A DNA stretch of 42,861 nt from the IMG/VR virus record IMGVR_UViG_3300035135_001806, positions 1-42,861 of that record. One strand, written 5' to 3'. The notes below the pieces were generated by a model. That model did no database searches, was not told where the DNA came from, and saw only the letters and a program-made list of their open reading frames with translations. Both the position numbers and the translations under genes were made by a program. The DNA comes from a virus. Its lineage: Duplodnaviria > Caudoviricetes. Of the stretch, positions 1-42,861 are shown one piece after another (the first letter of the stretch is position 1; every line of letters begins with the position of its first letter).

Positions 1-205
1 GAGATCTACAGATGTTGATCAAATGCGTGATACATTTCACACTATAACAAATGGTGCATATAGCAATCTACTGTACGAACTATTTTCAAAAGAACGTGTT
101 GAAGCAGAACTTGAAAAGTTTTTAGAGTTTGACTTCTTCCCAAGAGTCGGGGGCGGTATTGGAATGACTAGAATGATTGCCGCACTAGACAAGTTAGAAG
201 GTTAA
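1..205 (+). CDS. C-terminal part (5'-truncated by window) of an AsnA-like / class II aminoacyl-tRNA synthetase-like protein
   Basis: Frame open from nt 2 (RSTDVDQMRDTF...). Ends with FFPRVGGGIGMTRMIAAL, resembling class II aaRS motif 3 and especially AsnA (IGGGIGQSRL). Confidence 0.7.
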   Translation, partial: RSTDVDQMRDTFHTITNGAYSNLLYELFSKERVEAELEKFLEFDFFPRVGGGIGMTRMIAALDKLEG

Positions 206-211
206 TTATAA

Positions 212-312
212 TCTGGGGTGGTGGAAATGGTAGACACGCATGATTGTTTCTCATGTGCCAAATGTACTGCAATATATTTAGCGTGAAGGTTCGAGTCCTT
301 CCCCCAGAGCCA
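212..312 (+). tRNA. Atypical tRNA with Asn anticodon (GTT) and long variable arm
   Basis: Acceptor TCTGGGG/CCCCAGA, discriminator G plus encoded CCA; Leu/Ser-type D arm GTGGAAATGGTAGACAC; anticodon stem CATGA/TCATG with loop TTGTTTC; 29-nt variable region; T arm GAAGG-TTCGAGT-CCTTC. Confidence 0.85.
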
Positions 313-329
313 ATTTTTTCCAAAAAAGG

Positions 330-358
330 TTGACTTTTATAAATAGAGATACTATATT
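330..358 (+). promoter_or_regulatory. Sigma70-like promoter with an embedded T4-late-type TATAAATA
   Basis: TTGACT (330-335), 17-nt spacer, TATATT (353-358); TATAAATA at 338-345. Confidence 0.65.
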
Positions 359-387
359 AGTATTATTAACAAAGAAGGAATATTTAC

Positions 388-435
388 ATGATTAAGACTA
401 TCAGAACAAATATTAATTGTTGGCCTCCAGGTTAG
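388..435 (+). CDS. Putative attenuator leader peptide MIKTIRTNINCWPPG
   Basis: AAGGAA SD at 375-380, ATG 388, TGT-TGG (Cys-Trp) at 418-423, TAG 433-435; followed by alternative hairpins and a terminator. Confidence 0.7.
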   Translation: MIKTIRTNINCWPPG

Positions 436-468
436 GGGTATGTCTTGACGTGAATTTTCAACGTTGTT

Positions 469-505
469 AAGCCCCTAGTAATTAGTTTTATTAGGGGCTT
501 TTTTT
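469..505 (+). terminator. Rho-independent terminator (attenuator 3:4 hairpin) directly before tRNA-Trp
   Basis: AAGCCCCTAGTAA / TTATTAGGGGCTT stem followed by a T7 run (499-505). Confidence 0.8.
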
Positions 506-579
506 GTCGGTGAAGTGTTACGGTAGCACATCAGTCTCCAAAACTGAAGGCCGGGGTTCGACTCCCTGCACCGATGCCA
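506..579 (+). tRNA. tRNA-Trp (CCA)
   Basis: Acceptor GTCGGTG/CACCGAT, anticodon arm TCAGT-CTCCAAA-ACTGA, TTCGACT loop, G73 plus CCA. Confidence 0.93.
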
Positions 580-580
580 A

Positions 581-654
581 CACCTAGTGGCAGAATGGCT
601 ATGCAACGGACTGCAACTCCGTGTATGGGGGTTCGATTCCCTCCTAGGTGTCCA
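581..654 (+). tRNA. tRNA-Cys (GCA)
   Basis: Acceptor CACCTAG/CTAGGTG, anticodon arm ACGGA-CTGCAAC-TCCGT, TTCGATT loop, U73 (Cys identity element) plus CCA. Confidence 0.93.
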
Positions 655-661
655 ATTTCGG

Positions 662-689
662 TTGACATATTAGTGTAATGTGTTATAAT
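662..689 (+). promoter_or_regulatory. Sigma70-like promoter upstream of DNA ligase
   Basis: TTGACA (662-667), 16-nt spacer, extended TGnTATAAT (681-689). Confidence 0.7.
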
Positions 690-718
690 GTATAAAATTA
701 GGCAATGAAGAGGCAATT

Positions 719-2047
719 ATGAGAACACAACCACAAACAATTATAGCAAAACTCGAAGCAGATAATTCTAGACTTGCAAAAGAGGCAGTTATAGAAGAAG
801 CTATGAACGAGGGCTTAGATGAATTTTTCGAAGGTGTCAAAATGGCACTTGATCCACTTGTTACATTTGGTGTAAAGCAAGTTCCTGAAAAAGAAGAAAA
901 TGAAGTTTTAACACCACAAGGTCTTGCATGGCCTACCTTTAAAGAATTAGCACGTAAACTAATTGATAGGCAACTTACAGGTCACAATGCTAGAGATGCA
1001 ATTATACTTTGTAAAGATCTTGCAACAGCAGAACAGTGGAATATGTTTTATCGTAGAATCTTAATCAAAGATCTACGTTGCGGTGTTTCAGAAAAAACTG
1101 TAAACAAAATTGCAAAGAAATTTCCGCAGTATGCTATCCCAACATTTACTTGCCCACTTGCACATGACAGTGCTAACCATGAAAAGAAAATGGTAGGTAA
1201 GAAACAAATTGAAATCAAACTAGATGGCGTAAGAGTTATTACTATTATCCGTGGCAATAAAGTAGAGATGTTTTCTCGTAACGGAAAACAGTTTCACAAC
1301 TTTGGTCATATCATTGCAGAGATTGAAGAAGTTATTTCACAAAAGCCTGCTCCGTATGATCTTGTTTTAGATGGTGAAGTAATGAGTGCAAACTTCCAAG
1401 ACCTTATGAAGCAAGTGCATCGTAAAGACGGGAAACAATCAGATGATGCTGTATTGCATTTGTTTGACATGTGTCCTTTAGAAGACTTCCAAAAAGGTAT
1501 TTGGGATAAACCACAATCTTTTAGAAGTCAAGCAGTTAAGGCTTGGGTAGAACAGAATGCAAGCGTTTTACAGCACGTACAAGCACTTGAATGGGAAGAT
1601 GTGGATCTAAGTACTGCTGAAGGACAAGAACGCTTTGTAGAGCTTAATAAAGCGGCTGTAGACGGTGGTTACGAAGGTGTAATGATAAAAGACGTAGATG
1701 CACCTTACGAGTGTAAAAGAACGCATAGTTGGTTGAAAGCTAAACCCTTTATAGAAATTACATTGAAAGTTGTTGCGGTCGAAGAAGGCACAGGCCGTAA
1801 TGAAGGAAGATTAGGTGCCATTATTGTAGAAGGAGAAGACGATGGATACAATTATCGCCTTAACTGTGGGAGCGGCTTCACTGATGCTCAACGTGATGAG
1901 TACTGGATTGAACGTGATAGTCTCGTTGGTCAGCTAGTTGAGATTAGAGCAGATGCTAGAACAAAGTCTCAGGATAGTGAAACGTATAGTCTTAGGTTTC
2001 CAAGGTTCAAAACGTTCCGAGGATTTGAGCCAGGGGAGAAAATCTAA
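719..2047 (+). CDS. ATP-dependent DNA ligase
   Basis: KLDGVR adenylation motif, LDGE, EGVMIK, WLKAK, OB-fold ending SLRFPRF. Confidence 0.95.
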   Translation: MRTQPQTIIAKLEADNSRLAKEAVIEEAMNEGLDEFFEGVKMALDPLVTFGVKQVPEKEENEVLTPQGLAWPTFKELARKLIDRQLTGHNARDAIILCKDLATAEQWNMFYRRILIKDLRCGVSEKTVNKIAKKFPQYAIPTFTCPLAHDSANHEKKMVGKKQIEIKLDGVRVITIIRGNKVEMFSRNGKQFHNFGHIIAEIEEVISQKPAPYDLVLDGEVMSANFQDLMKQVHRKDGKQSDDAVLHLFDMCPLEDFQKGIWDKPQSFRSQAVKAWVEQNASVLQHVQALEWEDVDLSTAEGQERFVELNKAAVDGGYEGVMIKDVDAPYECKRTHSWLKAKPFIEITLKVVAVEEGTGRNEGRLGAIIVEGEDDGYNYRLNCGSGFTDAQRDEYWIERDSLVGQLVEIRADARTKSQDSETYSLRFPRFKTFRGFEPGEKI

Positions 2048-2127
2048 CCTAGTGCGTTGGGATTTAGAAAAAGAAGGTTAGAATAATCAGAATAGTTTAT
2101 GGTTGTCTTTAGGCTATTAAATAACTG

Positions 2128-2316
2128 ATGGCTATAAAAAAATACCACATACTCGATTCTACAAAGAAGAGGGTAGAAAGTAATTTACCTGATCAAACTC
2201 ATGTTGATACTGTAATTGCTTTTCTAAAAGAACAAAATCCACATGAAAAATATACAGTAGAGGAGGAAACTGTCTATACAGTAAAAGGTTTAGGCAGAGA
2301 TCCAGATCTTCACTAA
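2128..2316 (+). CDS. Small hypothetical protein
   Basis: 62-aa ORF directly behind a TTAAATA late-type motif. Confidence 0.65.
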   Translation: MAIKKYHILDSTKKRVESNLPDQTHVDTVIAFLKEQNPHEKYTVEEETVYTVKGLGRDPDLH

Positions 2317-2402
2317 TGAATAGAGAAGAAGTTATAGCATGGCAGGCAACTCATGTTGATGATCCTTGTGACGATTGTACACACTGGATAGGATACATTT
2401 GA
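2316..2402 (+). CDS. Very small hypothetical protein (MNREEVIAWQATHVDDPCDDCTHWIGYI)
   Basis: TAATG coupling to the previous ORF; fills the gap up to the next promoter. Confidence 0.45.
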   Translation: MNREEVIAWQATHVDDPCDDCTHWIGYI

Positions 2403-2413
2403 GTCATTTTTTC

Positions 2414-2442
2414 TTGACAAAATACAACCTTTGCTATATACT
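2414..2442 (+). promoter_or_regulatory. Sigma70-like promoter
   Basis: TTGACA-17 nt-TATACT. Confidence 0.7.
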
Positions 2443-2466
2443 GCTATAAACAATCAGGAGAGTTTC

Positions 2467-3759
2467 ATGGCATTACCAAAACGAACAAAGAAGAAAGTTG
2501 TCAGAGGAGCGCCAAGAGTACGGCGTGGTGATAAATTAAAAGCACCGAGTTGGGATGGATGGGAAGAATGGAGTGGTGAGCAATTTCATAGATTCCGTGA
2601 TGCTAGTCGTGCTTTTTACTATGAAAACTATAAAGCCGCTGATTTGTATCCACATACCTACAAGTGGATGAAAGAAAACGGATATACTGCTGAACAAATT
2701 AGACAAGCAAAAGCCGCTCCTAGTTATGAATTAAGTATTACTGCCGCTATAGTTGCAAAGCAACTGCTAGATGGCATGCCCGATTATAATGCAAAACAAA
2801 ATGAATATTGGGAAAGCCTGCCTGGCACAATGGGCAGTGTACAGCCTGCTTCAGTATTCTTAAAACAACGAATTGAACGTGCAATTGAAGTTGGTAGCAA
2901 AGTTGTAGAAGTCAAGAAAGAAGAAGAAAAGGCAAAGAAAGATGTGTATGTGCCTAGTATACAAGAGCGTATACGTGACCAAGCATATATACAAAGCGAA
3001 GCAATTGAAGATTGGTTAGAAGGTTGGTTAGTTGACCCAAAGTCATTTGACCCGAAAGGGTTCGACTTCAAAAAACACTTTTCAGATAAAGGTGTTACAC
3101 AGGCACATGCTAGAAAGTTAAAAACATTCTATGTAGATGCTCTAGTAGACTTTGATGAATTAGAACGATATCCTACAGCAGGACAATTGAAAAAAATGAG
3201 TGAGCTTGATCAAGATTTGTGGGCTCAACTCAAAGAAGGTTATTCACATATCAAGAAAGCAGACATCAAAAACTATCGTATTGCAATAGGAGAACTTATA
3301 ACAGCATTAGATTTTGTAATTGATAGTGCAAAAGCAACACGCAAGCCACGTAAACCGAAGGTATACAGTGCTGATAAACTTGTTGCAAAATTAAAGTACC
3401 TCAAAGTTGATGACAAGTATAAACTTGCAAGTATTGATCCTTCACAAATTATCGGTGCAAATGAGCTGTGGGTTTTTAATGTTAAAACTAGAAAATTAGG
3501 CAAATATATTGCTAGTAATATAGATCCAAAAGGCATGCAACGAGAAGGTAGTGGACTCAGTGTAAAAGGCACCACTATTCAAGGATATGACGAATCATTA
3601 AGTTTACAAAAAACGCTTAGAAAACCTCCAGAGCAATTGAAAGAATTCAAAGACGCAGGAAAAGTCAAATTACGTAAGTTTTTAGATGAAATAGCAACAA
3701 CCGACACAAAGCTCAATGGAAGAATAAATCCTGAAACTGTGCTACTTAAGGTTTCTTGA
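2467..3759 (+). CDS. Hypothetical phage protein (basic N-terminus)
   Basis: Long ORF; start placed at ATG 2467 behind an AGGAG SD; no family recognised. Confidence 0.75.
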   Translation: MALPKRTKKKVVRGAPRVRRGDKLKAPSWDGWEEWSGEQFHRFRDASRAFYYENYKAADLYPHTYKWMKENGYTAEQIRQAKAAPSYELSITAAIVAKQLLDGMPDYNAKQNEYWESLPGTMGSVQPASVFLKQRIERAIEVGSKVVEVKKEEEKAKKDVYVPSIQERIRDQAYIQSEAIEDWLEGWLVDPKSFDPKGFDFKKHFSDKGVTQAHARKLKTFYVDALVDFDELERYPTAGQLKKMSELDQDLWAQLKEGYSHIKKADIKNYRIAIGELITALDFVIDSAKATRKPRKPKVYSADKLVAKLKYLKVDDKYKLASIDPSQIIGANELWVFNVKTRKLGKYIASNIDPKGMQREGSGLSVKGTTIQGYDESLSLQKTLRKPPEQLKEFKDAGKVKLRKFLDEIATTDTKLNGRINPETVLLKVS

Positions 3760-3770
3760 TAAATACTTAC

Positions 3771-4880
3771 ATGAGCAAGATCGATCAAAAATTATCAGAA
3801 ATGCGTAATGGATTTGAGGCTGTTTCACAAGCAGTTGAAGCCATTGCCAAAAAAACACCAAGTGCGCCTGATGTATCTGGAATATTAGACAGAAGTTTAT
3901 CAGGCAACAAAATCCAAGGCGGCAGAATTGCAGAATTTAGTAGTGCAGGTATAAAAGATACAGCAAGCGATTATATACTAAATGTAACAGATAATGGTAT
4001 CACAGTTGATACAGCTCGTATAAACAACATTGCAAACGCTCTTAATGTAAATGGTAATTTAACAGTAGCAGGTGAAGTTCATGCTACAAGGTTACACGTA
4101 GATGAAGTAGTTGCGGATATAAGAAACGAAACAACTAGCAATTTAGAATTCCGTGCAGAAGGCGGAAGTGTAAGTAATAAAGGCTTGATATGGGCAGGCG
4201 AAGGCAACACACGACAGTTTACTATGCAAGGAGACAGACTGTTTAGTAGTAACAGTATTGATCTACATAAAGATCAAAGTTTCAAGATTGCAAATAGATC
4301 AGTGTTGTCAAGAACTGCATTAGGACAAGAAGTTACACAAAGTTCGTTGACAACTGTAGGCATTTTACAGAATCTATCTGTAGAAGGAAATTTAACAGTA
4401 GACAACTATGTTTATTGGGACAGTGATACAATGCGTTTAGGCATTGGTCTTGATAATCCAAATGGTGCATTAAGCGTTGGATCATTAGAACATGAATTTG
4501 TTGTAGATTACAATGAAGTAGGAACATTCAAATTAGGAACATGGACTACAAGCGAACTTAATATTATTACAGACAATACTACTAGAATACATGTAGATGA
4601 TACTGGTGCAATTACTTTGAATAATAAAGTAAGTGTACAAGGTAAACTAGGTGTTAATGTAAGTAACTTTGGTGACGATGCTGATATTACAACAGCAGGA
4701 CCAATAAAAATGCAAGGTAAAAAAATGCAAGTTGGTTCAGATACACCTACAGAAGGTTCTTATAGAGTAGGCGACATTGTTTGGAATACTTCACCGAGAC
4801 CAACTGGCTATGTTGGTTGGATATGTGTCCGAGAAGGCACGCCTGGCGAATGGAAACCTTTCGGTCAAATAGCATCATAA
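3771..4880 (+). CDS. Putative virion structural / tail fibre-associated protein
   Basis: Beta-rich repetitive sequence; C-terminal GDIVWNTSPRPTGYVGWICVREGTPGEWKPFG motif typical of phage fibre/spike proteins; late motif GATAAATA upstream. Confidence 0.65.
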   Translation: MSKIDQKLSEMRNGFEAVSQAVEAIAKKTPSAPDVSGILDRSLSGNKIQGGRIAEFSSAGIKDTASDYILNVTDNGITVDTARINNIANALNVNGNLTVAGEVHATRLHVDEVVADIRNETTSNLEFRAEGGSVSNKGLIWAGEGNTRQFTMQGDRLFSSNSIDLHKDQSFKIANRSVLSRTALGQEVTQSSLTTVGILQNLSVEGNLTVDNYVYWDSDTMRLGIGLDNPNGALSVGSLEHEFVVDYNEVGTFKLGTWTTSELNIITDNTTRIHVDDTGAITLNNKVSVQGKLGVNVSNFGDDADITTAGPIKMQGKKMQVGSDTPTEGSYRVGDIVWNTSPRPTGYVGWICVREGTPGEWKPFGQIAS

Positions 4881-4935
4881 AATAATGAAAAGACAGAGAG
4901 TAAATACTCTTGCTAAAAGGCAAGGAGGCAAACGT

Positions 4936-5241
4936 ATGTGGGAAAAAATAGTTAGGCAAATAAAATGGTGGAAATATGCCGCGTGGACACTACCGTTCAT
5001 AGCGGTTTTCCTATTAATCAGTTCGGAGTTATTAGGCGGTGACTGGAAGGCTAAAGTTATATGTGGTGTAATTACCCTGTTTTTATTAGTAAGTGTATTT
5101 TGGTGGTGGTGGTGTGTGGATAAAATAAAAATAATCTTCGCATATCAAAAAGCAAATGAACTAACATTCAAAGAAGTATTAAAAGAAATACGCGAAACAA
5201 AAAAGATGTTTGAAAATGACAAGGATAATTGGCAACGGTGA
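4936..5241 (+). CDS. Small membrane protein (2 predicted TM helices)
   Basis: GGAGG SD before ATG 4936; two hydrophobic stretches, Trp-rich. Confidence 0.7.
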   Translation: MWEKIVRQIKWWKYAAWTLPFIAVFLLISSELLGGDWKAKVICGVITLFLLVSVFWWWWCVDKIKIIFAYQKANELTFKEVLKEIRETKKMFENDKDNWQR

Positions 5242-5782
5242 AAGTAGGTTAGGAGTTGACATTGGTCAATGCCAAGATGTGGTGGTAGGATGTAATGCCA
5301 TACACAGAGATTTTGCTGTAGATCATTTAGTGTGTGTTGATAGACGAATGGTTAAAGACGCACAATTAAATAATTTCCAAGGAAAAATATACACAAGAAA
5401 AGATTGGGTTGGACAATTTGTCGATGTAGAAATTGTCCCTGATCTTCCTTATAAAGGCTTAAAAAGATGGGACGAGCCATTCCAATGGGGAAGCGGACCT
5501 TATGCAGTTCTACTAGGATGTTTATTGTCTGAAGATATACATATGCTTGGGTTTGATTTGCATAGCAAAACTAAAACAGTTAATAACATTTACAAAGGCA
5601 CAACCGGTTACGATGCAGAAGACAGACATGCTGTTGATCCAAGATATTGGATACATCAAATAGGAATGGTGTTCAAACACTTTCCTAATCACAAATTTAC
5701 AATATACAATGATGAATGGATACTACCAGAATCCTGGAATTTTCCAAATGTTTCACTTGACAAGATAAGTAATTTCGTGTAA
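5216..5782 (+). CDS. Hypothetical protein, Maf/sialyltransferase-like Rossmann-type fold possible
   Basis: IIGNGESR...VGCNA...LVCVD...MLGFD pattern seen in Maf/GT29-like families. Confidence 0.5.
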   Translation: MTRIIGNGESRLGVDIGQCQDVVVGCNAIHRDFAVDHLVCVDRRMVKDAQLNNFQGKIYTRKDWVGQFVDVEIVPDLPYKGLKRWDEPFQWGSGPYAVLLGCLLSEDIHMLGFDLHSKTKTVNNIYKGTTGYDAEDRHAVDPRYWIHQIGMVFKHFPNHKFTIYNDEWILPESWNFPNVSLDKISNFV

Positions 5783-5785
5783 TAT
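5757..5785 (+). promoter_or_regulatory. Sigma70-like promoter for queD-like gene
   Basis: TTGACA-17 nt-TAATAT. Confidence 0.6.
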
Positions 5786-5849
5786 ATTACACAATAGGAC
5801 TTGGCGTCAACCCTTCTAATTCTGCCGCCATTATTATATAGGAGATAAT

Positions 5850-6335
5850 ATGGCTTACTTTAGTACAAAAACATACGGACACAACATCGGACTTTCAGCG
5901 GTGTTCCGTCAACCAAACGCAGATCATTCACATTGTCATTTGCTACATGGTTATAGTTTGCAATTTAAATTTACATTTGGTTGTTCTAATTTAGATAATA
6001 AAAACTGGGCAGTTGACTTTGGTGGACTAAAACCACTGAAAGCATGGCTAGAAGATTCATTTGATCACAAACTATGTATCGACAAAGATGATCCTATGAA
6101 AGATGAACTGTTACTACTTGAAACAAAAGGCCTCGCAGAGATTAGACAGTTTGATGGAGTAGGTGCAGAGAAATTTGCAGAACATGCCTGGCGTTTTGCA
6201 GATAACCTAGTACGAAAAGCAACAGATAATCGCTGTTGGTGTGAATCAGCTGAATGTGCAGAGCATGGTGCAAATAGTGCTATCTATACGCCTTTTGAAG
6301 TACAGAAGATGTCTTTTGCAGATGCCAAAAATTGA
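5850..6335 (+). CDS. queD: 6-pyruvoyl-tetrahydropterin synthase / QueD-like T-fold enzyme
   Basis: HSHCHLLHGYS, VDFGGLK, FDH, AEKFAE motifs. Confidence 0.85.
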   Translation: MAYFSTKTYGHNIGLSAVFRQPNADHSHCHLLHGYSLQFKFTFGCSNLDNKNWAVDFGGLKPLKAWLEDSFDHKLCIDKDDPMKDELLLLETKGLAEIRQFDGVGAEKFAEHAWRFADNLVRKATDNRCWCESAECAEHGANSAIYTPFEVQKMSFADAKN

Positions 6336-7140
6336 TAAAGAAATTTTAACAAAAAAAGAATGGCACCGTATTAGAGAACAACGGCGCCGCGAAAAAGAGA
6401 TAGCAACTCTTGCTATCCCTGACAACAGTAATGAATATTTTGTATTATGTTTAAAGCATGGTACAAAATACTCTGCTGATTATGTAAACAAATTATTCAA
6501 TATGTGTAGACGTCATTGCACACTTGATTTCAAATTTGCTTGTATGACAGAGGATCCTTCAGGACTTGATGAAGATATAATTATCATACCTTTACCATCC
6601 TATCTGAAAGGATGGTGGTGTAAACCATATATGTACAATAAAGATCTTCCCATTAAAGGCACTATACTTTATATGGATTTAGATATTGTTATTGCAAATA
6701 ATATAGATAGGTTGTTTGAATTCCAACCAGGTTATTGGATGACTTGCAGAGATTTTACACGAGTAATGCGCCCAGGCTGGCAAAAATACAACAGCAGTAT
6801 AGTTAGATTCGCAACAGGCCAATTAGATTTTTTATGGCAAAAATTTGCAGAAGATCCTGAATTAATACAAAAACAATTTTTTGGAGATCAAGATTATCTA
6901 TATGATGAAGCAGTACGACAAGGGAAACAAGCAAGATTGTTTCCTGACGAATGGATAAGAAGTTGGAAATGGGAAGTAAGATCGGATAGAACATTTGCAC
7001 CAGGAGGCACCAAAGGAAATAGAAAACTAGCAACAATTGAGCAGGTAGAACCAAAACCAGAAACTTGTGTTTGTGTATTCCATGGTGATCCTAATCCTGC
7101 TAATTGTAATGATCCATGGGTGGTTGACAATTGGAAATAA
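6322..7140 (+). CDS. GT-A fold glycosyltransferase
   Basis: CLKHGTKYSADYV, GWWCK, YMDLD (DxD), NSSIV, GDQDYL, FHGDPNP. Confidence 0.8.
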   Translation: MPKIDKEILTKKEWHRIREQRRREKEIATLAIPDNSNEYFVLCLKHGTKYSADYVNKLFNMCRRHCTLDFKFACMTEDPSGLDEDIIIIPLPSYLKGWWCKPYMYNKDLPIKGTILYMDLDIVIANNIDRLFEFQPGYWMTCRDFTRVMRPGWQKYNSSIVRFATGQLDFLWQKFAEDPELIQKQFFGDQDYLYDEAVRQGKQARLFPDEWIRSWKWEVRSDRTFAPGGTKGNRKLATIEQVEPKPETCVCVFHGDPNPANCNDPWVVDNWK

Positions 7141-7152
7141 ATGTAGTATATT
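7124..7152 (+). promoter_or_regulatory. Sigma70-like promoter for uvsE
   Basis: TTGACA-17 nt-TATATT; suggests transcription start near ATG 7159. Confidence 0.6.
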
Positions 7153-8289
7153 ATGAGTATGGATTTGAAATTTACAACAGCAGGTGATTATTTGAAGTCA
7201 CAACAAAAGCGGATAGGTTTTGCATGTAAGTACATGCATCCTGATCAAACGCAAAAGAAGAAATTACTAGAAGAAATACAAAGGCCGCTAAATACTCGTA
7301 GCACAACAGTGGCGTGGCTAAACAGACAGACACGTGATGTTGCTGAAGAACGCTTGTGGGATATCATGACTCACAATATTGCGTCATACAAGAGGTTGAT
7401 TGAGTATGTGGGAAGCCTTCCTCCAGAGCTTCGTATGGTCCGATTGGGTAGCGATGTGCTTCCTGTTTATACCGAGCCTACTTGGAGTTATTATTGGCGG
7501 TTGCCTCATGTACGTGACTACTGTGAGAAACAATTCGCACCAGTCGGCGAAACGGCAAGAGCCCTCGATGTCCGATTATCGATGCACCCAGGCCAATTTA
7601 CTGTACTTGCAAGCGACAACCCCGAAATTGTCGAAAGATCAATCGAAGAATTTGAATATCACATAGATGTAGCGAGGTGGATGGGATATGGTAAAGAGTT
7701 TCAGGATTTCAAGTGCAATGTCCACATATCAGGCCGTAAAGGTCCAGCCGGTATCAAAGACGCACTTAAACGTCTCTCGCCAGAAGCAAGAAACTGTATT
7801 ACTATCGAAAACGACGAAAACAAATGGGGAATCGAAGCGAGTCTCGAACTTGCAGACGATCTCGCTTTGGTGCTAGACATACACCATCATTGGGTAAACT
7901 CAGGAGAATACATACAACCAAGTGATGATAGATTCCTTCGTATTGTAGACAGTTGGCGCGGAGTACGTCCTGTCATACACTACAGCGTTTCACGTGAGGA
8001 TTTACTTGTAGGACACCCTACAGATGTACAACCTGACATGGATATATTACTTGCAGGTGAATACAAAAAAGCAAAACTACGTGCTCATAGTGATTACATG
8101 TGGAATAATGCTGTTAATGATTGGGCATTAGGGTTTTGGCCATATGCAGATATAATGGTAGAAAGCAAAGCAAAAAATCTTGCAAGTATCGGCCTGCATA
8201 AATACTATACGGAGAACAATAATGAGTTATCTAAACAAAATGTACGGCAGAAAGCCTTCACAACCGGACCAGACCCAATCATCATCTAA
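7153..8289 (+). CDS. uvsE: UV damage endonuclease UvsE/UvdE (true start may be 7159)
   Basis: IGFACK, RLGSD, RLSMHPGQFTVLAS, IENDE, LDIHHHW, AHSDY, MVESKAK motifs. Confidence 0.93.
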   Translation: MSMDLKFTTAGDYLKSQQKRIGFACKYMHPDQTQKKKLLEEIQRPLNTRSTTVAWLNRQTRDVAEERLWDIMTHNIASYKRLIEYVGSLPPELRMVRLGSDVLPVYTEPTWSYYWRLPHVRDYCEKQFAPVGETARALDVRLSMHPGQFTVLASDNPEIVERSIEEFEYHIDVARWMGYGKEFQDFKCNVHISGRKGPAGIKDALKRLSPEARNCITIENDENKWGIEASLELADDLALVLDIHHHWVNSGEYIQPSDDRFLRIVDSWRGVRPVIHYSVSREDLLVGHPTDVQPDMDILLAGEYKKAKLRAHSDYMWNNAVNDWALGFWPYADIMVESKAKNLASIGLHKYYTENNNELSKQNVRQKAFTTGPDPIII

Positions 8290-8515
8290 TAAAAACCCTA
8301 ATAGGGTAACAGGTGGTTTAAAAGGACAAGGTGTAGACCATATTGTAATGGTTAGCGAAGATGGTGCAGAACAACAATTACCTAGTTTTCGATATGTACA
8401 AAGTTTAGAAGACCAAATCAGAAAACAAAGAGCGGCTATTAGCGTTCTTGAAAGAACAGTCTCCAGACAAAGTAAAACACTAGAAAGTTTAAACACTTTC
8501 GTAAGGAGTAAGTAA
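8222..8515 (+). CDS. Hypothetical protein with C-terminal coiled coil
   Basis: GGAG SD and CATAAATA late motif upstream of ATG 8222. Confidence 0.65.
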   Translation: MSYLNKMYGRKPSQPDQTQSSSNKNPNRVTGGLKGQGVDHIVMVSEDGAEQQLPSFRYVQSLEDQIRKQRAAISVLERTVSRQSKTLESLNTFVRSK

Positions 8516-8700
8516 TGTATATTGATAGCGGCAAAGATCTAAAAGTAGATAAAATAACAAGCCCAAGACCAGATAAAATTGGTTTTGGTGCTAATAGCAG
8601 AACACAAGTTCCTGTAAAACAATCTCCGTCCGTAAAAGCACAGACTAAGGCTATGAAGACCGCAGGTGCTGTTACTGCTAAAGGAGAAAAATATGCTTAA
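8515..8700 (+). CDS. Small hypothetical protein
   Basis: TAATG-coupled ORF with AGGAG SD. Confidence 0.55.
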   Translation: MYIDSGKDLKVDKITSPRPDKIGFGANSRTQVPVKQSPSVKAQTKAMKTAGAVTAKGEKYA

Positions 8701-8857
8701 AAAATGGATTAATTCTAGAATGAAGGAACGCACATCTTGGGATGGTGCGGCATTAATTTTACTAGGACTTATGGTTCTATTCTTGGCACCACTCGCAAAA
8801 ATTGCGGCAGGTATTGCTATCGCATACGGTGCATGGACAATTTGGAAAACTGAGTAA
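8693..8857 (+). CDS. Small membrane protein
   Basis: AGGAG SD before ATG 8693; ERTSWDG followed by two hydrophobic helices. Confidence 0.65.
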   Translation: MLKKWINSRMKERTSWDGAALILLGLMVLFLAPLAKIAAGIAIAYGAWTIWKTE

Positions 8858-9142
8858 ATGGTTCTTACTGTTACAGAACGTGCTAAAGATTATCTAGCAA
8901 AAGTAGGAAAGCCTAACGTATCATTATCTGTAAAAGGTGGTGGTTGTTCAGGCTTTCAATACGAATGGGGTGTAACGGACAAAGAACCAACTGTAGAAAA
9001 CCTATGGTTAGATCCTATGGCCGAAATGTTTGTGTTTGGATGTACTGTAGATTATGTAGAAGAACTAGGTGGTTCTTACCTCAAAGTTGTAAACCCTAAT
9101 GCTACTGCAAGTTGCGGATGTGGCGAAAGTTTTGCTGTTTAG
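8858..9142 (+). CDS. HesB/IscA/ErpA family Fe-S cluster carrier
   Basis: VKGGGCSGFQY and NPNATASCGCGESF motifs. Confidence 0.92.
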   Translation: MVLTVTERAKDYLAKVGKPNVSLSVKGGGCSGFQYEWGVTDKEPTVENLWLDPMAEMFVFGCTVDYVEELGGSYLKVVNPNATASCGCGESFAV

Positions 9143-9426
9143 AGCTTACCAATAGGAATATCTAAACTAGCAGGCATATCCCATATTTGTTTCTTTTCAA
9201 CACCCTTCTTTTGTGCAAATACTTTAGCATCACAATTACTACATACATGAAAATAATTGTTACTAAGACGCTTTGGATCCATTGATCCACGGTTTCTTTC
9301 AAACTGTGTATCACAACTATCACACCTCAAAACAACCATGGTCGTGTCTCTATAGTACTTGTGTGATTTACCATTCTTGCTTAGGCGTTCATATATTCTT
9401 TTTAGAGTATATTCTTTTAAAAACAT
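9139..9426 (-). CDS. Hypothetical Zn-finger-like protein
   Basis: CDSC and CSNC pairs; GTAAATA late-type motif directly upstream on the minus strand. Confidence 0.65.
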   Translation of the reverse strand: MFLKEYTLKRIYERLSKNGKSHKYYRDTTMVVLRCDSCDTQFERNRGSMDPKRLSNNYFHVCSNCDAKVFAQKKGVEKKQIWDMPASLDIPIGKL

Positions 9427-9458
9427 ACTGTATTTACATTAAGATTATAAAATCAATT

Positions 9459-9466
9459 GATAAATA
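9459..9466 (+). promoter_or_regulatory. T4-late-type promoter motif (representative of a recurrent NATAAATA family)
   Basis: GATAAATA here; same motif or close variants precede genes at 3758, 8197, 17809, 20527, 21252, 24107, 25452, 33721, 34997, 36961, 37645 and 41837. Confidence 0.7.
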
Positions 9467-9506
9467 TGTTTAGCAATGGTAATCTACCAATTTTGGAGCA
9501 AATAAT

Positions 9507-12500
9507 ATGGCAAAACAAGACGTAAACATTGGTGTTGAGGGTAATGACGGCACCGGCGATAGTATTAGAGAATCGTTTCGTAAAGTAAATGAAAATTTCC
9601 AAGAACTTTATGCAGTATTTGGTCAAGGTGGCCAAATTGGATTTACAACATTAGGTGATACTCCAGACGAAATTGAAGCTGGTAAAATTATTACAACTAA
9701 TAGTACAGGCACTGAAATTATATATAGCGAAATAGGTAGTGATTCAGATCTAAATCCTACAGCAAACGACAGTGTCACAGTAGATACAGCAAGTGTTCCA
9801 GGAAAAATTATTTTATCAACAACTTTTAGTGCCATAGTTGATGATAATGTTGCTCCAACCCTAGGATCACATCTAAATGCGGCAAATTTTGGTATTGCTG
9901 GAGTAGCAATTACTGAATCTGCGGCAACTGCTCTAAATTCACAGCCAGGTAGAACTACAAATTACACAATTGATGATTTAGTCATTACAAGAGGATATGC
10001 TGATAGACGATATATAACAAGCGGACTACCAATACGTATTGCACCAGAGCCTGCCAGTACTTCACAATATGTAAAGACTATTACAAGTTATGTTGATGGC
10101 AATCTGTTTATTGCAGGACACGGCTTTGACAGTGGTGCAAATGGCACAGCATTTATATTCCAAGCTGAAGATACTGATCCGTCAACTCTTACTTCAGGAA
10201 CTACTTACTATATTAGATACGAAACAGATGACCAATTGTCATTGTTTACATCACAAGAATTAGCACAAACAGAAAGTCAAACTGAAGCAGACAATAATAA
10301 GATAAGTGTGAATCATACTATAGCGGCAGACGACTTGCATCAAATTACAGATGCAGGATTTGATAGTACACTTACAGGAAATTTTTTAAGTGATGTGGCT
10401 ATGCCAAGAGAAAGTGTTACCCGAAGACAAGGTGACACAATGGAAGGTCCGTTGTTCTTACATGATCATCCAGGAGACTTAGCAGGGGATGGTGCACCTA
10501 ACGGACAAGAAGATTTACAAGCGGCAACAAAATATTATGTTGATAACACGGCATACAGTTCTCCTGAAGTACTACATGTTAGTACAATTGGTGATGACAC
10601 TATGCAAGGTGTTCCAAACGGAAGAGAAGGTACTGCACCTACATACGCATTTAGAACAATCAATGCCGCGGCACGTAGAGCAGAAGAATTAATCAAAACA
10701 GCGCCAGAAGAGCCAGGACCATATTTCCAAACACTAGCATATACTGCAAGTGGCGTAACTACAGATTGTATTACTGATACACAAGGAGTCGAAAATCCAA
10801 GTGCTCCTATTTCAAATGCTACACTAATTTTGAACAAAGATTATTTGATTGCAGAAACAAGTGGTTTTATACAATATACATATCCAGATTTTGTATATAA
10901 CGATGCAACGTGTAGAAGAGATTTAGGATTAATTATAGACTCTTTAAGGATTGACGCAAACAGAGGAACCACAGCAAACAGTCTATCTCGTATAGCAGGC
11001 GAAAGATATTATTCAAGTGTTAGTGGTAGAATAGCAATCACAACACAATTAACACAAAGTAAAGCATCATTTAGTTTCTTAGGACAATTAATAACAGAAG
11101 CAATTTTACAAAATAAAAGATATCAAGAGAAAGATCTACTTGCAAACAACAATGGATTGACTCAGTTTGATGGTACAAATCCTGCAAGAGCACAAACACA
11201 AACTGATCATGGTTTGCAAGATAAAAATATTATTGAATTTTTTGACGTAGCAGGTCAAACTCAAATAAACGGCGAATTTGCGTATGTTAAAGTAATTGAT
11301 GCATCAACTATCGAATTATTTTCTGATGTAGATTTAACAACACCATTTGACAACAGTTCATTTGGTAACTACGCATCTGCAGGTAAAATTGGATTACGCT
11401 ATCAAACAAAATTCCAAGCAGATAGAACAGGAACACAAGTAAGTGATGGACAAGGAGGCGGTGCCGAACCAAACGTACCAAGTTCAATTACGAACAATGT
11501 TAATTTGATTAATAATATTATCGAAAATGGTATTGAGTCAGGCGCTGATATTGTTTATGGAAGCAGATATTTCCTCACAGTTGATAACAACACTAGCGGA
11601 TTTATTGATCAAACTAATCCCGATAACGTTGATGCTTTACCAGGAAAAGTTATCAGAGGTAAGCGTTCAGGTGCTTTAGGAAGAATCATAACATTTACAC
11701 AGAATACAAATGCAACAACTTTCTTTATGCAACTATTAGAACCAAAAGAATTTGATGCAACACAAGATAACGCAACACAAGCCCCAGGTGAAGAACTTGA
11801 AATGGGTAATTTTGTAAAAGCAAAACAAGTTACTATTAGAGTTGAAACAGGAATATATGAAGAAGACTATCCTATTAGATTACCTAACAACGTTTCACTA
11901 AAAGGTGATGAATTTAGACGAGTGATAATTAAACCTAAGCCACGTGTATCACAAAGTAAGTGGGCTAGAACTTATTTCTATAGAGATAAAGAATTTGATG
12001 GTATTACACTGCATACAACAGGGACACCGTTTTACAACCAAGAAGGCGATCTTACAGGTTATTTCGGATTTAACTATCTAACAGATAATACAAAAAGAAT
12101 ACAAGTTGGAAACTCCGTAAGTAATTTAGGCTTATATAAGCAAGCGGCCAATGTAATAAAAAGTAACAAAGAATTTATTCAAGATGAAGTGATATACTTT
12201 GTTGACACAACCTATCCTGCTCCAGGATTTACATACAACAAAGAAAAATGTAGACGAGATACAGGCTACATAGTAGATGGCTTAGTTAAAGACTTACTTA
12301 ATGGTGGGCAAGAATTTGCACTAGAAAACCAAGGACAATATTATGCAGGATTTGTAGGTTCAGGGTTTGTAGGACAAGAAACTGAAACAGCGGCGGCAAT
12401 CGGACATATTAGCACATTGGTGGCACAACTACTACAAGGTATTGCTCCTACTAAAAATGTAGGCACTGATTTTAATCCTGATATTTCTGCAGGTGACGTT

Positions 12501-15500
12501 GAACCAACTTGGGCGGCAGGTAATAATTATGCACAAGGTGATTTTGTAACTAGAGGCACAGGCGGCGGTGCAAGATACTATCGTGCAATCACTTCACATA
12601 CAAGTATTGCAGGTGACGAAGTCTTAGAACAAGGAACAAACAATACAATTCTTACACCTACAAGATGGGTAGAAGTTACAAGTGCTATTGCATTAGTAGG
12701 ACAATTAATTGACATTGTACAATACCCCTTAGAAAATCCAAGCACATATAACCCACCTTTAAGGAATGATCAAATGGATGTGTTCCTAATGGACGATGCC
12801 ACTATTGTTCGTAATGTTACAGTGCAAGGACACGGAGGCTTTATGTGTGTGCTTGATCCAGAAGGACAAGTTTTAACTAAATCACCATATATCCAAACTG
12901 CAACTAGTTTTTCACAATCTCTAAACAAAAAGGCATTTAGAGGTGGTATGTATGTAGATGCATACACTGGTAACATTCCTATGCGTGTACTAGCTAATAG
13001 CGGTAGTTCAACAGCAGTTGGTATCAGTGGCGGTGCGGTAACACTAAATGACTTTACAATTGCTGTAGAGAGTTTAGATGTCGGCGGTGAACCTCAAGGA
13101 CTTAAACTACGTTTGCCACAATTACCTGCCCCTTTCTATTTTGAGGGTGTTAGATATCAAATTAATGCTATCAGTAACTATGACAGTGGTACAGGTAAAG
13201 CAGTTTTATATCTAGATCCTGGATCTAATTTTTCACAAGGTTATAACAAGATAGGTACTGATCCTATCGGCGATCCTAATCATAATGTAGATGATATTGA
13301 ACAAGACATTTACTTGCAAACAGCAGGTAATAGAAGTATACTAGGTAATGACTTTACACAAATTAATGATCTAGGATATGGATTGGTTACAAACAATGGT
13401 GCATTTTCTGAAATGGTTAGTATGTTTACATACTACACACACGCGGCTTACTATGCGGCAAATGGTTCAGAGATACGTTCGTTGAATGGTTCTAATGGTT
13501 ATGGTAATTTTGGTTTGGTTGCTGAAGGCGCAGATCCAAACGAAATACCTGATCAGGTTACACTTACAAGAGACACTGTGCAAAGTATCAAGTCATTTGT
13601 TTACAATACATTTACAAACGCATTGGGTGATACTAGTATCACAGTTTATGATTTTAGAGAGCCACCTTTAAAGAACTCTACTTTATATATAAACCATCCA
13701 ACAGCAGGTCCATTGAATTACAAAATTGGTAATATTACAAACCTATCAACACCAAATAATGACGGAGTTGTAGGTGCAGACGGTGCTCCTGTTGCAACAG
13801 GTGTTAATACTCTTGATTCTACATTTGGCGGAGGCAATGGCTATACAGGAACTCCACCGGCAGGAAGTGGAATTTATGCAAATGTTGCACAGAAAAGTAC
13901 AACAGGATCAGGTACAGGTTTTCAATTGAATGTAACACTAGTAAGTGGTACACCAACAATTACAATAGGCAATAGTGGACAGGGCTACGCTATTAATGAT
14001 GAAATCACAATCAGTGGTGCAAATATTGGCGGCGTTGATGCAACTAACGACTTGACTGTAAAGGTTAGTGCAGTCTGGCAATCAACAGCAGGAACATTTA
14101 ACAATGAAATTTATAGACTAACAATACAAGAAGCAGGATCCAACAATGACTTCTTCCCAGATGTACAAGAAGGGCTTAATCATAATGATGTCTTAGAATA
14201 CAGACACGGCGAAAACTTAATTTTCTCAGGTGTCAATTCACAAGATATTACAGAACGTCCTAGTACGGCTGTAAACTTTGATGAAAGTGATACAGTAACC
14301 TATAGAAGTACTTCTTTCAGCACACAAGACGATCAGAATACTGCTCTTGCATCTGACCAAATTAAAGCAGTTTTTGATACAGATTTTAGATATGTAGAAA
14401 TAGAACTTGATCCGTTAAACAGAACAGTATCTGCACCAACAGGAGGCGGACAACTAGGCGCGGCTACTACTGATACATTCCTGGCTGTTAAACCATTAAC
14501 AGATTCAGAAGCTATAAGAATTTTACAGGATGCTACTGATGCAAGCAACCAAACTGTATTAAATCCAAGTGATCCGGGCTGGTCAGGAGGAATGATATTT
14601 ACCTATGGCTCAAGAACGTTACGTATACAAGATTATGATGCAATTACAAAAGGTAATATTCAAAGCATAGCATTAGGTGCAACGACAACCATCACATCAA
14701 ACGCACATGGACTTGTCAACGGTAATAGTGTAATATTCAAAGACATCTTAGGAACTGTTGAATTAAATGGCACTACAAAATTTGTAGGTAATGTAACTGC
14801 AAACACATATGATTTGTTTGAGGATCAAGCACTTTCAACAGCAACAAATAGCACATTATTTACAGCTCACACTTCACCAAGTGGTACGTGGGTAAAATCA
14901 GATAGTGCATATTATATTGAAGTAGCGGCAATAACAGCAAATGATGTTACTGGAAATACAAACAATGATATCGGTACTATCAATAGTGTGACTAGAAATG
15001 TTTATGCTGGACTTATAAATGGCACAACAGCAGAAATCACAGTTTCAATATCATTACTACGTGCAACAGGACATGACTTTACAGAAATAGGTACAGGCGG
15101 ATTTAACACAAGTAACTATCCAAACGTGTTACTAGGAACAGCAGTAGGTGGAGCAGAAGCAAAAGCAGGTGCATATACTGATGCAGACAATGCAACTAAA
15201 TCACAAGTTTGGGAAAGACGTAAAGGTAGAGTGTTCTTTATTAGTTCTGACAATGATGGATTCTTCCGTGTAGGTAAGTATTTTGTTGTTGACCAATCCA
15301 CTGGTAGCATTACGTTTGCTGGTGAAGTTGGTATTTCAAGAGCGGCATCATTAGGATTTAAAGATGGTGTTACAATTGACGAATTTTCAAACGATGAACT
15401 GTTTACAGACTTATCAGATACAGCAGTTCCTACAGAAAAAGCAATTGCAAACTATGTAAGCAGAAGATTAGGACACAACGGTACTGCACAATTGACAGGT

Positions 15501-17693
15501 TCAAACAGATTTGCTCCAGGCTTTATGGCACTCAATGGTTCCACTGGTATGGAATCAAACATGGACTTAGGTTCAAATCAAATTAAAAACTTGTTAGATC
15601 CAACGGACGATAACGATGCGGTTACAAAGGATTTCTTAGATCAAGCTGTAGCATCATATGATGAAATCACAGATTTAAGAAATTACACTAATCACACAGT
15701 TACTCCTGCAAACCTTACAAAACAATTAATTGCTCCGTCAGGTGTAAGAAAGATTGTTGTAGAAACAGAATCAGGTACATTATTTGATCCTGCAAGTGCA
15801 AACAAAGAAATTACAGGTGCAGGTGGTGCAACAGGTACACTTATTGCAAGAGAATCAAGATTTGACAAAGTACAAAATGCAAACGTAACCATACTTACTT
15901 ACACAGCAGGTCCAACAGACTTTACAAGTGCAGGTAGTGTGCAACAAACTAGTCCAAGTGTATCAAGTGCAATATTAGAAGCACCAATTGATGAGATTGT
16001 AAATGCTGTAGAAAGCACAGCAAGTGACCTCGAATTAACAGTAACTAGAGGCACAACAAACACAGAATGGGATCTACAAATTAGAGCAGATACTATTGTT
16101 AATGCGGATGTACATGCTCCGGTAGATAACACAGAGTTTACTTCAGATGCAATAGTTCAAAGCAAGCTGAACATGAATAAGGCAACAACTGCGGCGGCGG
16201 CACCTACTGGTGATGAACAGCAGAAACAAGCCACACTTGGTGTTGCGGCATTTGACTCAGATGACTTTACAGTTACAGATGGCTGGGTTACACTGAAAGG
16301 TAATGATGTTGATTTAGATGACTTACCACAGTTAGACCAATACCAAGCATATGGTAGAACTACAGCAGGAACAGGAAGTCCTGAAATTGATACCTATGCA
16401 AATATTGTTGACAAAGGACTTGGCGTTGCAGACGGAGATTTTGGAGGAGTGCTTCCATATTTTTCAGATGCGCCTACAAACAGCATTGTTGGTGACCCAG
16501 GACAAGCTCTAATTAAAACAGGCGCTGGTACATACAGTTCAAGTGAAGTTGCATACACCAACGAAGCAACAAGTATTGCCAAACGTAGAAACGATGGTAG
16601 TTTACAAATGACTGAGTTGATCATAGGTGGATCGGATACTAACACTGTTCTCGCTGAAAACTCAAACAATTTATTGTTTACTACTCCTCAAGGTGGAAAT
16701 ATATTAACAGCTCAAGGCACAACCAAACCTACTATTAAGACAGGCGGTGTCATCAAAGTTGGTGATATAAGTGACTACACAGAAAGTGAATTCCAAAAAA
16801 ACTCACCATACGGATCTGTAGGTGGAGCAGGAACAACAGAAGAAGTTTCAGCTGTAAGAACACGTTGGATACAAACATCATTTATCGAAGCGGCTAATGA
16901 ACTAGGCGGGTCAAGTACAGGTATTGGTCTAGGAACCAACACAGGTTTTGCGGCTGGTGGTACTGATATAATAACTTTTGTAACTAATGGTTCTGTAAGT
17001 GCAAAACACACAGACACTGGTTTAGAAGTAGATGATATTAGAAGTATTACAGCAAATACAAACTTAGTGCTAAGTGCAAACGGCACAGGTGTTGTACAAG
17101 TAAATGACACACTAAGAGTTGACACTTCATTACTTACTGATAGTATTAGTTCAAGAACTACAAATACTGACCTAACACTTAGTGGTAATGGCACAGGTGT
17201 AGTTTATGTAAGTGATGCTCTAAAAACAACTGTGATTACAACTGGTGCGGCAACAACAACAGGCACAGTTACAGGACGTTGGAGTTTGACAGCAAATTCA
17301 CGCTTTGAAGCAACATACGCTGACTTGGCAGAATATTATGAAGGGGATACTGAATACGAAGTAGGAACAGTGCTAGTGTTCGGCGGAGATAAAGAAGTAA
17401 CTACAACTGATACAAAAGGTGATACTAGAGTTGCAGGTGTAGTAAGTGATCAAAGTGCATACACAATGAATCAAAATTGTCCCGGAATAAAAACACTAAT
17501 TGCACTACAAGGTAGAGTGCCTGTAAAAGTAATTGGTACAGTACAAAAAGGCGATATGATTGTAGCAAGTGCAATACCAGGTTACGGAATGGTAGATAAC
17601 AATCCAGGTGTAGGACAAGTGATTGGTAAAGCTGTTGGAACGAAAGATGATACTGAACGTGGTATGGTAGAAGTTGTAGTAGGTAGAGTATAA
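9507..17693 (+). CDS. Giant virion structural protein (baseplate/tail fibre, 2728 aa)
   Basis: N-terminal NIGVEGNDGTGDSIRESFRKVNENF baseplate-type motif; G/T/S/N-rich beta repeats; C-terminal YADLAEYY...GTVLVFGG...GRVPVKV autoproteolytic chaperone-like domain. Confidence 0.8.
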   Translation: MAKQDVNIGVEGNDGTGDSIRESFRKVNENFQELYAVFGQGGQIGFTTLGDTPDEIEAGKIITTNSTGTEIIYSEIGSDSDLNPTANDSVTVDTASVPGKIILSTTFSAIVDDNVAPTLGSHLNAANFGIAGVAITESAATALNSQPGRTTNYTIDDLVITRGYADRRYITSGLPIRIAPEPASTSQYVKTITSYVDGNLFIAGHGFDSGANGTAFIFQAEDTDPSTLTSGTTYYIRYETDDQLSLFTSQELAQTESQTEADNNKISVNHTIAADDLHQITDAGFDSTLTGNFLSDVAMPRESVTRRQGDTMEGPLFLHDHPGDLAGDGAPNGQEDLQAATKYYVDNTAYSSPEVLHVSTIGDDTMQGVPNGREGTAPTYAFRTINAAARRAEELIKTAPEEPGPYFQTLAYTASGVTTDCITDTQGVENPSAPISNATLILNKDYLIAETSGFIQYTYPDFVYNDATCRRDLGLIIDSLRIDANRGTTANSLSRIAGERYYSSVSGRIAITTQLTQSKASFSFLGQLITEAILQNKRYQEKDLLANNNGLTQFDGTNPARAQTQTDHGLQDKNIIEFFDVAGQTQINGEFAYVKVIDASTIELFSDVDLTTPFDNSSFGNYASAGKIGLRYQTKFQADRTGTQVSDGQGGGAEPNVPSSITNNVNLINNIIENGIESGADIVYGSRYFLTVDNNTSGFIDQTNPDNVDALPGKVIRGKRSGALGRIITFTQNTNATTFFMQLLEPKEFDATQDNATQAPGEELEMGNFVKAKQVTIRVETGIYEEDYPIRLPNNVSLKGDEFRRVIIKPKPRVSQSKWARTYFYRDKEFDGITLHTTGTPFYNQEGDLTGYFGFNYLTDNTKRIQVGNSVSNLGLYKQAANVIKSNKEFIQDEVIYFVDTTYPAPGFTYNKEKCRRDTGYIVDGLVKDLLNGGQEFALENQGQYYAGFVGSGFVGQETETAAAIGHISTLVAQLLQGIAPTKNVGTDFNPDISAGDVEPTWAAGNNYAQGDFVTRGTGGGARYYRAITSHTSIAGDEVLEQGTNNTILTPTRWVEVTSAIALVGQLIDIVQYPLENPSTYNPPLRNDQMDVFLMDDATIVRNVTVQGHGGFMCVLDPEGQVLTKSPYIQTATSFSQSLNKKAFRGGMYVDAYTGNIPMRVLANSGSSTAVGISGGAVTLNDFTIAVESLDVGGEPQGLKLRLPQLPAPFYFEGVRYQINAISNYDSGTGKAVLYLDPGSNFSQGYNKIGTDPIGDPNHNVDDIEQDIYLQTAGNRSILGNDFTQINDLGYGLVTNNGAFSEMVSMFTYYTHAAYYAANGSEIRSLNGSNGYGNFGLVAEGADPNEIPDQVTLTRDTVQSIKSFVYNTFTNALGDTSITVYDFREPPLKNSTLYINHPTAGPLNYKIGNITNLSTPNNDGVVGADGAPVATGVNTLDSTFGGGNGYTGTPPAGSGIYANVAQKSTTGSGTGFQLNVTLVSGTPTITIGNSGQGYAINDEITISGANIGGVDATNDLTVKVSAVWQSTAGTFNNEIYRLTIQEAGSNNDFFPDVQEGLNHNDVLEYRHGENLIFSGVNSQDITERPSTAVNFDESDTVTYRSTSFSTQDDQNTALASDQIKAVFDTDFRYVEIELDPLNRTVSAPTGGGQLGAATTDTFLAVKPLTDSEAIRILQDATDASNQTVLNPSDPGWSGGMIFTYGSRTLRIQDYDAITKGNIQSIALGATTTITSNAHGLVNGNSVIFKDILGTVELNGTTKFVGNVTANTYDLFEDQALSTATNSTLFTAHTSPSGTWVKSDSAYYIEVAAITANDVTGNTNNDIGTINSVTRNVYAGLINGTTAEITVSISLLRATGHDFTEIGTGGFNTSNYPNVLLGTAVGGAEAKAGAYTDADNATKSQVWERRKGRVFFISSDNDGFFRVGKYFVVDQSTGSITFAGEVGISRAASLGFKDGVTIDEFSNDELFTDLSDTAVPTEKAIANYVSRRLGHNGTAQLTGSNRFAPGFMALNGSTGMESNMDLGSNQIKNLLDPTDDNDAVTKDFLDQAVASYDEITDLRNYTNHTVTPANLTKQLIAPSGVRKIVVETESGTLFDPASANKEITGAGGATGTLIARESRFDKVQNANVTILTYTAGPTDFTSAGSVQQTSPSVSSAILEAPIDEIVNAVESTASDLELTVTRGTTNTEWDLQIRADTIVNADVHAPVDNTEFTSDAIVQSKLNMNKATTAAAAPTGDEQQKQATLGVAAFDSDDFTVTDGWVTLKGNDVDLDDLPQLDQYQAYGRTTAGTGSPEIDTYANIVDKGLGVADGDFGGVLPYFSDAPTNSIVGDPGQALIKTGAGTYSSSEVAYTNEATSIAKRRNDGSLQMTELIIGGSDTNTVLAENSNNLLFTTPQGGNILTAQGTTKPTIKTGGVIKVGDISDYTESEFQKNSPYGSVGGAGTTEEVSAVRTRWIQTSFIEAANELGGSSTGIGLGTNTGFAAGGTDIITFVTNGSVSAKHTDTGLEVDDIRSITANTNLVLSANGTGVVQVNDTLRVDTSLLTDSISSRTTNTDLTLSGNGTGVVYVSDALKTTVITTGAATTTGTVTGRWSLTANSRFEATYADLAEYYEGDTEYEVGTVLVFGGDKEVTTTDTKGDTRVAGVVSDQSAYTMNQNCPGIKTLIALQGRVPVKVIGTVQKGDMIVASAIPGYGMVDNNPGVGQVIGKAVGTKDDTERGMVEVVVGRV

Positions 17694-17842
17694 TGTCACA
17701 GGTTAAAAATGCAAAAGATCTTAAACCTATCGTTCAAGAAGACAAAGATAAAAGAGTCGTTGTTTATCCTAATGGAAAAAACACAATGATAGTTATAGAA
17801 CCAAAGCAAATAAATACAAGTAGCGAGGACAGAAATGGCTGA
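17693..17842 (+). CDS. Small hypothetical protein (49 aa)
   Basis: TAATG-coupled ORF MSQVKNAKDLKPIVQED..., not in the ORF track. Confidence 0.4.
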   Translation: MSQVKNAKDLKPIVQEDKDKRVVVYPNGKNTMIVIEPKQINTSSEDRNG

Positions 17843-18968
17843 TAGATTTCCCTTAGTAGTTGATACTACCGATAGTAATAAAATTAAAGAAATACCAAAC
17901 GGTGATAATTTAACATTAACAGGCAATAGTATTACTGGTGTAGTAGATATAACAGCATCAGGAACTATAACTGCTGGTGCATTGAATGTTCCTGGTATAA
18001 CGGTAGGCGGTTCTAATCTTGCTACTGTTGCTACAACTGGAGCATACAGTGATTTGACCGGTGTACCTACAAATGTTAGTACATTTACAAACGACAGTAA
18101 TTATGTTGCTTCAGGTGCAAATATAAGTGCATTCACTAACAACGCAGGATATCTCACAAGCGCAGACTTTGCAACAAACGTAACTAACAAACCTACAACA
18201 TTAGCAGGATATGGTATTACAGATGCGGCAACTGTGGCTCAAGGAACACTTGCGGATTCTGCAACACAACCAGGTGATAATATTTCAACACTTACAAATG
18301 ACGCAGGATTTGTTACACTTACACAATTACAAAGTGGTGCAATAACAGTTGATGTAAACAACAGTGGGGATTTAGTAGGAAGTGTATTTTCTCAAGATTC
18401 AACTGTGATGATAGACGGAATTTTAAGTGCAGTAAATTTAGATGGTACTATAAGAGGTAATGTTGTTCCAAATGCTAATCAACATAACACCTGGGACTTA
18501 GGAAGCAATGCTGTACGATTTAAAGATGCTTACTTTGCAGGAGCGATATACGGAGACGGAAGTAATCTAACTGGAGTAGCAGGTAGTACAGGAGCAGTTA
18601 CATTTGTAGGTAGTACGATTGATACTAATGATAGTTCTGGTATTACAATAACACCTGCTGTAACAATCAATAGTGATCTAGTTGTAGAGAATGATATTAG
18701 ATGCACAAATACTGTGTATGCTGATAATTTCCAATCTACTTCAGCAACTGGTTCTCCAACACTAACCAGTAACAGCACAATTACATTAAGTGCTGTTGAC
18801 AGAATAAACATTGCAAGAGGTCCAATTAATCAAGCAAATTTCACATCGGCAGAAAGAGATGCATTATCAGCGGTTAGTGGTGATATGATTTATAACACAG
18901 ATCAAAATAGATTTGAAGTTTATGCTAATGGCGGATGGTATAGTTTAGATATGACTCCAGTAGTTTAA
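17835..18968 (+). CDS. Tail fibre-like structural protein
   Basis: LATVATTGAYSDL, FTNDSNY, PTTLAGYGITDA repeats, GDMIYNTD C-terminus. Confidence 0.75.
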   Translation: MADRFPLVVDTTDSNKIKEIPNGDNLTLTGNSITGVVDITASGTITAGALNVPGITVGGSNLATVATTGAYSDLTGVPTNVSTFTNDSNYVASGANISAFTNNAGYLTSADFATNVTNKPTTLAGYGITDAATVAQGTLADSATQPGDNISTLTNDAGFVTLTQLQSGAITVDVNNSGDLVGSVFSQDSTVMIDGILSAVNLDGTIRGNVVPNANQHNTWDLGSNAVRFKDAYFAGAIYGDGSNLTGVAGSTGAVTFVGSTIDTNDSSGITITPAVTINSDLVVENDIRCTNTVYADNFQSTSATGSPTLTSNSTITLSAVDRINIARGPINQANFTSAERDALSAVSGDMIYNTDQNRFEVYANGGWYSLDMTPVV

Positions 18969-18977
18969 GGAACACCT

Positions 18978-20549
18978 ATGAGTGAAAAAGAATACATTGT
19001 AACCTTAAACAAAGGTGTAGACTACACACAATTTAATCAAGAAATGATTGCATCAACAGGTGCTGGTGATATTCCTAATAGGACTGTAGATGTTGCAAAC
19101 GCTAGACCAGGATCACAACGGAATACACACTATGCACTGACAGATGCAGAAGCAAACAGTTTAAAAAACGACAACAGAGTTTTGGATGTTGCTATTCCAC
19201 CTGACCAAGATAGTAATTTAGAAATTGGATATAACGCAAGTGAGAATGTTACTTTTTATAAAGGCACATCTGATAGCGGACAATACTACGATTGGGGTAA
19301 ACATAGACATAACATTACTGAAGAAACAGTAGCATGGTATCCTAGTTTATCTGGAACCTATGATTATATTTTGGATGGAACAGGTGTTGATGTTGTAATA
19401 CAAGATAGCGGATTACAGGTTGATCATCCAGAGTTTCAAGACGCAAATGGTGTTAGTCGTGTAAACCAAATTGACTGGTACACAGCTAGTGGATTGTCAG
19501 GTACACAAAATGTCAATCATTATAGAGATACAGATGGTCACGGAACACATGTTGCAGGCACAGCAGTTGGAAAAACATTTGGTTGGGCTAGGAACGCACA
19601 AATATTTTCTGTCAAAGTTAATGGATTAGAAGGCACAGGAGATAGCGGCACTGGTATTTCAATTAACGATGTATTTGATGTAATAAAACTATGGCATAGA
19701 AACAAACCAATAGATCCTATTACTGGCAGAAAGAGACCAACTATAATAAATGCAAGCTGGGGGTATAGTTATCCAGCAAGCAGTCTCACTAGTATAACAT
19801 ATAGAGGAGTAACGTACAACAGCGGCAATGACGCTAGTTTTAGTACAAGTCCAAACACACATATGAGAGATACATACGGATTATATCCATATTTTACTAC
19901 AAGTGGATACAGAGCTCCTTTTCGTTTAGCAAGTGTAGATACTGATGTAGATGAATTAATTGATGAAGGTGTGCATGTTTGCATAGCCGCAGGCAACAAT
20001 AGCTTTAAAGTTGATGTTAGTGGTGGGGATGACTATAATAACTCTTTCCTTAGATCAGGTGTGAATGTTGAGTACCATAGAGGAAGTTCACCATATAGTA
20101 CCGAAGCATTTATGGTAGGCTGTCTTCTAAGTGAAAACGCAACAGGTGATCGAAAAGTCGGTTTCAGTACAACTGGTCCAGGTGTTGACATTTATGCGGC
20201 AGGCGACGAAATTACAAGTTGTACAAGCAACACAAATAAATTTGGTGATGCCGCATATTGGGGAGATAGCAATTTTAGACAGTGTAACATCAATGGTACT
20301 AGCATGGCTTCACCGCAAGTGTGTGGTGTGGGTGCATTATATCTACAAGCAAACCCAGGAATATCACCTGCCGAACTAAGAACAATGCTACATAATGATT
20401 CAGTGAACACAATGCCTGCAGGCACGTTGACAGGTTATGGTAGTACAGATAACGCAATGGGTGGTCCTAGAAGGGTGTTGGTGCAGAGGTATGCAAAAGC
20501 TACACCTTATGTAAATAATTTATCTGGTAAATACAATATAAGGAAATAG
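18978..20549 (+). CDS. Subtilisin-like (S8) serine protease
   Basis: Catalytic motifs VVIQDSG, HGTHVAGT, AAGN, GTSMASP. Confidence 0.92.
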   Translation: MSEKEYIVTLNKGVDYTQFNQEMIASTGAGDIPNRTVDVANARPGSQRNTHYALTDAEANSLKNDNRVLDVAIPPDQDSNLEIGYNASENVTFYKGTSDSGQYYDWGKHRHNITEETVAWYPSLSGTYDYILDGTGVDVVIQDSGLQVDHPEFQDANGVSRVNQIDWYTASGLSGTQNVNHYRDTDGHGTHVAGTAVGKTFGWARNAQIFSVKVNGLEGTGDSGTGISINDVFDVIKLWHRNKPIDPITGRKRPTIINASWGYSYPASSLTSITYRGVTYNSGNDASFSTSPNTHMRDTYGLYPYFTTSGYRAPFRLASVDTDVDELIDEGVHVCIAAGNNSFKVDVSGGDDYNNSFLRSGVNVEYHRGSSPYSTEAFMVGCLLSENATGDRKVGFSTTGPGVDIYAAGDEITSCTSNTNKFGDAAYWGDSNFRQCNINGTSMASPQVCGVGALYLQANPGISPAELRTMLHNDSVNTMPAGTLTGYGSTDNAMGGPRRVLVQRYAKATPYVNNLSGKYNIRK

Positions 20550-20551
20550 TA

Positions 20552-21250
20552 ATGGCGATAACAAGAATTAATGTAGGAACACTTGCAAACGACGGCACTG
20601 GTGATGATCTTCGCCAGGCTTTTGTAAAAGTAAATAATAACTTTGACGATCTAGATACAAGAGTACAATCTCAGGCAACTGCAACTAATTTAGGAAGTGG
20701 TGAAGGATTATTTTATTCAAAAGAAAATGGTGTACTTGGATTCAAAAGTTTAGTAGCAGGAGACAACGTTACATTAACTTCTGATGCAAATACTATTACA
20801 ATAGGAAATCCAGGAACAATAAACTTGCAAGGCACAAGCGGCACAGGAGCAATTGCAGGTGCTAATAGAACATTAATTGTTCAAGGCGGACAAAACATAA
20901 ACACCACAGTATTAAGTAACACAATTACAGTAGCAGTTGATTCAAATGGTCTTGTACAAAGCGACACTAATCCTTCATTAGGCGGAAATCTAAACGGACA
21001 GACAAATAATATTACAAATGTAAGCCAAATAGAAGCGAATTCAATAAGCGGTGCTTTGACAGGAACAGTAGATGGTATAGATGTTACTGAAATGTACAAT
21101 GGACTTAGAAATGTAAGAGGATTTGACTTAGGTGGTATAACAGTTGATGTAACAAAAGGATTAGATTATCTAGTCGCAACATCTAGCATAGATTATGGTT
21201 CTGTAACAGCGCCAGCATCTATAAACTCAAACTATGGCTCTATAGTATAA
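20552..21250 (+). CDS. Virion structural protein (baseplate-type N-terminus)
   Basis: INVGTLANDGTGDDLRQAFVKVNNNF motif. Confidence 0.7.
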   Translation: MAITRINVGTLANDGTGDDLRQAFVKVNNNFDDLDTRVQSQATATNLGSGEGLFYSKENGVLGFKSLVAGDNVTLTSDANTITIGNPGTINLQGTSGTGAIAGANRTLIVQGGQNINTTVLSNTITVAVDSNGLVQSDTNPSLGGNLNGQTNNITNVSQIEANSISGALTGTVDGIDVTEMYNGLRNVRGFDLGGITVDVTKGLDYLVATSSIDYGSVTAPASINSNYGSIV

Positions 21251-21279
21251 CGATAAATATGCTATATAGGGAATAATAT

Positions 21280-24102
21280 ATGGCTAATTATTGGACAAAA
21301 AATTCAGGTGATACAATACTAACTTTAAACGAGCAAGTAACTATTGCTCCGTTTACACTTCCTTTATCTGAAACACAAGCAACTGTAACACTAATAAGTG
21401 GAAGTTTACCTGCAGGAATATATCTTGATGGTATACAATTAAAAGGCACTCCAAGAGAAGTTGCAAGAGATACTATATCTACTTTTGTATTAAGAGCAAC
21501 ATTTAATAATGAGATAAGTGATAGGACCTACAAAATAAAAGTACAAGGTCCAGATGCTCCTCAATGGGTTACACCAGAGGACTTACTTGCGGCTGGTAAC
21601 AACAATACGTATTTTATACTTGATAGTGCTCCTATAGATTTCCAATTAGAAGTTTTAGACACTGATGTAGAAGCAGGACAAACAATAGAATATTTTTTAG
21701 GTAGCAAAGCAGGAGAATTACCTCCAGGCATTCAACTAACAAAAGACGGTAGACTTGTTGGCGTTGTAGATCCTATTAGAGCAATTGATCTTGCTAGTGA
21801 AAGTGGCAGATATGATGAAGATTATGTAGGATTAGATCAAGATTTGCAAACAGGATACGACTGGAGTGTACCTGATAATAATGGTTTTGATAGTTTTTAT
21901 TACGATACAACAATTTACGATTTATCAACTCCTACACGCAGTCCAAAAAAATTAAATAGATATTACCAATTTACTGTTACAGCAAGTGATGGTGATACAA
22001 CTGCTGAGCGAACATTTAGATTATATGTAGTAGGAGACGATTTCCTAAGAGCAGATAACACTATTATGGTTGTTGGTTCAGGAACATTTACCGCAGACAT
22101 TACACACATTAGAGTTCCTATTTGGTTGACACCAAGTGATTTTGGTTTTAGAAGGGCTAACAATTACGTAACTCTTGTATTAGATGTTATTGATCCAAAC
22201 ACATTAAGTGGTGTATTAAGTTACTATTTGAAAGCAACCAACGATGACGGCTCTCCAAGCATACTGCCTCCTGGATTATCATTAGACACAACAAGTGGAG
22301 AAATAGCAGGTAGAGTTCCTTATCAACCAGCTATAACAAAAGAATATAAATTTACTGTTGCCGCTCAACGTATAGGTTACGATGCAGATAGGATTCAATT
22401 ATTAAAATATGCATACGAAGGAACAGCGGCAGGACTAAGCCAATTAAAGGTTAATAAATTCGATCCTGATTATGTTAGTCAAGTTCCTGGCAGAGAATTC
22501 ACATACGCAGGAAGAACATATACTGTCAACAATGTTTTAACTAAGCAAAGCACAGATTATGATATATTAAATTTAACAACTGTGTTGATTGATTCAATTC
22601 CTAAAGCTACAAGTATTGATTTAGGAACTATTACAGCAGTTGAAGAAGAAGTTGCTCTAAGTTCAAAAACATTTACGATAAAATTATTAGGTGAAGTTGA
22701 TAGTACGATTGCTTGGGTAACTCCCAAAGATCTAGGAGATTTCAGTGCAAACTATATTAGCACATTAAGTTTAAAAGCTACAACAACTGTACCAAACGGA
22801 GCATTGTTCTATACTATAAAATCAGGTACTCTGCCTCCAGGATTAACATTAGCTTTAGATGGTGAAATAATTGGTAAGGTTCGAAGTTTTGGATCTTCTG
22901 ATATACCAGGACTGACTGTGTTTGATTCGCAACAAACAAAATTTGATCAAAATGAAACCAGGCTTGATAGAACTTTTACTTTCACTGCTACTGCACAAGA
23001 CAAATTTGGATTTAGTGCAATTGACAGACAGTTTACAATAACACTATCAGACCCTGATGATAAACTTTACAGCAATCTGTATATGTCACCTCTAATGACT
23101 AGCAGTAAAAGAAAACAATTTAATGATCTAATAAATGATAGCGAAATCTTTGCCCCTGAACTTTTATACAGACCAAATGATCCTAACTTTGGATTACAAA
23201 CTAAAATTAAAATGTTATTATATCCTGGCATAGAAACAAAAGATATCAGTAACTATGTAGGTGCATTATCTAAAAACGCCAAAAGAAAAAGATTGACATT
23301 TGGAGCAGTAAAAACAGCCGTAGCCAAAACTCCAGGAACAAATGATGTAGTTTATGAAGTTGTATACTTAGAAGTTAAAGACAAACAACAAAGTAACACA
23401 CAACAAAAAACTAAAAAACAAATTACAATAAAGAACAAAGAAAAAGTTTTAATTAACAGTTCTAAGTATGATTATCAAGATGATAGTTATGATGCAGAAT
23501 TGTCTTCTCTGCCGTATACATCTAGAGAAGACGGAAAATCAAAAATTATATTTGCAGATAATTTAAATATTACAACTAGAGAAAACGTATTCCTCAAAGA
23601 AATTAATGTAACAACAAATGAAATACCACAACAGGTATCTGATACAATACATATAGAAAAACGTGACGGATCCTCAGCAAGTTTACCATTTACACCAGGA
23701 GTGCTAAAAAGTCGAAAATTACGACCTACTCCTGAAAATACAATAACAGTAGATCTAAATGCTTTGACTGTTGACGGCTTATATGATACAACAAGATATA
23801 ACAGCAGTTTGACTCATATTAGGGATAATATTAGAGCAATAGGTGAAACTGAAAAGAACTTTATGCCTTTGTGGATGCAAAGTAGTCAAGAAGGTCAAAT
23901 TGCCCAGTTAGGCTTAGTAAATGCGATTCCTCTCTGTTATTGTAAGCCAGGAACTAGCAAAAACATTGCAAATCTAATTAATTTAAGAAATATAGACTTT
24001 ACTACATATGACTTAGACATAGATAGGGTAATAATAGATTCGACTACAGGACAATCTAACGAACAATACATTGTATTCGCAAACTATGAATACAACGTAT
24101 AA
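21280..24102 (+). CDS. Virion structural protein with putative Ig-like repeats
   Basis: Repeated (G)xLPxGL/IxL..G.I.G modules (GSLPAGI, GELPPGI, LPPGLSLD, GTLPPGL). Confidence 0.7.
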   Translation: MANYWTKNSGDTILTLNEQVTIAPFTLPLSETQATVTLISGSLPAGIYLDGIQLKGTPREVARDTISTFVLRATFNNEISDRTYKIKVQGPDAPQWVTPEDLLAAGNNNTYFILDSAPIDFQLEVLDTDVEAGQTIEYFLGSKAGELPPGIQLTKDGRLVGVVDPIRAIDLASESGRYDEDYVGLDQDLQTGYDWSVPDNNGFDSFYYDTTIYDLSTPTRSPKKLNRYYQFTVTASDGDTTAERTFRLYVVGDDFLRADNTIMVVGSGTFTADITHIRVPIWLTPSDFGFRRANNYVTLVLDVIDPNTLSGVLSYYLKATNDDGSPSILPPGLSLDTTSGEIAGRVPYQPAITKEYKFTVAAQRIGYDADRIQLLKYAYEGTAAGLSQLKVNKFDPDYVSQVPGREFTYAGRTYTVNNVLTKQSTDYDILNLTTVLIDSIPKATSIDLGTITAVEEEVALSSKTFTIKLLGEVDSTIAWVTPKDLGDFSANYISTLSLKATTTVPNGALFYTIKSGTLPPGLTLALDGEIIGKVRSFGSSDIPGLTVFDSQQTKFDQNETRLDRTFTFTATAQDKFGFSAIDRQFTITLSDPDDKLYSNLYMSPLMTSSKRKQFNDLINDSEIFAPELLYRPNDPNFGLQTKIKMLLYPGIETKDISNYVGALSKNAKRKRLTFGAVKTAVAKTPGTNDVVYEVVYLEVKDKQQSNTQQKTKKQITIKNKEKVLINSSKYDYQDDSYDAELSSLPYTSREDGKSKIIFADNLNITTRENVFLKEINVTTNEIPQQVSDTIHIEKRDGSSASLPFTPGVLKSRKLRPTPENTITVDLNALTVDGLYDTTRYNSSLTHIRDNIRAIGETEKNFMPLWMQSSQEGQIAQLGLVNAIPLCYCKPGTSKNIANLINLRNIDFTTYDLDIDRVIIDSTTGQSNEQYIVFANYEYNV

Positions 24103-24134
24103 CTATGATAAATATATTGCAGGAGAAATAAAAT

Positions 24135-24692
24135 ATGGCCAGTACAATTATTACAACAGGGTTTAATGCAGAATACCCAGTTGCAGGGCAAGATAACGAT
24201 AGCCAAGGGTTTCGTACTAATTTTTCAGTAACGAAAACAGGGCTAGAAACAGCTCGCGACGAAATTACAGCATTACAAGATAACACAGCAAAACTGAATG
24301 CAAATAATGACTTTAACGGCAGTGTTATAAGCGAAGCAGAATTTCTTAAAAATACAGAAACAGTTTATGCATACGGAAATGTTACAGCAAGCCAGAATAT
24401 AAGTTGGGAATTTGGCCATTACCAAACTATTCAAGTTGGCGCAGATGTAACATTAACTCTTGCAGATTTTCCTAGCAGTGCAAAATTAGGAAAAATGAGA
24501 TTACAAATTACAAGTGATGGAAATAACAGAACAATTATATGGGCGGCAGCTGGTGGAGGATCATTTAAAACTGATTCAACATGGCCTGCATCGTTTGTTG
24601 TATCTAGTCAAACTAATCCAATAATTGTTGATTTTTGGACTATCAATGATGGTATCACTGTATTTGCAAAATATCATGGTGTGTTTGATTAA
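24135..24692 (+). CDS. Putative virion structural protein
   Basis: YPVAGQDNDSQGFRTNF N-terminus; late motif and SD upstream. Confidence 0.6.
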   Translation: MASTIITTGFNAEYPVAGQDNDSQGFRTNFSVTKTGLETARDEITALQDNTAKLNANNDFNGSVISEAEFLKNTETVYAYGNVTASQNISWEFGHYQTIQVGADVTLTLADFPSSAKLGKMRLQITSDGNNRTIIWAAAGGGSFKTDSTWPASFVVSSQTNPIIVDFWTINDGITVFAKYHGVFD

Positions 24693-24925
24693 TGTTTAAT
24701 CCTTTAGTGGATAGTTTTGAAGATCTTTCAGATGCTGAAATAGAAAATAAAGTCCAAGAGCTATCCCGCAAATATTTTCTTGCTAAAAATCCTGCACTAC
24801 AAGAGCAAGTTGGTGCTGTACTAAACATGTTTCGTGAAGAAGCAAAAGCAAGAAGAGCCAAAAGTTTAACACAAAACAATAATAACGACGATAATTCTCT
24901 TGACAATCTTATTAACATCAGTTAA
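24692..24925 (+). CDS. Small hypothetical protein
   Basis: TAATG-coupled helical ORF. Confidence 0.6.
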   Translation: MFNPLVDSFEDLSDAEIENKVQELSRKYFLAKNPALQEQVGAVLNMFREEAKARRAKSLTQNNNNDDNSLDNLINIS

Positions 24926-24934
24926 TATACACAT

Positions 24935-25456
24935 ATGCTTATGAAAACAGACTCTTTAGGTATACCCAGATTTTCTAATCAGGATTTGATTGATATGATC
25001 TATTCTGGACATGCAGATAAATGTCATGTGGTTCTGTGTGATCCAAGTGATGACGTAGATAAATTTAACAGTGCAATGCAAGAGCAAGGTTTGACTCCAT
25101 TGCAAAAGTATATTCCATTAGATGTAGATCAAAAGACTTTTGACGGTGTATGTCAAAGTGAATGGTTTATGCCTGACGAATACAAGAACATGGACATTTC
25201 AGAATATTTACAAAGTAAATGTAAAACACAAGAAGAACTTACACGTTATTTTGAAGAATATGCAGAGTTTAACAAACGAGGTATGCTACCGCTATTACGC
25301 TATATGGTTTATCTTGTGGACTTTATGCGTGAAAACGATATTGTATGGGGTGTAGGTCGTGGGTCAAGTGTAGCAAGTTATGTGTTGTATTTGATCGGTG
25401 TACATCGTATAAATTCAATCCAATATGGCCTGGATTGGAGAGAGTTCTTAAGATAA
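24935..25456 (+). CDS. DNA polymerase III alpha subunit-like fragment
   Basis: YLVDFMRENDIVWGVGRGSSVASYVLYLIGVHRINSIQYGLDWREFL matches the DnaE GRGS region; TTGACA-17-TAATAT promoter at 24900-24928. Confidence 0.8.
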   Translation: MLMKTDSLGIPRFSNQDLIDMIYSGHADKCHVVLCDPSDDVDKFNSAMQEQGLTPLQKYIPLDVDQKTFDGVCQSEWFMPDEYKNMDISEYLQSKCKTQEELTRYFEEYAEFNKRGMLPLLRYMVYLVDFMRENDIVWGVGRGSSVASYVLYLIGVHRINSIQYGLDWREFLR

Positions 25457-25480
25457 GTAACATAAACAGGAGGTATAATT

Positions 25481-25780
25481 ATGCCAATGAAACAAACAGG
25501 ACGTAAAGTCTATAAAAGTGCAAACGGAAAAGTTGTAGATATGGACATGTTACGTCAAAAAAACGAACTAACTGTCGCAGTAGGCAATGCTCGTGTAAAT
25601 GCTAGAGGTGACGAATTAGGCCCAGGAGGTCAAATTGTCCGTAAGCGTGAAGATGTAATGAAAGAATACTATGCATCTAATCCTAGTGTAAAGGAAGAAA
25701 AACCTATTGCACAACACGAAAAAGATCTAACTGATGATTGGGTAGAAGACGCAGACGGTAATTTTGTAAAACGAGGATAA
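25481..25780 (+). CDS. Hypothetical phage protein
   Basis: GGAGG SD; AVGNARVNARGDELGPGG motif, function unknown. Confidence 0.7.
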   Translation: MPMKQTGRKVYKSANGKVVDMDMLRQKNELTVAVGNARVNARGDELGPGGQIVRKREDVMKEYYASNPSVKEEKPIAQHEKDLTDDWVEDADGNFVKRG

Positions 25781-25781
25781 G

Positions 25782-26189
25782 ATGAGCGTACATTTTAAAA
25801 AGTTCCAAGGCAGTTTAACTGCAATAGGTAATCGTGTATTAGTAACACATATGGATTTTGGTGAACAAAAAACAGCAGGTGGTTTAATAATTTCCAGTGA
25901 CGATGGTCAAACTAGAGGAATTTATCCACGCTGGGGTAAAGTTTACGACAAAGGTCCTAAGAATAATGATCCATATGAAATTGGTCATTGGGTGCTTATA
26001 GAACATGGACGATGGACAAGAAGTGTTCTTTTAGAACAAGAAGAAAAAGATTTAGAAGTAAGAATGGTTGAAGCAGAAAGTATTCTTGCTTGGAGTGAAG
26101 AACAGCCCGAAACAGGATTACGTATCGGCGCAGAATATAATGATAAAGAAGGTGTAACTGTTGATCCTTCTTCTTTTGTAAATGTATAG
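25782..26189 (+). CDS. GroES/Cpn10-like co-chaperonin
   Basis: AIGNRVLV...EQKTAGGLII...GKVYDKGP pattern. Confidence 0.75.
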   Translation: MSVHFKKFQGSLTAIGNRVLVTHMDFGEQKTAGGLIISSDDGQTRGIYPRWGKVYDKGPKNNDPYEIGHWVLIEHGRWTRSVLLEQEEKDLEVRMVEAESILAWSEEQPETGLRIGAEYNDKEGVTVDPSSFVNV

Positions 26190-26197
26190 AGGATAAA

Positions 26198-26605
26198 TTG
26201 AGTAAAGTAGATCTAAATTCGTACATGGATTTTGTACAAGAAGTAACAAGCAGTGAAAGCAATGCTTTTGGTGCTATGAACAAACGCATGGAAGTTTTAA
26301 GTGATGCAGGTATTAATCCTGCTCTGCTTATGACTGGTGCAATAGGTATGGCAAGTGAAGGAGGAGAATTTGCAGAAATTGTTAAGAAGTGTATCTTCCA
26401 AGGTAAACCAATGGACGATGAAACTGTATTTCATTGCAAACGAGAACTTGGTGACATTATGTGGTATTGGATTAATAGTTGCCGTGCTCTTGGTTTGGAC
26501 CCTAACGATGTAGTTGCTGAAAATGTTAATAAATTAAAAGCACGTTATCCGGGTGGTGAGTTTGATGTATTTTACAGTGAAAATAGAAAAGAAGGAGATT
26601 TGTAG
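26198..26605 (+). CDS. MazG-like nucleoside triphosphate pyrophosphohydrolase
   Basis: SEGGEFAEIVKK...ELGDIMWY...NVNKLKARYP. Confidence 0.88.
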   Translation: MSKVDLNSYMDFVQEVTSSESNAFGAMNKRMEVLSDAGINPALLMTGAIGMASEGGEFAEIVKKCIFQGKPMDDETVFHCKRELGDIMWYWINSCRALGLDPNDVVAENVNKLKARYPGGEFDVFYSENRKEGDL

Positions 26606-27276
26606 TGAGTACAATTACAGAAGCACGTGAACAATATGATTTAGGTTTGCGTGAATTTATGCTAAACATGTATAATCACACCGCGGCAGGACTTGCTGTT
26701 AGTGGTATAATCGCATGGTTAGTATATTCAACAGGATTGCTTTTTGCAATGGCCAACTCTATTTGGTTGTTTGCATTTGCACCTTTAGGAATGATTATTT
26801 GGTATTCTTTTGCAGGACGAAATTGGTCATATGATAAATTAAGAACATTTTATTATGCATTCACAGCAGTAATGGGCGTAGGACTTGCTCCTATTTTTGC
26901 AGTGTACACTGGTTACAGTATTACCCAAGTATTCTTTATAACAGCCGCGACATTTGCTGGCGCAAGTTTATGGGGATATACTACGAAACGTGATCTTACC
27001 GGATTCGGTCATTTCTTGTTTATGGGATTAATTGGTATTATTATCGCAAGCATTGTTAATTTGTTTATGGCAAGTTCAGCTCTTATGTTTACAATTAGTA
27101 TTTTAGGTGTTTTTATCTTTACAGGATTAACAGCATGGGATACTCAAAATGCAAAAACTATATATCGTAATCATGGCGGTGATCCTAGATATGGTATCCA
27201 ATTTGCAATCAGCTTATATTTGAATTTTATCAATTTATTTCAAATGTTACTTGCTCTTTTGGGCAATCGTGAATAA
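26605..27276 (+). CDS. Bax inhibitor-1 / YccA family membrane protein
   Basis: About 7 TM helices; GLREFMLNMYN, GYTTKRDLT, TAWDTQ, LYLNFINLF. Confidence 0.9.
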   Translation: MSTITEAREQYDLGLREFMLNMYNHTAAGLAVSGIIAWLVYSTGLLFAMANSIWLFAFAPLGMIIWYSFAGRNWSYDKLRTFYYAFTAVMGVGLAPIFAVYTGYSITQVFFITAATFAGASLWGYTTKRDLTGFGHFLFMGLIGIIIASIVNLFMASSALMFTISILGVFIFTGLTAWDTQNAKTIYRNHGGDPRYGIQFAISLYLNFINLFQMLLALLGNRE

Positions 27277-27284
27277 AATTTTAC

Positions 27285-27313
27285 TTGACTCCTAACAACA
27301 TTTACGCTATAAT
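27285..27313 (+). promoter_or_regulatory. Sigma70-like promoter
   Basis: TTGACT-17 nt-TATAAT. Confidence 0.7.
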
Positions 27314-27338
27314 GTAATAAATTGTTAGGAGTTTTCTT

Positions 27339-27884
27339 TTGGCTACACATGGAATGATAGATTTAGAAACATTAGGTGTTGAACCTAATAGTGTGGTTAT
27401 GACTCTAGGTGCTATAAAGTTTAATCCTTTCTCAGATGAAGAGCCCCATTCTCCTTTATATCTAAGAGGAGACGTACAAGAACAATCAGATAAATTAGGC
27501 AGATCTATTGATGAAAATACATTAGCATGGTGGAGCAAGCAAAGCCAACAAATACAAGATGAAGCATTTGGTGATCATGATCGTGTAACTACAGATGATC
27601 TTACAAAACAACTTAACAAATGGTGTGTTGGTTTAGACTATATTTGGTGCCAAGGTCCAACATTTGATTTTGTAATACTACAAGACTTATACAAAAACAT
27701 AGGTAAACCGGTACCTTGGAACTACTGGCAAATTAGAGATAGTAGAACACTTTTTGCAATGATGCCACAAGATCCAAGAAAACAAATACAAGAACAATTA
27801 CATAATGCATTAGCAGATTGTTACTACCAAGCAAAATGTGTTCAACAATCATATAAACACTTCGGAGTAACTAGTGGAAGATAA
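27339..27884 (+). CDS. DEDDh 3'-5' exonuclease
   Basis: MIDLETLG, QGPTFD, RDSRT, HNALADC. Confidence 0.88.
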   Translation: MATHGMIDLETLGVEPNSVVMTLGAIKFNPFSDEEPHSPLYLRGDVQEQSDKLGRSIDENTLAWWSKQSQQIQDEAFGDHDRVTTDDLTKQLNKWCVGLDYIWCQGPTFDFVILQDLYKNIGKPVPWNYWQIRDSRTLFAMMPQDPRKQIQEQLHNALADCYYQAKCVQQSYKHFGVTSGR

Positions 27885-28035
27885 ATTATTAACAGAAGCT
27901 GAAGTTAGAGAAGTTTATAGAGAAATGCGTAAAAAAGATAAAGTGTTTGCAGAATGTTGGCCTGCGAACAATGAAAGTTTTTATGAATGGTGCTCTCAAT
28001 ATTTAGATTACCAACATATAAGAAAGAAGAAATGA
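27874..28035 (+). CDS. Small hypothetical protein (53 aa)
   Basis: GTG start behind GGAG; ATGA overlap with next gene; not in the ORF track. Confidence 0.5.
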   Translation: MEDKLLTEAEVREVYREMRKKDKVFAECWPANNESFYEWCSQYLDYQHIRKKK

Positions 28036-28358
28036 CCATAGAACCAATTCAAGAAAAACTTGACGACAAGATTAAAAAACTTAACTCTAGTCGTGTATAT
28101 AAAAAGGTTACACCTAAAGGTGATTTATCTTGGTATGTCAAATGGATTGCAAGTGCATTTATTCTTGTTGCAGTAATGTGTAGAAGTGTAGATGAAGTTC
28201 CTAAAATATATGACGTATTTTTAAGTTTTATAGGAACAATTGGCTGGGCATGGGTAGGTTATTTGTGGCATGACAGAGCTTTGTTATTGCTCAACGCAGT
28301 ACTTTGTGTTATACTAGGTACTAGTATAATAAGATTTTTAGCAGGAGGAATGTTTTGA
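28032..28358 (+). CDS. Small membrane protein
   Basis: Three hydrophobic helices, WYVKW and WHDRALLLLN. Confidence 0.65.
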   Translation: MTIEPIQEKLDDKIKKLNSSRVYKKVTPKGDLSWYVKWIASAFILVAVMCRSVDEVPKIYDVFLSFIGTIGWAWVGYLWHDRALLLLNAVLCVILGTSIIRFLAGGMF

Positions 28359-29269
28359 AAGAACTATGGGTAGAAAAGTATCGTCCTAAAACGATAGATG
28401 GATATGTATTTAGAGATGAAGCACAACGCAAGCAGGTAAAGACATGGATAAAAGACAAAACTATTCCACACTTATTATTCTCTGGAAATGCTGGCATTGG
28501 CAAGACGACTTTAGCAAAACTGTTATTCAACGAGCTAGAAATAATAGATTTAGATATTTTAGAAATCAACGCAAGTAGAACAAACTCAGTTGATGACGTA
28601 AGAGACAAAATTGTAAATTTTGTACAGATGATTCCTTTTGGAGAATTTAAGGTTGTACTATTAGATGAAGCAGATTACTTATCACCAAATGCACAGGCCG
28701 CACTACGTGGTGTTATGGAAGAATATCATACAACGGCCCGTTTTATTCTTACTTGTAATTATCCTAACAGGATTATTCCAGCTTTGCACAGTAGGTGCCA
28801 AGGCTTCCATATTGCCAAGATCGATCAAACAGAGTTTACTGCTCGTGTCGCTGAGATTCTTATCAATGAAGGTGTCACTCCAGATCTTGACATATTAGAT
28901 ACATATGTGAAAGCAACTTATCCAGACTTGCGTAAATGTATTAATACTGTACAAATGAATGTACAAGATAACAGTTTACTAAGACCAAACGAAGGTGACA
29001 CAGGCGAAAGCGACTGGAAACTTGATATGGTTGAGTTATTCAAAGCAGGCAAGATAAATGATGCACGTAAACTTTTGTGTGGCGCAGTTCGCCCAGAAGA
29101 AATGGAAGAAATTTATCGTTGGCTTTATGACAACATAGAATTGTTTGGTGATGAGGAAAAACAAGACACAGCAGTACTCACTATTAAACAAGGACTGGTA
29201 GATCATGCATTGGTAGCTGATCCAGAAATTAATTTAGCGGCAACGCTAATAAGACTTGCGAGATTATAA
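28355..29269 (+). CDS. Clamp loader AAA+ ATPase subunit (RFC small / T4 gp44-like)
   Basis: LWVEKYRP, GNAGIGKT, LDEADYL, SRC motifs. Confidence 0.92.
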   Translation: MKELWVEKYRPKTIDGYVFRDEAQRKQVKTWIKDKTIPHLLFSGNAGIGKTTLAKLLFNELEIIDLDILEINASRTNSVDDVRDKIVNFVQMIPFGEFKVVLLDEADYLSPNAQAALRGVMEEYHTTARFILTCNYPNRIIPALHSRCQGFHIAKIDQTEFTARVAEILINEGVTPDLDILDTYVKATYPDLRKCINTVQMNVQDNSLLRPNEGDTGESDWKLDMVELFKAGKINDARKLLCGAVRPEEMEEIYRWLYDNIELFGDEEKQDTAVLTIKQGLVDHALVADPEINLAATLIRLARL

Positions 29270-30174
29270 TGACAAACCCTGTTTATTTATTTTTACATAT
29301 TCCCCGTACAGGAGGAACATTTATTGAACACGCTGTAGGACATTGGTCAGATCGTGAAAAAGATAGATATTTACAGCAGTATAATTATGTGCAAAATTGG
29401 TCTGAAAAGGCTTATGAAAATCATAAAATTCCTAATTTGATTTACAGAACAACAGAACAACAACGCCAAATTAAAATTATGACTGGTCATAGTATATTTT
29501 GTAATAGCCATAGATGGTTAAGGATTCAAAGAGAACCAAGAATATTTTCTACTATAAGACATCCTGTAGAAAGATGTTTGAGTTCTTTCAATTACAGGCA
29601 TTCATTAGCAACCTTAACACAAGATCCATCATCATTTGCACTAAGCACTCCGTTTATGAACGAAAATGCTTGTCACCAAAGGAAAGTAGCAAGCGACTAT
29701 GATACATTATGGGAATATTACCAAGATTCTACTTTTGAAAGTAATATTCAATGTAAATGGTTAATCAAAAGTTTTTTACACAGAGAAAATGATACTTGGC
29801 AAAGACATCCTGTTTATGTGTTCGGTCCAGATGCAGGTATTCCTGCAGAACAAGCAGTGCCACTGACCTGGCCACAATGGATGTTTTATCCACCTATCGA
29901 AGAAAAAGAAATTGATTGGTACAAACTAGCTGAAAATTTCTTCCCAGAAATTTGGTGGCTGACAAGGACCGAGATGTTGAATACTAGTATTAAGGACTTT
30001 TGTAACTATGCAGGTTTAGAGTTTATGAATACAGGAATAAAAAATGAAAGTATCAAGCAATACTGGACCTTAGATGATGTAAAAAAACAACCTGATATTC
30101 AAAAATTAATCGATGCAGAAATGTATGACTACCAATTATACGAAACTGCAAAACAATGGAAGAGGCCATTTTAA
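29269..30174 (+). CDS. Sulfotransferase family protein
   Basis: [10 protein letters not shown] (5'-PSB loop) and [14 protein letters not shown] (3'-PB). Confidence 0.78.
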
Positions 30175-30175
30175 T

Positions 30176-30529
30176 ATGACATATCTAGTAAACGAAAACT
30201 GTATCAAATGCAAACACATGGATTGCGTAGAAGTTTGTCCTGTAGATTGCTTTTACGAAGGCGAAAACATGCTAGTAATACATCCAGATGAATGTATTGA
30301 CTGCGGTGTTTGTGAGCCTGAATGCCCTGCAGATGCTATCTTACCTGGCAATCAGTTCAGTCCAGAAGAAGAAGTAAAGTGGGAAGAAATCAATAGAAAG
30401 TACGCAGACCTTTGGCCAAATATTACACAAGTACGCAAAGAAGACGTCCCTTCAGATGCAGAAGAATGGAATGGAGTACCAAATAAATACCCAGAACACT
30501 TTAGTGAAAAGCCAGGCAGAGGTGACTAA
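30176..30529 (+). CDS. fdxA: 7Fe ferredoxin (FdxA type)
   Basis: [18 protein letters not shown] and [12 protein letters not shown]. Confidence 0.92.
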
Positions 30530-31197
30530 TGCCCTTTGAAGACAATGTACTTGAATTACCTTTCTTTACAGAAGAAGAATGTGATAGCATAAAACAGTAT
30601 GCTTATAATATAGAAAAAGAACTTATAGATAATGGCTATGAGGATTTTGAAGGTAAGGAACGCACTCTGGGAAATGTTGTGACAACAAATAATTACTTCA
30701 GGTACAATTTCTTTGCGGCACATCCACATTATGCAGATAGATTTGCAGACTTTTTAAGTCAAACCAATCACGATTTAGAATGGCCTGTGGTTGTGCAGAG
30801 TTGGGTAAATGTCTATAGAAAAGGACAAGGTATTGATTGGCACAATCATCACGGATGGATGGGCAAAAGTTTTAGTGCAAATATATTCATAGACGGTCCA
30901 ACAAAACCTGGTATTACATATAAACCGTTTAACGAGAAAGCAGTTGTTAAAGAAAACAAAAAAGGTTGGATTCATGTTTTTCCGTGCGAGCTTTTTCATA
31001 TGGTTCCGGCGGTACAAGAAGATCAAGATAGGATCACTGTAGGAATTACCGTTCATAGTTATCAATATGTAACACAACAAGTTTTAGATCAAATAGCATT
31101 CAATAGTAGGCTATTTCAAGATAAGATTATTTTAACAAAGGAGCATCATGTTAGAGAAAACTTTCAATCTCAATCACATGAAAAAAGTTCGATGTAG
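30529..31197 (+). CDS. 2OG-Fe(II) oxygenase-like protein
   Basis: SWVN...WHNH...FPCELFHMV...RITV. Confidence 0.7.
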   Translation: MPFEDNVLELPFFTEEECDSIKQYAYNIEKELIDNGYEDFEGKERTLGNVVTTNNYFRYNFFAAHPHYADRFADFLSQTNHDLEWPVVVQSWVNVYRKGQGIDWHNHHGWMGKSFSANIFIDGPTKPGITYKPFNEKAVVKENKKGWIHVFPCELFHMVPAVQEDQDRITVGITVHSYQYVTQQVLDQIAFNSRLFQDKIILTKEHHVRENFQSQSHEKSSM

Positions 31198-31507
31198 TCA
31201 TATTTTGCTTAGTTATGATGAAGCAATTAATAGTACGCATAGCAGAGGATTATTTTTTGCAGTTTTTGAAGCAAAAGAAATTATAAAAGAATTGAAAGAC
31301 GGTAAGATTAGTTGGGAGAAAGCAGTCAAGGAACACAGTGCCTGCGAGCATAGCTGGTATAGAGATGGTGACTTAGGATGGTTTGATCTCAATGATGGTG
31401 TAACTCCAGAATTATATAATGCATGCCTTATACACCAAGTAGGCGATTTGCTAGACGAGCCAATACAAAGCCCATACGGACTACACATTATTCATAGGAC
31501 AGGTTAA
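31148..31507 (+). CDS. Parvulin-type peptidyl-prolyl isomerase
   Basis: VRCSHILL, GDLGWF, SPYGLHII. Confidence 0.88.
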   Translation: MLEKTFNLNHMKKVRCSHILLSYDEAINSTHSRGLFFAVFEAKEIIKELKDGKISWEKAVKEHSACEHSWYRDGDLGWFDLNDGVTPELYNACLIHQVGDLLDEPIQSPYGLHIIHRTG

Positions 31508-32034
31508 TGATAGATATAATAGATGATTGTATACCAAAAGAATTACAAGATTATTACGAAGCAATTACTTTAGGTATGACTAGTAATGTTGAAATAGAAC
31601 CAAGTGTTGAATTTAAATGCAAATATGAGCCCACAGCATTTACAGAAACAACAAAGCCCATTAGTTTCAAACATGTTTTAAAAAGCAGTGCAGAGTATAG
31701 TAATCACCTTGTAAATTTTAGCAAAATTGCAACAACAGTAATGCCAAGTCTACAAAATGTATTATTTGCAAGAATATTTTTAACTGTTCCATATAAAACA
31801 GAAATGACACACCATGCTCCGCATGTTGATTTAGATTTTCCGCATAAAAGTTTAATTTATTATGTAAATGATTCAGAAGGTGATACAGTTTTCTTTGAAA
31901 AAGATTATGAAACCGTAATAGACTCTGTAAAACCTAAAAAGGGACGAGCTGTGTTATTTAATGGGTTGATACCGCATGCCGCTGGTATACCAACACATTC
32001 ACCAAGATGCATTGTAAACTATAATTTGATATGA
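31507..32034 (+). CDS. 2OG-Fe(II) oxygenase-like protein
   Basis: PHVD, YYVNDSEGDTVF, FNGLIPHA, RCIVNYN. Confidence 0.8.
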   Translation: MIDIIDDCIPKELQDYYEAITLGMTSNVEIEPSVEFKCKYEPTAFTETTKPISFKHVLKSSAEYSNHLVNFSKIATTVMPSLQNVLFARIFLTVPYKTEMTHHAPHVDLDFPHKSLIYYVNDSEGDTVFFEKDYETVIDSVKPKKGRAVLFNGLIPHAAGIPTHSPRCIVNYNLI

Positions 32035-32207
32035 AAAATAAAAAACTCATTAATGACATTGTAAGAATAGATGTCTTAAAAGAAGAAATTGAATATTATA
32101 AAACATTGTTACAACCACATGACACTGGGCATATTCATACAACAATTGGATTTTTACAAAGAAGAATAGAGGAACTTAAAGGAGAAACAACATGGCCGTT
32201 AGATTAG
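32031..32207 (+). CDS. Small hypothetical protein (58 aa)
   Basis: ATGA-coupled ORF containing PHDTGHIHTTI; not in the ORF track. Confidence 0.55.
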   Translation: MKNKKLINDIVRIDVLKEEIEYYKTLLQPHDTGHIHTTIGFLQRRIEELKGETTWPLD

Positions 32208-32869
32208 TAAGTTATACTACACCAACAGATGAATTTATAAACGAAGGAATGGGAGATAAAAATCTCCTTGACCTTGTTGCATTTTGTGCAAGGGTAAGCA
32301 ATCCTAGTAATCAAATGAATTCAGAAACGAGCGAAAAACTTGTAAAGTATTTGATTAAACATGCACACTGGAGCCCACTAGAAATGGTCAACGCTTGTAT
32401 GGAAATAGTTACCACACGAGATATTGCACATCAAATTGTACGACATAGAAGTTTTGCTTTTCAAGAATTTTCACAAAGGTATGCAAAGCCAGAGGATCAA
32501 GGCAATATGTTTATATACAGCGAAGCAAGGCTTCAAGATGAAAAGAATAGGCAAAATTCTATCGAAGTAGAAGATAAAAAATTACAAATAGATTGGCTAC
32601 ATGCACAGATGCGTATTGCACATCTTGCAAAAAAGGAATATGATCGTGCAATCAAAATGGGTATTGCCAAAGAACAAGCACGTAAATTATTACCAGAAGG
32701 TATTACTAAAACTACATTGTATATGAATGGTAGTTTGCGTAGCTGGATTCATTACATTGAACTACGTGGTGCTAATGGCACACAAAAAGAGCATATGGAA
32801 ATTGCACATGAATGTGCAAAAGTTATTGCTAAGATTTTTCCGTTAGCAGAAGATTTGAAAGGGGCATAA
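32192..32869 (+). CDS. thyX: FAD-dependent thymidylate synthase
   Basis: HWSPLE, RHRSFAFQEFSQRY, EQAR, QKEH motifs. Confidence 0.95.
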   Translation: MAVRLVSYTTPTDEFINEGMGDKNLLDLVAFCARVSNPSNQMNSETSEKLVKYLIKHAHWSPLEMVNACMEIVTTRDIAHQIVRHRSFAFQEFSQRYAKPEDQGNMFIYSEARLQDEKNRQNSIEVEDKKLQIDWLHAQMRIAHLAKKEYDRAIKMGIAKEQARKLLPEGITKTTLYMNGSLRSWIHYIELRGANGTQKEHMEIAHECAKVIAKIFPLAEDLKGA

Positions 32870-32880
32870 AGCCCCTTTCA
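32856..32880. terminator. Probable bidirectional terminator between convergent thyX and phoH
   Basis: Perfect 10-bp inverted repeat TGAAAGGGGC-ATAAA-GCCCCTTTCA. Confidence 0.75.
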
Positions 32881-33597
32881 TTATTCGTCACCATAGACTT
32901 GGAGGACTTCTTTTACTGCCTCGTGCCTTTCGATGTCTCCTTGGGTAAAGTGGACTACGTCCAAATGAGTTGTATTTTTTGTTTTTAACAGTTTTGTAAA
33001 GTTAATTAAACCGTTATCTTTAAGCCTGTCTGCTTGTGCTAAATCGCCTGTAACAGCCATCATTGATCCTTCGCCTAAACGTGTTAATAACATTTTCATT
33101 TGATTTTGTGTTGCGTTTTGCATTTCATCTGCAAGAATAAAGCTATGCTTAAAAGTTCTGCCTCGCATATAAGCTAGTGGTGCTATCTCAATAATGCCTT
33201 CTTCAATCATTCCTTCGATCTCTCTAGCATTAAAGTATTCGCGTAGAACATCAAATATAGGTCTAGTCCACGGTGCCATTTTTTGTTCTAATGTACCTGG
33301 TAAAAATCCTAAATCTTCGTCCACACTAACTGCGGGCCTTGTTACAATAATCTTATCAATTTTGCCTTCCTTAAACAACTTTACTGCTACTTGAACCGCT
33401 AACAGAGTTTTTCCCGTACCTGCAGGGCCGATTCCAAAAACTATATCTTTGGATTCGTCTAGTAGAGTTAGTATATATTGTTCTTGATTTTTGTTCCTTG
33501 GAATTATATTGACTGATTGTTTTTTTTGAAAAGTGTTTATATTTACAACATTGTTGTAATTAGAATGCGACCGAGCCGCTCTCTTTTTTGCACCCAT
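32881..33597 (-). CDS. phoH: PhoH family ATPase
   Basis: GPAGTGKT, TRPAV, LGFLPG, YMRGRTF, DEMQN, TGDLAQAD. Confidence 0.95.
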   Translation of the reverse strand: MGAKKRAARSHSNYNNVVNINTFQKKQSVNIIPRNKNQEQYILTLLDESKDIVFGIGPAGTGKTLLAVQVAVKLFKEGKIDKIIVTRPAVSVDEDLGFLPGTLEQKMAPWTRPIFDVLREYFNAREIEGMIEEGIIEIAPLAYMRGRTFKHSFILADEMQNATQNQMKMLLTRLGEGSMMAVTGDLAQADRLKDNGLINFTKLLKTKNTTHLDVVHFTQGDIERHEAVKEVLQVYGDE

Positions 33598-33751
33598 TAA
33601 GTGTCCTCCTTACATGGATTATGTAAGTAGAGCTTGTGCCCTGTTGGGCTTGTGCCCTACAAATGTATTTAGCATAGAATTATAAAGAATATTAGAAATG
33701 TTTATTAACGTGCAAATCCGGATAAATAACTTAGTATTATAGGAAATCAAC

Positions 33752-34285
33752 ATGCAAGACATATATGACGTTGTAAAAAACATCGAAGGAATATACGATA
33801 GTAATACAGCATTCCAAGTGCTTAAAGATTTTGAAAGAGTTCTAGATGAACTAGATATCTATGTCTTTCAAAATTGGGAAGATGGTGAGCTTGCAAAAGG
33901 ACCTACAATTGATAGGCATTGGGTATCTTGTTCATTTATGTGGCCAAGGAAAAAAATGCCTGATCCAATGGGTGGCAAACGATTACTAGATTATGATTGT
34001 AAAGTTTACTTTAGCAAAGATTATGTTATCAAGCCTAGAAAAATTCGTGAACCAGATGATATACGTCCTGGTACTAAAAAAGGTAAACTAGATAAACATG
34101 CAATTTGGTTAGTTAAAATTGAAATGCCAAAAAAACTTATCGCTGATATATACAGCGGAACTAGACAACAAATAGAAGAGCCTACACCTAATGTAGCACC
34201 AGAAGGACAGCCAGCAGAAGGAGCGGCAGATGCAATGGCAGTAGATGCAGGTGATCCGGCAGCACCAACACCAGGAGCAGTATAA
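33752..34285 (+). CDS. Hypothetical phage protein
   Basis: ORF behind GATAAATA and AGGA; no family recognised. Confidence 0.7.
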   Translation: MQDIYDVVKNIEGIYDSNTAFQVLKDFERVLDELDIYVFQNWEDGELAKGPTIDRHWVSCSFMWPRKKMPDPMGGKRLLDYDCKVYFSKDYVIKPRKIREPDDIRPGTKKGKLDKHAIWLVKIEMPKKLIADIYSGTRQQIEEPTPNVAPEGQPAEGAADAMAVDAGDPAAPTPGAV

Positions 34286-35001
34286 TGGGACTTCGTAATT
34301 CAGACCTAGCAAATCTTGTAGATAATGTTTTTGAAATTGATTCGTATGCAAGTAAAATGGGCGAAGATAAAAATATCGTTACATTAAGTTTTAGTGTGTC
34401 TCACAAAGAACCTGCAGATGATTTAGTAAAGTTTTTAGAAGGTGGCTATAGTTTTATACTAGATGCTGATGTTACAGCTGGTGAACAATCAGATGGCACT
34501 TACAAAGTATTCGTAGAACTAGAGCGTAACAGAAATAGCAATGAAAACATCATGGAAATAATGGATGGCGTAGGAAAACTTACTGACATAAGTGATTGGC
34601 GTTTTAGATATTACAAAAGTTTTGATGGACATGATTTATCTTTAGATAGTTTAACAGAACATGTACCAACAGATCCTGATAACTATGGTATAAAAGTTGA
34701 AGAAACTAGAATGAATAATTATAAAAATTTCTTTAATAAAAGCTATGTGGATCAAGTTGTTATGGAAGGCGATTCCATAACTATAAAAAAACCTTTTGCT
34801 GACCCATTACATTTTAAATATATAGATTTTGGTAAAACACAGAATGTATTTGATAGATTAACGGAAGCATTTAACACAAACGATTTTGCTGAAATAATTT
34901 TTCTAAGCAAGTACATAGGTGATTATAATATAACAAAATACGGTAGCAAATTAACGCTTGATAATTCAGGACATACACTAGTCCTAGAACGTATAACATA
35001 A
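34285..35001 (+). CDS. Hypothetical phage protein
   Basis: TAATG-coupled 238-aa ORF. Confidence 0.7.
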   Translation: MGLRNSDLANLVDNVFEIDSYASKMGEDKNIVTLSFSVSHKEPADDLVKFLEGGYSFILDADVTAGEQSDGTYKVFVELERNRNSNENIMEIMDGVGKLTDISDWRFRYYKSFDGHDLSLDSLTEHVPTDPDNYGIKVEETRMNNYKNFFNKSYVDQVVMEGDSITIKKPFADPLHFKYIDFGKTQNVFDRLTEAFNTNDFAEIIFLSKYIGDYNITKYGSKLTLDNSGHTLVLERIT

Positions 35002-35009
35002 ATACCCAT

Positions 35010-35162
35010 ATGCACAGTTGCAAAAATTGCGGACATGATTCACATTGTGGCACGCCGTATCATAGACAAGAGACTGATTATAATGGTGCTTCTTATCAAA
35101 TAAAAGTGTGTGATCATTGCAGATGTAAATCGTGCGAAAATAAGGATCAGGAAAATGGCTAA
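35010..35162 (+). CDS. Small Cys/His-rich protein (50 aa)
   Basis: MHSCKNCGHDSHCG...VCDHCRCKSC; ATG 5 nt behind CATAAATA; overlaps the endolysin start; not in the ORF track. Confidence 0.6.
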   Translation: MHSCKNCGHDSHCGTPYHRQETDYNGASYQIKVCDHCRCKSCENKDQENG

Positions 35163-36003
35163 AGAACATTTTAAATTTGAATTTGAAGAATGGATGGCTG
35201 AAGAGCTTATCCATAGAGACGATTGGAAAGAATGGTATGAGGCAATGTGTGAGATATTACCTCTATGGGAAGTTGATACAATCGAAAGGGTTGCAATGTT
35301 TCTTGCTCAGTGTGGGCACGAATCGGGCGGCTTTAGGGTACTAAGTGAAAACTTAAACTACAGCGCCGCGGCTCTAAATAAAATCTTCCCTAAATATTTT
35401 ATAAGGGCAGGTAGAAATGCACAAGATTATCATAGACAACCTGAAAGAATTGCGAACGTTATATATGCTAACCGCATGGACAACGGCGATACTGATAGTG
35501 GTGACGGTTGGCGTTTCAGGGGTGGTGGAATACTACAACTTACAGGACGTTATAACTATACTCAATTCGGTAAAGCAGTAGACATGACTCCAGAAGAAGC
35601 AGTTGACTATGTACGCACAAAGAAAGGCGCACTAGACTCAGCATGTTGGTTCTGGGACGAAAATAATATTAACAAATGGTGTGATGCAATGGACGTTGTT
35701 GGTGCAACAAAACGTATCAACGGCGGAACAATTGGTTTAGACGATCGTAAAAAACATTACTTACATGCAATTGATGTACTTGGTGGAGATTATGAAGAAC
35801 CAACTATTGATTATAATCAAACAGTAAAGCAAGGATCAAGAGGTCCGCTGGTAGCAGAAGTTCAAGAGAAACTAAATATTGCTCCAGCAGACGGTATCTT
35901 CGGTCCAGGTACTGCACGTAAAGTAAAAGAATGGCAAGCAAGTCAAGGACTTGTTGCAGACGGAATTGTAGGACCTAAAACACTGGGAAAGTTACTAGGG
36001 TAG
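35155..36003 (+). CDS. GH19-family endolysin with C-terminal peptidoglycan-binding domain
   Basis: FLAQCGHESGGF, ENLNYS, FRGGGILQLTGRYNY, TKRINGG; DGIFGPGT and DGIVGPKT PG-binding repeats. Confidence 0.9.
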   Translation: MAKEHFKFEFEEWMAEELIHRDDWKEWYEAMCEILPLWEVDTIERVAMFLAQCGHESGGFRVLSENLNYSAAALNKIFPKYFIRAGRNAQDYHRQPERIANVIYANRMDNGDTDSGDGWRFRGGGILQLTGRYNYTQFGKAVDMTPEEAVDYVRTKKGALDSACWFWDENNINKWCDAMDVVGATKRINGGTIGLDDRKKHYLHAIDVLGGDYEEPTIDYNQTVKQGSRGPLVAEVQEKLNIAPADGIFGPGTARKVKEWQASQGLVADGIVGPKTLGKLLG

Positions 36004-36008
36004 GCGGT

Positions 36009-36506
36009 ATGGGTGCTAAGTTAGCAATTGTGTTTTTCTTCTTAACAGCAGGAATGGCAGCCGCAGGTTATTGGTACTACAATGACACGCAAGAGCGTAT
36101 TGCTATCTTAAACGAAAATAACGCAAAACTAGAAACAGCAGTGCAAACAAATGAACAAGCGTTAGCGGCTCAAACTGCCGCTTTCCAAACTATGCAAAAA
36201 GAAAATGCAAAACTACAAGAAGAATGGAAATCAATAAACGATAGAAATCGTGCATTAGAAGATAGACTAAGCAGACATGATATAGGTGCTAGTGGTGTTG
36301 CAAAGCCAGCACTAACTGAAAAAGTTTTAAATAATGCAACAAAAAATGCACAGCGTTGCTTAGAAATATTTAGTGGAAGTCCACTTACAGAAAAGGAACT
36401 TAGTGCTACTAAACCAAGCGAAATCAATCCAGAATGTTGGCGAACAGCAAATCCTAACTTTGATCCTAATATTCAATCCGATGCATGGAAAAGGAAAAAT
36501 TTATGA
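36009..36506 (+). CDS. Putative inner-membrane spanin (Rz-like)
   Basis: N-terminal TM helix followed by coiled coil; directly after the endolysin. Confidence 0.65.
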   Translation: MGAKLAIVFFFLTAGMAAAGYWYYNDTQERIAILNENNAKLETAVQTNEQALAAQTAAFQTMQKENAKLQEEWKSINDRNRALEDRLSRHDIGASGVAKPALTEKVLNNATKNAQRCLEIFSGSPLTEKELSATKPSEINPECWRTANPNFDPNIQSDAWKRKNL

Positions 36507-36958
36507 AACATGTATTAGTAGCGTTTATAGCAATAGCTCTTTTAGCAGGTTGTACTGCTAAACCAAGAATGTTAGAAATAAGTGCAAAGCCAATTGAAAA
36601 ACCTAAACTTGTATTACCCCCTGCAGAAGAATTAAGATTGAAAGATTTACAATGGATAGTTATAAACGAAGAAAATGCACAAGAAGTTTGGGAAAAACTT
36701 AAAAAAGATAAAAAAGATCCTGTGCTTATAGGTTTAACAGATGATGGTTATGAAATACTTGCAATGAATATGAGTGATATTATGAAACTATTACAACAGC
36801 AGAAAGCAATCATAGCCGCTTATCAAAACTATTATGAAGAATCAGAACAAGCATTAGAAAATGCTAATAATCAAATAGAAGGTGCTCAAGCAGAAGTTGA
36901 TGCACAAAATTCTGTCCCAGAAGAATCTGTACTAGACAAGATAAATCCATTCAAATAG
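36503..36958 (+). CDS. Putative outer-membrane spanin lipoprotein (Rz1-like)
   Basis: Signal peptide with lipobox LLAG-C and Pro-rich segment; ATGA overlap with the previous gene. Confidence 0.65.
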   Translation: MKHVLVAFIAIALLAGCTAKPRMLEISAKPIEKPKLVLPPAEELRLKDLQWIVINEENAQEVWEKLKKDKKDPVLIGLTDDGYEILAMNMSDIMKLLQQQKAIIAAYQNYYEESEQALENANNQIEGAQAEVDAQNSVPEESVLDKINPFK

Positions 36959-36991
36959 ATAATAAATACACATAGTAATGAGGGATAAACT

Positions 36992-37288
36992 ATGTGGGAA
37001 ATGATTGAAAGAATGGCGTCTGATAGACTGTGGATATACACAGCTCTTGCAGGCTCTTTATTTGGTGCCGCATTTTTGTTTTGGTTTAAAGACACAAAAA
37101 TGGCAATATGGGCTGTGCGTAAGTTTGACGCAACTCTTGAATATCTAGCAATACGTTGGGGGTGGACTTGGTTTCAAAATGATCCAAATGCTTGGCGTAT
37201 TAAATATCCTAAAATCACATCAAAAATAGACGAGCTAGAAGCACGTTTAGAAAAATTGGAGGGCAAAAATGCCAAGAAAAAGTCTTGA
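36992..37288 (+). CDS. Small membrane protein
   Basis: One TM helix; GAGG SD; late motif upstream. Confidence 0.6.
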   Translation: MWEMIERMASDRLWIYTALAGSLFGAAFLFWFKDTKMAIWAVRKFDATLEYLAIRWGWTWFQNDPNAWRIKYPKITSKIDELEARLEKLEGKNAKKKS

Positions 37289-37640
37289 AGAATTAGAAAC
37301 AAAATCTGAACCAAAACATGACGTACAAGTTGCTGTACCAGCATCGAGCGAAGGCGCAACAAAAAAAGTAAAACTTGATTTAGAAGTTGATACAAGTGTA
37401 AAAGACTTAGGTCCTAATCCATATGCTAAAGTTATTCACATGGCACGGGCTGTAGATGCTTGGAGAATTTTTCCAAGATTATTTTTAACAGTGTACATTG
37501 TTTTACTTTACAAATGTGTCATTTGGTACATGGATCTTGCAGATCCAACAATGGAACAATCCGGTTTGATTAGTATTGTTGTTGGCGCTGGTGCGGCATG
37601 GTTTGGCTTATACACCGGAACTGACAAGTCTAGGAAATAA
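37269..37640 (+). CDS. Two-TM membrane protein, holin candidate
   Basis: DAWRIFPR followed by two hydrophobic helices; lysis cassette context. Confidence 0.55.
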   Translation: MPRKSLEELETKSEPKHDVQVAVPASSEGATKKVKLDLEVDTSVKDLGPNPYAKVIHMARAVDAWRIFPRLFLTVYIVLLYKCVIWYMDLADPTMEQSGLISIVVGAGAAWFGLYTGTDKSRK

Positions 37641-37657
37641 ACACAATAAGTAATAGT

Positions 37658-38473
37658 ATGGATTACTATGAACGTCTAGGAGTGTCTCGAAATGCTTCCT
37701 CTTCAGATATTAAAAAAGCCTATAAAAAACTTGCTCTGAAACACCATCCAGACAAAGGTGGTGATCATGCAACATTTGCAGAAATCAATGAAGCATATAA
37801 TACATTAAAGGATCCAGAGAAAAAACAAGAATACGATAATCCTCAGACCCAGTTTCATTTTAACACAACGAACCCTTTTGAAGGAGGAATGGGTGGAAAT
37901 TTTGAAGATATATTTGCAAACTTTGGTTTCAATATGGGAAGGAGACAACAACGTAATCAAGATGTGCATATAACTTATCCTATAGATTTTAAAGAAGTTT
38001 TTACAGGTACAGCAGTAAATATACAATTTAATTTACCTAGTGGTAAAAAAGAATATCTAGATGCGGCAATACCTCCTGGAGTAGATCACGGGAGTCAGGT
38101 TAGATATGCTGGATTAGGTGACGATTCGATTCCTAATTTACCAAGAGGTAATTTAATATTACGTATTAAGGTTCGTTCAGATCCTGACTGGAAACGTGAT
38201 GGCATTAATATATATACAACAAAGACTATTAATATTTTTGATCTTATTTTAGGAATTTCTATGGAAATAAAGACGCCAAGTGGTAAAAATTTTAGCCTAC
38301 ATATACCGCAAGGAACAAAGCCTGGAACAACATTTAGCATAACAGGACACGGAGTACCTGATGTAAATACAAATAGAGCAGGGAATGTATATGTAAAACT
38401 TAATGCACATATACCTTCACTAACACAAGCTCAACTAATGAAAATAAAAGGAATAAAAGATGGAACTTATTAA
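37658..38473 (+). CDS. DnaJ-family co-chaperone without Zn finger (CbpA-like)
   Basis: J domain DYYERLGV...HHPDK, G/F region, DnaJ C-terminal domain. Confidence 0.9.
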   Translation: MDYYERLGVSRNASSSDIKKAYKKLALKHHPDKGGDHATFAEINEAYNTLKDPEKKQEYDNPQTQFHFNTTNPFEGGMGGNFEDIFANFGFNMGRRQQRNQDVHITYPIDFKEVFTGTAVNIQFNLPSGKKEYLDAAIPPGVDHGSQVRYAGLGDDSIPNLPRGNLILRIKVRSDPDWKRDGINIYTTKTINIFDLILGISMEIKTPSGKNFSLHIPQGTKPGTTFSITGHGVPDVNTNRAGNVYVKLNAHIPSLTQAQLMKIKGIKDGTY

Positions 38474-38969
38474 AAGCCCAGACCCATGGTTACAAACAAA
38501 AGTAAAACCATTTTTCTTTTCTGAAATGGATGCAAAATTAATTTCAGGTGAAATGTGCAAAATAATGATGGCAAAAAATGGACTAGGCTTGAGTGCCAAT
38601 CAAGTTGGACTAGATGCACAGATTTTTGTAATGAGACCAATAGAACACAAAGAAATCACTAAACCATTTGCTGTTATCAATCCAGAAATATTAGAAGTAA
38701 GTGAAGAAACAGTTCTTGCAAAAGAAGGGTGTTTAAGTCATATAGGTTTGGTATTAAATATAAGAAGACCAAGGAGTTTGGTAGCCAAATTTCTTGACAT
38801 AGACGAGAAAGAATGTATACTAGAGTTTACAGGTATAGATGCAAGATGTTTTGCTCACGAATTTGATCATCTGCAAGGTATTGAATTTATAGACAGAGTA
38901 TCTAGACTGAAATTAGATATGGCAAAAAAGAAGCAAAAAAAGTTAATGCAGGAGTTAGTTAATGGTTGA
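38460..38969 (+). CDS. def: Peptide deformylase
   Basis: GLGLSANQVG, EGCLS, HEFDHLQG. Confidence 0.95.
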   Translation: MELIKSPDPWLQTKVKPFFFSEMDAKLISGEMCKIMMAKNGLGLSANQVGLDAQIFVMRPIEHKEITKPFAVINPEILEVSEETVLAKEGCLSHIGLVLNIRRPRSLVAKFLDIDEKECILEFTGIDARCFAHEFDHLQGIEFIDRVSRLKLDMAKKKQKKLMQELVNG

Positions 38970-41202
38970 GCCGTCAAAGGACCTTCAATTAGTTTTTGAT
39001 AAAAGTATCAAGGACGCCAAAAAATTAGGACATGAATTTGTAACATTAGAACACTTATTGTTTGCAATGATGTGTAGTGATAGTTTTTACAATCTATGTA
39101 AAGGCTTTGGTGCAGATGTTGATTTCTTAAAAAGTAATCTTGAACATCATCTCAAAAATGAAATGAATGAAATTAAAATAGAAGATCCTAAATATAAACC
39201 TAAAAAAACACAGACTGTAGAACGCTGTCTTAACAGAGCATTTACACAAGTGTTATTTGCAGGGCGTCCAAACATTGAACTAAGTGATGTTGGATTAAGC
39301 ATACTTTCTGAAAAGAAAACCCATGCTAATTACTTTATGGAAAAAGCAGGCATCGAAAAAGAAAAATTTGCAGAATATTTGCAAGCGGAATTTGAAACTG
39401 GATTTGAAGATGAAGAAATTAGTGGTGCGGCGGCTAGAGCATTAAGAGCTTTTACAACTAATCTTAATGATCAGGTAAAAAATGAAAAAATAGATCCTGT
39501 TATTGGTAGACAAGAAGAACTAGATAGTATTGCACTTGCACTAGGTAGACGTAGCAAAAACAATGTGCTGTTAGTAGGCGATCCTGGTGTAGGTAAAACT
39601 GCTATTGCAGAAGGTATGGCTTTTAATATTGTTCAAGGCAACGTTCCAGAATTTTTAAAAGAATTCAAAGTCTATAATTTAGATATTGGTGCAATGTTGG
39701 CTGGTTCAAAATACAGAGGTGATTTTGAAGAACGTTTTAAACTTGTTCTAGCAGGATTGAAAAAACAAGGCAAAACAATTATGTTTGTTGATGAGGCACA
39801 TATGATGAACGGTGCAGGAGCAGGTGGGGGGCAAAGCTCTAACGATCTAGCAAACATGCTTAAACCTGCACTTACAAAAGGTGACTTAAAAGTTGTTGCT
39901 TCAACCACTTGGGAAGAATACAGAAAATATTTTGAAAAAGACCGTGCCTTAATGCGGCGTTTCCAACGTGTAACAGTTGATGAGCCTTCTCCAGAAGTTA
40001 CTAACGACATACTCAACGGCATCAAAAAATACTACGAAGATTATCATGCTACAGAAATTACACAAGAAGCAATTGATGAAGCAATTAAATTAAGTGTAAA
40101 ATATCAAGCAGATAAAAAACTTCCTGACAAAGCAATTGATTTGATTGATCAAGCATGTTCAAGATTTAATTTGCTTCCTAAGGTAGAAAAGAAAATTGTG
40201 ACAGCAGAAAATATCCAATTTGAATTAGCAAAAGCAGTAAACTTACCAACAGAACAAGTTGCTGAAAAAGAAACTGAAAATCTTGCTAATCTAGAACACA
40301 ATATCAAAGGCCAAGTCTACGGACAAGATAAAGCAGTTGAAGATGTGGTAGACAAAATCCTTGTAAGTCAAGCAGGACTGAAAGCAAGTGATAAACCTAT
40401 TGGTGCATTTGTGTTTATGGGTCCAACAGGCACAGGTAAAACAGAGACTGCAAAAGCTCTTGCAAGTAATTTAGGTGTCAAACTTGTGCGTTTTGATATG
40501 AGTGAATATCAAGAACGCCATAGTGTAAGTAAACTTTTAGGTTCGCCTCCAGGTTATGTAGGACATGAAGAAAAAGGTGGCTTACTAATTGAACGTTTGC
40601 AAGAAAATCCTAATTGTGTGCTACTTCTTGATGAAATAGAAAAAGCACACCCAGACGTATCACAAGTATTGTTACAAATTATGGATAATGGTAAGGTTAC
40701 AGGATCAAACGGTAAAGAAGCTGATGCACGTAATTGTATCCTTATCCTAACAACCAACTTAGGTGCTGCCGAAGCTGAGAAAAACAACATTGGCTTTATG
40801 GAAGACTTTGAAAAAGAATATGAAGACGGAGCATTGAAGAAATACTTTGCTCCAGAATTTAGAAACAGATTAGACGGCGTTGTAACATTTGCAAAACTAA
40901 GCAAAGAAACTATGATGAAAATTGTAGGCAAGTTCTTGGTTGAATTAAAAGATATGGTAAAGGATAAAAATGTTAAAATCACTGTTAGTGATGAAACATT
41001 AGACTACCTTGTTGAAAAAGGATTTGATCCTAAGATGGGTGCAAGACCTTTACAACGTGTTATTGATAGAGAAATCAAACGTAAATTAGCTAGAGAACTA
41101 TTGTTTGGTGATCTTAAAGACGGCGGCAACCTAAATGTTAATATTGCCAAAGGCGAAATAGTTTTAGAGACCAAAGGAACAAAAGTTGTTGAAAAGGTTT
41201 GA
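38962..41202 (+). CDS. clpA: ClpA-like ATP-dependent Clp protease ATPase subunit
   Basis: Clp N-domain, two AAA+ modules (GDPGVGKT, GPTGTGKT), KYRG and GYVG pore loops, IGF loop, no ClpB middle domain. Confidence 0.9.
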   Translation: MVEPSKDLQLVFDKSIKDAKKLGHEFVTLEHLLFAMMCSDSFYNLCKGFGADVDFLKSNLEHHLKNEMNEIKIEDPKYKPKKTQTVERCLNRAFTQVLFAGRPNIELSDVGLSILSEKKTHANYFMEKAGIEKEKFAEYLQAEFETGFEDEEISGAAARALRAFTTNLNDQVKNEKIDPVIGRQEELDSIALALGRRSKNNVLLVGDPGVGKTAIAEGMAFNIVQGNVPEFLKEFKVYNLDIGAMLAGSKYRGDFEERFKLVLAGLKKQGKTIMFVDEAHMMNGAGAGGGQSSNDLANMLKPALTKGDLKVVASTTWEEYRKYFEKDRALMRRFQRVTVDEPSPEVTNDILNGIKKYYEDYHATEITQEAIDEAIKLSVKYQADKKLPDKAIDLIDQACSRFNLLPKVEKKIVTAENIQFELAKAVNLPTEQVAEKETENLANLEHNIKGQVYGQDKAVEDVVDKILVSQAGLKASDKPIGAFVFMGPTGTGKTETAKALASNLGVKLVRFDMSEYQERHSVSKLLGSPPGYVGHEEKGGLLIERLQENPNCVLLLDEIEKAHPDVSQVLLQIMDNGKVTGSNGKEADARNCILILTTNLGAAEAEKNNIGFMEDFEKEYEDGALKKYFAPEFRNRLDGVVTFAKLSKETMMKIVGKFLVELKDMVKDKNVKITVSDETLDYLVEKGFDPKMGARPLQRVIDREIKRKLARELLFGDLKDGGNLNVNIAKGEIVLETKGTKVVEKV

Positions 41203-41845
41203 AACTACAAAACTATTTTATGATGAATATCCCTACAAAGTAACTTTAAAAAACAATCTAGGACATATCTTTCGCGACAAAAATCTTGCTTTTGCAAAAC
41301 AAGAAATAGATAGATTACAACAAAAATATGATCAAGGATTGCCATTAGTAAGAGTTGCTTATCTAAAAGAACACAAGTATGAAGTTGAAACATTTCTTGA
41401 AGCAAGAGATCTTTACATAGAATTTTCAAAACAAGATGACTACAAACTGCGTATACAAAATCCGTACATGCAAATTTACTCACATGACTACGATTGGCTA
41501 CAATATATAAGTGGGAAAATAAAATCTACATTTGAATTTTGGGAGCCAAATAAAAAGTTACCTACTCTGGAAAAAAACGTAATTGTTGTGGAAGAAGAAC
41601 CTGAATATCTATACAAAGTAACCTTAGATAGCACAGTTGACGCAAATCTTGCTAGTTGGATACGGAATAATCCAGGTAAAGCAAAAGCAGGTCGTACATG
41701 CTTGGAAACAATAGAAAATAACGGTTTTTGCAGAGGATTTTACTTTTTTGTAAGAGACGACAAAATACTACAATTATTAAACTTGTTTATCGGAAAAGTT
41801 CAGCGTATTGACAAATTAGTGTCATATGCTAATTCTGATAAATAA
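41186..41845 (+). CDS. Hypothetical phage protein
   Basis: 219-aa ORF with TTG start overlapping the clpA end. Confidence 0.65.
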   Translation: MLKRFETTKLFYDEYPYKVTLKNNLGHIFRDKNLAFAKQEIDRLQQKYDQGLPLVRVAYLKEHKYEVETFLEARDLYIEFSKQDDYKLRIQNPYMQIYSHDYDWLQYISGKIKSTFEFWEPNKKLPTLEKNVIVVEEEPEYLYKVTLDSTVDANLASWIRNNPGKAKAGRTCLETIENNGFCRGFYFFVRDDKILQLLNLFIGKVQRIDKLVSYANSDK

Positions 41846-41849
41846 TACT

Positions 41850-42254
41850 ATGCCAAGCAATAGTGAAACAATTATATCAAATCAAACACACGTAGGGGAC
41901 AGTTCTGTACAAACCCATACAGGTGAAAAATTCAAAGGTGACGGATACTACGGACGTAGTGACGGATTACACACACTTCAAGTTGACCTAAATGGATTTT
42001 TAGGCAATATAGAATTGCAAGGAACTCTTGCTATTAATCCTACAGCAGATGATTATTTTCCAATAGCACTAGGTAGTGGACAAACTATTGATACTACTGG
42101 AAAACTGGTTATGAGCACCTCTACTAAACTAGAATACACTGCAAACGAAACTTCTAGTAAATCATATAATTTTACAGGTAACTTTGTTTGGGTAAGAGTA
42201 TATATTTCTAATTGGACTGACGGTAGTGTAACTAGTGTAAAATTAAATCATTAA
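41850..42254 (+). CDS. Hypothetical (probably virion) protein
   Basis: ATG 5 nt behind GATAAATA; beta-rich (GDGYYG, FTGNFVWVR). Confidence 0.65.
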   Translation: MPSNSETIISNQTHVGDSSVQTHTGEKFKGDGYYGRSDGLHTLQVDLNGFLGNIELQGTLAINPTADDYFPIALGSGQTIDTTGKLVMSTSTKLEYTANETSSKSYNFTGNFVWVRVYISNWTDGSVTSVKLNH

Positions 42255-42263
42255 GGTGGAAAA

Positions 42264-42861
42264 ATGGCAAAGCAAACAATTAACATTGGATCAGGTGAAT
42301 TAACAGGAGACGGTGAAAGCCTTCGTTCAGCATTTGACAAAATTAATGACAACTTTAATGAAGTATATACAGGTAGTGGAACTACACTAGGTTCAGACAC
42401 AACTCCCGCTCTTGGTGGTAATTTAGATCTAAGTGGTAATGATATTACAGGTATTGGTAATTTAAATATCACAGGTAACATTACAGCCACAGGATCAATT
42501 AGTGCAAGCCTTAATTACAGCAATTTAACAAACACACCAACTACACTAGCAGGATATGGTATCACGGATGCACTTACAGCAGGTAGTGCTTTTTCTGGAG
42601 ATTTATCAGGTTCTGTATTTGCAGATGATTCAACATTACTAGTAGATGCTGTTAACGGCACACTAACCGCAGGTGCATTGGCCGGTGCCTTGCCAGCAAT
42701 TGATGGTTCAGCCCTAACAGATGTAGCCGCTGTAACAAGCACCACAACTATATTCACAGCAAGAGCAGATGCAAACTTGCTTATGGGTGAAGTTGTTTAC
42801 ATAACAGGTATCAGTGGCAACACACCTACCATAAACAAGGCACAAGCAAATAGCGCCAGCA
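42264..42861 (+). CDS. Tail fibre/baseplate-type structural protein, 3'-truncated by window
   Basis: MAKQTINIGSGELTGDGESLRSAFDKINDNFNEVY; PTTLAGYGITDA and GDLSGSVFADDST modules; frame open to the window end. Confidence 0.8.
   Translation, partial: MAKQTINIGSGELTGDGESLRSAFDKINDNFNEVYTGSGTTLGSDTTPALGGNLDLSGNDITGIGNLNITGNITATGSISASLNYSNLTNTPTTLAGYGITDALTAGSAFSGDLSGSVFADDSTLLVDAVNGTLTAGALAGALPAIDGSALTDVAAVTSTTTIFTARADANLLMGEVVYITGISGNTPTINKAQANSAS

Follow-up and report, generated by a model that had tools for sequence, protein, structure and literature searches.

The locus analysed here raises the question of what a gene related to aminoacyl-tRNA synthetases does in a tailed phage, placed directly upstream of an odd tRNA with an asparagine anticodon (Table 1). 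Both lie at the start of the window, i.e. the whole stretch of DNA analysed (42,861 nucleotides), a 42.9-kb tailed-phage contig equal to its own whole record, with ORFs for a DNA ligase, tail and baseplate-like proteins, ThyX, PhoH and ClpA. From the window start, frame 2 has no stop before a TAA ending at 205; it encodes the motif GGGIGMTR at nt 149–172. The preliminary description had reported an ORF ending at 205 with this motif and a tRNA from 212, and both were confirmed on the sequence. The enzyme fragment is 98% identical over 65 aa to that of locus L002, while locus L001 has the same sequence as the window and is no independent instance. A contig from an RNA library spans 65–233 at a depth of 3.4; a piece of the ligase gene is equally deep, hence this constitutes no evidence of expression.

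Table 1 Features of the enzyme–tRNA locus at the start of the window.
Feature	Positions	Strand	Remarks
Enzyme 3' end, 67 aa including motif 3	2–205	+	PHROG 29758; 5' part outside the window; predicted full length about 273–296 aa (266–297 aa in relatives)
Spacer, stop codon to tRNA, 6 nt	206–211	+	
tRNA(GUU) with tRNA-Leu-type body	212–312	+	U1-A72, A15:U48, extra D-loop base, pyrimidine 37, G73, encoded CCA
Anticodon GUU (Asn)	246–248	+	Invariant, 52/52 distinct relatives
Variable region, 29 nt	256–284	+	Length 6–37 nt among relatives; no conserved identity element

Host-like genes elsewhere in the window encode a QueD/PTPS protein (5850–6335), the UV endonuclease UvdE (7153–8289), a Bax-inhibitor/YccA membrane protein (26659–27276) and a peptide deformylase with a ClpA-type ATPase (38460–41202), and a stand-alone 173-aa ORF (24935–25456) matches part of the NTPase domain of bacterial DNA polymerase III alpha. 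A queuosine role for the synthetase-like enzyme together with this QueD, by analogy to GluQ-RS, was considered and receives no support from the neighbourhood clusters. Downstream of the odd tRNA, the region 388–505 precedes tRNA-Trp (506–579) and tRNA-Cys (581–654) and contains a leader ORF of 15 codons in which a Cys and a Trp codon are neighbours. A G-run after the leader can pair with the 5' arm of an intrinsic terminator, with predicted energies of -15.4 kcal/mol for the antiterminator and -23.6 kcal/mol for the terminator. A leader of 15–27 codons with one Trp codon, a G-run and a terminator precede tRNA-Trp in 6 of 9 distinct loci (L001, which is the window, L038, L042, L050, L088 and L118). 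As judged from its sequence, this region looks like a trp-type ribosome attenuator, which would turn on the phage tRNA-Trp under a shortage of charged tRNA-Trp.

A scan of viral contigs returned 414 relatives of the enzyme among 433 candidates, from which 80 loci were kept; the ORF is full length (266–297 aa) in 69 of these 80 viral relatives. Three tested relatives fall in the same PHROG (29758), and the three full-length relatives submitted to domain search all contain PF00152 alone, with the OB-fold anticodon-binding domain absent; nor is an OB domain listed in any of 14 longer homologues. The assignment to a class II synthetase-like gene thus stands, and the check for an anticodon-binding domain on the full gene, which the preliminary description had called for, shows in full-length relatives that there is none. 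The three tested relatives score far under every NCBIfam cut-off, with 35–41 bits for asnS (TIGR00457; cut-off 342.6), 20–24 bits for the AsnA-type family PRK06462 (389) and about 16–20 bits for EpmA (TIGR00462; 286.9). AsnRS is the best match to a profile built from 85 relatives (E 1.7e-15), followed by AspRS, archaeal AS-A (2.8e-6) and EpmA, while E. coli AsnA is not among the 34 matches of the profile. Similarly, hhalign gives a probability of 96% against E. coli AsnRS and 3.9% against E. coli AsnA. The AlphaFold model (pLDDT 96) has a Foldseek TM of 0.74–0.80 to AsnRS and AspRS structures.

The class II catalytic fold, motifs 1–3 and the Asn pocket are all present, at an identity to AsnRS of ~19%. 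With the AsnRS catalytic domain of class IIb (PDB 2xti/2xgt, 1x54, 9sh8, 8h53; TIGR00457), the best profile match, the family has in common the fold, the QxxLE motif and residues of motifs 2 and 3. Positions that we take, from AsnRS, to form the Asn pocket and ATP site are conserved among the 85 relatives (Q64 in 79, E68 in 76, R88 in 76, F102 in 76, E106 in 83, R209 in 78 and R265 in 79). In contrast to AsnRS, the OB-fold is missing and a near-invariant Arg replaces the motif 3 His (R256, 83 of 85); K193 (79), C41 (79) and N181 are further marks of the family. In a quick tree of 85 rows with SH-aLRT support, from which archaeal AS-A was absent and in which AsnA forms a very long branch, the family forms a single group on a long branch, separate from AsnRS, AspRS, LysRS, EpmA and AsnA, and EpmA groups with LysRS. 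Hence, the enzyme is an AsnRS-derived, catalytic-domain-only protein of class IIb, and by membership it is neither AsnA nor an AsnRS. The AsnA affinity proposed in the preliminary description did not survive these comparisons: the hhalign and PRK06462 values speak against it, and the phylogeny it had suggested, against AsnA, AspRS, AsnRS and EpmA, leaves the family separate from all four.

The family is very large, with at least 8000 clusters at 90% identity and 677 representatives at 50% identity; a search of the ESM Atlas gives its own clusters only. Members are found in the cyanophages P-SSM2, P-SSM5 and P-SSM7, two megaphages and a pithovirus, while a search for a plasmid homologue found none. 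One homologue, P0283, has a LAGLIDADG domain within the catalytic domain, probably an intein.

The tRNA at 212–312 is matched by the Rfam tRNA model with 45.9 bits (E 1.7e-8). ARAGORN at default settings did not detect it, and its single-sequence MFE fold is not a cloverleaf (z -1.5, not significant). It has a Leu-type (class II) D arm, and its anticodon GTT is followed by T, not a purine. In the detection of relatives around the 80 viral loci neither the anticodon, the first pair nor the discriminator was imposed, and still GUU, U1-A72 and G73 each occur in 52/52 distinct tRNAs. A15:U48 is likewise present in 52/52 and the extra D-loop base in all; A15:U48 and the other body features are Leu-type. 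Position 37 is a pyrimidine in 44/52, the other 8 having a normal A37-A38 loop, and position 33 is not U in 5/52; both a pyrimidine 37 and a non-U33 suit decoding poorly. The variable region has at least 12 nt in 51/52, the exception being L024:4203–4280, where it has 6 nt only, yet the Leu-type D arm, GUU, U1-A72 and G73 are retained. For the 36 of the 52 that were aligned, 99.3% of stem cells are paired, with double-sided changes at 17 of 23 pairs. In P-SSM2, the RefSeq record NC_006883.2 annotates tRNA-Asn ~2 kb downstream of its true place, within a CDS that contains no tRNA; the real odd tRNA (L082:3814–3902) lies 9 nt after the enzyme gene.

The tRNA belongs to neither of the two canonical types. 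It has the GUU, G73 and U1-A72 of bacterial tRNA-Asn, but not the short variable loop or the purine 37, and it carries a base 20a; the body is that of tRNA-Leu, but all relatives have G73 and GUU and so fall outside that type. Excerpts of PMC9976931 give the anticodon and G73 as the Asn identity set and list G73 as an antideterminant against LeuRS, while in those of PMC1635274 U1-A72 is a GatCAB determinant and base 20a in tRNA-Asp hinders GatCAB. The preliminary description had tied the gene to this tRNA type and proposed that its long arm, rather than the anticodon, is recognised. The tie is borne out. The odd tRNA is found at 73/80 viral loci, as well as in P-SSM7, P-SSM2, the window and, by annotation, P-SSM5, with a spacer of 4–10 nt in 50 of the 52 distinct tRNAs. 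A reverse scan by tRNA pattern, partly overlapping with the protein-derived set, gave at least 120 loci, of which 118 were parsed; among those listed, 110 have the enzyme gene upstream, 6 are at contig ends and 2 have a 300-nt flank only.

The converse does not hold, since the enzyme occurs with no odd tRNA nearby at 7/80 viral loci and at 74/80 genome loci from GTDB (80 kept from 404 relatives). Several of the 6 GTDB loci that do have the tRNA resemble phage contigs in bins. The closest 'cellular' matches (L205–L209, L216 and L233, in GTDB bins) are 64–84% identical to the phage enzyme and mostly have the odd tRNA; these are probably phage contigs inside bins. In addition, the enzyme gene of a complete 342-kb phage is followed by one like pyrD, and nothing in this phage matches the tRNA pattern. 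In the quick tree, the enzymes linked to the tRNA fall into one main clade (SH-aLRT 99) within the tRNA-free family, and phage enzymes lacking the tRNA take three positions inside that clade. The tRNA therefore depends on the gene, and the gene does not depend on the tRNA, which is an accessory that a phage clade acquired and that has since disappeared at least three times. The enzymes of L057 (no tRNA) and L043 (tRNA) are 97.8% identical, with conservative, surface-type changes, and those of L017/L036 (13-nt arm) and L034/L046 (29-nt arm) are 99.3% identical. As near-identical enzymes are paired with arms of either 13 or 29 nt, it is not the arm that the enzyme reads; together with the 6-nt example and the invariant GUU beside an enzyme that has no domain to read an anticodon, this makes a private pair that reads the long arm unlikely. 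Nor does a self-contained module for Asn decoding fit the tRNA-free loci, or a genomic context that points to pyrimidine synthesis.

This context is seen in several phyla, with PyrD, PyrE, PyrE-F and PRPP synthetase as neighbours. The enzyme gene adjoins pyrD and pyrE-F in Aureispira, pyrD and pyrF in an alphaproteobacterium, and pyrD and PRPP synthetase in a Rickettsiaceae bin, while a pyrD-like gene adjoins it at four phage loci (L017, L036, L054 and L056). Furthermore, 9 of the 14 longer homologues contain a PyrD domain; one of these clusters, P0271, has 9 members, and another counted here, P0282, is probably a frameshifted operon. In P0138 the enzyme is fused to PyrF. A PyrE-like gene is present at 11/84 viral loci. 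In L036:2476–4700 and L017:2077–4700, a pyrD-like gene clusters with a canonical tRNA-Trp, with the enzyme and its odd tRNA, and with a PyrE-like phosphoribosyltransferase of 130 aa. The reading of this 130-aa neighbour as PyrE is weak, at E 0.04 to an OPRT and with no Pfam or NCBIfam match. No match to the phage PyrD-like gene was found in P-SSM2, P-SSM5 or P-SSM7, which have the pair, and among the ORFs read in the 42 kb downstream in the window no PyrD-like gene was found; both results count against the proposed route. The commonest neighbours overall are Dus and DnaX (18 loci each), reflecting Patescibacteria synteny; at 18/80 genome loci (L213, L217–L220, L222 and others) the enzyme gene is flanked by dnaX and the gene for dihydrouridine synthase, an arrangement that complete genomes lacking pyrD/pyrF show as well.

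The presence of pyrimidine enzymes was determined in 50 of the 80 GTDB genomes, phage-like and short contigs being left out. PyrB is over cut-off in 3 of these 50 enzyme-positive genomes, which thus have both and count against a replacement; a fourth PyrB-like match, in G035, is ornithine carbamoyltransferase (ArgF). PyrD is over cut-off in 29/50 (strong in 20) and PyrF in 27/50; both occur together in 15/50, 13 of which are without PyrB. The pattern is clearest in 11 large genomes (10 Bacteroidota and 1 alphaproteobacterium), where PyrD is found in 11/11 and PyrB and true PyrC in 0/11, although the genomes without PyrB and PyrC are MAGs from only two or three lineages and these counts are not independent. 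PyrC-like matches in enzyme-positive genomes are allantoinase or dihydropyrimidinase, CarB is found in 2/10 large genomes tested, and 5/5 PyrB-positive relatives taken as controls have PyrC. Within families, in counts that include the centre genome by construction and whose kin are not independent, PyrB is present in 0/3 enzyme-positive Saprospiraceae versus 140/148 others (family of G027), and in 0/3 enzyme-positive Weeksellaceae versus 76/98 others (family of G046). The pattern expected of a replacement, with the enzyme present where PyrB and PyrC are absent and PyrD is kept, is thus seen in 11/11 large genomes, with exceptions among small ones. In the class of G006, PyrF is present in 6/9 enzyme-positive versus 69/242 negative genomes, a modest link (p 0.02). 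Strong PyrD and PyrF are both absent from 18/50 genomes, including two complete Patescibacteria chromosomes (G006 and G020), which keep the gene without pyrD/pyrF and count against a pyrimidine role.

On balance we consider it likely that the enzyme serves the entry into pyrimidine synthesis. To our knowledge, the opening steps of this pathway (CarAB, PyrB and PyrC) are treated as universal; the enzyme is predicted to replace all three. The retention of PyrD with the loss of PyrC (and PyrB) points to dihydroorotate as the product, while an ATP-dependent replacement of PyrC only was rejected, as PyrB and mostly CarB are missing as well. Like CarAB, PyrB and PyrC together, the enzyme would deliver dihydroorotate to PyrD, PyrE and PyrF, and in the families tested the two are mutually exclusive; in contrast to them, it would be a single, unrelated ATP-dependent enzyme with no need for carbamoyl phosphate. 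The formula balances for an inferred substrate Asn, as Asn plus CO2 minus water equals dihydroorotate, in which the alpha-amine would become N1 and the side-chain amide N3. Whether this one-enzyme route from Asn, CO2/bicarbonate and ATP to dihydroorotate operates, with a host-charged tRNA supplying the Asn, we consider an even call.

Two chemistries could be envisaged. In one, the AsnRS-type site would form Asn-AMP, which CO2 would convert to the N-carboxyanhydride; the side-chain amide would then attack this, closing the six-membered ring. In the other, N-carboxy-Asn would be adenylated and then cyclise, for which TsaC, which adenylates N-carboxy-threonine, is a precedent. The extra Arg and Lys of the family are predicted to be able to hold the carbamate. 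For the former route, CO2 is described in the excerpt of PMC4262824 as turning aminoacyl adenylates into N-carboxyanhydrides at physiological levels.

The contribution proposed for the tRNA has less support than that of the enzyme. On its Leu body the tRNA carries GUU, G73 and U1-A72, the three elements that mark a tRNA for Asn in the host, so that the host's non-discriminating AspRS and GatCAB, or its AsnRS, would build Asn on it, while pyrimidine 37 and the bulky arm would bar it from decoding, thereby making it a private Asn source. Such a host-charged, translation-poor tRNA is the simplest reading and also the weakest step. Taken together, that the ring is built from Asn and CO2 without carbamoyl phosphate and that a phage-rebuilt Leu tRNA serves as a private Asn-making scaffold via host AspRS/GatCAB, feeding nucleotides and not the ribosome, is put forward tentatively, with the odds somewhat against it. 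The archaeal asparagine synthetase shares the Asn-type pocket yet uses Asp, hence the substrate is not fixed by sequence. Prochlorococcus MIT 9312, from the host genus of P-SSM2, P-SSM5 and P-SSM7, has GatCAB and no AsnRS, which favours the proposed charging; it also has one asnB homologue (PMC4206432, in excerpt), so that free Asn may exist, which counts against the tRNA as Asn supply. By analogy to tRNA-Asp, the extra D-loop base 20a may also count against GatCAB acting on the odd tRNA (PMC1635274, in excerpt). The normal A37-A38 loop of 8/52 tRNAs is a further point against the proposal.

All the pyrimidine evidence would apply equally if the enzyme opened pyrimidine synthesis and the tRNA were instead a covalent carrier acylated by the phage enzyme, or an activator, sensor or nuclease decoy. 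That the tRNA is never clearly found without the gene fits these roles, as does the case that base 20a makes against GatCAB (PMC1635274, in excerpt). However, an invariant GUU calls for a reader with an anticodon domain, absent from the phage enzyme, and enzymes with and without the tRNA can be almost identical; we regard these roles as rather unlikely. Still less weight is given to the model of the preliminary description, in which a private phage synthetase–tRNA pair charges Asn for translation, bypassing GatCAB in hosts without AsnRS. The near-obligate linkage, the AsnRS fold with intact ATP and Asn sites, the presence of the pair in the isolates P-SSM2, P-SSM5 and P-SSM7, and a Prochlorococcus host without AsnRS (PMC4206432, in excerpt) all favour it. 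It is nevertheless doubtful, since arm length varies under near-identical enzymes, the bases at 37 and 33 suit decoding poorly by the general rules for anticodon loops, tRNA-free relatives exist in cells and in the 342-kb phage with enzyme and pyrD, the tRNA-linked clade is nested inside the tRNA-free family, and the PyrD and PyrF fusions are left unexplained. If true, it would represent a natural minimal synthetase–tRNA pair.

It is improbable that the enzyme works as archaeal AS-A does, making Asn from Asp, NH3 and ATP independently of any tRNA, in which case the odd tRNA would be a downstream user or passenger. Archaeal AS-A (PDB 3p8t, 1nnh) and bacterial AsnA are likewise stand-alone catalytic domains derived from AsnRS/AspRS and employed in metabolism; AS-A is an AsnRS derivative without an anticodon domain and is matched by the family profile, and E. 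coli AsnA has a Cys-Glu pair where the family has a conserved ACE. This reading would also suit the complete genomes that retain the gene without pyrD/pyrF, and the 27 of 50 enzyme-positive genomes that have neither AsnRS nor AsnB (AsnRS over cut-off in 12, GatB in 40, AsnB-type in 15; AsnA in 0/5 tested). On the other hand, the family matches these enzymes more weakly than AsnRS, both by AsnA-type bit score and against E. coli AsnA, its context is one of pyrimidine genes and a dedicated tRNA, and the loss of PyrB and PyrC is left unexplained. Moreover, free Asn is useless for translation without AsnRS, which is over cut-off in so few of these genomes, and excerpts of PMC4206432 report AsnA only together with AsnRS.

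The preferred reading, entry into pyrimidine synthesis, would place the enzyme beside HisZ, YadB/GluQ-RS and EpmA, synthetase paralogues that have lost the anticodon domain and have a non-translational role. We know of none of these in nucleotide synthesis or travelling with its own tRNA gene. Mixed-identity tRNAs set aside for special use are represented by the staphylococcal non-proteinogenic tRNA-Gly, the Streptomyces ProRSx/tRNA-ProA and the nematode nev-tRNA; unlike these, the odd tRNA combines a Leu-type body with Asn identity, in phages, beside an enzyme without an anticodon domain. HisZ and YadB are named as paralogue precedents in the excerpt of PMC7373986, and in that of PMC3037559 a table gives 'tRNA ligase' as the sole label for the genes of P-SSM2 and P-SSM7. 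A literature search, with most subscription papers outside its coverage, did not show the pair, or any role of an AsnRS-like enzyme in pyrimidine synthesis, to have been described. The gene–tRNA pair is real, conserved and not described in the literature searched.

If the pyrimidine role is true, gaps in the pathway of Bacteroidota, Patescibacteria, alphaproteobacteria and large viruses would be accounted for by a replacement consisting of one enzyme, and a very large family now labelled 'tRNA ligase' would need a new annotation. The pair is present in phages that are in culture (P-SSM2, P-SSM5 and P-SSM7), making the proposal directly testable. A tRNA dedicated to nucleotide synthesis would, furthermore, represent both a new use of tRNA and a new auxiliary metabolic function of phages.

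Follow-up and report, generated by a model that had tools for sequence, protein, structure and literature searches.

Locus anatomy and genomic setting

The window analysed in the present study, that is, the whole 42.9-kb contig with a GC content of approximately 36%, carries genes for DNA ligase, a clamp loader, ThyX, PhoH, a Clp ATPase, DnaJ, and peptide deformylase, as well as a 2728-amino-acid protein with a T4 gp9/10-like N-terminus. Among cultured phages, PhoH and the clamp loader matched best to the jumbo phages PA5oct/Paride and Atu_ph07, at approximately 50–55% identity, and relatives with a 77–100% identical ligase lay on IMG/VR contigs of up to 268 kb. The source of the window is an uncultured jumbo phage, and the labels of runs sharing small proportions of words with it hint at a marine phage. 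Host-like accessory genes were observed at positions 5850-8860, 26605-27276, 30113-32034, and 37658-41202; the accessory products comprise a PTPS/QueD-like protein, UvdE, an Fe-S assembly protein, a Bax-inhibitor-like membrane protein, ferredoxin, PPIase, 2OG-Fe(II) oxygenases, DnaJ, peptide deformylase, and Clp ATPase. The features of the locus are as follows.

2..205 (+): 3' end of a gene resembling the AsnRS catalytic domain, an open reading frame (ORF) whose full-length relatives have 273-281 amino acids
212..312 (+): tRNA-like gene with a GTT anticodon and a 29-nt variable arm (Rfam tRNA model, 45.9 bits in a local scan)
330..358 (+): promoter-like site of the sigma-70 type, TTGACT at 330-335, a 17-nt spacer, and TATATT at 353-358 (10/12 consensus)
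339..345 (+): ATAAATA motif within this promoter, likely a late-promoter box
372..379 (+): Shine-Dalgarno-like purine run, with AGGA at 376-379; comparable runs lie 5' of the starts of homologues
388..435 (+): leader ORF MIKTIRTNINCWPPG*, 15 sense codons from ATG at 388 to TAG at 433-435
418..420 and 421..423 (+): control codons TGT and TGG of the leader ORF, adjacent and in frame
387..428 (+): region 1 of the predicted 1:2 structure, pairing 387-398 with 442-452 and 423-428 with 435-439
432..452 (+): region 2, with the G-run 435-438 and the conserved GTCTTGAC; predicted 5' arm of the antiterminator
446..466 (+): inner hairpin of the predicted antiterminator, from folding and the alignment of homologues
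469..505 (+): intrinsic terminator, with the 3:4 stem at 469-500 and seven T at 499-505
471..478 (+): region 3, common to the terminator and the antiterminator
506..579 (+): tRNA-Trp(CCA), first gated gene, beginning on the base right after the T-run
581..654 (+): tRNA-Cys(GCA), second gated gene, from tRNA prediction
662..689 (+): sigma-70 promoter (12/12) of the DNA ligase gene (719-2047), ending the gated block

An earlier, sequence-only reading of this DNA had described the promoter, the Shine-Dalgarno sequence, a 15-codon ORF with TGT-TGG, and a terminator abutting tRNA-Trp and tRNA-Cys, and all of these are present where it had placed them. The match at 330-358 is by itself at chance level, as the first 4 kb contain 11 sigma-70-like sites against 11.5 expected. 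Under the codon usage of the phage, an adjacent pair of Cys and Trp codons would occur in 14 codons with a chance p of approximately 0.001, and the leader is not a chance product because it is conserved in 142 distinct copies.

Conservation of the element in related phages

Loci were gathered through flanking proteins and DNA patterns; three of the pattern scans ignored the tRNA sequence and one used it. A profile search of 547 loci gave 345 matches, from which 142 distinct complete elements were obtained; 13 of the 345 were excluded (seven with a truncated or variant terminator, five cut at the 5' end, and one weak). The promoter, leader ORF, and terminator recur in these 142 copies, which are on marine viral and metagenome contigs. 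Conservation of the ORF and of its Trp codon, on which the sequence-only reading had staked its proposal, was found throughout, with an in-frame TGG in 142/142 elements. The first tRNA past the terminator is tRNA-Trp(CCA) in 140 of them, the remaining two being cut by contig ends. In a protein-led set, the element lay upstream of tRNA-Trp in 30 of 42 distinct regions; by-eye reading of the 12 distinct tRNA-Trp loci without it placed a promoter directly 5' of the tRNA in 11. A terminator stood directly 5' of the first tRNA of a block in 95 of 144 cases where this was tRNA-Trp and in none of 141 distinct cases where it was another tRNA, in a sample enriched for the element.

The first 65 distinct leaders, in which start codons (ATG or GTG) were assigned by a rule independent of TGG, showed TGG at codon 10-13 and a distance from TGG to the stop that was a multiple of three in 62, and TGG occurred zero and three times in the two other frames. 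C, W, and P were conserved in 56, 65, and 65 of the 65, respectively. A single W was present in 53 leaders, and a second W inside region 2 in 10. As a rule, the control window holds one TGG and several different control codons consecutively, rather than at least two codons per amino acid. The stop of the leader in the window is 13 nt upstream of the position used by 62/65 distinct leaders, and a ribosome at this early stop would still cover the G-run. The window belongs to one of three stop-shifted lineages, all of which have the stop on or just past region 2; its stop variant is represented by L001 and L081, which are identical and may be the same data.

In cultured phages, a blastn search with positions 1-720 gave matches to the upstream gene and the tRNAs and none to the leader. 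One exact pattern, which diverged versions could escape, had three matches in bacterial and archaeal genomes, none with the architecture. Rfam held no family for the leader: only the tRNAs reached threshold, the best non-tRNA score over the leader was below 20 bits, and neither Trp_leader nor any other leader model matched at its gathering score.

Promoters and transcription

The promoter pattern was present upstream of the leader in 124/142 homologues. Of 134 distinct upstream regions, 95 contained the motif ATAAATA, where 13 were expected; among 88 promoters behind blocks, only 2 had it. The window carries 12 copies on the plus strand (at 339, 8198, 9460, 17810, 21253, 24108, 33722, 36962, and four more positions) and one on the minus strand, and several lie 25-50 nt 5' of gene starts. 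ATAAATA, which resembles the T4 late-promoter box, is likely the late promoter of the phage, and transcription of the leader probably starts at the sigma-70 site early in infection and at the ATAAATA box later on.

A separate promoter past position 440, named earlier as the arrangement that would speak against attenuation, did not appear, since nothing promoter-like lies between 440 and the tRNAs in the window. The TTGAC of region 2 was considered as a possible internal promoter and rejected, the pattern being found in only 5/142 homologues and not in the window.

PA5oct is reported to lack an RNA polymerase gene and to have TTGAC/TATAATA promoters and factor-independent terminators (bioRxiv 10.1101/679506). 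Because of these traits, host-type transcription, and hence attenuation, is plausible for this phage group. The word shares of the RNA runs were all small, at most 0.13; four of the 20 listed (X1, X3, X7, and X10) yielded short contigs of relatives, mostly less than 95% alike, and no transcript ends.

Mutually exclusive RNA structures

Because the helices are alternatives and shift in register, no single consensus can capture them: from a MAFFT alignment, RNAalifold returned nothing beyond the terminator and a hairpin of 3 bp. Helices 1:2, 2:3, and 3:4 were therefore counted one by one on an alignment of 65 rows. The three helices are mutually exclusive and conserved, and the compensatory changes that the sequence-only reading had suggested looking for were found in 1:2 and in the 3:4 terminator stem. 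The 1:2 helix was 88.8% paired, and its pair at the start codon was A-U in 53 and G-C in 12 rows, tracking the change from ATG to GTG, which may reflect few events. Region 1 folded with its own region 2 at -12.4 kcal/mol, compared with -10.0 kcal/mol when swapped and -4.6 kcal/mol when shuffled. Four pairs of the terminator showed changes on both sides. The G4:C4 core of the antiterminator was 98% paired and nearly invariant (one cell changed on both sides), and is without covariation support of its own.

In the window, the terminator stem 469-500 had a predicted free energy of -19.7 kcal/mol (z -6.8). The antiterminator proposed earlier, with its inner hairpin, was also predicted, since the pairing of 432-439 with 471-478 together with the hairpin 446-466 is the minimum free energy structure of 430-481 (-15.4 kcal/mol, z -2.35). 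The weak 1:2 protector of that proposal is real as the pairing of 423-428 with 435-439, but is only part of a larger structure, the helix 387-398:442-452 that encloses it.

When transcripts were cut before region 3, the 1:2 helix formed in 113/114, and the G-run paired with the CC after TGG in 106/114. Folding was then constrained by a ribosome footprint, assumed to extend from 21 nt behind to 7 nt past the end of the codon, with seven leaders with variant C-runs left out (n = 107). Folding with part of the leader blocked had been suggested by the sequence-only reading. The antiterminator formed in 107/107 with the footprint on TGG and in 2/107 when it lay at the stop. In RNA free of ribosomes and ending short of the 3' arm of the terminator, the antiterminator won at equilibrium in 98/107, and in full-length RNA the terminator won at equilibrium in every ribosome state. 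These equilibria suggest that the decision of the switch would be kinetic, as it is in known attenuators (PMC1183508). On termination by default in an untranslated leader (super-attenuation), the predictions diverge, with 1:2 forming first in 113/114 and 2:3 winning at equilibrium in 98/107.

Leader codons follow the tRNA cargo

Under the initial rule, by which a block was defined by gaps of at most 300 nt, tRNA-Cys lay behind 69 of 93 leaders in which a Cys codon adjoined the Trp codon and behind 0 of 15 in which it did not; among the new leaders of the second collection round, the figures were 29/40 and 0/5. tRNAs for Arg and Glu had no codon match, and each was behind its own promoter. The later rule, by which a block ends at an intervening promoter, was adopted after these mismatches had been seen. 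A complete block was then available in 121/140 cases, corresponding to 108 distinct leader/block combinations, and CAT-anticodon tRNAs were assumed to be AUA readers.

A cognate leader codon upstream of region 2 was present for 171 of the 174 non-Trp tRNAs in the blocks, whereas shuffling gave 128.8 ± 4.1 matches and 0 of 10000 shuffles reached 171. tRNAs behind their own promoter had a cognate leader codon in 2/16 cases. Leaders with the codon were distributed as follows, with the tRNA present and absent in the block, respectively.

Cys codon and tRNA-Cys: 65/65 and 29/43
Codon for tRNA-Ile(TAT): 14/14 and 23/94
Codon for CAT-anticodon tRNAs (AUA): 13/13 and 24/95
Codon for tRNA-Ser(TGA): 13/14 and 44/94
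Codon for tRNA-Gln: 9/9 and 45/99
Codon for tRNA-Tyr: 5/5 and 44/103
Pro codon and tRNA-Pro: 49/49 and 55/59 (not significant)
Codon for tRNA-Gly(TCC): 0/2 with the tRNA present; these leaders have GGT, not GGA or GGG

The relation is a nested one, in that the codon is implied by the presence of its tRNA in the block but can outlast loss of that tRNA. The covariation of leader codons with downstream anticodons proposed by the sequence-only reading was thus found, as the Cys counts show. Its restriction of sensing to Trp and Cys was too narrow, since both are tracked but tRNAs for Ile(AUA), Ser, Gln, and Tyr are tracked as well. Pro was not supported as a control codon, as it does not track tRNA-Pro; its conservation is probably due to its CC bases, which pair with the G-run in the folds described above.

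Within the stretch from Trp-4 to Trp+2, the match was found in frame 0 for 163/174 tRNAs and in the other frames for 11 and 6, with z scores of 11.7 in frame 0 and -3.8 and -1.1 in the others. The match extends to synonymous codons. Leader Ile codons near TGG were ATA in 41/41 cases with an AUA-type tRNA downstream and ATT in 54/59 cases otherwise; the leader in the window has ATT and ATC, and its block is without an AUA reader. Such an in-frame synonymous match to neighbouring tRNA genes leaves little room for explanations other than selection for how fast the codons are decoded.

Relatedness was controlled for in several ways. Permutation within clusters was significant in 14/16 settings; the two non-significant ones (362 and 546 of 5000) were at the tightest cut with the second measure, where 108 rows fell into 87 clusters. 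In nearest-neighbour pairs, the own block was favoured over the swapped one by 21:0, and by 19:2 with the second relatedness measure. Tree-based independent pairs for Cys only gave 5.2:0 with a median p of 0.0625, on a weakly resolved tree along which the Cys codon changed 14 times. Among near-identical sisters, L342 has TGT in the leader and tRNA-Cys in the block, and L359 has GGT in the leader and tRNA-Gly in the block.

Neighbouring RNAs

The DNA of 2..205 matches genes annotated as 'tRNA ligase' in P-SSM2 and P-SSM7. Neither ARAGORN nor the Rfam scan of the entire window picked up the GTT tRNA-like gene at 212-312, and the sequence-only reading had missed it as well. Both genes lie upstream of the switch and do not belong to it. 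A GTT tRNA directly 3' of a short AsnRS-like gene was observed in 74/97 loci, with a variable arm of 13-37 nt in 48 of 49 distinct copies. In the window, this long arm (255-283) ends in a CTGCAA loop resembling the anticodon loop of tRNA-Cys.

At L350, L053, and L347, a structured RNA of 88-99 nt lies between the terminator and tRNA-Trp, with a hairpin capped by a CTGCAA loop and a complementary TTGCAG loop nearby, so that kissing loops are possible; Rfam had no match for these inserts. Further structured non-tRNA inserts in gated blocks were observed at both L347 and L370 (120 nt after tRNA-Trp), at L354 (255 nt before the first called tRNA), and at L368 (81 nt), and belonged to no Rfam family at E up to 1. 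Long variable arms also follow from the gene lengths of tRNA-Trp(CCA), 85-88 nt, and tRNA-Ile(TAT), 94 nt, in relatives (L015 299-386, L031 2268-2355, L014 2187-2271, and L002 610-703). With a lowered threshold, ARAGORN called tRNA-Ser with the anticodon ACT, which has an unusual A34, at L027 272-361, L042 1489-1578, and L057 637-726. A manA-RNA-like sequence (49.6 bits, gathering score 55.2) lies amid upstream tRNA genes on the minus strand of L350 (1179-1387).

Proposed mechanism and alternative explanations

Considering the codon/cargo match, the conservation, and the alternative pairings, we propose that the element is a ribosome-mediated transcription attenuator that senses the supply of tRNA in a feedback loop and thereby gates the phage tRNA-Trp/tRNA-Cys block, a reading to which we assign a probability of roughly 0.85. 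That it is a functional attenuator is very likely. In the following scenario, it is inferred that the leader is translated, that ribosomes stall on it and throw the switch, and which way control runs. The leader would be transcribed by the host RNA polymerase. When TGT-TGG is decoded fast, the ribosome would reach the stop and cover the G-run 435-438; after its release, the 1:2 helix would hold region 2, the terminator would form, and no tRNA would be made. When there is little functional tRNA-Trp or tRNA-Cys, a ribosome halted on 418-423 would mask the CC strand that shields the G-run; the G-run would then be free to pair with 472-475, so that the terminator would be blocked and both tRNAs transcribed. 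The new tRNA-Trp and tRNA-Cys would relieve the pause, giving negative feedback. Several consecutive codons, one per tRNA, may constitute an OR-gate for severe loss of any tRNA of the block, and the event sensed may be the destruction or dilution of host tRNAs during infection, more than the amino acid level. Defence nucleases, a general decay of tRNA, or late demand may each lie behind such a loss.

The same attenuator might instead serve to sense starvation of the host for Trp or Cys, as the trp and his leaders do. The architecture is that of starvation-sensing leaders (PMC1183508), and uncharged tRNA would stall the ribosome at the same codons. However, the leaders track the isoacceptor and not the amino acid (ATA 41/41, ATT 54/59), have a single codon per tRNA instead of a run, and control a product that would supply no amino acid. 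We therefore consider this purpose improbable. The isoacceptor tracking, and the fact that more tRNA cannot make up for missing amino acid, make tRNA supply the likelier signal; amino acid starvation, one of the triggers that the sequence-only reading had offered for a shortage of functional tRNA, is the less likely purpose.

It is still less probable that the ORF encodes a functional small peptide with a Cys-Trp-Pro motif, or that the leader is a small RNA with its own terminator, and that the tRNAs are made by unregulated leak-through. The conservation of C, W, and P and the equilibrium preference for the terminator in all states would fit such a view, and action in trans is known both for leader peptides and for attenuator RNAs (PMC7968998). 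However, a peptide function cannot choose synonymous codons by the neighbouring tRNA genes, the C-terminus of the peptide varies freely, including in the three frame-shifted lineages, and the conserved antiterminator pairing is left unexplained.

A ribosome-independent, T-box-like switch, with direct pairing of leader triplets to the anticodons or CCA ends of tRNAs, could draw on the complementarity of TGG to both the Trp anticodon and the CCA end. We regard it as highly implausible, given that no T-box or other riboswitch in Rfam matched even at E 10, that the match is in the one frame set by the Shine-Dalgarno sequence, start, and stop, with changes in length that keep the frame, and that several triplets side by side match different tRNAs. 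Shared ancestry of adjacent DNA, with the leader as a general sensor of translation speed or of translation being on, scarcely deserves credence either: leader and block do lie within a few hundred bases and are co-inherited, and the Cys-only tree test fell short (median p 0.0625), but the match persisted within clusters (14/16) and in matched pairs (21:0 and 19:2), and the sisters L342 and L359 differ in TGT and GGT along with tRNA-Cys and tRNA-Gly.

Under the tRNA-supply attenuator, marine jumbo phages would carry a multi-input tRNA thermostat whose leader is rewritten when a tRNA is gained or lost by the block, and which senses when particular host tRNAs disappear, anticodon nucleases being one possible cause, and turns on replacements. 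We consider this wider scenario probable, with less assurance than the attenuator itself. It has long been asked why phages have tRNA genes, with codon bias, the replacement of degraded host tRNAs, and escape from tRNA-cutting defences among the answers. A switch of this kind would imply that phage tRNAs are an on-demand reserve, and the leader sequence would be an evolutionary read-out of the tRNAs that limit infection. The element is a compact (180-nt) candidate sensor of tRNA pools that can be tested with reporters and would be re-programmable, and the family offers natural experiments in sister leaders with a one-codon, one-tRNA difference.

Comparison with known systems

Phage tRNAs can replace host tRNAs lost to tRNA-cleaving defences, as in T5 against PARIS/AriB, and in some cases the phage's own copy of the tRNA seems to be expressed at too low a level for rescue (PMC12409363). 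The T5/PARIS case concerns tRNAs for Lys, Thr, and Asn, and regulation of the transcription of phage tRNAs is not described in the available text of that source (PMC12409363). Full-text literature searches, mostly of papers outside subscription journals, turned up no description of tRNA genes under the control of a leader-peptide attenuator.

Ribosome-mediated attenuators are known for trp, his, leu, thr, ilvGMEDA, ilvBN, as well as pheA, and the classical leaders have two or more control codons (PMC1183508). Like the E. coli trpL class, the phage element has a short leader, probably translated, of similar length (15 codons) and with control codons; regions I-IV with the alternatives I:II, II:III, and III:IV; an intrinsic terminator; and a stop positioned so that a ribosome there would block II:III. 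Unlike that class, it belongs to a phage and gates tRNAs only, the next protein gene having its own promoter; its leader has one control codon per tRNA, and its main I:II helix includes the start codon. The trp/his-type architecture claimed by the sequence-only reading consequently holds for the ORF, cognate codons, helices, and geometry, but not for repeated control codons or for an enzyme or synthetase as the output.

T-box riboswitches also choose between a terminator and an antiterminator by the status of a tRNA. The phage leader, unlike these, has no T-box fold or Rfam match (E up to 10), and the evidence points to translation of the ORF.

The thr and ilvGMEDA attenuators are multivalent, with several kinds of control codon feeding one switch, and the pheST attenuator controls a synthetase, which is part of the translation machinery. 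The phage element differs from all three in that its set of control codons appears to be re-tuned in each phage to the tRNA cargo, down to synonymous codons, and in that its product would be the very tRNA that reads the control codon, closing a direct negative-feedback loop. Ribosome-mediated attenuation would thereby reach beyond enzyme operons to include tRNA genes, and would take in viruses.
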